A stretch of 9,930 bases of DNA from a virus (lineage: Duplodnaviria > Heunggongvirae > Uroviricota > Caudoviricetes). The notes below the pieces were generated by a model. The model was given only the letters and a program-made list of their open reading frames with translations, had not been told where the DNA came from and ran no database searches. Both the position numbers and the translations under genes were made by a program. The DNA is taken from the IMG/VR virus record IMGVR_UViG_2681813273_000007, positions 1-9,930 of that record; one strand, given 5' to 3'. Below, piece by piece: positions 1 to 9,930 of this stretch; positions within the stretch are counted from its first letter, which is position 1, and the number at the start of each line of letters is the position of its first letter.

Positions 1-10
1 ATATCACTAT

Positions 11-39
11 TTACTTTTAAAAATAACAGTGCTATTAAT
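11..39 (+). promoter_or_regulatory. Candidate sigma70 promoter for the cro-like gene (-35 TTACTT 11-16, 17-bp spacer, -10 TATTAA 34-39)
   Basis: Hexamers read directly from the sequence upstream of the first ORF; the divergent repressor side is outside the window. No operator could be defined. Confidence 0.25.
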
Positions 40-72
40 TATGCATTGGTAACACATCACATAGGGCGGATT

Positions 73-336
73 ATGAATCTTGGAGAATATTTGCATCATT
101 TTCATATAACCCAGAGTTCATTTGCTGAGATTGTTGGCGCATCCCAAGGGATGGTCAGCCACGTTATAACGGGGCGTGCAAAACTTACAGGAGAAAAAAT
201 ATTACGTTGGTGTGAAGCAACGGGATGGGTGGTGACCCCACATGAGATTGACAGTAAAACCTACCCCAACCCAACTGACGGCTTGCCTGCTGAGTTTCAG
301 GCTAACACACAACCATCGGCGGGGGTTGATTCATGA
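73..336 (+). CDS. ydaS: Cro-like HTH DNA-binding protein, YdaS family (ATG at 73; the ORF track starts at an upstream TTG at 46)
   Basis: Helix-turn-helix signature SSFAEIVGASQGMVSHVITGRAKLTGEKILRW; small size; stop overlaps the start of the next gene (ATGA at 333-336), as in ydaS-ydaT pairs of Rac-like prophages. Family assignment from memory. Confidence 0.6.
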   Translation: MNLGEYLHHFHITQSSFAEIVGASQGMVSHVITGRAKLTGEKILRWCEATGWVVTPHEIDSKTYPNPTDGLPAEFQANTQPSAGVDS

Positions 337-758
337 AAATCAAGCATGAACACATCCGCATGGCGATGAAAGCCTGGGCGCATCCGGACGGTGAAAAAGT
401 TCCGGCAGCTGAAATAACCAGGGTTTATTTCGAACTGGGAATGACGTTTCCGGTTCTGCATAACGACAGCAAGCACAACACGCTTTATCTCAACACCCAA
501 AAGATTTTCCGTTGGCTGGATAAAGACACCCCTGACGCTGTTGAAAAAATTCAGGCGTTGTTACCTGCGATCGAAAGGGCAATGCCACCTCCGCTGGTGG
601 CTCGAATGCGCAGCCACAGTTCAGCTTATTTTCGGGAACTGGTGGAGACGCATGAACGACTGGTGAGAGACGCTGATGATTTTGTCGCAGTGGCAATCGC
701 CGGTTTCAATCAGATGAACCGTGGTGGCCCGGCAGGAAATGCTGTGGCAGTACATTGA
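333..758 (+). CDS. ydaT: YdaT-like protein (CII-like regulator of Rac-type prophages)
   Basis: 141-aa ORF starting MKIKHEH, translationally coupled to the upstream cro-like gene; position and size match the YdaS/YdaT pair. Family assignment from memory of the YdaT N-terminus. Confidence 0.55.
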   Translation: MKIKHEHIRMAMKAWAHPDGEKVPAAEITRVYFELGMTFPVLHNDSKHNTLYLNTQKIFRWLDKDTPDAVEKIQALLPAIERAMPPPLVARMRSHSSAYFRELVETHERLVRDADDFVAVAIAGFNQMNRGGPAGNAVAVH

Positions 759-829
759 CTGACAATAGCCATATCGAATCGCTCCCGGCAACTCGTGAGT
801 AAAAAGATTCGGTATCAGAAGAGGTGAGT

Positions 830-1894
830 ATGGCTAACGCCTGGCTCAGATTATGGCATGACATGCCAAATGACCCTAAGTGGCGAACAATTGCCAGGGT
901 GTCAGGGCAGCCAATTGCAACAGTGATGGCAGTGTATATCCACCTCCTGGTGAGCGCGTCACGAAATGTCACGCGAGGTCACATTGATGTCACGACAGAA
1001 GATTTGGCAAGTGCGCTCGACGTGACAGAAGAGGTAATTGATTCAATTTTGCAGACGATGCAGGGGCGGGTACTTGATGGTGATTTAATCACTGGATGGG
1101 AAAAACGCCAGGTGCTTAAAGAGGACAACGGCAATATTTCGCAAACCGCAAAATCTCCTGCAGAGCGCAAGAGGGCGCAGCGAGAGAGGGAAAGAAAGCG
1201 GGAACAAAATGGCGATTGTCACGGCGCGTCACGAAATGTCACGCACATGTCACGACGAGTCACGACAGATACAGATAAAGATACAGATAAAGAAGATCAA
1301 AACACTATGGTCCATGGCGTAAAAAACGCCACGAACCAGGCAGGGGATGTTCAGACCGTCAATCCTGGTCAGCCAGCAGGCTCGACACCGGAAGCCGATT
1401 CAGCGTATGCGCTGAAAGCCGATTCGGGCGCTGTGCAGCAGGTGATGACCGCAAGGCCGGAGCAATCACTCCAACTGCAGCAGCCTGAAGCCGATTCCGC
1501 CATTCAGCGGGAAGCCGATCGGGTAGCCCCGGAAAACACCGGGCAGCCTGTGGGACGAGTGGATTATCCGGATGTGTTCGAACAGGTCTGGCGGGAATAC
1601 CCGTTGCGTGCCGGGGCAAACCCGAAGAAATCCGCATTCAGTGCCTGGAAGGCCAGATTGCGCGAGGGGGTGCCACCAGAGACCATGCTGGATGGTGTGA
1701 GGCGTTACGCGAGATACCTGGCGGCGACCGGGAAAGCGGGAACGGAATTTGTTCAGCGAGCGACGACGTTTTTTGGGCCGGACCGGAATTTTGAAAACCC
1801 CTGGTTGCTCCCGGTAAGCGGCACGAACAACCAGCGTTGTGTGAATCATATTTCTGAACCGGATACCGAAATTCCGCCGGGATTCAGGGGGTGA
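830..1894 (+). CDS. Phage replisome organizer (lambda O analogue) with DnaT-like C-terminal domain; ATG 830 preferred, GTG 824 also possible
   Basis: RBS GAGGTG at 821-826; C-terminus ...VNHISEPDTEIPPGFRG resembles the C-terminus of E. coli DnaT as I recall it; gene sits immediately upstream of a DnaC-like gene; central region is low-complexity and repeat-encoded. Confidence 0.7.
   Translation: MANAWLRLWHDMPNDPKWRTIARVSGQPIATVMAVYIHLLVSASRNVTRGHIDVTTEDLASALDVTEEVIDSILQTMQGRVLDGDLITGWEKRQVLKEDNGNISQTAKSPAERKRAQRERERKREQNGDCHGASRNVTHMSRRVTTDTDKDTDKEDQNTMVHGVKNATNQAGDVQTVNPGQPAGSTPEADSAYALKADSGAVQQVMTARPEQSLQLQQPEADSAIQREADRVAPENTGQPVGRVDYPDVFEQVWREYPLRAGANPKKSAFSAWKARLREGVPPETMLDGVRRYARYLAATGKAGTEFVQRATTFFGPDRNFENPWLLPVSGTNNQRCVNHISEPDTEIPPGFRG
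954..1292 (+). repeat. Iteron-like repeats inside the organizer gene: GTCACG at 958, 968, 978 (GTCACA), 989 and again at 1218, 1228, 1238, 1249, 1259; a 21-bp direct repeat at 954-974 and 1224-1244; tandem ATACAGATAAAG x2 at 1269-1292
   Basis: Counted directly; spacing within each cluster is 10, 10, 11 (and 10) bp, about one helical turn; an inverted copy CGTGAC lies at 1020-1025; AT-rich tract follows the second cluster. Confidence 0.55.
1391..1534 (+). repeat. Four degenerate 24-bp repeats beginning GAAGCCGATTC (1391, 1415, 1487, 1511) encoding EADS/KADS/EADS/EADR peptide repeats
   Basis: Counted directly in the linker region of the organizer gene. Confidence 0.5.
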
Positions 1895-1900
1895 TGTGGC

Positions 1901-2647
1901 ATGAAAAACATTGCGGCAGCCGGGGTTCTTGAACGTATTCACAGACTTGCACCACAGGGGGCGGTTCCACCGTACCGGACGGTGGAGGAGTGGCGGGAAT
2001 GGCAACTTGCTGAAGGACGAAAACGCAGCGAGGAGATTAACCGCCAGAATCGCCAGTTGCGGGTGGAAAAAATCCTGAATCGTTCGGGCATCCAGCCTCT
2101 GCACAGCAAATGCTCGTTTGCGAATTATCAGGTGCAGAACGACGGGCAAAAATACGCGCTGAGCCAGGCCAAATCCATAGCTGACGAACTGATGACCGGG
2201 TGCACGAATTTTGTGTTCAGCGGTAAAACCGGCACCGGGAAAAATCACCTTGCAGCGGCGATGGGTAACCGGCTGATGGCGAAGGGGCGCAGCGTGATTA
2301 TCGTCACCGAGTCTGATGTCATGAGCGTGTTGCATGACAGCTACGACAACGGCAAATCCGGTGAAAAATTTTTACAGGAGCTTTGCGGGGTTGATTTGCT
2401 GGTCCTGGATGAAATAGGCATTCAGCGGGAGACGAAAAACGAGCAGGTGGTATTGCACCAGATAATTGATCGCCGGACAGCATCACTGTGCAGTGTCGGG
2501 ATGTTAACAAACCTGAATCATGCCGCAATGAGCACGCTTCTTGGTGAGAGGATTATGGACCGCATGACCATGAACGGTTGTCGGTGGGTGACGTTTAACT
2601 GGGATAGCTGGCGTTCAAATGTCAGCTTTCCGGGAGTTGTGAAGTAA
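1901..2647 (+). CDS. DnaC-like replicative helicase loader (phage P analogue, AAA+ ATPase)
   Basis: Walker A FSGKTGTGKNHLAAA and Walker B LLVLDEIG; overall strong resemblance to host DnaC as recalled; start 7 nt after the stop of the DnaT-domain gene. Confidence 0.85.
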   Translation: MKNIAAAGVLERIHRLAPQGAVPPYRTVEEWREWQLAEGRKRSEEINRQNRQLRVEKILNRSGIQPLHSKCSFANYQVQNDGQKYALSQAKSIADELMTGCTNFVFSGKTGTGKNHLAAAMGNRLMAKGRSVIIVTESDVMSVLHDSYDNGKSGEKFLQELCGVDLLVLDEIGIQRETKNEQVVLHQIIDRRTASLCSVGMLTNLNHAAMSTLLGERIMDRMTMNGCRWVTFNWDSWRSNVSFPGVVK

Positions 2648-2668
2648 TTTTTGTTGGAGGATGTTTTA

Positions 2669-3394
2669 ATGGAAACTGTATTTGACGCACTGAAAGCACT
2701 GAAAAGAGCCTCTTCACATGTGGTGGCGTCCCGCCTTGGAATCAGCCGTGAAGATGCGGTCAACGAACTGTGGAAACTGAAGCGCCGTGGTGAAGCGGAT
2801 AACAAGGGTTCGATGTGGTGGCTGATTCAGGCTGGTGAAAGTGAACCAGTGTCACCGGTACCGAAAGTGACAGCGCAAATGCTGACTGAGGCGATTGAAC
2901 AACATGGCCCACAAACGGCGGATGAGCTGGCACTGATGTTCGGGATTACCTCCCGCCGGGCGAATTCATCGCTGGCCATGGCAATCAGCAAAGGGCGTCT
3001 GATTCGCGTGAATCAGGGCGGTAAATTTCGGTACTGCATACCGGGCGCTGATTTACCGGCAGAGCCGAAAGCCGCATCCATAGCGGAAACGGATGGTAAA
3101 GTCTTTCCTCAGCCAGCAGGTGTTGCGTTACCGGTACAGGAAGCTGCAACACAGGAAGAAATTAAAACAGAAACTGTGGCGGACATTGTGCAGTCGTTGC
3201 CATCGTTCACCGAAACGCAAGCGGATGACCTGGTTTTACCATCGCTGCATATGGCAAACCGCGAACTGCGTCGGGCGAAAAGTCATGTCCAGAAGTGGGA
3301 GCGTGTCTGCGCCGCGTTGCGGGAGCTGAACAAGCACCGGGATATTGTTCGACAGATTGTCGATTCCTCCGGTCGTATTGTGTCGGAAAAGTGA
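2669..3394 (+). CDS. Hypothetical prophage protein, 241 aa, two winged-helix-like segments and a charged C-terminal region (ORF track starts at TTG 2651; ATG 2669 has GGAGG 8 nt upstream)
   Basis: Long ORF with a good RBS; no family recognised. It has no counterpart between the DnaC-like and Ren-like genes of the second module. Confidence 0.5.
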
Positions 3395-3409
3395 TTGCCG
3401 GGGGCGCTT

Positions 3410-3649
3410 ATGGCAAAAGTATTTACACAGGAAGAGCGGGAAAAAATTAAGGGGCAGGTTGTTGAACTCGTACGCCAGAGTGGGCGCGAGACGTTACGAC
3501 AACTGGAAGCTAAAACCGGGGCGACAAGATATTTAATAAGCGTTCTCGCCAGAGAGCTGGTTGCCAGTGGGGATGTATACAACTCTGGCTACGGGTTATT
3601 CCCGTCTGAACAGGCTCGTAAGGACTGGCAAAACGCCCGCAAAAAACTC
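3410..3649 (+). pseudogene. ren: 5' part of a Ren-like gene (module I), interrupted after codon 80; the reading frame runs on into IS600 sequence to a stop at 3697
   Basis: Encodes MAKVFTQEEREK...QNARKKL, collinear with the intact 140-aa paralogue at 6359-6781; homology ends exactly where the IS end begins. Ren assignment from memory of the lambda Ren C-terminus (see 6359-6781). Confidence 0.55.
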
Positions 3650-3693
3650 ATGAGGTGTACTGGCAATAGCGGACACTACCATTTGTTCTTTTT

Positions 3694-4512
3694 TTAAGCA
3701 GCCATCTGATGATATTTTTCCCTGAAGGCTGCCGGGGAGATATTCCCCAGACGAGAGTGACGACGCTGACGATTGTAGAAAATCTCAATGTATTCCCGTA
3801 TTACTGAGATGGCTTCATCCCGGTTATTAAAACGATAGTGGCTCAGGCTCTCATTTTTCAGCGTTCCCCAGAAGCTTTCCATCGGAGCGTTGTCGTAACA
3901 GTTACCTTTACGCGACATTGATGTTTTCAGACCAGACTGCTCCTGTATGACCCGGTAATCGTATGCGCAGTACTGTGAACCTCGATCAGAGTGGTGGATT
4001 AGCCCGGCAGGTGGGCGCTGGCTCCTGAGCGCCATAAACAGGGCTTTACCTGTCAGCTCTTTTGTCATGCGCTCTCCCATGGCGTAGCCGACAATTTCGC
4101 ACGTATAAACATCTTTGATGCCAGCGAGGTACAACCATCCCTCCTGTGTGGCAACATACGTCAGGTCCGCCACCCAGACCTGATTTGGTGCTGTAGGAGC
4201 GAACGTCTGGTTCAGCAGATTTGGCGCAACTGGCAGATTGTGGTTCGAGTTCGTAGTCGCTCTGAACTTGCGTTTCTGCTTACAGCGTAGCCTTAGCTCC
4301 TTACGAAGACGTGCCAGTCGGTCACGACCAACGATGATGCCATTCTCTGCCAGCTCCGTCTGGAGCCGCCGGGTTCCATATGTTTCGCGAGTGCGGATAT
4401 GTGCCACCTTAATCTCCAGTTTTAGCCGCTCATCACTTTGTTTTCTGTCTGAGGGTTCATGCTGTACCCAGTTGTAATAACCGCTCCTGGATACACCAAA
4501 TACCTGACACAT
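3694..4512 (-). CDS. IS3-family transposase OrfB (DDE catalytic domain); the true OrfAB product is made by -1 frameshifting near 4592-4599, so the OrfB frame extends upstream of 4512
   Basis: 272-aa ORF from the first in-frame Met; integrase-like core; overlaps orfA in the -1 frame. Confidence 0.9.
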   Translation of the reverse strand: MCQVFGVSRSGYYNWVQHEPSDRKQSDERLKLEIKVAHIRTRETYGTRRLQTELAENGIIVGRDRLARLRKELRLRCKQKRKFRATTNSNHNLPVAPNLLNQTFAPTAPNQVWVADLTYVATQEGWLYLAGIKDVYTCEIVGYAMGERMTKELTGKALFMALRSQRPPAGLIHHSDRGSQYCAYDYRVIQEQSGLKTSMSRKGNCYDNAPMESFWGTLKNESLSHYRFNNRDEAISVIREYIEIFYNRQRRHSRLGNISPAAFREKYHQMAA

Positions 4513-4547
4513 CGCTTCAATGGGAAATTGTTGTCGCCATTGTTCGA

Positions 4548-4850
4548 TTAACGCGTATTTTTCAGCGACTCCTGTGCAAAATACGCTGTTGCTTTTTTTA
4601 ATATATCTCGCTCAAGGCGAGCTTCATTTAACGCCTTACGCAGTTGCAGAATTTCAGATTCCAGTTCAGCCACCGTGCGGGAACCAGGAGTACCGAGCCC
4701 TTTTCTGGCGGCGGTAACCCATTGTCCTAAAGTGCCTTCAGGAAGAGATAATCGGGAAGCGCCTTCACTGATCGAAAGTTGATTTTCAAGAACCGTTCTG
4801 ACAGCTTCGGCTTTGAACTCTTTAGAGTAACGTTGGGTTTTTCTGCTCAT
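4548..4850 (-). CDS. IS3-family transposase OrfA (HTH, leucine-zipper part)
   Basis: 100-aa ORF MSRKTQRYSKEFKAEAV... with an AAGGAG RBS; the A7G slippery motif (reverse complement of 4592-4599) lies near its 3' end. Confidence 0.9.
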   Translation of the reverse strand: MSRKTQRYSKEFKAEAVRTVLENQLSISEGASRLSLPEGTLGQWVTAARKGLGTPGSRTVAELESEILQLRKALNEARLERDILKKATAYFAQESLKNTR

Positions 4851-4914
4851 TATTAGCTCCTTCTGATGCCATTCTATTTCAGGAAGGAGTGTCCGTTAAA
4901 CTCAGGCTACCTCA

Positions 4915-5591
4915 GGTTATTCGCTTCTGGGCATGGGCGGATCAACAAATGATAGACGGTAATGCAGATTGTAACGCTCGCGGCGTTACAAAAAGTGCAA
5001 TAGATCGCATCACTTTTATGTCTGGTTTTGCTGATGCGTTAATTCAGGTTGGATGGCTGGTCGAAAATGACGGAGGGCTTTCTCTACCTAACTTTGAACG
5101 TCATAACGGAAAAAGCTCTAAAAAAAACGGGCGGTTACAAACGAGCGAGTAACAAAAATACGCGAACTGAAACGAAAAGGTAACGCTGCCAGCGTTACAC
5201 AAACGGATCAAAAAGCGTTACCAGAGGAAGAGGAAGAGGAAGATCTAAATACTGATCTCCCCCTCGCCAAAAACGAGCGTCTAAAAAATTCGAGCCGGAG
5301 GCTATTGAGCTGCCCGATTGGTTGCCGGAAACACTCTGGCATGAGTGGGTCCGGTTCAGACAGGCATTGCGAAAACCGATTCGAACGGAGCAGGGCGCTA
5401 ACGGGGCGATACGGGAACTGGAAAAATTCCGTCAGCAGGGTTTTACACCTGAGCAGGTGATTCGACACAGCATCGCCAATGAATACCAGGGCCTGTTCGC
5501 GCCGAAAGGTGTTCGGCCTGAGACGTTGCTCCGACAGGTTAACACCGTCTCGTTGCCGGACAGTGCGATCCCGCCAGGCTTCAGGGGGTAA
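4915..5591 (+). pseudogene. 5'-truncated, frameshifted replisome-organizer/DnaT-domain gene (module II)
   Basis: Begins abruptly at the IS end; three reading frames must be joined (switches inside A8 at 5120-5127 and A6 at 5283-5288) to obtain one protein ending ...VNTVSLPDSAIPPGFRG, the same C-terminal motif as the module I gene. Confidence 0.7.
4959..5221 (+). repeat. GTAACGC-type repeats in the module II organizer gene: 19-bp palindromes GTAACGC-N5-GCGTTAC at 4971-4989 and 5180-5198, half-sites at 4959-4965 (GTAATGC) and 5215-5221
   Basis: Counted directly; they occupy the same relative part of the gene as the GTCACG clusters of module I. Confidence 0.45.
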
Positions 5592-5597
5592 CGGACC

Positions 5598-6344
5598 ATG
5601 AAAAATATTGCGACAGGCGGCGTTCTGGAACGCATCCGCCGACTGACCCCGCCACATGTAACCGCCCCATTCAGAACGGTAGCGGAGTGGCGCGAGTGGC
5701 AACTTGCTGAAGGCCAGAAACGTAGCGAGGAGATCAACCGCCTGAATCGCCAGTTGCGGGTGGAAAAAATTCTGAATCGCTCAGGCATCCAGCCGTTGCA
5801 CCGTAAATGCTCGTTTGCGAATTACCAGGTGCAGAACGACGGCCAGCGATACGCGTTAAGCCAGGCGAAATCCATCGCCGATGAACTGATGACCGGGTGT
5901 ACAAATTTTGCGTTCAGCGGAAAACCTGGTACCGGGAAGAATCACTTAGCGGCAGCTATCGGGAATCGCCTGCTGAAAGACGGTCAGACAGTGATTGTGG
6001 TTACCGTGGCTGATGTTATGAGCGCCCTGCACGCCAGCTATGACGACGGGCAGTCAGGCGAAAAATTTTTGCGGGAGCTGTGCGAAGTGGATCTGCTGGT
6101 TCTTGATGAAATTGGCATTCAGCGCGAGACGAAAAACGAGCAGGTGGTGCTGCACCAGATTGTTGATCGCCGGACAGCGTCGATGCGCAGCGTGGGGATG
6201 CTGACAAACCTGAACTATGAGGTGATGAAAACATTGCTCGGCGAGCGGGTGATGGATCGCATGGTCATGAACGGCGGGCGCTGGGTGAATTTTAACTGGG
6301 AGAGCTGGCGTCCGAATGTTAGCCATTCGAGGGTTGTTAAGTAG
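5598..6344 (+). CDS. DnaC-like replicative helicase loader, second copy (about 85 percent identical in protein to 1901-2647)
   Basis: Walker A FSGKPGTGKNHLAAA, Walker B LLVLDEIG; collinear with the first copy. Confidence 0.85.
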   Translation: MKNIATGGVLERIRRLTPPHVTAPFRTVAEWREWQLAEGQKRSEEINRLNRQLRVEKILNRSGIQPLHRKCSFANYQVQNDGQRYALSQAKSIADELMTGCTNFAFSGKPGTGKNHLAAAIGNRLLKDGQTVIVVTVADVMSALHASYDDGQSGEKFLRELCEVDLLVLDEIGIQRETKNEQVVLHQIVDRRTASMRSVGMLTNLNYEVMKTLLGERVMDRMVMNGGRWVNFNWESWRPNVSHSRVVK

Positions 6345-6358
6345 TTTCAGGAGGATTT

Positions 6359-6781
6359 ATGGCGAAACCTTTTACTCCCGAACAGCGGGAAGAACTGAAG
6401 ACGCGAATTGTGGAACTCGTGCATCAGGACGGTCGGGTCACGATTCGGCAGTTGTCAGATGAAACAGGTATCAGTCGTGCGTCTGTCGGTCGCTTATGCA
6501 TAGAACTGGTCGCAAGTGGTGATGTATATAATTCTGGCTACGGCTTATTCCCGTCTGAACAGGCTCGCAAGGACTGGCAAAGCGCCCGCAAAAAACTCTC
6601 GAGAGTAAAGGTGAGGAAACCGGTTGTTGTTGATCCGGACCTTATCTGGTCATTACCTGACGGAGAAATACGCCGCTACGACAGGCGCCTGAATATAATC
6701 TGTCGCGAGTGCCGGAAGAGCGAAGCTATGCAGCGTGTACTGGCTTTCTATCAGGGTAATTTTCAGGAGGCGATACTGTGA
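6359..6781 (+). CDS. ren: Ren-like protein (module II), intact, 140 aa
   Basis: Strong RBS AGGAGG at 6348-6353; N-terminal winged-HTH-like segment and a C-terminus ...ICRECRKSEAMQRVLAFYQG that matches lambda Ren (...KECRQSAAMKRVLAVYG) as I recall it; position after the P-like gene as in lambda. Confidence 0.5.
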   Translation: MAKPFTPEQREELKTRIVELVHQDGRVTIRQLSDETGISRASVGRLCIELVASGDVYNSGYGLFPSEQARKDWQSARKKLSRVKVRKPVVVDPDLIWSLPDGEIRRYDRRLNIICRECRKSEAMQRVLAFYQGNFQEAIL

Positions 6782-6838
6782 ATGAAATTAGCTATCAGGC
6801 TTCAATTACCGCTGGCATTCGCATCAAAGGAGAGGAGC

Positions 6839-6952
6839 ATGGAAATAAAACGATATTGCTTAACTCATCTTCTGGTTTTATTTCCGGTAAAAGAGGATGA
6901 CCCTCGTAATCAGGTTAATTTTCTTTATGAGCCATCGGAAAGACCATATTAG
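6839..6952 (+). pseudogene. Truncated 5' fragment (37 codons) of the small Cys/coiled-coil gene, module II allele
   Basis: MEIKRYCLTHLLVLFPVKEDDPRNQVNFLYEPSERPY then a stop at the junction; same RBS and start context as the intact gene at 7215. Confidence 0.45.
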
Positions 6953-7157
6953 GCAAAACGCCCGCAAAAAACTCTCGAGGGCAAAGCTGAAGAAACCATC
7001 TGTGGTTGATCCGGACCTTATCTGGTCATTACCGGACGGAGAAATACGCCGCTACGACAGACATCAGAACATAATCTGTCGCGAGTGCCGGAAGAGTGAA
7101 GTTATGCAGCGTGTACCGGCTTTCTATCAGGGTGATTTTCAGGAGGCGGTACTGTGA
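6952..7157 (+). pseudogene. ren: 3' part of the split module I Ren-like gene
   Basis: Encodes QNARKKLSRAKLKKPSVVDPDLIWSLPDGEIRRYDRHQNIICRECRKSEVMQRVPAFYQGDFQEAVL; its first 23 bp (6952-6974) are identical to 3627-3649, the last bases of the 5' part before IS600. Confidence 0.6.
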
Positions 7158-7214
7158 GTGAAATTAGCTATCAGGCTTCAATTACCGCTGGCATTCGCAT
7201 CAAAGGAGAGGAGC

Positions 7215-7571
7215 ATGGAAATAAAACCAGAAGATGAGTTAAGCAATATTGTTTTATTTCCGGTAAAAGAGGATAACCCTCGTAATCAGGTTAATTTTCT
7301 TTATGAGCCATCGGAAAGACCATATTGCCATCACGCTTCTGTCCGGGTTGACGAAAAAGAGCGTCAGGTCCGCTGTAAAATTTGCGGTGCAGTTGTGGAG
7401 CCATTTGACTGGATGCTCTCTGTGGCGAAAAGAGAAACCAGACTGGCAGATGATGTAAGGCTCTTGCGCCAGGAGGAGCGGGAAAGGCGAAAAAATATAG
7501 AAAAGCTAATCCAGATTGAGCGTAATGCGAAAGCGCGGATACGCAGGGTGACAAAATATAGCCCCGAATAA
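7215..7571 (+). CDS. Hypothetical small protein, 118 aa, Cys/His cluster (C-H-H ... C-x2-C) followed by a charged coiled-coil-like C-terminus
   Basis: Strong RBS AGGAG at 7203-7210 with ATG at 7215; the ORF track begins at an upstream in-frame codon (7158), which I do not prefer. Confidence 0.5.
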   Translation: MEIKPEDELSNIVLFPVKEDNPRNQVNFLYEPSERPYCHHASVRVDEKERQVRCKICGAVVEPFDWMLSVAKRETRLADDVRLLRQEERERRKNIEKLIQIERNAKARIRRVTKYSPE

Positions 7572-7785
7572 TCAAGGTTATTTCTGGAAGTCAAGTCGTG
7601 AGTGATGAGGACTAACAAATACGGTGAACTCGATAAAGAGATTCAGGACGAACTGGAGGCCAGGAATGATTGACAAATCACCAAGTGAGTTCAGCTACAA
7701 AGATTTATTGTCATAACGGGTTATGAGATCGACTTGGTGCGTGATATTCTTCGGGCCAGTTTGCTATGCGCCACCATGAGATGTT

Positions 7786-8223
7786 ATGGCCCGCATGTTT
7801 GATACATTAGGATTTTACATTATGAATGTGCAACATTTTGATTTTTTTACAGATAATGAGTTTTCTAATCTGGAAAGATATCAAACTTGTAAAGCCATGG
7901 CCAAAGGTTATGCGGGCAATTACAAAACCGGGCAGTCAAGGTTGATGCATGCCCGCTCATACTGCTTCAGCATCGTAGCTGCATATTGGGATACACGGGT
8001 TGACGAAAAAGAGCGTCAGGTCCGCTGTAAAATCTGCGGTGCGGTTGTGGAGCCGTTTGACTGGATGCTCTCTGTGGCAAAAAGAGAAACCAGACTGGCA
8101 GATGATGTAAGGCTATTGCGCCAGGAGGAACAGGAAAGGCGGAGAAATATAGAAAAGCTGATACAGATTGAGCGTAACGCGAAAGCGCGGATACGCAGGG
8201 CGACAAAATCCAGAACTGAATAA
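7786..8223 (+). CDS. Hypothetical paralogue of the 118-aa protein: different N-terminal half, near-identical C-terminal 75 aa (alternative start ATG 7822 with AGGA 8 nt upstream)
   Basis: DNA 7996-8208 is about 95 percent identical to 7343-7555; upstream parts are unrelated. Confidence 0.45.
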   Translation: MARMFDTLGFYIMNVQHFDFFTDNEFSNLERYQTCKAMAKGYAGNYKTGQSRLMHARSYCFSIVAAYWDTRVDEKERQVRCKICGAVVEPFDWMLSVAKRETRLADDVRLLRQEEQERRRNIEKLIQIERNAKARIRRATKSRTE

Positions 8224-8370
8224 TTAAATTTAGCACTGTTAAAAATTTAATCCTTAACCGGAGGGATTTCTGCACCCTCAAATCATCAGGAGACCACCCG
8301 AAAGGGCGGGGAGCAGTCACACATCTGTTTCCGATAGCCCCGTTCTAATGCTACACTCTTTGATATTTTT

Positions 8371-9057
8371 ATGACCCCAATAAACATATTTATGACAGTT
8401 GCTGATTTCAAACGGCCCAAATTGGAGCTCCCAAACGGGGCAAACAAACTACTACTGCACTCTTGCTGTGCTCCATGTTCCGGTGAGGTGATGGAGGCGC
8501 TTCAGGCCTCGGGAATCGACTACACCATCTTTTTCTACAACCCGAACATTCATCCTCAGAAAGAGTATTTAATTCGTAAGGATGAGAATATTCGCTTTGC
8601 TGAACAACACGGCGTGCCGTTTATTGATGCTGATTACGACACAGACAACTGGTTTGAACGAGCCAAAGGAATGGAATGGGAGCCCGAACGAGGGATCCGT
8701 TGCACCATGTGTTTTGACATGCGTTTTGAGCGGACAGCGCTGTACGCCGCTGAAAATGGTTTCAGTGTGATCAGCAGTTCACTGGGCATTTCACGCTGGA
8801 AAAATATGCAGCAGGTTAACGACTGTGGGCGGCGAGCCGTCGCGCATTATCCGGGCATGGTGTACTGGGATTATAACTGGCGCAAGCAGGGCGGCTCGTC
8901 CCGTATGATTGAAATCAGCAAGCGCGAAAAATTCTATCAGCAGGAATATTGTGGCTGTGTGTATTCTCTGCGCGATACCAATCTACACCGCAAATCTCAG
9001 GGACGCCCTCTTATCAAAATTGGTCAACTCCACTACGGTAAAGAAGAGAAGGAGTGA
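8371..9057 (+). CDS. queH: QueH-like protein (DUF208 family, epoxyqueuosine reductase-like); start may be the internal ATG at 8392
   Basis: N-terminal [11 protein letters not shown] motif plus later Cys pairs (CTMC, CGC), which I recall as the DUF208/QueH signature; 228 aa is the expected size. Not verified by search. Confidence 0.55.
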
Positions 9058-9116
9058 TTTTATGGGGCACCTTTCTGATTGATTTCATATTGGCGAGGTA
9101 AGTAGAATGACTGCGG

Positions 9117-9284
9117 GTGCTTGAGGCTATCTGCTTCAGGCATGAACACCAAAAGGCAGATAGAGAAAAGCCCCAGTTAACATTACGCGTCCGGCAAGAC
9201 GCTTAACATTAATCTGAGGCCAATTTCATGCTTTGCACATGTAGGTTAGCCTCTTACATGCCGAAAGGCAAGGAGAAGCAGGCT
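9117..9284 (+). promoter_or_regulatory. Leader of the hok-family mRNA (predicted 5' folding elements)
   Basis: Sequence GCTTGAGGCTATCTGC...GCAGATAG forms an 8-bp stem (9127-9134 with 9156-9163) and resembles hok mRNA leaders as recalled; precise 5' end not determinable. Confidence 0.4.
9180..9260 (-). ncRNA. sok: Predicted sok-like antisense RNA overlapping the mok start region (position approximate)
   Basis: Inferred only from the conserved organisation of hok/sok loci; I could not define a convincing promoter or terminator on the minus strand. Confidence 0.25.
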
Positions 9285-9440
9285 ATGAAGCAGCAAAAGG
9301 CGATGTTAATCGCCCTGATCGTCATCTGTTTAACCGTCATAGTGACGGCACTGGTAACGAGGAAAGACCTCTGTGAGGTACGAATCCGAACCGGCCAGAC
9401 GGAGGTCGCTGTCTTCGTAGACTACGAATCCAGGAAGTAA
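9228..9440 (+). CDS. mok: Mok-like reading frame (in-frame N-terminal extension of hok)
   Basis: 70-aa ORF MLCTCRLASYMPKGKEKQA followed in frame by the Hok peptide, as in chromosomal mok/hok pairs. Confidence 0.55.
   Translation: MLCTCRLASYMPKGKEKQAMKQQKAMLIALIVICLTVIVTALVTRKDLCEVRIRTGQTEVAVFVDYESRK
9285..9440 (+). CDS. hok: Hok/Gef-family type I toxin, 51 aa, single transmembrane helix
   Basis: MKQQKAMLIALIVICLTVIVTALVTRKDLCEVRIRTGQTEVAVFVDYESRK is very close to HokC/HokD as recalled; AAGGAG RBS 10 nt upstream. Confidence 0.85.
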   Translation: MKQQKAMLIALIVICLTVIVTALVTRKDLCEVRIRTGQTEVAVFVDYESRK

Positions 9441-9517
9441 GAGTGACCGGGCGGGGAGCTGATCCCATCCCCGCCCACCTCTGATGTGTCAGGCATCCTC
9501 AACGCACCCGCACTTAA

Positions 9518-9560
9518 CCCGCCCATCGCTGTGATCTCTCAGCGTTTCGGCGGGTTTTTT
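9518..9560 (+). terminator. Candidate intrinsic terminator / hok mRNA 3' element (CCCGCC ... GGCGGG stem followed by T6)
   Basis: Stem arms at 9518-9523 and 9549-9554, T run 9555-9560; the loop is long (25 nt), so this is a weak call. A tighter hairpin GGGCGGGGA/TCCCCGCCC lies at 9450-9478. Confidence 0.4.
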
Positions 9561-9699
9561 GTTGTTTATTTCCGGTGAATTTGATTCGCGCACCTTCGCA
9601 GATAGAATCGACTCACTTAAGTAGCGCGCAGGGAGAAGAGGGATGGACCCCGAACAGGGGAGAGCTATTTATCTGGAAGGATTCTGAAGATGAAAATCG

Positions 9700-9930
9700 A
9701 AGAATTGCGTGAAATTTTTAGTGAAAATGGCCTCTATGCTGTGCGCGTTGAGAATGGAGCGATTGTCAGCCATTGCCGCATTAGATGTTTGCAATCTCAA
9801 CAAAGGAAGAGCGGTGCTGTGTTATTTTATTTTTGTAATGGACTTCTGACGGACGGTTTTATTTTGCGTGAGGACGAATTTGTCACATCATTACGGGTTT
9901 TGAAAGAGATAGGTTTTAAGGCTGGTTTTC
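9700..9930 (+). CDS. 5' part of an unrecognised gene running off the window end (MKIEELREIFSENGLYAVRVENGAIVSHCRIRCLQ...)
   Basis: Open frame of 77 codons from an ATG with AAGGA upstream and no stop before the window edge; absent from the ORF track because it is unterminated. Confidence 0.35.

Follow-up and report, generated by a model that had tools for sequence, protein, structure and literature searches.

Phased hexamer arrays inside a replisome-organizer gene as the probable replication origin of a lambdoid prophage

Iteron origins that lie within the gene for a phage initiator or replisome organizer are a known kind, to which the present case adds a new member. In lambda and Stx phages, iterons and an AT-rich tract are found in the middle of gene O, extra iterons adding residues to the O protein, and the iterons are units of roughly 19 bp, each an inverted repeat, present in 4-6 copies (PMC7466680). 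Gene 38 of SPP1 contains direct repeats, bound by gp38, beside an AT-rich unwinding element (PMC6316719). ORF13 of TP901-1 and Rep2009 of Tuc2009 bind direct repeats in their own genes, and these function as ori (PMC8965321).

The locus described here belongs to a 9,930-nucleotide stretch of a Caudoviricetes record (IMGVR_UViG_2681813273_000007, positions 1 to 9,930), which we call the window. Two further kinds of origin are useful for comparison. Iterons of theta plasmids (RepA, pi, TrfA) are 17-22 bp long and about two turns apart, DnaA boxes are usual, and the initiators are of the Rep_3 type, with two winged helices. Satellite phage P4 (ori/crr) and SaPI origins have repeats of 6-8 bp in two separate sets for one initiator, a primase-helicase or a helicase, with the sites lying outside or after its gene. 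A literature search returned no experiment on the organizer family studied here and no paper describing its origin.

The organizer and its gene neighbourhood

The genes and gene parts considered are the following:

46-758, plus strand: Cro-like HTH gene (46-336) and CII/YdaT-like gene (333-758), upstream of the organizer
830-1894, plus strand: replisome-organizer (initiator) gene, an ORF of 354 aa with a phrog_3729 match
830-1213, plus strand: coding sequence of the N-terminal domain (aa 1-128), presumed iteron-binding winged helix
1826-1891, plus strand: C-terminal 22 residues (ending in SEPDTEIPPGFRG), near-identical to the C-terminal tail of host DnaT
1901-2647, plus strand: DnaC-like helicase loader (NF009043, 2.4e-150; DnaC NF005931, 1.9e-88; PF01695)

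In the organizer, a disordered linker joins a predicted N-terminal winged-helix domain to a C-terminal part that is DnaD/DnaT-like. It matches phrog_3729, "replication initiation protein", at 3e-250, and close homologues are named "phage replisome organizer" by NCBI. Searching the 354-aa protein against Pfam gave no family at E <= 0.01, Phage_rep_O, PF09681 and Rep_3 included. For the N-terminal domain, TIGR01714 scored 15.4 bits, below its cut-off of 49.8 (E 0.015), in an alignment running end to end (aa 5-125 against model positions 1-119 of 119), and PHROG "replisome organizer" families were weakly matched (2.4e-5 and 4.2e-4). The full-length AlphaFold model was too poor for use (pLDDT 50.6); the model of the N-terminal domain is a predicted winged helix that appears closest to DnaD-NTD. 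Foldseek found no significant match to this model in the PDB, returning generic winged-helix regulators only, and a profile of the domain had no match among PDB sequences. The likeness to host DnaT is limited to the last 22 residues, SEPDTEIPPGFRG here and SEPDSQIPPGFRG in DnaT, whereas the remaining organizer is unrelated to it in sequence. Phmmer against the PDB placed this tail on 6aep, 2ru8 and 9zbt_D at residues 159-179, and the DnaT model NF002770 aligned with aa 331-354 only (18.1 bits, cut-off 201).

The loader gene is directly downstream of the organizer, a place taken by DnaB-like or P-like genes in relatives. Phage Tritos has the same upstream order of cI, cro, CII/YdaT-like gene and organizer, and rightward early transcription from upstream would cross the origin proposed below. 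The prophage may be decayed, as an IS element is found downstream together with a second replication module, which is broken; the origin element may thus be intact in sequence and yet idle in this prophage. Two other assignments were considered and rejected. A Rac-type YdaU (DUF1376), suspected from the YdaS/YdaT/DnaC-like neighbours, was ruled out by the absence of a Pfam match in the organizer. The Eru replication types of Stx phages are described as helicase/primase or O-like plus DnaB-like pairs, in papers that mention neither iterons nor this module.

Phased hexamers and their excess over coding constraint

All of the following repeat features are inside the 354-aa ORF:

958-994, plus strand: iteron cluster 1, direct copies GTCACG at 958, GTCACG at 968, GTCACA at 978 and GTCACG at 989
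1021-1026, minus strand: inverted tenth copy, 27 nt past cluster 1, the plus strand reading CGTGAC
1218-1264, plus strand: iteron cluster 2, five direct copies of GTCACG at 1218, 1228, 1238, 1249 and 1259
954-974 and 1224-1244, plus strand: two copies of an exact 21-bp repeat (GCGCGTCACGAAATGTCACGC), identical as 21-mers, with differing flanks
1265-1307, plus strand: A+T-rich, purine-rich tract, putative DNA-unwinding element, encoding TDTDKDTDKEDQNTM
1308-1338, no strand: inverted repeat TGGTCCATGGCG-TAAAAAA-CGCCACGAACCA, a 13-pair stem to the right of the A-rich tract

Copies follow each other at 10, 10 and 11 bp in cluster 1 and at 10, 10, 11 and 10 bp in cluster 2, the latter being reported by Tandem Repeats Finder as 1217-1267 (period 10, 5.0 copies). 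The unit is a 6-bp core in a 10/11-bp direct repeat, with no internal dyad symmetry. About 230 bp separate the two arrays, and cluster 1 is 300 bp from the A-rich tract. The 21-bp repeat comprises two iterons with their spacer, or 7 codons, and homologues gain iterons in steps of 21 bp (NVT[TCHGVSR]RGH). An earlier sequence-only reading had listed the nine direct copies, the shared 21-bp repeat and an AT-rich tandem repeat after cluster 2; every position of the copies was confirmed, the 21-bp identity is exact, and the tandem repeat is AGATACAGATAA twice at 1267-1290 (1267-1293 by Tandem Repeats Finder, period 12, 2.2 copies, 100%). SRNVT, which that reading said is encoded twice, occurs at aa 44 and aa 134. 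The inverted copy at 1021-1026 was absent from its list.

Cluster 1 codes for aa 43-55 (ASRNVTRGHIDVT), where helix 1 ends and the next loop follows, and cluster 2 lies within the disordered linker, aa 130-145. According to the structural models, both clusters would code for loop or disordered linker, where homologues have indels. The tract at 1265-1307 is 72% A+T and 72% purine, against 45% A+T in the whole gene, and it is the gene's GC minimum (0.38). No exact DnaA box is found in 830-1894, with one-mismatch matches only, at 1047, 1097 and 1840, and no other host-factor sites were seen in the region. Promoter and terminator scans gave counts at or below chance.

The number of hexamers alone is unremarkable, the window having 14 GTCACR against 9.1 expected and at least 14 in 14 of 200 shuffles. 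Their arrangement, on the other hand, far exceeds chance and what the protein sequence requires. Seven neighbouring pairs are 10/11 bp apart, while the best of all hexamers in each of 300 dinucleotide-preserving shuffles reached 1.0 such pairs on average and never more than 3. When synonymous codons of the same protein were resampled 5000 times, the result was 1.13 copies (maximum 5; observed 9) and 0.08 phased pairs (maximum 3; observed 7). The codon phases are 3, 1, 2, 1 in cluster 1 and 2, 3, 1, 3, 1 in cluster 2; all three phases being used, the repeat is a feature of the DNA and not a peptide repeat.

Synonymous sites were compared in 18 aligned genes with a median nucleotide identity of 69%. 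Third codon positions are 98% conserved in the hexamers and 56% outside them (p 2e-5). Codons within the hexamers are fixed in 16 of 16 genes, namely Val GTC and Thr ACG (two sites each), Gly GGT and His CAC, while adjacent invariant residues use 3-5 different codons each. Free synonymous variation of the hexamer among homologues had been named beforehand as what would speak against an origin, and the opposite was found. It is hardly credible, then, that protein-level selection, or slippage during replication of a low-complexity linker, produced the pattern without any function of the DNA. The linker that holds cluster 2 and the DK tract is indeed disordered and repeat-prone, and the copy number differs among homologues, but the resampled genes fall short of the observed pattern, the three reading phases and frozen synonymous sites are unexplained by a peptide repeat, the same hexamer occurs in the structured domain as well as in the linker, and the pattern persists across proteobacterial classes at 38-70% protein identity.

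The parallel with lambda, proposed by the sequence-only reading, holds as logic: as in the lambda-type ori (lambda, 933W, P27), the putative origin is in the initiator gene at the junction of a DNA-binding N-half and a loader-binding C-half, with iterons (1218-1264) followed by an AT-rich tract (1265-1307) in mid-gene, extra iterons that lengthen the protein, an N-half that forms with its iterons an exchangeable specificity module, and a location in the early rightward operon downstream of cro and cII. It does not hold as homology. The organizer lacks the Phage_rep_O domain and is not an O homologue, the iterons are of another type (6-bp cores every 10-11 bp against inverted-repeat units of roughly 19 bp), there are two arrays, one of them within the coding sequence of the DNA-binding domain, and the partner is a DnaC-like ATPase instead of lambda P.

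Gram-positive organizers (SPP1 gp38/oriL, TP901-1 ORF13, Tuc2009 Rep2009, r1t ORF11) share with this locus the intragenic direct repeats adjoining an AT-rich element, a helicase loader gene next to the organizer and the end-to-end TIGR01714 alignment of the N-terminal domain, for which the model predicts a DnaD-like winged-helix fold. Those organizers bind their own repeats (PMC6316719, PMC8965321), a binding that we infer for the organizer described here. However, the similarity is below every curated threshold, the hosts here are Proteobacteria, the C-terminal part has a DnaT-like tail, and SPP1 possesses oriR, while no second site is found in three whole phage genomes carrying the present element. 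Theta plasmid origins are alike in having initiator-specific direct repeats beside an A+T-rich unwinding element and in the co-variation of sites and initiator, but differ by the Rep_3 match, the exact DnaA boxes and the repeat unit, which is 10/11 bp here. P4 ori/crr and SaPI origins are similar in their two sets of short repeats, with no sequence relation.

Hexamer classes and linkage to the N-terminal domain

Our comparison covered 72 distinct N-terminal domains homologous to that of the organizer, taken from genomes and IMG/VR contigs and belonging to prophages and phages of gamma-, beta- and alpha-proteobacteria. Phased 10/11-bp hexamers are present at the same two gene positions in 65 of them and no phased hexamer at all in 6, counts that do not stand for independent events because the sequences share descent. 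The two clusters and the A-rich tract span elements of E. coli, Pseudomonas, Bordetella, Ralstonia and Sphingomonas. Cluster 1 keeps the same gene offsets (129-165), and cluster 2 has 3-6 copies that are 88-99% conserved within a flanking linker conserved at 35-60%. A first IMG/VR scan had returned identical E. coli copies only, and an IMG/VR scan with P0227 gave no matches.

Across the compared genes, the hexamer differs by lineage and changes in both clusters together. The 65 genes fall into GTCACG (43), CGAACG (15), GTAACG (6) and GCAACG (1) classes, with the same class in both clusters in every gene and no mixed case. The inverted copy reads GTGAC in all 14 genes with Val at that place, the codon always being GTG, and in a GTAACG gene (L019) it has switched too, to CGTTAC. 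Between the final copy of cluster 1 and the initial copy of cluster 2, most GTCACG genes have 227-231 bp. This distance could suggest helical register between the arrays, but it is unusable as evidence, being set by the length of the intervening domain and by the way in which array ends are defined.

The upstream CII-like gene, the C-terminal domain and the downstream loader (DnaC-like, DnaB-like or "P") are all variable, and in this sample the repeats track the N-terminal domain and neither the neighbouring genes nor the C-terminal domain; such co-inheritance is partly physical linkage, since the repeats are inside or beside the DNA coding for that domain. A natural exchange is seen in the gene L040: it is 96% identical over gene nt 470-1063 (window 1299-1892), with no match to the left. 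Its N-terminal domain is unrelated and GTCACR is absent altogether, but it has its own repeats, AAGGGGCTT, phased at 11 bp; they form two clusters separated by 256 bp, and a purine tract comes after them. Judged from this alignment, the exchangeable module of origin and N-terminal domain ends at 1299:

1299, no strand: left boundary of the segment common to genes with another N-terminal domain (L040 alignment)

These data bear on the possibility that the repeats are sites for another protein, either the upstream CII/YdaT-like activator, acting on an antisense promoter, or a host factor. In coding DNA, lambda CII binds direct tetramers spaced by one turn, and a CII-like protein encoded upstream might use direct repeats spaced by 10 bp; moreover, the sole promoter-like match in 1-2700 (minus strand, 1242-1215) falls inside cluster 2. 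One match is, however, fewer than the 2.6 expected by chance and is not evidence, the YdaT-like gene is missing upstream at most GTCACG-array loci, and a host factor cannot explain four hexamer classes that track the N-terminal domain even within Enterobacterales. We consider this explanation very improbable. Still less credence can be given to the idea that a partition or terminase protein binds the repeats as a centromere-like or packaging site: the R1 partition site parC also consists of two clusters of phased direct repeats, but no partition genes are nearby, the site is inside the replication gene in all lineages regardless of terminase or lifestyle, and sites of that sort have no adjoining A-rich tract.

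As to the tract itself, 16 of the 18 aligned genes have AGAT starting 2 nt past the final iteron of cluster 2, followed in these by AGATAAAGATAAAGA or a variant, such as the AGATACAGATAA of the window; the two exceptions have an insertion ahead of the tract (L004) and TGTATAAAGAT (L035). Every hexamer class has a purine-rich tract after the iterons, mostly 60-80% A+T. Many homologues also show a G+C-rich hairpin in the same relative place as the inverted repeat at 1308-1338, with differing stems and the same loop in three cases, making this repeat a candidate accessory element.

The organizer could alternatively bind the hexamers for control only, by roadblock autorepression, copy-number handcuffing or exclusion of related phages, with unwinding and initiation taking place elsewhere. 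Plasmid iterons serve both initiation and control, a double role that would suit this idea, and cluster 1 is far from the tract, in the 5' part of the gene, and protein bound there would stand in the way of transcription. Extra iterons of Stx phages bind weakly and yet matter (PMC7466680). Against it, the 2-nt distance between cluster 2 and the purine tract is fixed in 16 of the 18 aligned genes, iterons with an adjoining tract are the classic arrangement of iterons plus unwinding element, and the whole genomes of phages Tritos, pAEv1818 and Firinga contain these two hexamer clusters and no other. We think that control alone has a slim chance of being the right explanation.

Proposed origin function and its implications

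From these comparative data we strongly infer that the repeats are the replication origin of the lambdoid prophage, inside the gene of its own initiator, which we hold to be very probable. The suggestion that this is the most likely origin of the module is supported by the conserved layout, the concerted change of hexamers, the frozen synonymous sites and the linkage to the N-terminal domain. We propose that the N-terminal winged helix binds the GTCACG hexamers, the 10-11 bp spacing aligning the bound domains on one face of the helix in two arrays, one with four direct copies and an inverted one and the other with five direct copies. The array beside the (AGATAA)n tract would stress torsionally, or directly open, the A+T-rich and strand-asymmetric stretch; the C-terminal DnaD/DnaT-like part would then hold the single strand, and host DnaB would be recruited via the adjacent DnaC-like loader. 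The probable role of the upstream array is to strengthen the complex or to regulate it, through cooperative looping or autoregulation.

Cluster 1 encodes the predicted winged-helix loop that is the most class-specific part of the protein, aa 43-55, reading SRNVTRGH in the GTCACG class, NATERGRTQ in the CGAACG class and GNAGVTQSNA in the GTAACG class. When the hexamer is read as xGT-[C/A]AC, the base separating GTCACG from GTAACG switches His to Asn. One such copy falls in the predicted recognition helix of an Erwinia/Pantoea/Enterobacter subgroup, giving ERHV in a GTCACG gene and ERNV or VSNV in two GTAACG genes. Mutual information by class points to columns in the loop and in the basic helix at aa 100-120, a signal confounded by shared descent. 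That the iteron arrays double as code for the specificity residues of the initiator itself is unlikely in our estimate; if these residues do contact the hexamer, one base change alters site and reader together, and such a joint change would account for the concerted nature of every switch.

Of 5426 complete E. coli genomes, 1715 carry the 361-bp origin segment, and public data contain about 4400 representatives, at 50% identity, of the N-terminal domain family. Among 50,697 phage records, the segment or family is found in only 25, with no model phage among the carriers. With the origin and its specificity classes known, it would be easier to predict which prophages are still able to replicate and which prophages resident in the same cell compete for, or titrate, one another's initiator; such knowledge would also guide the building of compatible phage-derived replicons. 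The four hexamer classes and the chimera offer a natural panel for the joint change of initiator and site specificity within one stretch of DNA.

Phased hexamers in the organizer gene

The first 2.7 kb of the window correspond to the early-right region of an E. coli lambdoid prophage, with the following genes:

46-336: Cro-like HTH gene
333-758: CII/YdaT-like gene
830-1894 (+): organizer gene, 354 aa (phrog_3729 'replication initiation protein', 3e-250)
1901-2647: DnaC-like loader gene

The Pfam search with the 354-aa organizer gave no match. Its close homologues carry the NCBI name 'phage replisome organizer', and the gene is present in seven deposited Escherichia phages with ~97% DNA identity. 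The gene order in phage Tritos is cI, cro, CII-like gene and organizer. In three closely related loci (L001, L039 from phage Tritos, and L040), a DUF977 gene comes directly after the organizer with no DnaC-like loader, which indicates that the loader is optional in the module.

The nine direct copies of GTCACR claimed by the sequence-only reading were all found on the plus strand, at 958, 968, 978 and 989 (cluster 1) and at 1218, 1228, 1238, 1249 and 1259 (cluster 2), with an additional inverted copy at 1021-1026. The 21-bp repeat it described was also recovered (954-974 is identical to 1224-1244), and its AT-rich tandem repeat is a perfect 12-bp tandem at 1267-1293. The A-rich tract at 1265-1307 has 72% A+T and 72% purine, against 45% A+T in the organizer gene overall. 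At its right edge the tract has a GATC (Dam) site (1292-1295), where AGATCT is found in many homologues.

The hexamer total across the whole window is within the ordinary range, and it is the arrangement that is unusual: 7 neighbouring pairs spaced by 10/11 bp were observed, against no more than 3 for the best hexamer in 300 dinucleotide shuffles. Synonymous resampling of the same protein gave 1.1 copies and 0.08 phased pairs, while 9 and 7 were observed. Since all three codon phases are represented among the hexamers, the periodicity is a property of the DNA, and the double encoding of SRNVT, regarded earlier as forced by the repeats, is its consequence.

A second replication module and the rest of the window

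An IS3-family element (3694-4850, minus strand), formed by OrfB (rve, 3694-4512) and orfA (HTH_Tnp_1, 4548-4850), sits between two replication modules, and a close E. coli match annotates IS2 there. Beyond it, a second, decayed module extends over 4889-6344:

4889-5591: organizer remnant, 5'-truncated and frameshifted, ending in ..AIPPGFRG
5598-6344: second DnaC-like gene, 81% protein identity to the first

The remnant contains the inverted repeats GTAACG-N7-CGTTAC (4971-4989 and 5180-5198), more copies at 5149 and 5216, and the purine tract CAGAGGAAGAGGAAGAGGAAGA at 5222-5243. Its module follows the same plan as the first, with two repeat sites and a purine tract, but has a different repeat type. 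Because the IS element and this broken module follow, the prophage in the window may be partly decayed. Further on, a 376-bp unit is tandemly duplicated at 6576-7326 (2 copies, 90% identical) across the end of a DUF977 gene (6359-6781), generating a second partial DUF977 ORF at 6897-7157. After a QueH-like epoxyqueuosine reductase gene (8371-9057) comes a hok/sok toxin-antitoxin locus (sok RNA, 9115-9290; Hok, 9228-9440).

Hexamer classes and conservation among homologues

A scan with one genome per species retrieved 33 loci, from Escherichia, Shigella, Serratia, Rahnella, Pantoea, Erwinia, Enterobacter, Pseudomonas, Gilvimarinus, Marinobacter, Aquitalea, Chromobacterium, Bordetella, Acidovorax and Sphingomonas. 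Aeromonas pAEv1818, Pseudomonas phi1, a spring-water podovirus and Ralstonia Firinga were added from phage records, and 54 further distinct genes from IMG/VR. Nearly all homologues have a hexamer with 10-11-bp spacing at gene offsets ~129-165 and ~380-450, and in three complete phage genomes it clusters at these two places only. Within 18 aligned GTCACG-class genes, AGAT starts 2 nt past the last cluster 2 copy in 16, usually as AGATAAAGATAAAGA; the exceptions are L004, where an insertion precedes the tract, and L035, which has TGTATAAAGAT. A purine-rich tract of comparable kind follows cluster 2 in the other classes, which are GTAACG (elements of Pantoea, Enterobacter, Marinobacter and Sphingomonas), CGAACG (a large environmental group) and GCAACG (phage Firinga). 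In phage phi1 (Pseudomonas, KT887557; L035, 2001-2900), the organizer gene is unannotated and contains 4 + 4 GTCACG iterons; several sister records split it into two 'hypothetical proteins'.

Both arrays were classified independently for 72 distinct N-domains (aa 1-128 in the organizer). The class was identical in 65 (GTCACG 43, CGAACG 15, GTAACG 6, GCAACG 1), 6 had no class in either array, one had a class in one array only and none had mismatched arrays, counts that overstate the independent events, since the sequences are related by ancestry. In locus L019 the inverted copy is switched too (CGTTAC). The phased hexamer is absent at both positions in 6 of the 72 family members, four of which (L023, L025, L030 and L147) retain the (AGATAA)n tract; the other two (L031 and L032) have CTACGTAG-type repeats within a longer linker.

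The sequence-only reading would have abandoned the origin if homologous genes freely varied the hexamer at synonymous positions. In 18 GTCACG-class genes (median nucleotide identity over the first 300 nt, 69%), third codon positions are 98% conserved within the four hexamers and 56% elsewhere (Mann-Whitney p 2e-5), which favours a function at the DNA level. Where two sequences share an amino acid, they also share its codon in 96% of pairs for iteron codons and in 42% elsewhere (p 1e-5). In a 16-gene set, Val GTC, Thr ACG, Gly GGT and His CAC are fixed at the iteron places, and invariant residues a few codons off use three to five different codons each.

The arrays persist across loci in spite of variation in the CII-like gene upstream, in the organizer's C-terminal half and in the gene downstream (DnaC-like, DnaB-like or 'P'). 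L040 (E. coli GCA_038071335, 2501-3610) is a natural organizer chimera, whose C-terminal half has 96% DNA identity to the window from 1299 onward and whose N-terminal domain is unrelated. GTCACR is found nowhere in its organizer gene, which has its own repeat, AAGGGGCTT, arranged as two clusters 256 bp apart with the copies phased at 11 bp, then a purine-rich tract. This swap and the varying neighbours indicate that the tract and both arrays are exchanged together with the N-domain as one unit. In lambda, ori and the N-terminal half of O likewise move as a unit.

Candidate mechanism and related origins

Cluster 1 covers the codons for the end of the first helix and for the loop after it, and cluster 2 with the A-rich tract encodes part of a 110-residue disordered linker. 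Insertions in homologues fall exactly there, 7 residues at a time, which corresponds to two iterons (21 bp). The organizer ends in a DnaT-like tail (1826-1891), its last 22 residues being near-identical to those of host DnaT (SEPDTEIPPGFRG and SEPDSQIPPGFRG, respectively), and the second organizer remnant has the same ending (5560-5588). The C-terminal domain of DnaT forms filaments on single-stranded DNA, marking the place of DnaB loading (PMC13377028). Seven proteins of ~180-190 aa (P0154, P0172, P0173, P0185, P0209, P0210 and P0217) fuse the N-domain to an HNH nuclease (PF01844/PF14279) and might be origin-directed nucleases; in the four aligned, the loop is of SRNVTRGH type (P0154, P0172 and P0185) or NANERGRTH (P0210).

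The inverted repeat at 1308-1338 may be a further element. Hairpins rich in G+C recur at the corresponding position in many homologues, ~20-60 nt right of the A-rich tract in L003, L009, L016, L007, L012, L014, L017, L019 and L035. The loop TCACTWCGTTC is common to three betaproteobacterial loci, whose stems differ but compensate (CCTACC/GGTAGG, CCCACC/GGTGGG and CCTCCTCT/AGAGGAGG); others have CCCCCC..GGGGG. In lambda, a palindrome occupies the same relative place.

The most likely candidate mechanism is that organizer N-domains would occupy the phased hexamers along a single face of the DNA, and the array beside the (AGATAA)n tract would promote its opening. The C-terminal part of the organizer would then engage the single strand, host DnaB being recruited via the DnaC-like loader, and early rightward transcription would cross the site, as it does in lambda. 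The upstream array and the inverted copy would probably stabilise the complex or regulate the gene, the least certain step.

Lambda and Stx phages share the logic of iterons and an AT-rich tract within the initiator gene, located mid-O, where additional iterons lengthen O (PMC7466680). The replisome organizers of Gram-positive phages are a closer match in logic: in SPP1, gp38 binds direct repeats that adjoin an AT-rich unwinding element inside gene 38 (PMC6316719), and TP901-1 ORF13 and Tuc2009 Rep2009 each bind direct repeats within the gene that encodes them, and these repeats serve as ori (PMC8965321). By sequence, the organizer protein belongs to neither the lambda O-type nor the Gram-positive organizer families; the alignment of its N-domain to TIGR01714 runs from end to end and scores far below threshold. 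We found no earlier description of this putative origin in open-access text, and an older account in a subscription journal is possible. Since the design is shared but sequence membership is not, we class the family as a candidate proteobacterial branch of organizers with an intragenic origin, featuring 6-bp cores, one-turn spacing and a bipartite layout, for which binding and replication are predicted from sequence.

Follow-up and report, generated by a model that had tools for sequence, protein, structure and literature searches.

A DUF1627 gene of the ydaW type behind the helicase-loader gene of a Rac-type lambdoid prophage

The stretch of viral DNA analysed here (the window, 9,930 nucleotides in full) carries the early-right operon of a Rac-type lambdoid prophage twice; the copies are referred to below as module I and module II and are joined by an IS600 element (Table 1). 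The insertion sequence begins at 3651, where it interrupts the last gene of module I, and on its other side it abuts a module II that has lost its 5' end. What is left of the module II initiator, a ydaU-like gene, lies at 4915-5591, is truncated at its 5' end by IS600 and is split into the open reading frames 4889-5152 and 5322-5591, so that it is probably a pseudogene. For the interrupted DUF977 gene of module I, the ATG at 3410, 15 nt past the stop codon of the preceding gene, is most likely the true start, in preference to the listed TTG at 3395. No complete E. coli genome covering the window was found. A related contig in IMG/VR (L006) is 100% identical on both sides and retains 692 bp more between DUF977 and the insertion sequence, and the window therefore bears a deletion adjacent to the IS.

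Table 1. Features of module I, of the 241-residue protein encoded in it, and of the elements that follow
Feature	Position	Strand	Basis and remarks
Cro-like HTH gene, module I	46-336		
YdaT/CII-like gene, module I	333-758		
Replication initiator, 356 aa, module I	824-1894		
ydaV-like gene, DnaC-type helicase loader, module I	1901..2647	+	NCBIfam PRK12377 E 2.4e-150; phrog_50 DnaC-like helicase loader
GGAGG ribosome-binding site	2656..2660	+	Sequence; 8 nt 5' of the ATG, within the 21-nt ydaV-ydaW spacer
ydaW-like gene, 241-aa DUF1627 protein	2669..3394, stop codon included	+	Open reading frame list, sequence, profile matches
Predicted winged-helix domain 1, residues 1-about 55	2669..2833	+	AlphaFold2 model (pLDDT about 88-95); net charge +3
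Predicted winged-helix domain 2, residues 67-about 125	2867..3043	+	AlphaFold2 model (pLDDT about 88-95); net charge +3
Acidic Pro/Glu/Thr/Ala-rich linker, predicted disordered, residues 126-190	3044..3238	+	Net charge -9
Predicted basic amphipathic C-terminal helix, residues 193-239	3245..3385	+	AlphaFold2 model; net charge +6
DUF977 / 'Ren-like' gene, module I	3410..3650	+	PF06163, phrog_142; cut by IS600 after ~80 codons
IS600, 1264 bp, joining both modules	3651..4914	-	99.4% identity over 1264 bp to the annotated IS600 in NZ_CP065615
Module II: ydaV 5598-6344, 14-nt spacer, DUF977 6359-6781, without ydaW	5598..6781	+	Open reading frame list

The region downstream of module II contains partial duplications. 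Positions 6576-6950 recur at 6952-7326 with 90.5% identity, a repeat that takes in the 3' portion (half) of DUF977 together with the open reading frame behind it, and 7344-7557 recurs at 7996-8209 with 93.9%. In contig L006, the sequence behind DUF977 of module I is 99% identical to 6952-7557 of the window. Further on, still inside the prophage, lie a 228-aa open reading frame (8371-9057), whose counterpart in a near-identical E. coli record bears the annotation epoxyqueuosine reductase QueH, and a hok/sok-type type I toxin-antitoxin locus (9115-9440) composed of a match to the Rfam family sok RF01794 (117 bits, 9115-9290) and a Hok-like open reading frame (9228-9440).

The gene of interest in module I is an intact open reading frame of 726 nt that runs from an ATG at 2669 to a TGA at 3392-3394. 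An earlier note on this DNA had described such a gene of 241 codons between a DnaC-like and a Ren-like gene and had reported it from module I only, and both the coordinates and a comparison of the window with itself agree with that description. The likeness between the modules covers 1871-2650 (78.9% at the nucleotide level), ends 3 nt past the ydaV stop codon, and resumes inside DUF977, where 3550-3649 matches 6499-6598; no counterpart of 2669-3394 was found in module II by this self-comparison. The same note had placed the Ren-like gene of module II, which is DUF977, next after the DnaC-like gene at a distance of 15 bp; the order is as it stated, and the spacer (TTTCAGGAGGATTT) measures 14 nt.

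A chance reading frame is ruled out, because the protein matches PF07789 with 309 bits, has 2289 homologous protein clusters, and is encoded by a gene with a pN/pS of 0.43 over 103 distinct alleles. It is 99-100% identical to proteins of Shigella sonnei, as are the other proteins of the window, and S. sonnei is probably the source of this DNA. The ydaV-ydaW spacers of relatives are similar to that of the window and likewise contain GGAGG or GGGAGG. The GC content of 0.52-0.54 across the gene shows no discontinuity with the flanks (0.50-0.55), and a scan for consensus sequences alone found no promoter-like or + strand terminator-like site within 1800-3800. Inside the gene, no repeats of meaning, no promoter and no Rfam family were found. 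At the DNA level there is thus no support for an origin, iterons or an RNA concealed within the gene.

The protein belongs to the family PF07789 (DUF1627), which it matches with 309.2 bits against a cut-off of 28.1 (E 5.9e-93) over all 155 of the 155 profile positions (1-155), and it matches phrog_630, a family of 'unknown function', over its full length (E 1.7e-121, positions 1-252 of 253). The best-known relative is ydaW (b1361) of the Rac prophage of E. coli K-12, which starts 22 nt past ydaV and has the same neighbour in the same order as the gene in the window; BLASTP aligns the two proteins with 57% identity over the N-terminal 151 residues (E 2e-56). Homologues are named YdaW or 'YdaW family' in several phage records. 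On these grounds, the 241-aa open reading frame is almost certainly ydaW, the DUF1627 gene of the Rac-type replication block ydaU-ydaV-ydaW, and it is so named below. The two proteins share family and position after ydaV and differ in length: YdaW of K-12 has 186 residues, its likeness to the copy in the window ends near residue 139 and it lacks the C-terminal helix, whereas the window copy is full length. We infer that the K-12 protein is short because of an abutting deletion inside Rac. The gene called 'Ren-like' in the earlier note belongs to DUF977 (phrog_142) and is named LygF in some phage records.

The earlier note had been unable to assign a function to the 241-aa protein, and none can be assigned from homology. 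NCBIfam has no family for YdaW, a sequence search of the PDB gave weak winged-helix matches only (E of 0.05 or worse), and no functional study of DUF1627, PF07789, DUF977, LygF or YdaW was found in the literature. The taxonomic breadth of the family was judged from a search of representative proteins combined with cluster look-ups. By this measure DUF1627 is narrow, with 220 clusters at 50% identity among 1.84 billion representatives, and its named members, as far as examined, belong to E. coli/Shigella, Salmonella and Citrobacter. A scan of contigs with a single YdaW protein returned only E. albertii and one spurious match.

An AlphaFold2 model of YdaW was computed from an alignment of 26 sequences (mean pLDDT 70, pTM 0.31). 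Two winged-helix-like segments had been seen in the protein before, and the model supports them at residues 1-52 and 67-123 with a pLDDT of about 88-95; the predicted fold is that of a winged helix with a basic recognition surface. How these domains are oriented to each other is uncertain in the model (pTM 0.31). Between them and the C-terminal helix lies the acidic linker, whose residues 131-189 have a pLDDT below 50 and whose length and sequence vary between alleles, with indels and low conservation (alignments A2 and A4). A conserved motif, PSFTE..DDL.LPS, precedes the C-terminal helix, which is nearly invariant in E. coli/Shigella and keeps its pattern across genera. The alignments (A2, A4) and the AlphaFold2 model give one order for the whole family, namely winged helix 1, spacer, winged helix 2, variable linker, motif and basic C-terminal helix, and this architecture is kept down to 21% identity, including PSFTE..DDL.LPS followed by the basic helix (R..RRAK...).

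The YdaW protein is under purifying selection. The pN/pS ratio falls to its minima in the recognition-helix region of domain 1 (0.15) and in the C-terminal helix (0.14, with a pS of 0.22). Synonymous diversity at these minima is 0.2-0.4, and the constraint therefore acts on the protein and not on the DNA. The alleles of DUF1627 are intragenic mosaics, for example P0131 and P0134 in alignment A2; P0131 has an N-terminal winged-helix region of one clade, to which a linker and C-terminus from a second clade are joined.

Two consecutive winged helices are also found in ScpB, in Vps25 and Vps36 of ESCRT-II and in the C-terminal domains of SelB, which gave the best Foldseek matches (E 1e-4 to 1e-5). 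These tandem scaffolds have no sequence relationship to YdaW, and with a whole-chain TM of ~0.2 the likeness is that of generic winged helices. Their partners are kleisin, other proteins or RNA, and neither the acidic linker nor the C-terminal helix of YdaW is present in them. MarR/ArsR factors differ in another way, being single-domain homodimers with dedicated dimerisation helices, and no Pfam model for them reaches its cut-off with YdaW. These comparisons bear on the possibility that YdaW is a conventional transcription factor, that is, an early winged-helix regulator of the MarR/ArsR kind acting on phage or host genes such as those of the downstream nin-like region. We place this reading on the unlikely side. 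MarR and ArsR proteins are not built as two winged helices in one chain with a long, disordered and acidic linker and a further helix behind them, all HTH matches in Pfam fall below their cut-offs, the gene and its vicinity showed no conserved repeats that resemble operators, and the closest tandem-winged-helix folds (ScpB, ESCRT-II, SelB) are scaffolds that bind protein or RNA.

The surroundings of the gene in relatives were sampled from the 80 nearest IMG/VR loci per query, the loci being selected through ydaV or DUF977. DUF1627 stands directly after ydaV in 78 of the 80 loci nearest to YdaV of module I and in 61 of the 80 nearest to YdaV of module II. The remaining 19 of the latter 80 have a direct ydaV-DUF977 junction, and with 99-100% identity they are in essence the lineage of module II. 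Among 5426 complete E. coli genomes, a probe for the ydaV-ydaW junction was spanned in 1190 and a probe for the direct ydaV-DUF977 junction in 28, while DUF1627 DNA was detectable in 3232 (~60%), with 7216 places in all and a maximum of 9 in one genome. A close YdaV (at least 79% identity) was found in 11 phage records, and DUF1627 was present in 11/11; they include the inducible Stx phages 75/02 and POCJ13 as well as PhiR5_2, three phages that have lambda-like immunity regions and in which ydaW follows ydaV as it does in the window.

The position holds at greater distances. Members of the family from Salmonella (31% identity) and Citrobacter koseri (26%) start 17-20 nt past a DnaC-like gene, and in Rac-SA53, PPompW and pPE4 ydaW follows a lambda-P-type loader, which is non-homologous to DnaC. 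Divergent full-length DUF1627 genes were also noted in P2-like Salmonella prophages (L253 3501-4268 and L254 3127-3846), where a RecE-like (Exonuc_VIII) gene of 660-670 aa comes first, its stop overlapping the DUF1627 start, and a Dam-type methyltransferase and gpA lie downstream. The earlier note had proposed that occupancy of the site be compared across related prophages, on the view that accessory genes sit there; the comparison finds the gene after the loader in the great majority, Stx phages, Salmonella and Citrobacter included. It had also stated that its view would fail if most related phages had homologues at a conserved place and with a known role in replication. The conserved position in most relatives was found, and a known replication role was not.

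DUF977/LygF and YdaW resemble each other in being small winged-helix proteins of the early operon, encoded directly after replication genes. DUF977 has one winged helix and a Cys-containing C-terminal domain, whereas YdaW has two winged helices, and the two genes also differ in the company they keep. Among 80 loci chosen around DUF977, the DUF977 gene itself is seen both with and without a loader, whereas ydaW is seen only with one: it is present in 40 of the 52 loci with a loader and in 0 of the 28 without. In these 28 loci (within L184-L239) DUF977 comes straight after the initiator, with neither loader nor DUF1627. The last 20 residues of their initiators are the same as those of the module I initiator, and the related initiators of Rac-SA53 and PPompW carry a Pfam DnaT domain further upstream. 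The linkage between alleles, expressed as adjusted mutual information, is 0.68 between ydaV and the N-terminus of ydaW and 0.13 or less between ydaW and DUF977. After ydaW the genes vary and include DUF977, Ead/Ea22-like genes and small HTH genes. As far as gene order and alleles can tell, loader and ydaW thus behave as an optional two-gene unit, jointly present or absent, and the truly variable region would begin after ydaW. Adjacency and shared ancestry alone can explain the linkage to ydaV. Co-variation between the winged-helix clade and the type of initiator was considered as a hint of origin binding and was set aside, being no stronger than distance-dependent linkage.

These counts bear on the earlier suggestion that the gene is variable accessory cargo at a fixed slot, a moron-like insertion that would serve the lysogen, for example through superinfection exclusion or defence. 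The difference between modules I and II is a real presence/absence polymorphism, the adjoining DUF977 family carries the label 'Ren-like exclusion protein', and accessory genes often lie beside replication genes in prophages, all of which speak for this suggestion. Against it, the position is constant across three genera, absence of the gene is rare and derived among relatives, and sporadic presence among collinear close relatives, by which a moron would be recognised, is not seen (78/80 and 61/80 occupied; 1190 genomes vs 28). In the consensus scan the gene has neither a promoter nor a terminator of its own, and it shows no GC shift; lacking the first two, it would stay unexpressed in a repressed prophage. 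The sole match in PADLOC-DB is marginal and partial (SWIM_XIII, E 0.0099, 12.5 bits). We therefore regard a role as accessory cargo as very improbable, and the sequence comparisons make it close to certain that ydaW does not belong in that class. The QueH-annotated open reading frame at 8371-9057 is a better candidate for true accessory cargo.

The direction of the difference between the modules was taken from distribution and a tree, since the junction sequence is silent on polarity: the 14-nt spacer between ydaV and the Ren-like gene in module II resembles both the ydaV-ydaW spacer and the spacer between ydaW and the Ren-like gene, a likeness that fits deletion and insertion alike. YdaV proteins were placed on a tree by neighbour joining. 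Those from loci that lack ydaW, namely module II, E. coli A25 and two more, each branch singly within clades that bear ydaW, and the outgroups from Salmonella and Citrobacter carry the gene. Module II would therefore represent the derived state, and the scattered tips point to repeated loss. The most economical reading of these sequences is that module II lost ydaW, that loader and ydaW form a unit, and that the mosaic boundary lies 3' of ydaW.

As to what YdaW does, we tentatively favour, at a little short of an even chance, a role in which YdaW, as a tethered DNA-binding adaptor, aids or adjusts the initiation of phage replication. The gene is co-oriented with the replication genes, tightly spaced and inherited with the loader gene, and the conserved adjacency to and co-inheritance with the helicase loader are those of a member of the replication module, with the P2-like context after a RecE-like gene as the exception. 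Once the prophage is derepressed, YdaW would be made alongside the replication proteins. Its winged-helix domains would bind DNA, while the C-terminal helix and its motif may dimerise or dock on a partner, which could be the loader-helicase complex or a host protein, and the protein held in this way would help or tune initiation. The adaptor role is favoured because ydaW adjoins two unrelated types of loader, is present or absent together with the loader, and has a fitting domain layout. The existence of prophages without ydaW (module II, E. coli A25, Gifsy-2) counts against it. Additionally, because the DUF1627 gene of P2-like Salmonella prophages follows a RecE-like gene, the common denominator may be an 'early DNA-metabolism operon' and not helicase loading.

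A different role for an early gene in this place would be counter-defence or host takeover, in which YdaW neutralises an abortive-infection or exclusion system provoked by the replication or recombination functions of the phage. It might do so by blocking a retron toxin or by behaving like Ren of lambda, through which that phage escapes Rex. In lambda, ren comes after P, a place that matches that of ydaW, and ydaW itself lies beside a Ren-like gene or replaces it. The second winged-helix domain is weakly like phrog_142, the 'Ren-like exclusion protein' (E 1.9e-4 for the window protein, with no stretch that passes alone, and E 6.6e-6 for a Salmonella homologue), but hhalign gives a probability of 19% for YdaW and DUF977, which is below any threshold for membership. 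A lead comes from a screen in which overexpression of K-12 ydaW, among other prophage genes, relieved the toxicity of RcaT, the toxin of retron-Sen2, and in which RecE and Dam were triggers (bioRxiv 10.1101/2020.06.22.160242). The overlap with a RecE-like gene and the position upstream of a Dam-type methyltransferase in P2-like Salmonella prophages fit that lead. However, it is one overexpression result, in a preprint, with the truncated K-12 protein; the screen has many unspecific blockers (Clp, DnaJ and translation genes), and the preprint is silent on whether the 11 re-tested hits included ydaW (bioRxiv 10.1101/2020.06.22.160242). Counter-defence genes are usually patchy and fast-evolving, whereas ydaW is nearly universal after the loader and under purifying selection. 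The RecE/Dam context, the lead from the RcaT screen and the weak Ren likeness together keep a counter-defence role alive, and we consider it unlikely. The more specific proposal, that DUF1627/YdaW is a counter-defence protein encoded beside functions that trigger abortive infection (RecE-like exonuclease, Dam, helicase loading) and blocks a toxin, is in our view decidedly unlikely.

Judged by sequence and gene order, ydaW is here a known and very common prophage gene in its canonical place. The conspicuous feature of the window would then reflect a loss in module II and no gain in module I, and the real mosaic boundary, together with the variable slot, would move to the 3' side of ydaW. DUF1627/YdaW is present in more than half of the complete E. 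coli genomes, under purifying selection and tied to the helicase loader across three genera. If the counter-defence reading were true, it would give a role to one of the commonest prophage genes of unassigned function in E. coli.

Follow-up and report, generated by a model that had tools for sequence, protein, structure and literature searches.

The split gene and its flanking 23-bp repeat in the window, by which we mean the whole 9930-bp stretch of DNA analysed here, are almost certainly a scaffolding artefact in which four contigs from two prophage remnants of Shigella sonnei were misjoined. The window is a scaffold and not a contiguous piece of genome, and the observation is without biological significance.

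Gaps at the three switch points of the window

The window is the entire record CXEN01000180.1 of the S. sonnei draft assembly GCA_001258415.1. When the deposited record was compared with the window, the two were found to be equal at 9927 of 9930 positions; the other three, 3650, 6951 and 7995, are N in the record and A in the window. They are the exact points at which the best match switches between locus A of finished S. sonnei CP104423.1 (L011, used as the reference for contigs c1 and c3) and a finished S. sonnei locus B (L005, the reference for c2 and c4); as a misjoin by scaffolding would have it, all three joins coincide with an N of the deposited record. The resulting layout is A-IS600-B-A-B and not A-insert-A, with a return to module II (locus B) at 7995. 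The contigs and their genes are collected in Table 1.

Table 1. Positions of contigs, gaps, genes and repeats in the window.
Feature	Position	Strand	Locus	Remarks
Contig c1	1-3649	+	A (Qin/DicB-type prophage remnant)	matches L011 6112-9760, 2 differences
cro-like gene			A	in c1
YdaT-like gene	333-758		A	c1; Pfam
Replisome organizer gene	830-1894		A	c1
ydaV/DnaC-like gene	1901-2647		A	c1; Pfam
DUF1627 gene	2669-3394		A	c1; Pfam
DUF977 gene, first 240 nt	3410-3649		A	c1; Pfam
23-mer, copy 1	3627-3649	+	A	last 23 bases of c1; L011 9738-9760
Scaffold gap	3650	.		N in CXEN01000180.1, A in window
Contig c2	3651-6950	+	IS600 + B (Rac-like prophage remnant)	matches L005 8763-12062
IS600 (IS3 family), 1264 bp	3651-4914	-		opens c2; 99.8% identical to annotated IS600 of E. 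coli VL40
IS600 orfB	3694-4512	-
IS600 orfA	4548-4850	-
Organizer gene, 3' remnant	4915-5591	+	B	compared with the intact gene of E. coli FDAARGOS_944 (L001 7898-8686)
ydaV (DnaC/IstB-like ATPase)	5598-6344	+	B	78% DNA identity to the locus A copy
DUF977 gene, intact, 140 aa	6359-6781	+	B	Pfam DUF977, E = 1e-33
118-aa gene, 5' part	6839-6950	+	B	c2 ends here, within a 61-bp exact A/B repeat
23-bp core between 11-bp inverted arms (6841-6851, 6875-6885)	6852-6874	.	B	flipped relative to every other copy examined
Scaffold gap	6951	.		N in CXEN01000180.1, A in window
Contig c3	6952-7994	+	A	100% identical to L011 9738-10780
23-mer, copy 2	6952-6974	+	A	start of c3
DUF977 gene, 3' part	to 7157		A	c3
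118-aa gene	7215-7571		A	c3
N6-adenine methyltransferase gene, first 209 nt	7786-7994		A	c3; Pfam Eco57I and N6_Mtase
Scaffold gap	7995	.		N in CXEN01000180.1, A in window
Contig c4	7996-9930	+	B	matches L005 12080-14014, 1 difference
118-aa gene, 3' part	to 8223		B	c4
QueH gene	8392-9057		B	c4
hokD-like gene	9285-9440		B	c4
Rem gene, start only			B	c4

The junction 31-mers were found only in the window and in L017, and these sequences are peculiar to CXEN01000180.1. Among about 15 billion proteins, the chimeric 145-aa ORF across 7995 was present on 1 contig. Exact look-up of the ORFs spanning 3650 and 6951 returned nothing, which a codon containing N in the record may explain, so this result is not independent evidence. 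A sequenced novel junction linking A and B is absent, as the three junction bases are all N in the record and no other assembly has the junctions. Microhomology at the junctions (the "orphan" A at both 3650 and 6951, and the three overlapping bases TAC at 7995) became moot, the bases being N placeholders. A diverged 376-bp tandem duplication of 6576-6950 and 6952-7326 (90% identity) arising by unequal crossing-over was also rejected, given that 6952-7994 is 100% locus A and 6951 is N.

Loci A and B in finished genomes

Locus A was found to be unbroken across 9760/9761 in all six finished S. sonnei genomes (L011-L016), and there c1 and c3 overlap by exactly 23 bp. Similarly, locus B is unbroken across 12062-12080 in all five B loci from finished S. 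sonnei, as well as in E. coli L001, and in the finished locus c2 and c4 are separated by 17 bp. In two assemblies (L012/L006 and L013/L007) one chromosome carries both loci, about 0.87 Mb apart and in opposite orientation. The comparison with related genomes proposed in the initial annotation therefore returned both an uninterrupted "Ren-like" gene, with DUF977 intact in 6/6 finished A loci, and the module II block elsewhere, contiguous as locus B in 5/5 finished S. sonnei; two separate contiguous loci are what a scaffolding misjoin requires. The annotation's reading of the region as an IS-associated rearrangement or a recombination between two related prophages is not borne out, because the three junctions are all single-N joins and the pieces are contiguous at these separate loci. 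In the collection of complete E. coli genomes, which is without Shigella, coverage of the whole window structure reached 58% in the best record and 80% in none.

The gene order in locus A is organizer, ydaV, DUF1627, DUF977, 118-aa gene and methyltransferase, and that in locus B is organizer interrupted by IS600, ydaV, DUF977, 118-aa gene, QueH and hokD; across the replication module the two share 78-92% DNA identity. The order YdaT-like gene, replication organizer, DnaC-like YdaV and DUF977 is also that of the ydaU-ydaV-ydaW region in the Rac prophage of E. coli K-12, the ydaW of which we take to be a DUF977 member, and relatives carry the RefSeq names "ydaV", "toxin YdaT family" and "DUF977 family protein". 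Locus A differs from the Rac region in having an additional DUF1627 gene and a different, putative organizer that has no Pfam match. At least 1000 contigs carry the intact DUF977 of locus A, and the same lower bound holds for the intact 118-aa protein of locus B and for the intact methyltransferase; exact protein look-up placed the locus B DUF977 on 997.

The 23-mer GGCAAAACGCCCGCAAAAAACTC has exact copies at 3627-3649 and 6952-6974, for which the chance expectation was 0 in 200 shuffles, and the reading frame, that of DUF977, is lost after 3649 and picked up again at 6952; on both counts the window text agrees with the initial annotation. A third copy with one mismatch was found at 6576-6598 inside the DUF977 gene of module II (locus B), and the 23-mer therefore belongs to a conserved segment of this gene. 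The name "Ren-like" could not be kept. In hmmscan against Pfam, the A and B copies gave full-length matches to DUF977 (PF06163; E = 2e-30 and 1e-33, respectively) together with weak winged-helix matches, and neither copy matched a Ren family at E ≤ 0.01. The resemblance to Ren is one of position only, downstream of a DnaC-like gene.

The 14 differences between c2 and L005 all fall within the core at 6852-6874. The flipping of this 23-bp core is not accounted for by a scaffolding error; it could be a genuine, private inversion of a hairpin loop inside coding sequence, which is more plausible than a real mosaic.

IS600 and its insertion site

The element that opens c2 has the length, the imperfect inverted repeats (20 of 30 terminal positions match, with TG...CA ends), the two overlapping ORFs and the slippery A-run (an A7G site near 4599) of IS600 and the IS3 family. 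In the window text it is preceded by TCA and followed by GGT, as had been noted earlier, and the observation that it is without a matching 3-bp duplication is correct for this text. It does not hold at the true site, since GGT-IS600-GGT was found in four of the five finished B loci (L005 and L007-L009), and the uninterrupted organizer gene of E. coli L001 has a single GGT and reads GGGAAGGTTATTCGC. The IS600 of these four loci is a plain insertion in the replication-organizer gene with a matching GGT/GGT duplication, contrary to the claim that this is "not a simple insertion". The flanks disagree since the window has, to the left of IS600, a different contig plus a placeholder base; position 3650 being N in the record, the A of TCA is itself a placeholder and was not sequenced. 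Compared with a simple IS3-family insertion (1264 bp, two overlapping ORFs, the A7G site and the 3-bp GGT duplication at the true site), the window differs in that the left flank is swapped for an unrelated contig, by which the duplication seems unmatched.

The right end of IS600 does adjoin the interior of an organizer gene, as annotated, and the 3' remnant of locus B starts there. Broken by IS600, this remnant has been broken further by two added A (5120-5121) and by the loss of 10 bp (at 5258); in the window it is identical to that of finished S. sonnei, and the junction ORF at 4889-5152 was present on 492 contigs by exact protein look-up.

A block that starts at an IS end and has direct-repeat flanks in the window text could also be read as IS600 transposed, along with 2 kb of the locus B DNA next to it, in a one-ended or composite manner into the DUF977 gene of locus A with a 23-bp target duplication. 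The true site has however a duplication of 3 bp (GGT) instead of 23 bp, no IS end is present where the block stops on the right (6950), both boundaries are N, and after c3 the sequence goes back to locus B and not to A. We regard the chance of such a transposition as negligible.

Origin of the joins

The ends of the contigs point to misjoining by a scaffolder. With respect to exact repeats common to A and B, c1 ends in a 21-mer and c2 in a 61-mer, and c4 begins at the first base of a 38-bp repeat; c2 begins at the end of the multicopy IS600. Repeats were found in this way at the ends of c1 and c2 and at the starts of c2 and c4, and the right end of c3 (A 10780), which lies at no recognised A/B repeat, is unaccounted for. 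The short-read assembly almost certainly broke A and B at such short exact repeats, and the scaffolder then joined the contigs A1, IS600+B1, A2 and B2 in that order with one N per join. The 23-bp "junction repeat" is the genuine overlap of the neighbouring contigs A1 and A2, and the "3.3-kb composite block" the contig IS600+B1 set between them. Cross-mapping of read pairs between the A/B repeats and the multicopy IS600 probably gave the false links. The three joins presumably have no read support across them. The interleaved order c1, c2, c3, c4 is unlike what insert-size-consistent scaffolding should give.

The account of assembly in Page et al (2016; PMC5320598) states that the pipeline used for the S. 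sonnei assemblies CXFB-CXFF scaffolds with SSPACE and inserts N gaps, calls SSPACE and GapFiller greedy in a way that "can lead to false joins", and gives an average of 405 contigs for S. sonnei assemblies. The false joins of that account resemble the present ones in being bridged by N and situated at repeats, here paralogous prophage modules and multicopy IS, and both the species and the accession neighbourhood match. They differ in that two loci alternate here as A, B, A, B, which goes beyond one wrong join, and in that the use of this Velvet, SSPACE and GapFiller pipeline for CXEN01 is our inference.

The initial annotation had also pointed to a 23-bp overlap as something that an assembly join may leave behind. 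This was right in substance, the repeat being a true overlap of two contigs from the same locus, and wrong as far as an untrimmed k-mer overlap at one join is meant. One of the two copies does close a contig and the other opens a second one, as an untrimmed de Bruijn overlap at a single join would have it, but such an overlap is excluded because the copies are 3.3 kb apart with the sequence of another contig between them. Furthermore, 23 would imply k = 24, and Velvet is not known to accept even k. A single k was sought from the A/B SNP positions, which imply k = 17 and k = 29, and none fits both ends. An untrimmed overlap is hence scarcely credible.

Mosaic prophages of E. coli and Shigella arise by recombination between resident lambdoid prophages, and the present case has the same ingredients, namely one genome with two resident remnants whose replication modules are homologous (78-92% DNA identity). 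It differs in that the recombinant junction is unsequenced and both loci are unrecombined in finished genomes. The A-IS600-B-A-B order could be a real mosaic of the isolate, formed by IS600-mediated and illegitimate recombination with the Ns as small gaps at true junctions, or it could have come from template switching or gene conversion between the remnants 0.87 Mb apart, again with the Ns as tiny gaps at real junctions. In their favour, the deposited record states this order, S. sonnei is IS-rich with several IS600 copies close to locus B, and the identity between the A and B modules could support exchange. Against this, for a real mosaic the inverted loci 0.87 Mb apart must have been newly joined three times, independently and within 4.4 kb, and each time at an unsequenced base. 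Only 17 bp are lost and 23 bp duplicated, as is typical of contig ends but not of recombination, and the junctions and the chimeric ORF are confined to CXEN01000180.1. In addition, the sister assembly CXFB01000014.1 (L010) has a single N one base to the left of the same IS600 copy and links this contig across it to a different left neighbour. We consider the IS600-mediated mosaic very unlikely, and the variant by template switching or gene conversion very unlikely to the same degree.

Under the scaffolding misjoin, paralogous prophage remnants in IS-rich genomes such as that of Shigella are a predictable source of false "composite insertions". Scaffold joins can occur in windows taken from draft assemblies. 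In the present case the Ns, which would have given warning, had turned into A; scans of draft-derived windows should retain or flag Ns. The misjoin has already placed a chimeric protein, CSS52041.1, in public protein databases.

Layout of the window and its switch points

Compared with the Rac-like prophage of E. coli FDAARGOS_944 (L001), the window matched at 4914-6950 (98.6%) and 7995-9930 (99.9%), adjacent stretches of one phage type, and compared with the Qin/DicB-type prophages L003 and L004 it matched at 1-3649 and 6952-7586, two stretches of another type that overlap by exactly 23 bp. With two stretches for each phage type, the layout was therefore read as A, IS600, B, A, B, where A denotes the Qin/DicB-type and B the Rac-like remnant of S. 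sonnei. The initial annotation had described A, insert, A; the return to A at 6952 stood and the second switch to B had been missed. The self-comparison showed two replication modules that are 78% identical (1871-2650 and 5568-6347), an apparent 376-bp tandem repeat (6576-6950 and 6952-7326, 90% identity) and a second partial duplication (7344-7575 and 7996-8227, 92% identity).

The window is the complete record CXEN01000180.1 of the draft assembly GCA_001258415.1 and was identical to the public record at 9927 of 9930 positions. The only three differences, at 3650, 6951 and 7995, are N in the record and A in the window, and they are exactly the three A/B switch points. Thus, the "contig" is a scaffold of four contigs (c1 to c4) separated by single-N gaps. 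The A found at these positions in the window is a former N character, and the two "orphan" A, one following CTC at 3650 and one at 6951, are placeholders. The 31-mers across the junctions, with a wildcard at N, were matched in no compared sequence except the window and its public record. The c1 end lies inside an exact A/B 21-mer and the c2 end inside an exact A/B 61-mer, c2 opens with the terminus of IS600, a multicopy element, and the first base of c4 is also that of a 38-mer that is an exact repeat common to A and B; no recognised repeat was found at the right end of c3.

Loci A and B in finished S. sonnei genomes

The comparison set contained five finished or near-finished copies of locus B (L005-L009) and six copies of locus A (L011-L016). 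Locus A reads cro-like, YdaT, organizer, ydaV, DUF1627, DUF977 (140 aa, intact), 118-aa gene, N6-adenine methyltransferase and restriction enzyme, and locus B reads Cro, YdaT, organizer 5' end, IS600, organizer 3' end, ydaV, DUF977, 118-aa gene, QueH and hok. In two assemblies (L012/L006 and L013/L007), both loci are on the same chromosome, ~0.87 Mb apart and in opposite orientations.

Contigs of the scaffold and their matches in S. sonnei copies of locus A (L011, from finished CP104423.1) and locus B (L005)
Contig	Window	Match	Differences
c1	1-3649	L011 6112-9760	2
c2	3651-6950	L005 8763-12062	14, all in 6852-6874
c3	6952-7994	L011 9738-10780	0
c4	7996-9930	L005 12080-14014	1

The 23-mer GGCAAAACGCCCGCAAAAAACTC has exact copies at 3627-3649 and 6952-6974 (chance expectation zero, from 200 shuffles) and a third copy with one mismatch at 6576-6598. 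The frame opening at 3410 departs from its family beyond 3649, and the corresponding 3' part begins at 6952. The initial annotation had described the window correctly in its 23-mer positions, IS600 flanks and frame break. The protein that it called Ren-like is, as judged by its sequence, a member of the DUF977 family. An uninterrupted gene, for which comparison with related genomes had been proposed, was found as the intact 140-aa DUF977 gene of locus A, the sequence running without interruption over the supposed insertion point in 6/6 finished copies, and the intact protein occurs in at least 1000 contigs. The module II block, also to be sought elsewhere, lies in a locus B that is uninterrupted in 5/5 finished S. 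sonnei copies and in E. coli L001. What had been noted as a 23-bp "junction repeat" is most probably the true overlap between the c1 end and the c3 start, both of locus A, and the "3.3-kb composite block" is most probably c2 wrongly placed between them.

The preferred interpretation of the initial annotation, an IS-associated rearrangement or a recombination between two prophages, is not supported, as all three joins are N and the loci are uninterrupted in finished genomes. Its fallback suspicion of an assembly join was essentially correct. We infer that the joins have no read support, and the arrangement is almost certainly a scaffolding artefact and not a real feature. A sister S. sonnei draft (L010, CXFB01000014.1) also has a single N, at 8762, one base to the left of this IS600 copy. 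In that draft the element has another neighbour on its left, a truncated Rac-type ydaV, so that a scaffold join of this kind is seen there again. Page et al (2016, PMC5320598) document the S. sonnei assemblies CXFB-CXFF, CXFB01000014.1 among them, as products of Velvet, followed by SSPACE scaffolding with N gaps and then GapFiller, and characterise SSPACE and GapFiller as greedy, noting that they "can lead to false joins". The CXEN assembly was presumably made by this pipeline.

IS600, the modules and probable products of the joins

The IS600 (3651-4914, 1264 bp) is 99.8% identical to an annotated IS600; its terminal inverted repeats are imperfect, and it contains an A7G slippery site. The missing 3-bp duplication noted earlier is true of the window text (TCA left, GGT right) and not of the true site, where GGT is present on both sides (L005, L007-L009); the mismatch arises because the A of TCA is the placeholder at 3650. 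In L001, whose organizer gene is uninterrupted, the sequence is GGGAAGGTTATTCGC. The GGT on both sides together with this gene indicated that IS600 is a plain insertion in the locus B organizer gene. By exact-sequence look-up, the ORF over the IS600 right end (4889-5152) occurs in 492 contigs, finished S. sonnei chromosomes among them. Relative to the intact FDAARGOS_944 gene, the organizer 3' remnant (4915-5591) has an A-run lengthened by two A (5120-5121) and lacks 10 bp at 5258. Both changes are frameshifting and are also present in finished S. sonnei; therefore, the locus B module is genuinely decayed. Inside the locus A organizer gene, direct repeats containing GTCACG are clustered at 954-999 and 1218-1269; they look like iterons of a putative lambda-type origin within the initiator gene.

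The 145-aa ORF at 7786-8223, annotated in Shigella sonnei as "putative bacteriophage protein" (CSS52041.1), spans the gap at 7995: the first 70 residues belong to the N6-adenine methyltransferase of locus A and the last 75 to the 118-aa protein of locus B. It was found in one contig only by exact-sequence look-up and is a singleton cluster in NCBI nr, whereas the intact methyltransferase and the intact locus B 118-aa protein each occur in at least 1000 contigs. This chimeric ORF is most probably a by-product of the c3/c4 join, as the apparent 376-bp tandem repeat most probably is of the c2/c3 join. The conserved 118-aa protein is encoded downstream of DUF977 (window 7215-7571 and, 3' part, 7996-8223; L005 11951-12307) and is very common in E. 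coli and Shigella prophages (cluster of 3282 members). Pfam gave it no family beyond a TFIIB-type zinc-ribbon match that falls short of the Pfam cutoff (E = 1.6e-4). Downstream of the replication module, the prophage remnant also carries a QueH (epoxyqueuosine reductase) gene at 8392-9057 and a hokD-type toxin gene at 9285-9440.

Scaffolding does not explain one feature, a 45-bp hairpin-like element at 6841-6885 whose 23-bp core (6852-6874) lies between two inverted arms of 11 bp and is flipped. All five finished S. sonnei B loci, E. coli L001, L004 and also the locus A copy (compare 7217-7261) have this core in the opposite orientation. The reading frame remains open across the core. In its context, the flipped core is absent from complete E. 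coli genomes, the best full-length match being 90.9%. A genuine, private inversion of the hairpin loop or an error close to the end of a contig may account for the flip.

The change of N to A conceals the scaffold gaps from readers of the raw sequence. The two paralogous lambdoid replication modules, the IS600 insertion in the decayed locus B organizer gene and the DUF977 protein are ordinary biology of this region, and the isolate most probably carries loci A and B as two separate prophage remnants, as do all finished S. sonnei genomes that were examined.

Follow-up and report, generated by a model that had tools for sequence, protein, structure and literature searches.

Closest described systems

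In lambdoid phages, the N-terminal domain (N-domain) of each replication initiator matches origin repeats that lie inside the initiator's own gene. The origins of phages lambda and SPP1 are both situated within initiator genes (PMC7466680, PMC6316719), and phage Rac has been reported to carry an active origin, oriJ (PMC3945230). A literature search for the mapping of oriJ or of an origin in ydaU returned passing mentions only, and no sequence-level map of oriJ was found; similarly, no binding, footprint or replication report was found in the literature searched for the initiator family described below as class A.

The window (the whole stretch of DNA that was analysed, 9,930 nucleotides) contained two replication modules, of which module I had an organizer gene of N-domain class E and module II one of class A. 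Module II was compared with lambda O and ori-lambda first. Its sites would place an origin in mid-gene, between the codons for the N- and C-terminal domains (+349..433 in lambda; Pal2, the second palindrome of module II, at about +368..410 when numbered on the intact gene); its units were 19 bp in length, each built from two inverted 7-nt arms around a spacer of ~5 nt; behind the sites came an A/purine-rich tract and then the loader gene; and specificity would be modular in both (PMC7466680). Unlike these resemblances, the module II protein itself had no detectable relationship to lambda O (no Pfam match). The linker of E. coli class-A genes contained one full palindrome plus half-sites rather than four tandem iterons; lambda's array of four or more such iterons was lacking from module II, whereas module I had five repeats. 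Class A also differed in having a second cluster ~210 bp upstream, among the N-domain codons, and a third palindrome (Pal0) at -33 of intact genes, while its partner was a DnaC-like AAA+ loader and not lambda P. Lambda itself served as positive control, because no other class belonged to the Pfam lambda-O family; the same site census recovered its annotated iterons at +349..+433 as 7-N5-7 palindromes with an A/purine-rich tract behind them.

SPP1 gp38 (G38P, 'replisome organizer') and oriL were similar in that the repeats bound by the organizer lie within its own gene and adjoin an AT-rich unwinding element, with a helicase loader and helicase encoded downstream (PMC6316719). They were dissimilar in that SPP1 has direct repeats as its sites and a second origin ~13 kb away, and none of the window proteins significantly matched the Pfam family of SPP1-type organizers. 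RefSeq applies the name 'phage replisome organizer' to the module I type.

The ydaU-ydaV region of phage Rac MN652886 was also compared; module II was 93% identical to it in nucleotide sequence (4915–5600, compared with ydaU), and the gene order was shared (HTH, YdaT, organizer, DnaC-like YdaV, DUF1627, DUF977). E. coli K-12-type YdaU, by contrast, has a class B N-domain (DUF1376) and the word TGTTCAA; DUF1376 was confined to class B (E = 2.7e-26) and was found in none of the window proteins. The iteron plasmid initiators (F RepE, P1 RepA, pPS10 RepA and R6K pi) differed in being WH1-WH2 proteins, whereas the module proteins have a single winged helix (WH), and the module sites differed in lying inside coding sequence, in a phage module that encodes a loader of its own. 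There was no sign in the phage modules of handcuffing or copy control, as in iteron plasmids.

Palindromes and gene remnant of module II

The first-pass annotation had described two 19-bp palindromes of the form GTAACGC-N5-GCGTTAC, together with half-sites, in the organizer gene of module II, and both proved to be exact matches. Pal1 (4971–4989, no strand assigned; spacer TCGCG; GTAACGCTCGCGGCGTTAC) coded for a loop of the N-domain, 'CNARGVT', while Pal2 (5180–5198, likewise without strand; spacer TGCCA; GTAACGCTGCCAGCGTTAC) occupied the linker codons 'GNAASVT'. A lone exact half-site, GCGTTAC, was situated on the minus strand at 5215–5221, 23 bp past the right arm of Pal2. Two further half-sites had one mismatch each: GTAATGC at 4959–4965 (plus strand), 12 bp 5' of Pal1, and GCGTTAA at 5036–5042 (minus strand). 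The former represents the class-A consensus, and GTAACGC stands in its place in a minority of the intact relatives, among them L001 and L002.

The palindrome did not occur at similar density elsewhere; a scan of the window that tolerated <=2 mismatches returned Pal1 and Pal2 and no further match. These two matches compared with an expectation of 0.03, and two were reached by 0 of 200 shuffles. The heptamer GTAACGC occurred 8 times in the window against 0.92 expected, with five of the eight located within 4971–5221, and the top word of the intact class-A gene exceeded codon shuffles (P = 0.005). Adjoining the sites was a purine-rich (GAGGAA)n tract (5222–5257, plus strand) that codes for poly-Glu and is a candidate DNA-unwinding region. 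The composition of 5215–5254 was purine-skewed, and not strongly AT-rich (GC skew +0.44, AT skew +0.46, GC 0.45). In every relative examined, (AGAGGAAG)n or (AGAGAAGA)n came after the sites, and the census gave a median purine fraction of 0.87 at about +383 of the gene.

The organizer gene had also been taken to be intact, which was not the case. The class-A 'MASNWIKLEV' Rac-like replication initiator/organizer at 4915–5591 (plus strand) was a pseudogene, with ~104 nt missing at the 5' end, and passed through three successive frames. A run of A8 at 5120–5127 (plus strand), which is A6 in intact genes, caused a +2 frameshift, with the N-terminal frame stopping at 5152; a 10-bp deletion right after 5257 caused the second frameshift. 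The gene was truncated by IS600 (IS3 family, 1264 bp; 3651–4914, minus strand), which has 27-nt imperfect terminal inverted repeats and which took away the first ~35 codons together with the upstream Pal0. This element matched NCBIfam transpos_IS3 and the RefSeq annotation 'IS3-like element IS600 family transposase', and a target-site duplication was absent at its flanks (TCA / GGT). The region 4915–5600 was 93% identical in nucleotide sequence to ON470614, the 'DNA replication protein O' of vB_EcoS-666R9, and the best PHROG match of an intact relative was phrog_2509, 'replication initiation protein' (E = 9e-89). The partner gene of module II, ydaV (5598–6344, plus strand; Pfam IstB_IS21/Bac_DnaA), encodes a DnaC-like helicase loader and was intact; YdaV shared 81% identity with its module I counterpart and 92–94% with the YdaV of phage Rac and vB_EcoS-666R9. 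Since the organizer is a dead pseudogene, there is no functional initiator/site pair at this locus; the sites persist as no more than cis elements, with their cognate initiator absent in cis.

Direct repeats of module I

Module I has the design of module II with another word, that is, phased direct copies of GTCACG and then a tract of 27.5% GC. Its class E initiator/organizer gene (830–1894, plus strand, 354 aa) was intact and provided the comparison partner for module II. Site cluster 1 (957–1027, plus strand) consisted of (T/C)GTCACG direct repeats at 957, 967, (978) and 988; the core words were GTCACG at 958, 968 and 989 and GTCACA at 979, with an inverted copy at 1021–1027. This cluster coded for the N-domain loop 'SRNVTRGHIDVTT', where the position of the loop was taken from the structure model, and the relatives L089–L092 had the same site layout. 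Site cluster 2 (1217–1264, plus strand) comprised five direct (T)GTCACG repeats in linker codons, which are presumed iterons, with core words at 1218, 1228, 1238, 1249 and 1259 (spacing of 10, 10, 11 and 10 bp). The direct repeats previously noted for this module were confirmed, with a phasing of 10–11 bp. GTCACG occurred 9 times in all, a count reached by 0 of 1000 codon shuffles, and the repeats occupied all three reading frames.

Right behind the presumed iterons was an AT-rich, A-skewed tract (1265–1310, plus strand) that included AGATACAGATAA x2 and is a candidate DNA-unwinding element. Its GC content at 1270–1309 was 0.275, the minimum within the module I gene, with an AT skew of +0.52 and a tandem 12-mer. 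Alignment of the proteins put both clusters of both modules at the same places, in agreement with the earlier statement that the two kinds of repeat stand at equivalent positions.

Association of repeat words with N-domain classes

Five classes of organizer N-domain were recognised, all encoded 5' of a YdaV that was 94–100% identical and each with a private word, such that the class-by-motif table was diagonal. The class words clustered at nt ~350–490 in all five classes, and a second site or cluster was present at nt ~130–190 in A, B and E. The class-E family combined the two-cluster layout with the words GTCACG, GTAACGC and CGAACGC. Classes A and B had near-identical YdaT upstream and YdaV downstream and yet carried different words; therefore, the motif follows the organizer segment and not YdaT or YdaV.

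Relatives with 72–45% N-domain identity kept the palindrome at +149 (arms +149/+160) and at about +356–413, and some had it at -33 also; the spacers were unrelated throughout. The genes upstream and downstream of these relatives were unrelated, their hosts differed, and their partners were DnaC-like, DnaB-type, primase-helicase or other. Pal2 was read in different frames among relatives (L084, L086), and reverse half-sites were present beyond it at +382 in L084 and at +379 and +391 in L085. The latter, a class-A relative with five phased half-sites, had five copies, unpaired half-sites included, altered in concert to GTAACGG/CCGTTAC. Pal0 lay 33 bp 5' of the start codon in intact class-A genes, beside the ribosome-binding site; it was absent from several relatives (L084–L087), while the two intragenic clusters were always there.

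In flanking phage DNA amounting to 444 kb, all palindromes were located in, or just 5' of, a class-A gene or pseudogene. When the test was reversed, the sites fell in coding sequence for a class-A N-domain at 120 of 120 motif-selected viral loci, and a class-A N-domain gene contained or adjoined 237 of the 239 palindromes. The density of sites was 7.9/kb in the region -50..+520 of the gene compared with 0.42/kb outside, and formed two sharp peaks; the Pal2-region peak spanned +325..+410. Simple co-occurrence of site and N-domain is partly forced, because the sites lie in or beside N-domain coding DNA, and repetition, wobble fixation and concerted change of the word are stronger evidence. The module II sites were non-random, specific to the gene family, under constraint at the DNA level, and changed with the N-domain. 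The proposal in the first-pass annotation that repeat type co-varies with the N-domain, in the manner of initiator/iteron pairs, was supported, with all the comparative tests run being consistent with it.

Codon-level constraint

A first test of codon bias was dropped as circular, since its loci had been picked by the motif itself, and was redone on 59 distinct N-domains ascertained by protein. The palindrome codons were GGT in 59/59, AAC in 57/57, AGC in 54/54 and GTT in 57/59 cases, with GGT, AAC and GTT recorded for Pal1, while the share of the top codon in most other Gly and Val columns was 0.36–0.70. The exceptions were G77 and V78, which were fixed as GGC GTT in a metagenomic clade and so spell GCGTTA, at the place equivalent to 5036–5042. 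Wobble bases just beyond the arms were far less constrained (GCT 0.81), and the Thr codon 3' of the right arm was too poorly conserved to tabulate. Among E. coli class-A genes, half-site columns were variable in 4/42 instances against 58/442 elsewhere, which was not significant; this within-class test of conservation is weak because the E. coli genes are too similar, and among closely related copies the spacers alone stood out, being hypervariable.

Protein folds and families

Structure models represented both N-domains as winged helices, and the proteins as a single WH domain, a disordered linker and a partner-specific C-domain. The class-A N-domain model resembled a DnaD-NTD/CRP-like winged helix, and the models placed the site clusters at N-domain loop 46–56 and at the interdomain linker. 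The N-domains of the two modules had been described as diverged; their homology was only suggestive in sequence (hhalign probability 29%, P = 6e-4), though the two models shared a topology. Neither organizer matched any Pfam family at E < 0.01, including the Phage_rep_O family of lambda O, and Pfam and NCBIfam together gave no informative family for either, the sole match being a weak DnaT C-terminal tail. A PHROG match to 'replication initiation O-like' covered linker/C-terminal residues 85–236 only (E = 2e-25).

A putative origin and its alternatives

The palindromes and half-sites were interpreted, with a probability of about three in four, as the cognate sites of a Rac-like winged-helix initiator which, together with the purine-rich tract, would constitute the phage's replication origin. 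From comparison of sequences we infer both the identity of the site-binding protein and the firing of replication from these sites. Initiator dimers would bind the 7-N5-7 palindromes, a geometry shared by the lambda iteron. The main array, in codons of the disordered linker (Pal2 at 5180–5198, the half-site at 5215–5221 and degenerate sites), is the presumed origin core, and the (GAGGAA)n tract beside it would become destabilised. The variable C-terminal domain would recruit a partner, here the DnaC-like YdaV, which would deliver host DnaB. The Pal1 cluster, in codons for a loop on the surface of the DNA-binding domain, and Pal0 probably serve in an auxiliary, looping or autoregulatory capacity.

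Alternatively, the palindromes could be operators by which initiator dimers repress or tune their own expression, with the true origin elsewhere. Rep dimers of iteron plasmids (pPS10, F and P1) autorepress via inverted repeats, which is the form taken by the class-A sites, and the position of Pal0 in intact genes, 33 bp 5' of the ATG and beside the ribosome-binding site, is consistent with such a role; yet a promoter scan found no sigma-70-like promoter overlapping Pal0, and several relatives (L084–L087) are without it while the intragenic clusters are constant. Furthermore, the main cluster occupies lambda's origin position with a purine/A-rich tract behind it, and the sister family has its repeats in the iteron form, direct and phased. 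Autoregulation in place of an origin is therefore considered unlikely, although the two roles are compatible and not mutually exclusive.

That the sites are bound by some other protein, either a phage regulator (YdaS/Cro-like, YdaT or a repressor) or a host factor, was judged to be very improbable. Palindromes of 7-N5-7 form are typical of dimeric helix-turn-helix operators, and such regulators have their genes just 5' in Rac-like modules, but a near-identical YdaT and YdaV accompany different words in classes A and B, the palindrome is kept beside unrelated neighbours in different hosts, the class-A N-domain was found at 120/120 loci selected by the motif, and the word shifts together with N-domain divergence, both in L085 and in class E.

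Least credible of all were explanations of the repeats as by-products or RNA elements: a peptide motif NAxxVT agrees with the single codon phase and similar peptides of Pal1 and Pal2 in the E. coli gene (CNARGVT and GNAASVT), but not with a non-coding Pal0, with Pal2 in other frames in L084 and L086, or with wobble bases that are fixed inside the arms and far less constrained just outside; mRNA hairpins were stable for each palindrome (z = -3.0 and -4.1), which carries no information, since every perfect palindrome folds, whereas conservation and concerted change extend to half-sites that are unpaired or directly repeated, and the module I repeats are direct, in all three frames and without RNA structure (z = +1.05); an antisense terminator was suggested by the terminator-like score of minus-strand Pal2 plus CTTTTCGTTT, but the number of terminator-like matches equalled the chance expectation; and chance alone would provide 0.03 palindromes.

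Implications for Rac-like modules

The origin interpretation makes this a fairly ordinary but well-supported example of the lambdoid rule relating an initiator to its own repeats. It would provide sequence-level candidates for the origin of Rac-like prophage replication modules and for what determines their specificity; modules of this type abound in E. coli and Shigella and carry no annotation beyond 'hypothetical', 'YdaU' or 'replisome organizer'. The lambda rule, that N-domain and iterons co-vary as an exchangeable module, would be extended to a different winged-helix family with many natural specificity variants, which may allow prediction of which prophages can cross-activate one another's origins, and offers candidate orthogonal origin/initiator pairs.

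A broader reading is possible, but is advanced tentatively and at less than even odds. A phage winged-helix initiator family (classes A and E, from Escherichia to metagenomic phages) may carry a bipartite or tripartite origin in its own gene, consisting of a linker array and an array in the DNA-binding-domain loop, where the loop residues are dictated by the word (RNVT..VTT, NATERGRTQ, GNAxxVT) and the word and its direct or inverted arrangement switch by lineage. If this were true, the family would represent a natural library of orthogonal pairs, and a function at the DNA level would override protein coding inside a folded domain.

The locus of module II is a decayed remnant and therefore of small direct biological importance, but as a relic it could still fire in trans through an intact class-A initiator. 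One feature was unusual, namely that the second site cluster is written inside the loop of the DNA-binding domain.

Palindromes and half-sites in module II

The first-pass annotation had described two 19-bp palindromes with accompanying half-sites (i.e., single palindrome arms) in the module II organizer, the replication-initiator gene upstream of the DnaC-like ydaV, and their coordinates proved exact. Pal1 (4971-4989, GTAACGCTCGCGGCGTTAC) and Pal2 (5180-5198, GTAACGCTGCCAGCGTTAC) both conformed fully to GTAACGC-N5-GCGTTAC and were the only matches in the window at two or fewer mismatches, where 0.03 were expected from dinucleotide-preserving shuffles. The heptamer GTAACGC occurred eight times in the window against an expectation of 0.92, with five of the eight lying within 4971-5221. 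An isolated exact half-site was present at 5215-5221 and one-mismatch half-sites at 4959-4965 and 5036-5042; the (GAGGAA)n tract of module II was purine-skewed, with a GC content of 0.45.

Repeat words and organizer classes

Using the conserved YdaV, 80 viral loci were collected and the gene just upstream was extracted. Five classes of organizer N-domain (A to E), unrelated or distantly related, adjoined YdaV of 94-100% identity, and each class had its own over-represented word at approximately nt 350-490 of the gene. These were GTAACGC palindromes in class A ('MASNWIKLEV', the module II type), TGTTCAA in class B (K-12 YdaU, DUF1376), TTGACCC(GT) at 15-bp spacing in class C (HTH_36), AGGTCAAAATG at 23-bp spacing in class D (no Pfam match) and GTCACG in class E (the module I type); the class-by-word table was diagonal across all five. 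Every copy of GTAACGC-N5-GCGTTAC in the 444 kb of phage DNA flanking these loci lay within, or just upstream of, a class-A gene or pseudogene.

In class B (L039:2137-2994 and 11 other loci), (A)TGTTCAA(A) was seen at +149, +393 and +426 relative to the gene start and inverted at +452, so sharing the two-place layout; these repeats of the K-12-type YdaU (DUF1376) gene are candidates for the iterons of oriJ, the Rac origin. Four to five copies of TTGACCC(GT) preceded an A-rich tract in class C (L068:2379-2460), and the class D word was likewise present four to five times (L063, +392..+495).

Class-A relatives and the upstream palindrome

When the class-A N-domain was used as a protein query, relatives down to 41% identity were returned, and the DNA was read for six of these (72-45% identity), whose sources were Enterobacter, Pluralibacter and metagenomes. 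Downstream they were partnered by DnaC-like loaders, DnaB-type helicases, a primase-helicase or other genes. The palindrome was kept at +149 and at approximately +356 to +413 in all six, and at -33 in two, while its spacers were unrelated and Pal2 stood in differing reading frames; a (AGAGGAAG)n or (AGAGAAGA)n tract followed the sites in every case. In one relative (L085), five copies (+149..+397), unpaired half-sites included, showed a concerted switch of the half-site to GTAACGG/CCGTTAC; its linker-region array comprised five half-sites at 11-12 bp intervals, the first three forward and the last two reverse.

The copy at -33 corresponds to Pal0, a third palindrome (GTAACGC-N5-GCGTTAC) situated 33 bp upstream of the start codon in intact class-A genes and adjoining the ribosome-binding site. 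It was found at L001:1195-1213 and at 40+ other class-A loci with a variable spacer (TGCGA, TGTGA, TTACA), and is missing from the window copy, having been removed by IS600 truncation. Its position makes an autoregulatory operator plausible for Pal0, although a promoter scan identified no promoter-like site overlapping it, and several relatives dispense with it. That the sites are bound by some protein other than the organizer is contradicted by the varied gene neighbourhoods around palindrome-bearing genes and by the contrast between classes A and B; these have near-identical YdaT upstream and YdaV downstream in common but different words, and therefore the word follows the organizer segment, not the neighbouring regulators.

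Constraint at the DNA level

In a reverse test, viral contigs were scanned with nothing but a DNA pattern (palindrome, then 175-205 nt, then GTAACGC), and a class-A N-domain was encoded over the sites in 120/120 loci returned; 237 of the 239 palindromes in these motif-selected loci were in or adjoining a class-A gene. There were 7.9 sites per kb within -50..+520 of the class-A gene and 0.42 per kb outside. Sites formed two sharp peaks (+125..200 and +325..410), with forward sites before reverse in each.

A first codon test on the motif-selected loci was dropped as circular, since the loci had been chosen by the motif itself. The second sample was chosen by protein patterns outside the palindrome and contained 59 distinct N-domains (pairwise identity 0.46-0.99). 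Here, arm codons were essentially fixed (GGT 59/59, AAC 57/57, AGC 54/54, GTT 57/59), while the top-codon share was 0.36-0.70 in most other conserved Gly/Val columns; G77 and V78 departed from this and together form a further GCGTTA half-site. Immediately beyond the arms, wobble positions were far less constrained. Judged from sequence, the arm codons and the clustering of sites are attributable to DNA-level selection beyond the protein code. The evidence was weaker within very similar E. coli class-A genes, where half-site columns showed no extra conservation over background (4/42 vs 58/442) and only the spacers stood out, being hypervariable (8/15; P = 0.001 vs half-sites).

A peptide repeat or RNA hairpin is contradicted on several counts: one copy is non-coding, the reading frame changes among relatives, wobble bases are fixed, half-sites are conserved even when unpaired, and the module I direct repeats are unstructured. 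On its minus strand, Pal2 (5180-5198) followed by CTTTTCGTTT scored as intrinsic-terminator-like, but the count of such sites equalled chance expectation, which speaks against an RNA reading; the T-run is the complement of Lys/Arg-rich codons.

The diagonal class-word table, the reverse test and the codon test together lend comparative support to the original suggestion of initiator/iteron pairs with different specificity, and on this evidence the best reading of the palindromes is as origin/binding sites cognate to a winged-helix initiator of Rac-like type.

Direct repeats in module I and class E

GTCACG direct repeats had also been claimed for module I; they were found in two clusters phased by the helical turn, together with one inverted copy. 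(T)GTCACG occurred at 958, 968, (979) and 989, inverted at 1021, and again at 1218, 1228, 1238, 1249 and 1259, using all three reading frames. The word count of 9 in this organizer was reached in 0/1000 codon shuffles, and the GC minimum of module I (0.275) lay directly after the second cluster.

Class-E relatives were sought with the module I N-domain, and the DNA of four was read. Clusters lay at approximately +130-160 and +350-420, as in module I, with three to five direct repeats per cluster at 10 bp phasing. The word varied by lineage, being GTCACG at 73% identity, GTAACGC at 57% and CGAACGC at 54%; the second of these is the class-A word, but arranged as direct repeats. In L090, a class-E locus, GTAACGC was present at +151, +161, +332, (+342) and +352, i.e., 10-bp-phased and direct, not 7-N5-7 inverted. 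Variable-loop peptides of class E (RNVT..VTT, MNQERGVTQCNA, NATERGRTQ) were translations of the local word. Poly-Glu (EEEEEED) or EKRRE stretches of initiators similarly derived from a purine-rich repeat 3' of the sites (5222-5245 in the window; relatives L083-L088), and may, as with the loop peptides, be by-products of a DNA-level element.

N-domain structure and comparison with lambda

Alignment-based AlphaFold models were made for the module I N-domain and for P0019, a class-A relative. Both had the same order of elements with nearly the same boundaries: helices at 16-25 and 29-45/46, a loop at approximately 46-56, helices at 56-64 and 67-77, and then a beta-hairpin. In the models, the codons of cluster 1 (Pal1) coincide exactly with the 46-56 loop, and those of cluster 2 fall in a disordered linker. 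The N-domains of modules I and II are therefore likely to be diverged copies of one domain, as first proposed; the modelled order of elements agrees with this, but profile comparison of classes A and E relates them suggestively at most (hhalign probability 29%, P = 6e-4).

As a positive control, the k-mer census used on organizer genes was applied to lambda gene O, and picked out its four annotated iterons (+349..+433). These units have 7-nt inverted arms around a spacer of 4-5 nt (ATCCCTC-AAAAC-GAGGGA), and next to them comes an A/purine-rich tract; lambda iterons and Pal2 are therefore alike in gene position, unit geometry and flank. In the lambda/Stx origin, iterons and an AT-rich tract lie mid-gene in O (PMC7466680), and SPP1 gp38 binds oriL direct repeats within its own gene 38, beside an AT-rich unwinding element (PMC6316719). 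The concept is that of classic lambdoid initiator/iteron modularity, here in a different initiator family; beyond the textbook case are the second site cluster, written into the loop of the DNA-binding domain, and the third, upstream palindrome of class A.

Makeup of the window

The window contains two lambdoid replication modules of Rac-like type, linked through an IS element. In module I, an HTH protein (46-336) and a YdaT-like protein (333-758) precede the organizer of 354 aa (830-1894; matching phrog_3729, 'replication initiation protein'); after it come a DnaC-like loader (1901-2647), a DUF1627 gene and a DUF977 gene cut at 3650. IS600 occupies 3651-4914; it is bounded by inverted repeats of 27 nt and carries ORFs for an IS3-family transposase. 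Its left edge cuts the DUF977 gene at 3650 and its right edge an initiator gene at 4915, and a 3-bp target-site duplication is absent (flanks TCA / GGT); because a different gene is cut on each side and the duplication is lacking, the modules were probably brought together when IS600 copies recombined, or when the DNA between such copies was deleted, rather than by simple insertion. The right junction of IS600 with the remnant, though not the left, recurs in four viral-contig loci (L003, L006, L008, L010) and is therefore a circulating allele; the whole arrangement was absent from complete E. coli genomes in RefSeq.

Module II starts at 4915, inside its organizer gene. The identity of this gene as an organizer was upheld: it shares 93% nt identity with both the 'ydaU' gene of phage Rac MN652886 and the vB_EcoS-666R9 gene 'DNA replication protein O', but it is a pseudogene. 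Aligned to the intact 262-aa genes of these two phages, the window copy had lost the first ~104 nt, carried an A8 run at 5120-5127 in place of A6, and, after 5257, was short of a 10-bp unit, so that three successive frames are needed to read the remnant. The palindromes in the window are thus a relic within an IS600-truncated pseudogene. The DnaC-like ydaV of module II (5598-6344) is intact.

Downstream, direct repeats were observed at 6576-6851 and 6952-7227 (276 nt, 92% identity) and at 7344-7580 and 7996-8232 (237 nt, 91% identity). These pairs represent second copies of the DUF977 gene's 3' part and of a downstream ORF, a sign that the prophage remnant has undergone additional rearrangement or duplication. 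Positions 8371-9057 hold a QueH-like gene (epoxyqueuosine reductase). An Rfam match to sok antitoxin RNA at 9115-9290 (+), scoring 117 bits against a gathering threshold of 59, overlaps an ORF of hok type (70 aa) at 9228-9440 (+), annotated as hokD in related genomes.

Follow-up and report, generated by a model that had tools for sequence, protein, structure and literature searches.

Gene Content of the Locus

The window, that is, the whole stretch of DNA analysed (9,930 nt), covers contig CXEN01000180.1 (9,930 bp) in the draft assembly GCA_001258415.1 from end to end. It carries prophage genes, a complete IS600-family element and, at two places, a small gene of the PHROG 1621 family (Table 1). 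The product of this small gene shows a sub-threshold zinc-ribbon match and has a coiled-coil C-terminus. In 42 loci, stop codons block the reading frame upstream, which places the start of the gene at the ATG at 7215. A short inverted repeat lies at the very beginning of the gene, and the spacer between its arms has opposite orientations in the two copies.

Table 1. Features of the window, with positions counted from its first nucleotide.
Feature	Position	Strand	Remarks
Scaffold piece 1, left part of the Y locus	1..3649	+	100.000% (3647/3647) to the Y locus of CP044151.1 (L146 2114-5760)
Genes of piece 1	1..3649	+	YdaS/YdaT-like, replisome organiser, DnaC-like, DUF1627, 5´ part of DUF977; gene order as in complete genomes
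Scaffold join	3650		N in public record, A in window; homology breakpoint
Scaffold piece 2, IS600 and left part of the X locus	3651..6950	+	Collinear with L124 5281-8592
IS600-family element, complete	3651-4915		99.4% identity to an annotated copy
X genes of piece 2	4916..6950	+	O-like remnant, DnaC-like gene, DUF977, first 112 nt of the small gene
X-type small gene, 5´ 112 nt, flipped spacer	6839..6950	+	PHROG 1621 family; the piece ends there
Left arm of X module, GGAAATAAAAC	6841..6851		Begins at the G of the ATG start codon
Spacer of X module, B orientation, 23 nt	6852..6874		Encodes RYCLTHLL instead of PEDELSNI
Right arm of X module, GTTTTATTTCC	6875..6885		Repeat finder
Scaffold join	6951		N in public record, A in window; makes the apparent TAG at 6950-6952
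Scaffold piece 3, Y locus continued	6952..7994	+	100% to L141 5738-6780, 99.9% to L146
Genes of piece 3	6952..7994	+	3´ part of DUF977, intact small gene, ~210 nt of the 5´ part of an HsdM-family methyltransferase gene; annotated in FDAARGOS_943
Y-type small gene, intact, 118 aa, A orientation	7215..7571	+	PHROG 1621
Y module	7217..7261		Arms 7217-7227 and 7251-7261, spacer 7228-7250 (A); repeat finder
Chimeric 145-aa ORF	7786-8223	+	First ~70 codons of the HsdM-family gene (Y) fused to the 3´ part of the X-type small gene
Scaffold join	7995		N in public record, A in window; makes the chimeric ORF 7786-8223
Scaffold piece 4, right part of the X locus	7996..9930	+	99.95% to L124 8609-10544
Genes of piece 4	7996..9930	+	Small gene from ~nt 130 to its stop at 8223, QueH, HokD, Rem

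Assembly of the Window from Two Distant Loci

The public record of the contig has an N at positions 3650, 6951 and 7995, and the window shows an A at each of them. In BLAST comparisons with complete genomes, the blocks of homology start and stop exactly at these three positions. The resulting four pieces interleave two prophage loci, termed X and Y, that are distant from each other in complete S. sonnei-type genomes; in CP044151.1, the X locus lies at ~4.5 Mb and the Y locus at ~0.6 Mb, ~3.9 Mb apart by coordinate. Pieces 1 and 3 form one continuous Y locus, with a 23-nt overlap within an uninterrupted DUF977 gene. The paralogous X locus, which comprises IS600, the O-like remnant, the DnaC-like gene, DUF977, the small gene, QueH and HokD, supplied piece 2 from its left part and piece 4 from its right part. 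The contig is a scaffold in which these interleaved, distant loci are joined by single-N placeholders.

A single-N placeholder at joins is the behaviour of SSPACE and GapFiller. Both programs have been described as greedy and as tending to make false joins; in one pipeline, they receive reads that did not map as proper pairs (PMC5320598). The structure of the scaffold is consistent with greedy read-pair scaffolding followed by gap filling in repeats (PMC5320598), and a pipeline of the SSPACE/GapFiller type was probably used for GCA_001258415.1. The presence of a complete IS600-family element (1,265 bp) inside a short-read contig is likewise a sign of scaffolding and gap filling rather than of plain assembly.

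The original prediction described a truncated and an intact copy of the small gene; that these stand in a tandem duplication was not borne out, as the two copies belong to different chromosomal loci brought together by single-N scaffold joins. The 376-bp offset of the supposed duplication is an artefact, since the joins at 3650, 6951 and 7995 are N placeholders. The first copy is not a truncated gene, because piece 2 simply ends at 6950, and the apparent TAG stop at 6950–6952 is unreal, as the public record reads T-N-G there, with N at 6951. In all ten of the complete-genome loci compared, DUF977, the small gene and the next gene follow one another in order, and the duplication is found in none. 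The product of the 145-aa ORF that spans the join at 7995 has no other record in the protein collection, according to exact-product look-up. Exact look-ups were also empty for the supposed truncated products of 56 and 37 aa; as the public gene call reads through the N, these are no real products. Any ORF or repeat that spans one of the three joins has to be regarded as unreliable.

Two further readings of the contig were rejected. An IS600-mediated rearrangement was considered as the source of the junctions and discarded, given the 23-nt overlap of pieces 1 and 3 in the uninterrupted DUF977 gene. The right end of the window was considered as an attachment site in tmRNA; a search with ARAGORN gave neither a tRNA nor a tmRNA gene, and the region consists of QueH/HokD late-prophage DNA.

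The X-type small gene of this isolate either resumes after a gap of ~17 nt or is interrupted by IS600 as in CP044151.1. In the latter genome (L130 8609-9873), IS600 has entered the X-type small gene, duplicating the target GTA, directly before the position at which piece 4 starts (7996). This isolate may have the same insertion, in which case the flipped gene would be a pseudogene.

Two other observations concern the loci themselves. In complete genomes, the HsdM-family methyltransferase gene is followed by a gene for a BsuBI/PstI-type restriction endonuclease. In the O-like remnant, an AGAGGA array (5223–5243, 3.5 copies) varies by 0, +1, +2, +3 or more units among near-identical complete genomes and behaves as a small VNTR.

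Single-N joins that are shown as bases can therefore mimic a duplicated gene with an inverted segment, and such architectures need junction checks against the public record and complete genomes before they are interpreted.

The Inverted-Repeat Module and Its Flipped Spacer

In the letters of the window, the module of the X copy (6841–6885) reads GGAAATAAAA / CGATATTGCTTAACTCATCTTCTGG / TTTTATTTCC and that of the Y copy (7217–7261) reads GGAAATAAAA / CCAGAAGATGAGTTAAGCAATATTG / TTTTATTTCC. The 25-mers at 6851–6875 and 7227–7251 show a single difference when compared as reverse complements, against 19/25 when compared directly, so that the predicted presence of a 25-bp segment in both orientations, with one mismatch, was confirmed. 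The window contains two occurrences of the arm–N25–arm pattern including the outer flanks, with 0.00 expected from shuffled sequences. The flanking inverted repeats, put at 10 bp in the original prediction, do exist, but their perfect arms comprise 11 nt (GGAAATAAAAC / GTTTTATTTCC, 100% complementary) and enclose a spacer of 23 nt in both copies. The repeat finder returned no other perfect spaced inverted repeat of such size in the window. As single-stranded DNA, the module is predicted to fold into a hairpin of ~-6 kcal/mol (z ~-4).

Orientation A is defined as that of the intact copy, which encodes the peptide K-PEDELSNI-V, and orientation B as the flipped one, which encodes K-RYCLTHLL-V. 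The recoding had been placed at codons 5–13; codons 5–12 do change (PEDELSNI to RYCLTHLL), but codon 13 (V) lies in the arm and stays the same. In the four spacer alleles, both orientations remain open in frame.

The lone mismatch between the two 25-mers is a common synonymous polymorphism, ATC/ATT, that distinguishes the X and Y alleles. At the same locus, complete genomes (L124–L127, L130) have an allele that matches the flipped 23-nt spacer exactly once it is reverse-complemented, and the stretch 6782–6950 is the S. sonnei-type X locus of complete genomes with the spacer reverse-complemented and otherwise identical. Once the spacer is un-flipped, 4916–6950 matches CP146292.2 at 2035/2035 nt, and other complete genomes differ from it only in the AGAGGA copy number and a few SNPs. 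The arms, the length and the flanks are unaltered by the flip, both here and in the second flipped record described below.

In some Shigella sonnei records, the end of an IS1 element lies within the 23-nt spacer (...GGCAGCATCACC|AAGATGAG...; L063 ~10730-10760; P0022, P0025, P0027), so the hairpin loop has also been hit by a transposon.

Ancestral Orientation of the Small Gene

The spacer varies at synonymous sites only, and the A peptide is invariant over varying DNA in the 122 IMG/VR copies. Most of the distant phage homologues align only from ~residue 34, and two reach the N-terminus. The homologues from Klebsiella (TETEIELGKVVAFP) and Hafnia (SETDDLANVVQLV) phages have an A-like acidic N-terminus, and the repeat is absent there. 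Since A is universal in the complete genomes, viral contigs and phages surveyed below and an A-like motif is kept in distant homologues that lack the repeat, A is the ancestral, functional orientation, under purifying selection. The repeat is no conserved element; it is specific to the lineage and came about as a by-product of the coding sequence.

The idea that the repeat forms an mRNA hairpin for the control of translation found no support; the RNA fold of the start region is indistinct (z = -1.7 and -0.5), and distant homologues have not kept the repeat. A 42%-identical homologue in the Klebsiella phage ST15-VIM1phi2.1 (L148) contains a perfect 9-bp repeat of its own (CTGGGAAAG / CTTTCCCAG), with a 7-nt spacer, at codons ~9–17. 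This repeat overlaps the homologous "...VVAFP" codons, and its right arm covers the F-P codons, as the right arm of the E. coli repeat does, a shared placement that may be a coincidence.

Distribution of the Two Orientations

Complete genomes were searched with a 75-nt probe with asymmetric outer flanks. Of the 5,426 complete E. coli genomes, 1,631 gave a full-length match in orientation A and 0 in orientation B; matches to the B probe were confined to the self-complementary 45-mer, which is A read on the opposite strand. Among the ~2,000 module copies contained in these 5,426 genomes, none is flipped. In IMG/VR viral contigs, 122 of 122 copies are in orientation A and vary at three synonymous sites only. 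A B pattern allowing for these three sites had no match, either among viral contigs or among 241 million metagenome records, nor did a relaxed pattern for the B-specific junction in metagenomes. Phage genomes yielded 11 copies in A and 0 in B, and the five loci found in GTDB representative genomes with a spacer-only pattern are all in A. A spacer-free arm pattern had no match in the GTDB representatives owing to flank variants. Finally, a tally anchored downstream of the module, made over the loci collected, gave 144 A, 2 B and 1 interrupted by IS1. The E. coli/Shigella module, with an identical spacer, is also carried by a 3-kb scaffold assigned to the MAG of a Collinsella sp. (JAIHTM010000290.1, L139), which is probably a mis-binned or contaminating contig.

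At the protein level, a search with the B-state ORF returned A-state sequences only, including many independently truncated Shigella forms. Such a homology search is blind to intact B proteins inside a 90%-identity cluster, a gap that was closed by exact look-ups. These were chosen because an intact B protein is ~92% identical to the A form and could hide in such a cluster. B-state versions of the commonest alleles were derived from their own DNA and looked up by exact sequence (n = 25). One of these 25 hypothetical proteins (P0035) is on record, from one contig, and the A form of the same allele is found on at least 1,000 contigs.

In total, the B state is on public record twice, both times as a singleton on a short contig of a draft assembly. 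The flip is rare (under 1 in 1,000), confined to tips and without spread; it is most probably not a switch. The idea of a small inversion polymorphism that segregates was thus not upheld, B being absent from the complete E. coli genomes, viral contigs, metagenomes and phages searched. The alternative outcome, in which homologues show a single orientation and the window holds a one-off event, describes the surveys well but was not right in full, as the same event has been recorded once more, independently.

A Second, Independent Flip

The second flipped copy lies on JAYEUE010000320.1 (L140), a 4,026-bp contig without any N from an unrelated E. coli draft (GCA_037030315.1). The gene is intact there (118 aa), with an Ea22-like gene upstream and DUF7167 downstream, a prophage context unlike that of the window, and the module is more than 1.2 kb from each contig end. 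Its 11-nt arms are again 100% complementary and 23 nt apart, and the spacer between them is precisely reverse-complemented with respect to another allele (GAG). After un-flipping, the contig agrees with the complete genome of E. coli THO-003 at 100.000% over 3,900 nt. On this comparison, the flip is on record twice, independently, each time as a tip singleton otherwise equal to a complete A-state genome.

Origin of the Flipped Spacer

The explanation favoured here, with a confidence that lies only somewhat above even, is that the flipped segment is a single, enzyme-independent inversion of the spacer that arose in the DNA of the isolate through a double template switch during replication. A perfect 11-bp repeat brackets the 23-nt spacer over codons 2–16 of the small prophage gene. 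The nascent strand, while copying the first arm, would pair with the complementary arm on the other template strand, copy the spacer off that strand and switch back at the second arm. The spacer would thereby be turned into its exact reverse complement with the arms, the length and the frame kept, and residues 5–12 would change from PEDELSNI to RYCLTHLL. A template-switch product was among the possibilities raised in the original prediction and is supported by the results: the spacer is precisely reverse-complemented between perfect arms of unchanged sequence, the length is the same and nothing else differs, the very pattern expected of a switch between inverted repeats. It has been described that intermolecular template switching inverts spacers between perfect arms of >9 bp in coding DNA, with recurrent and reversible cases (PMC8604942). 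We infer that the strand switch took place in vivo rather than in vitro. Several points count against an in vivo origin: the flipped spacer lies 76–100 nt from the single-N join at 6951, inside a multi-copy repeat, and both B records come from draft assemblies, with none in complete genomes. Moreover, the length of the spacer, 23 nt against 2–5 bp in yeast coding sequences (PMC8604942), counts against the template-switch explanation.

The principal rival, which we consider a possible though clearly less probable account, is a technical artefact, at least for the copy in the window, whereby fold-back chimeras would have formed at the inverted repeat and been taken up by greedy, short-overlap extension or gap filling near the join, so that no DNA molecule of the isolate would have had the flipped spacer. 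The window, with its single-N joins at 3650, 6951 and 7995, does interleave two distant loci wrongly, the flipped spacer is within 76–100 nt of the N at 6951, and sequence beside a single-N join in a multi-copy repeat is where greedy gap filling is least reliable. A k-mer test indicated that A-state DNA together with single-switch fold-back chimeras supplies every k-mer of the B path if the k-mer or overlap length is at most 45; at k >=47, the B path needs molecules flipped across both arms. Sonication libraries yield chimeric reads that have the inverted complement of the reference between inverted repeats (PMC10908179), SSPACE and GapFiller are described as greedy and as tending to make false joins (PMC5320598), and the flipped state occurs in no complete genome. 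A pure de Bruijn error from genuine reads alone was tried as well and rejected, as the flipped path lacks k-mers that it needs at every k from 21 to 69.

However, genuine unflipped reads should far outnumber chimeras in a majority-rule extension. The flipped spacer has the allele of the X locus, and the next 75 nt are the correct X haplotype. Closeness to the join is weak evidence, because the module lies near contig ends in most short-read Shigella assemblies anyway, as seen from their partial proteins. If the artefact were common, flipped fragments should appear among the thousands of S. sonnei drafts, and none is on record there. Furthermore, the second record, mid-contig and without any N, is left unexplained by such an artefact.

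Two readings give the flip a more regular occurrence. The 45-nt module could be a natural, enzyme-independent flip-flop hotspot whose flipped form is present at a low level across many E. coli/Shigella populations and recodes the N-terminus of a conserved prophage protein, in which case occasional isolates would be caught with the flipped state as their majority sequence; this is regarded as very improbable. About as improbable is a programmed or fast reversible recoding micro-inverton, a module that turns back and forth in populations, so that the protein has two N-terminal variants. That both orientations are in frame for all four spacer alleles, that at least two independent flips are on record and that a 57-bp recoding intragenic inverton has been confirmed in Bacteroides (10.1101/2023.03.11.532203) would fit such a system. 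On the other side, B stays below 1 in 1,000 and is met as tip singletons only, and the A peptide is invariant despite synonymous DNA variation and is retained by distant homologues. Beyond the E. coli/Shigella clade, the repeat is not conserved, and the window encodes no recombinase except the IS600 transposase. In addition, a 23-nt spacer is too short for the synapsis of two duplex recombinase sites by serine or tyrosine invertases.

Lastly, a genuine tandem duplication whose truncated pseudogene copy was then inverted beside the intact one, as suggested by the 376-bp offset repeat and the TAG stop after codon 37 in the window as given, is refuted, since the repeat boundary and the stop coincide with 6951, an N in the public record, pieces 1+3 (with their 23-nt overlap) and 2+4 belong to loci ~3.9 Mb apart in CP044151.1, the chimeric 145-aa product is in no other record of the collection and ten of ten complete-genome loci lack the duplication.

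Comparison with Known Systems

The double template switch favoured above can be set beside several described phenomena. The PDSM library chimeras (PMC10908179) likewise arise at natural inverted repeats and have an inter-arm sequence that is the inverted complement of the reference. They are single-switch products seen at low frequency in soft-clipped reads, whereas the consensus here is flipped across both arms, and they cannot account for the second flip, in the middle of its contig.

Recoding intragenic invertons (10.1101/2023.03.11.532203) resemble the module in that the inversion lies wholly within a gene and recodes it in frame, in one case over 57 bp. Both of their orientations coexist in clonal cultures, and the inversion is ascribed to invertases. 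In contrast, the module has a B frequency of <0.1%, no invertase in the window and a repeat that is not conserved, and its two states are known here from assemblies.

Quasipalindrome-associated template-switch mutagenesis in E. coli was reportedly described by Ripley in 1982 and later by the Sinden and Lovett laboratories, with hotspots said to reach ~1e-8 to 1e-7 per generation. It shares with the flip a replication-dependent strand switching at short hairpin-forming repeats, and the hotspot rates are of the same order as a rough estimate from two events among thousands of sequenced copies. The classical events make imperfect arms perfect through one switch and return, whereas the arms are already perfect here and the loop alone is inverted.

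Minute hairpin-loop inversions are known from plastid genomes (for example PMC6824564) and were reportedly described by Kelchner and Wendel in 1996. These inversions have a stem of ~10–20 bp and a loop of tens of nucleotides, and they flip exactly and repeatedly. They are alike in being exact and in recurring, which makes them a homoplasious character; they differ in being mostly non-coding and often at high frequency or fixed, while the prophage flip is coding and evidently selected against. The latter appears to have been purged, which is consistent with purifying selection on the N-terminus of the protein. If the hotspot reading were true, the module would be a bacterial coding-sequence counterpart of the plastid hairpin-loop inversions.

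A close likeness is with the inversions described by Abraham and Hazkani-Covo in 2021 (PMC8604942), which also involve perfect arms of >9 bp, an exact inversion of the spacer with unchanged arms, an in-frame multi-nucleotide recoding and independent recurrence at the same repeat. The yeast cases comprise 2–5 bp and one or two residues, whereas 23 nt and eight residues are recoded here; furthermore, the gene is that of a bacterial prophage, and the derived state is found as singletons only, never as a clade. The event in the window, on a draft contig that was wrongly scaffolded, is a further example of this already known class of mutation. No new system emerges from it; it provides a clean bacterial example, recorded twice independently, of the inversion of a 23-nt coding spacer. 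Short perfect intragenic inverted repeats can flip their loops exactly, and scans based on the comparison of paralogues will see the result as a striking cluster of mutations.

Follow-up and report, generated by a model that had tools for sequence, protein, structure and literature searches.

The QueH family of tRNA epoxyqueuosine (oQ) reductases and the reaction assigned to it are already known, and QueH is already the RefSeq product name of the protein described here. Other members of the family have reportedly been validated as oQ reductases, and their mechanism is said to be cobalamin-free and to involve a [4Fe-4S] cluster with an adjacent metal. Acinetobacter baylyi ADP1 reportedly carries both QueH and a second enzyme, QueG. 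The same pair is found in Streptococcus pyogenes and S. suis (PMC12632869). QueG is given as dependent on cobalamin in PMC4646009, which cites Frey 1988, and is among the four cobamide-dependent enzymes of E. coli listed in PMC11841063, while QueH has been described as the cobamide-independent alternative to this cobamide-dependent enzyme (PMC6461909). Published work ties queuosine (Q) itself to how accurately cells translate, and also to biofilm, virulence and metal stress (PMC10570037, PMC9508795).

Phages offer two further points of comparison. Phage 7-deazaguanine DNA-modification clusters (DpdA with FolE, QueD, QueE and QueC; PMC6884629) also bring queuosine-pathway genes into phage genomes, where they serve to insert preQ0-derived bases into DNA; Hutinet et al. 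2019 reported no homologues of QueA, QueG or QueH in the viruses that they analysed (PMC6884629). Lambdoid morons and lysogenic-conversion cargo, such as bor and lom of phage lambda, and viral auxiliary metabolic genes in general, are host-derived genes with a promoter-like element that sit between the genes of phage operons. In the literature that we searched, we found no description of queH carriage by lambdoid phages, nor of any tRNA-modification step as lambdoid cargo. Here we analyse a 9,930-nucleotide stretch of Caudoviricetes DNA (IMG/VR record IMGVR_UViG_2681813273_000007, positions 1 to 9,930; hereafter the window) with a gene that, in our judgement, likely encodes a working QueH, a tRNA epoxyqueuosine reductase carried as phage-borne cargo that would free queuosine maturation from B12 supply.

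The gene lies in an uninterrupted plus-strand open reading frame at 8371-9057 (228 amino acids as called on the window), which includes the CCAPC-bearing motif from which an earlier note had assigned the product to DUF208. The profile search that the note had proposed as a check bears this out: PF02677 (QueH) matched with an E-value of 1.9e-65 and 220.6 bits, against a curated cut-off of 23.5 bits, and the match spans profile positions 1-174 of 175. Thermotoga maritima QueH (PDB 7LC5) was matched at the sequence level with an E-value of 5.3e-22, and the protein is exactly that of Shigella sonnei Ss046. These matches confirm, far beyond chance, that the product is a member of the QueH/DUF208 family. 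No model of NCBIfam release 20 matched it in a profile search. In PHROGs the family is phrog_3217, labelled 'unknown function', and the profile starts at residue 34, so it lacks the CCAPC motif.

The true start of queH is probably the second ATG, at 8392, because the RefSeq annotation begins there, because in E. coli E10 a stop codon interrupts the frame between the first ATG and the second and leaves the remainder of the gene intact, and because chromosomal homologues align from the second methionine. The coding sequence would then run from 8392 to 9057 on the plus strand (221 amino acids and a stop), and the seven codons opened by the upstream in-frame ATG (8371-8391, plus strand) are a probable 5' untranslated leader. 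No obvious Shine-Dalgarno sequence precedes either ATG.

Resemblance to T. maritima QueH (7LC5, 7LC7 and 9DEU) extends over the full-length profile, the predicted fold and the cysteine constellation (CC..x/CxxC/CGC). Modelled with AlphaFold2 from 32 homologues (mean pLDDT 78, pTM 0.80), the protein is predicted to adopt the QueH fold, with an adenine-nucleotide alpha-hydrolase-like core as in 7LC5. The best five Foldseek matches in the PDB were all T. maritima QueH, with target-normalised TM-scores of 0.81-0.83 and rmsd of 2.6-4.1 Å (0.82-0.83 and 2.6 Å for 7LC5 and 7LC7); the matches that followed were other alpha-hydrolase-like tRNA enzymes, for which the E-value drops to about 1e-3. Seven cysteines are predicted to be ligands, namely C25, C26 and C29 (CCAPC), C104 and C107 (CTMC), and C187 and C189 (CGC). 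All seven are invariant among the 32 homologues aligned, and in the alignment with 7LC5 they fall on C9, C10 and D13 of the T. maritima protein, on its CxxC (CerC) and on its CGC. Two of the same T. maritima residues have been probed by crystallographers in mutant entries, 9D86 (C9S) and 9DCO (D13N).

Two differences set the prophage protein apart from T. maritima QueH. The T. maritima enzyme has Asp13 (CCAPD) where the prophage enzyme has Cys (CCAPC), which is the majority state of the family (103 of 107 motif-carrying representatives, against three with CCAPD). Furthermore, a basic C-terminal tail of about 20 residues is lacking in the 192-amino-acid T. maritima protein but is common to other proteobacterial homologues.

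In place of a housekeeping locus, queH here has lambdoid phages and prophages as its carriers. The gene had been thought to lie next to a prophage, but it lies inside one: phage early genes fill positions 1 to 8223, and prophage genes continue downstream in related elements. From Pfam matches, repeats and the RefSeq annotation of matching prophages, the segment at 1-8223 (plus strand) is a lambdoid early-right region with a Cro-like helix-turn-helix gene, YdaT, two diverged ydaU/ydaV replication modules and genes for DUF1627 and DUF977 proteins; it is interrupted on the minus strand at 3694-4850 by an IS3-family insertion (Pfam, RefSeq; labelled IS600 in RefSeq records). Together with the rearrangements, this insertion is in keeping with the window having come from Shigella. 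The hok toxin locus that the same note had placed beside queH is a hok/sok type I toxin-antitoxin module at 9115-9440 (plus strand), recognised by Rfam, Pfam and RefSeq. The sok/hok-leader model RF01794 matches at 9115-9290 with 117 bits, a mok-like reading frame at 9228-9440 matches Pfam Hok/Gef with an E-value of 9.8e-23, and the hok coding sequence proper, named hokD in RefSeq, occupies 9285-9440. queH is thus cargo within a lambdoid prophage, between the replication module (ydaU/ydaV/DUF977) and hok/sok.

Related elements hold queH in the same slot. Downstream of it, related prophages encode nin-like genes, a Q-type antiterminator, tRNAs, and lysis and structural genes. In strain FDAARGOS_944, which has a nearly identical locus, the element starts at an integrase adjoining ybhA in the gal-mod region, and its 3' part contains DUF1367, DUF1364 and DUF1133 genes, tRNA genes, and lysis, terminase, head and tail genes. 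The Rac-like prophages of E. coli 042 and E10, which end at trkG, carry queH in this slot, as do E. albertii elements and an O157:H7 prophage (Z1813 region) with ydfB/ydfC-type early genes. The module that follows varies, hok/sok being a frequent and not an obligate neighbour of queH: in the O157:H7 prophage a restriction-modification pair, a cytosine methyltransferase and an NgoMIV-family endonuclease, replaces hok, and in E10 annotation shows nothing there but a TehB-family gene, which is encoded on the other strand.

The gene is found on at least 188 viral contigs in IMG/VR, and HannyBb, an isolated temperate phage, carries it in the same slot with the annotation 'hypothetical'. HannyBb was the single credible cultured phage with QueH in a tblastn search of 50,697 phage records. 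The remaining matches in that search were unannotated faecal fragments and were set aside, as were oversized 'phage' records from Acinetobacter, Staphylococcus and Listeria that encode QueH and look like bacterial DNA.

Comparison of IMG/VR loci shows that queH moves as a cassette of about 740 bp, the 5' edge of which, with a candidate promoter, lies at 8321-8370 (plus strand). In 64 of 80 loci, homology between otherwise unrelated prophage backbones starts exactly at 8321; it usually extends through hok/sok to about 9520, while in genome matches that have queH alone the 3' end falls at 9061-9100. In E. coli WL7562 the corresponding slot (DUF977, a small gene, the variable position, then hokD) is filled by a DUF7167 gene and small open reading frames, with no queH. 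The sharp left boundary and the alternative contents of the slot place queH where 'moron'-type cargo is expected, and like such cargo it is swappable between backbones and has a slot that holds other genes elsewhere. It departs from the classical moron in two respects: no flanking terminator was found at queH, and its predicted function is a step of tRNA modification.

The candidate promoter lies in the 71 bp that travel 5' of queH, which include ATGCTACACT, invariant in 80 of 80 IMG/VR loci. At 8349-8357, about 34 nt 5' of the ATG at 8392, TGCTACACT forms an extended -10-like box (TGnTAnAnT). A box of the form TGCTACA(C/A)T stands at the same distance 5' of chromosomal queH in Scandinavium, Kluyvera, Enterobacter quasihormaechei, Symbiopectobacterium and Erwinia sp. 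P7711 (the Scandinavium form of the region is TGCTACAAT), and weaker CTACA(C/A)T forms occur upstream of queH in other Enterobacterales. This correspondence suggests that queH brought its own housekeeping promoter along, with the TGCTACACT box as the candidate. The box was detected solely by comparative alignment. A generic sigma-70 promoter scan around queH called no promoter upstream on the plus strand, with counts no higher than in shuffled sequence, and a terminator scan found none after queH and none separating it from its neighbours.

Chromosomal queH genes with products 79-92% identical to the window protein occur in Enterobacter, Kluyvera, Scandinavium, Erwinia, Providencia, Proteus, Photorhabdus, Serratia and Pantoea. 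The closest non-phage relatives, by amino acid identity, are those of Scandinavium (92%), Kluyvera (91%) and Enterobacter (89-90%), and no phage marker proteins were found near their queH genes; Erwinia sp. P7711 (86%), Providencia (83%) and Photorhabdus (80%) are more distant. Synteny pointed to no single donor locus, as gene order around queH is not shared: it is purL-queH-glrK in Erwinia sp. P7711, while queH lies close to tmcA/purC in Providencia, to benE in Photorhabdus and to icd in one Enterobacter. The DNA-level comparison covered the Erwinia, Providencia and Photorhabdus copies; within it, synonymous sites between prophage queH and each of the three are saturated, which rules out a very recent transfer from Erwinia, Providencia or Photorhabdus.

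The earlier note had held that enteric hosts normally use QueG for this step. This stands for E. coli, in which queG is present in all 5426 complete genomes, but is too broad for a group in which many Enterobacterales have chromosomal queH. The note had also regarded a conserved core chromosomal position as evidence against its view, and the genomes show a different pattern: queH is present in 995 of the 5426 (about 1 in 5 E. coli/Shigella), and wherever the context was inspected it lies in a lambdoid prophage or phage. In E. coli it is therefore an accessory gene beside a core queG. Carriers also include strains of Shigella sonnei, S. boydii and E. albertii.

Since queG is universal among the E. 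coli genomes, each queH carrier among them encodes two non-homologous oQ reductases, QueG and the predicted QueH, with the same predicted reaction and substrate (oQ34-tRNA to Q34-tRNA). Two non-orthologous oQ reductases also coexist in one cell in A. baylyi, S. pyogenes and S. suis. In those, as far as reported, both enzymes are chromosomal, whereas here the second is phage-delivered and strain-variable.

The presence of QueH beside QueG had been put down to either redundancy or a different substrate. This pair of options leaves out the likeliest answer, a cobamide-independent alternative: QueG is B12-requiring (PMC4646009), while QueH has been described as cobamide-independent (PMC6461909). 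Because QueG needs cobalamin and QueH does not, the enzymes are not equivalent, and QueH may be a cofactor-independent backup to QueG rather than a plain duplicate. Since QueG needs B12 and E. coli cannot make vitamin B12 de novo, a QueH lysogen should finish Q independently of B12, and would complete it whether or not the vitamin is available.

On the favoured reading, queH and about 70 bp of the sequence in front of it would have been captured from an Enterobacteriaceae chromosome, and the cassette would now be exchanged between lambda-like phages whose hosts are E. coli, Shigella and E. albertii. Its product would be an Fe-S enzyme, with the [4Fe-4S] cluster and adjacent metal site that are properties of the family, and would convert oQ34 of tRNA-Asp, -Asn, -His and -Tyr into Q by reducing the epoxide, without cobalamin. 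Catalysis on oQ-tRNA is predicted from the 79-92% identity to chromosomal QueH and from the reported validation of other members. In the lysogen queH would be expressed from a promoter of its own, and B12-independence may be the selective advantage that it confers.

The pattern of selection on queH bears on whether it confers any advantage at all. Prophage queH alleles have dN/dS of 0.02-0.05 with dS up to 0.46, while in the same prophages dN/dS is 0.08-0.15 for ydaV and 0.09-0.23 for DUF977, with dS up to 1.3. The gene is thus more constrained and less diverged than its phage neighbours, as expected of a cassette that has spread across backbones under functional selection. Each of the 80 IMG/VR copies encodes an intact protein of 221 amino acids, with five protein variants in all and none disrupted, and 985 of the 995 genomic copies are full length.

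Such constraint, several-fold tighter than in the neighbouring phage genes, speaks against the idea that queH is a neutral passenger, a competent enzyme that duplicates QueG and is carried along by successful prophages without benefit to phage or host, as do the invariant upstream box and the persistence of intact queH in apparently degraded Rac-like prophages (lysis genes abut trkG), where lesions would be expected in a passenger. We regard this idea as unlikely, though it draws on the universality of queG, on a slot that is a cargo hotspot with unrelated genes in other prophages, and on the loss of queG without a growth phenotype in one reported assay (PMC11841063). The last point also counts against the favoured reading, since, with so little growth phenotype in queG mutants, a fitness gain from having Q instead of oQ is unproven. 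In some streptococci oQ is the end of the pathway (PMC12632869), which shows that cells can tolerate it.

The benefit behind the purifying selection on queH could equally be the phage's or the host's. Alternatively, the same oQ-to-Q tRNA chemistry could be selected during lytic growth, for tuning of phage translation or for phage-host conflict, in which case queH would be transcribed with the early-right operon and not in the lysogen. Its place in a pR-type early operon, where it follows the replication genes and reads in their direction, with no terminator between it and its neighbours, would suit such transcription; in addition, the viable isolated phage HannyBb carries the gene, and a 2026 preprint connects Q with the fate of phage infections in Shewanella. 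The conserved housekeeping-type -10 box, however, argues for independent expression, and turnover of the tRNA pool is presumably slow relative to a lytic cycle. Nor is there a sign that the phage genes need Q: the NAU share of Asp, Asn, His and Tyr codons is 0.54 in early and late prophage genes, within the range of 0.51-0.65 in host samples, which gives no codon-usage signal, and the prophage tRNA genes (Ile, Arg, Thr and Gly) encode none that carries Q. On balance, we consider a phage-side role improbable.

A role in conflict could take other forms. By controlling the oQ/Q state of tRNAs with GUN anticodons, QueH might change susceptibility to tRNA-targeting toxins, or the enzyme might act on a non-tRNA epoxy-deazaguanine; tRNA-targeting toxins include anticodon nucleases of the colicin E5 type, which enter through the B12 receptor BtuB. 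That queH is kept for such a purpose seems very doubtful to us, and a defence role for QueH was rejected because no PADLOC defence model matched it at E <= 0.01. If it were kept for such a purpose, QueH would be the first phage-borne queuosine tRNA-maturation enzyme with a role in phage-host conflict.

Action on an epoxide other than oQ-tRNA, such as an epoxy-7-deazaguanine in phage DNA, is highly improbable: 7-deazaguanines are known in phage DNA (PMC6884629), restriction-modification genes sometimes occupy the neighbouring slot and a methyltransferase fragment lies just upstream of queH, but a protein so close to housekeeping QueH (89-92% identical to the closest chromosomal copies), in which every ligand residue is retained, has little scope for a new specificity, and an oQ-type base could get into DNA only with the help of a transglycosylase and QueA. 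Among annotated genes, none for DpdA/TGT-like proteins, QueA, QueC/D/E (preQ0 synthesis) or FolE was found in the full FDAARGOS_944 prophage, in 32 kb of HannyBb, or in the 042, O157:H7 Z1813 and E10 regions. Whereas the 7-deazaguanine clusters bring their own partners, prophage QueH thus stands alone, without annotated ones.

A phage-borne QueH that frees queuosine maturation from B12 therefore remains the reading that we favour. The annotation of phrog_3217 would be corrected by it, as would the null result of the 2019 survey for QueA, QueG and QueH in the viruses analysed (PMC6884629). If the enzyme is active, about one fifth of E. coli, together with carrier strains of S. sonnei, S. boydii and E. 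albertii, would finish queuosine without B12, and the remaining E. coli would depend on scavenged B12, a difference of interest for the work on Q cited at the outset. The effect would probably be subtle, since oQ-tRNA is largely functional and loss of queG is mild, but it would mean that strains differ in their tRNA epitranscriptome through a gene that phages deliver.

The interval between the DUF977 gene and the nin-like genes, which holds queH in the window, behaves as a cargo hotspot. In a prophage of E. coli O157:H7 Z1813 (6922-8932), the genes directly after queH encode a DNA cytosine methyltransferase and a restriction endonuclease of the NgoMIV family, and they replace hok/sok. In the E. 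coli E10 prophage, the hok/sok place has a single annotated gene, which belongs to the TehB family and runs on the opposite strand. In E. coli WL7562, queH itself gives way to a DUF7167 gene.

Upstream of queH, the window carries two tandem partial duplications (6576-6851/6952-7227, 92% identical; 7344-7580/7996-8232, 91% identical), and the chimeric ORFs within 6576-8232 are their product: a second DUF977 C-terminal fragment (6897-7157) and a phrog_1621 zinc-ribbon-like protein present in duplicate (at 7158-7571, and at 7786-8223 on the plus strand). The ORF at 7786-8223 aligns through its residues 7-84 with the N-terminal end of a type II DNA methyltransferase (PADLOC MTase_II, model positions 2-78 of 604, E = 5e-17), and the phrog_1621 match occupies the C-terminus of the ORF, which looks like a methyltransferase remnant joined to the neighboring gene. 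The isolated temperate phage HannyBb has a 207-bp "DNA methyltransferase" fragment at the equivalent place, upstream of its queH. The DUF977 gene at 3395-3697 is interrupted by an IS3-family element and cut off at 3697. This element (3694-4850, minus strand) consists of orfA (4548-4850, HTH_Tnp_1) and orfB (3694-4512, rve), and its matching copies are labelled IS600 in RefSeq. Across the element from the DUF977 gene, a second ydaU-like gene is represented by its C-terminal part (4889-5591), and the window therefore contains two diverged replication modules, with ydaV copies at 1901-2647 and 5598-6344 (repeat D1, 84% identity).

Queuosine-bearing tRNAs were absent from the tRNA genes of two queH-carrying prophages, L001 (23276-23586) and L010 (9332-9485). 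The tRNA genes of queH-carrying prophages, either Ile, Arg, Thr and Gly together or Thr plus Gly, come after the antiterminator region and before the lysis genes.

The phage-protein family of the window QueH (8392-9054) is PHROGs phrog_3217, listed as "unknown function," and its 188-position profile begins at QueH residue 34 and thus lacks the CCAPC cluster motif. This profile start suggests that in many phage records the queH start is set at the internal methionine. No NCBIfam release 20 model matched the protein of the longer ORF (8371-9057) at E <= 0.01, yet RefSeq/PGAP names it "epoxyqueuosine reductase QueH"; that name must have a different evidence source.

Beyond phages, genome-contig matches place members of this QueH subfamily from Enterobacterales at 75-80% amino acid identity to those from Alphaproteobacteria (for example, Sphingomonas, Paracoccus, and Acetobacter), a conservation that is unusually high. 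A contig under the name Bacillus subtilis SK7B5 also gave a match, at 78%, which looks like the result of contamination or a wrong label. In Erwinia sp. P7711-type contigs (1454-8126), a chromosomal queH lies between purL and a glrK/glrR/glnB/hmp/glyA block. We take E. coli K-12 to have purL and the glrK/glrR/glnB/hmp/glyA set near each other without queH; if so, the presence or absence of queH at this housekeeping locus would be lineage-specific.
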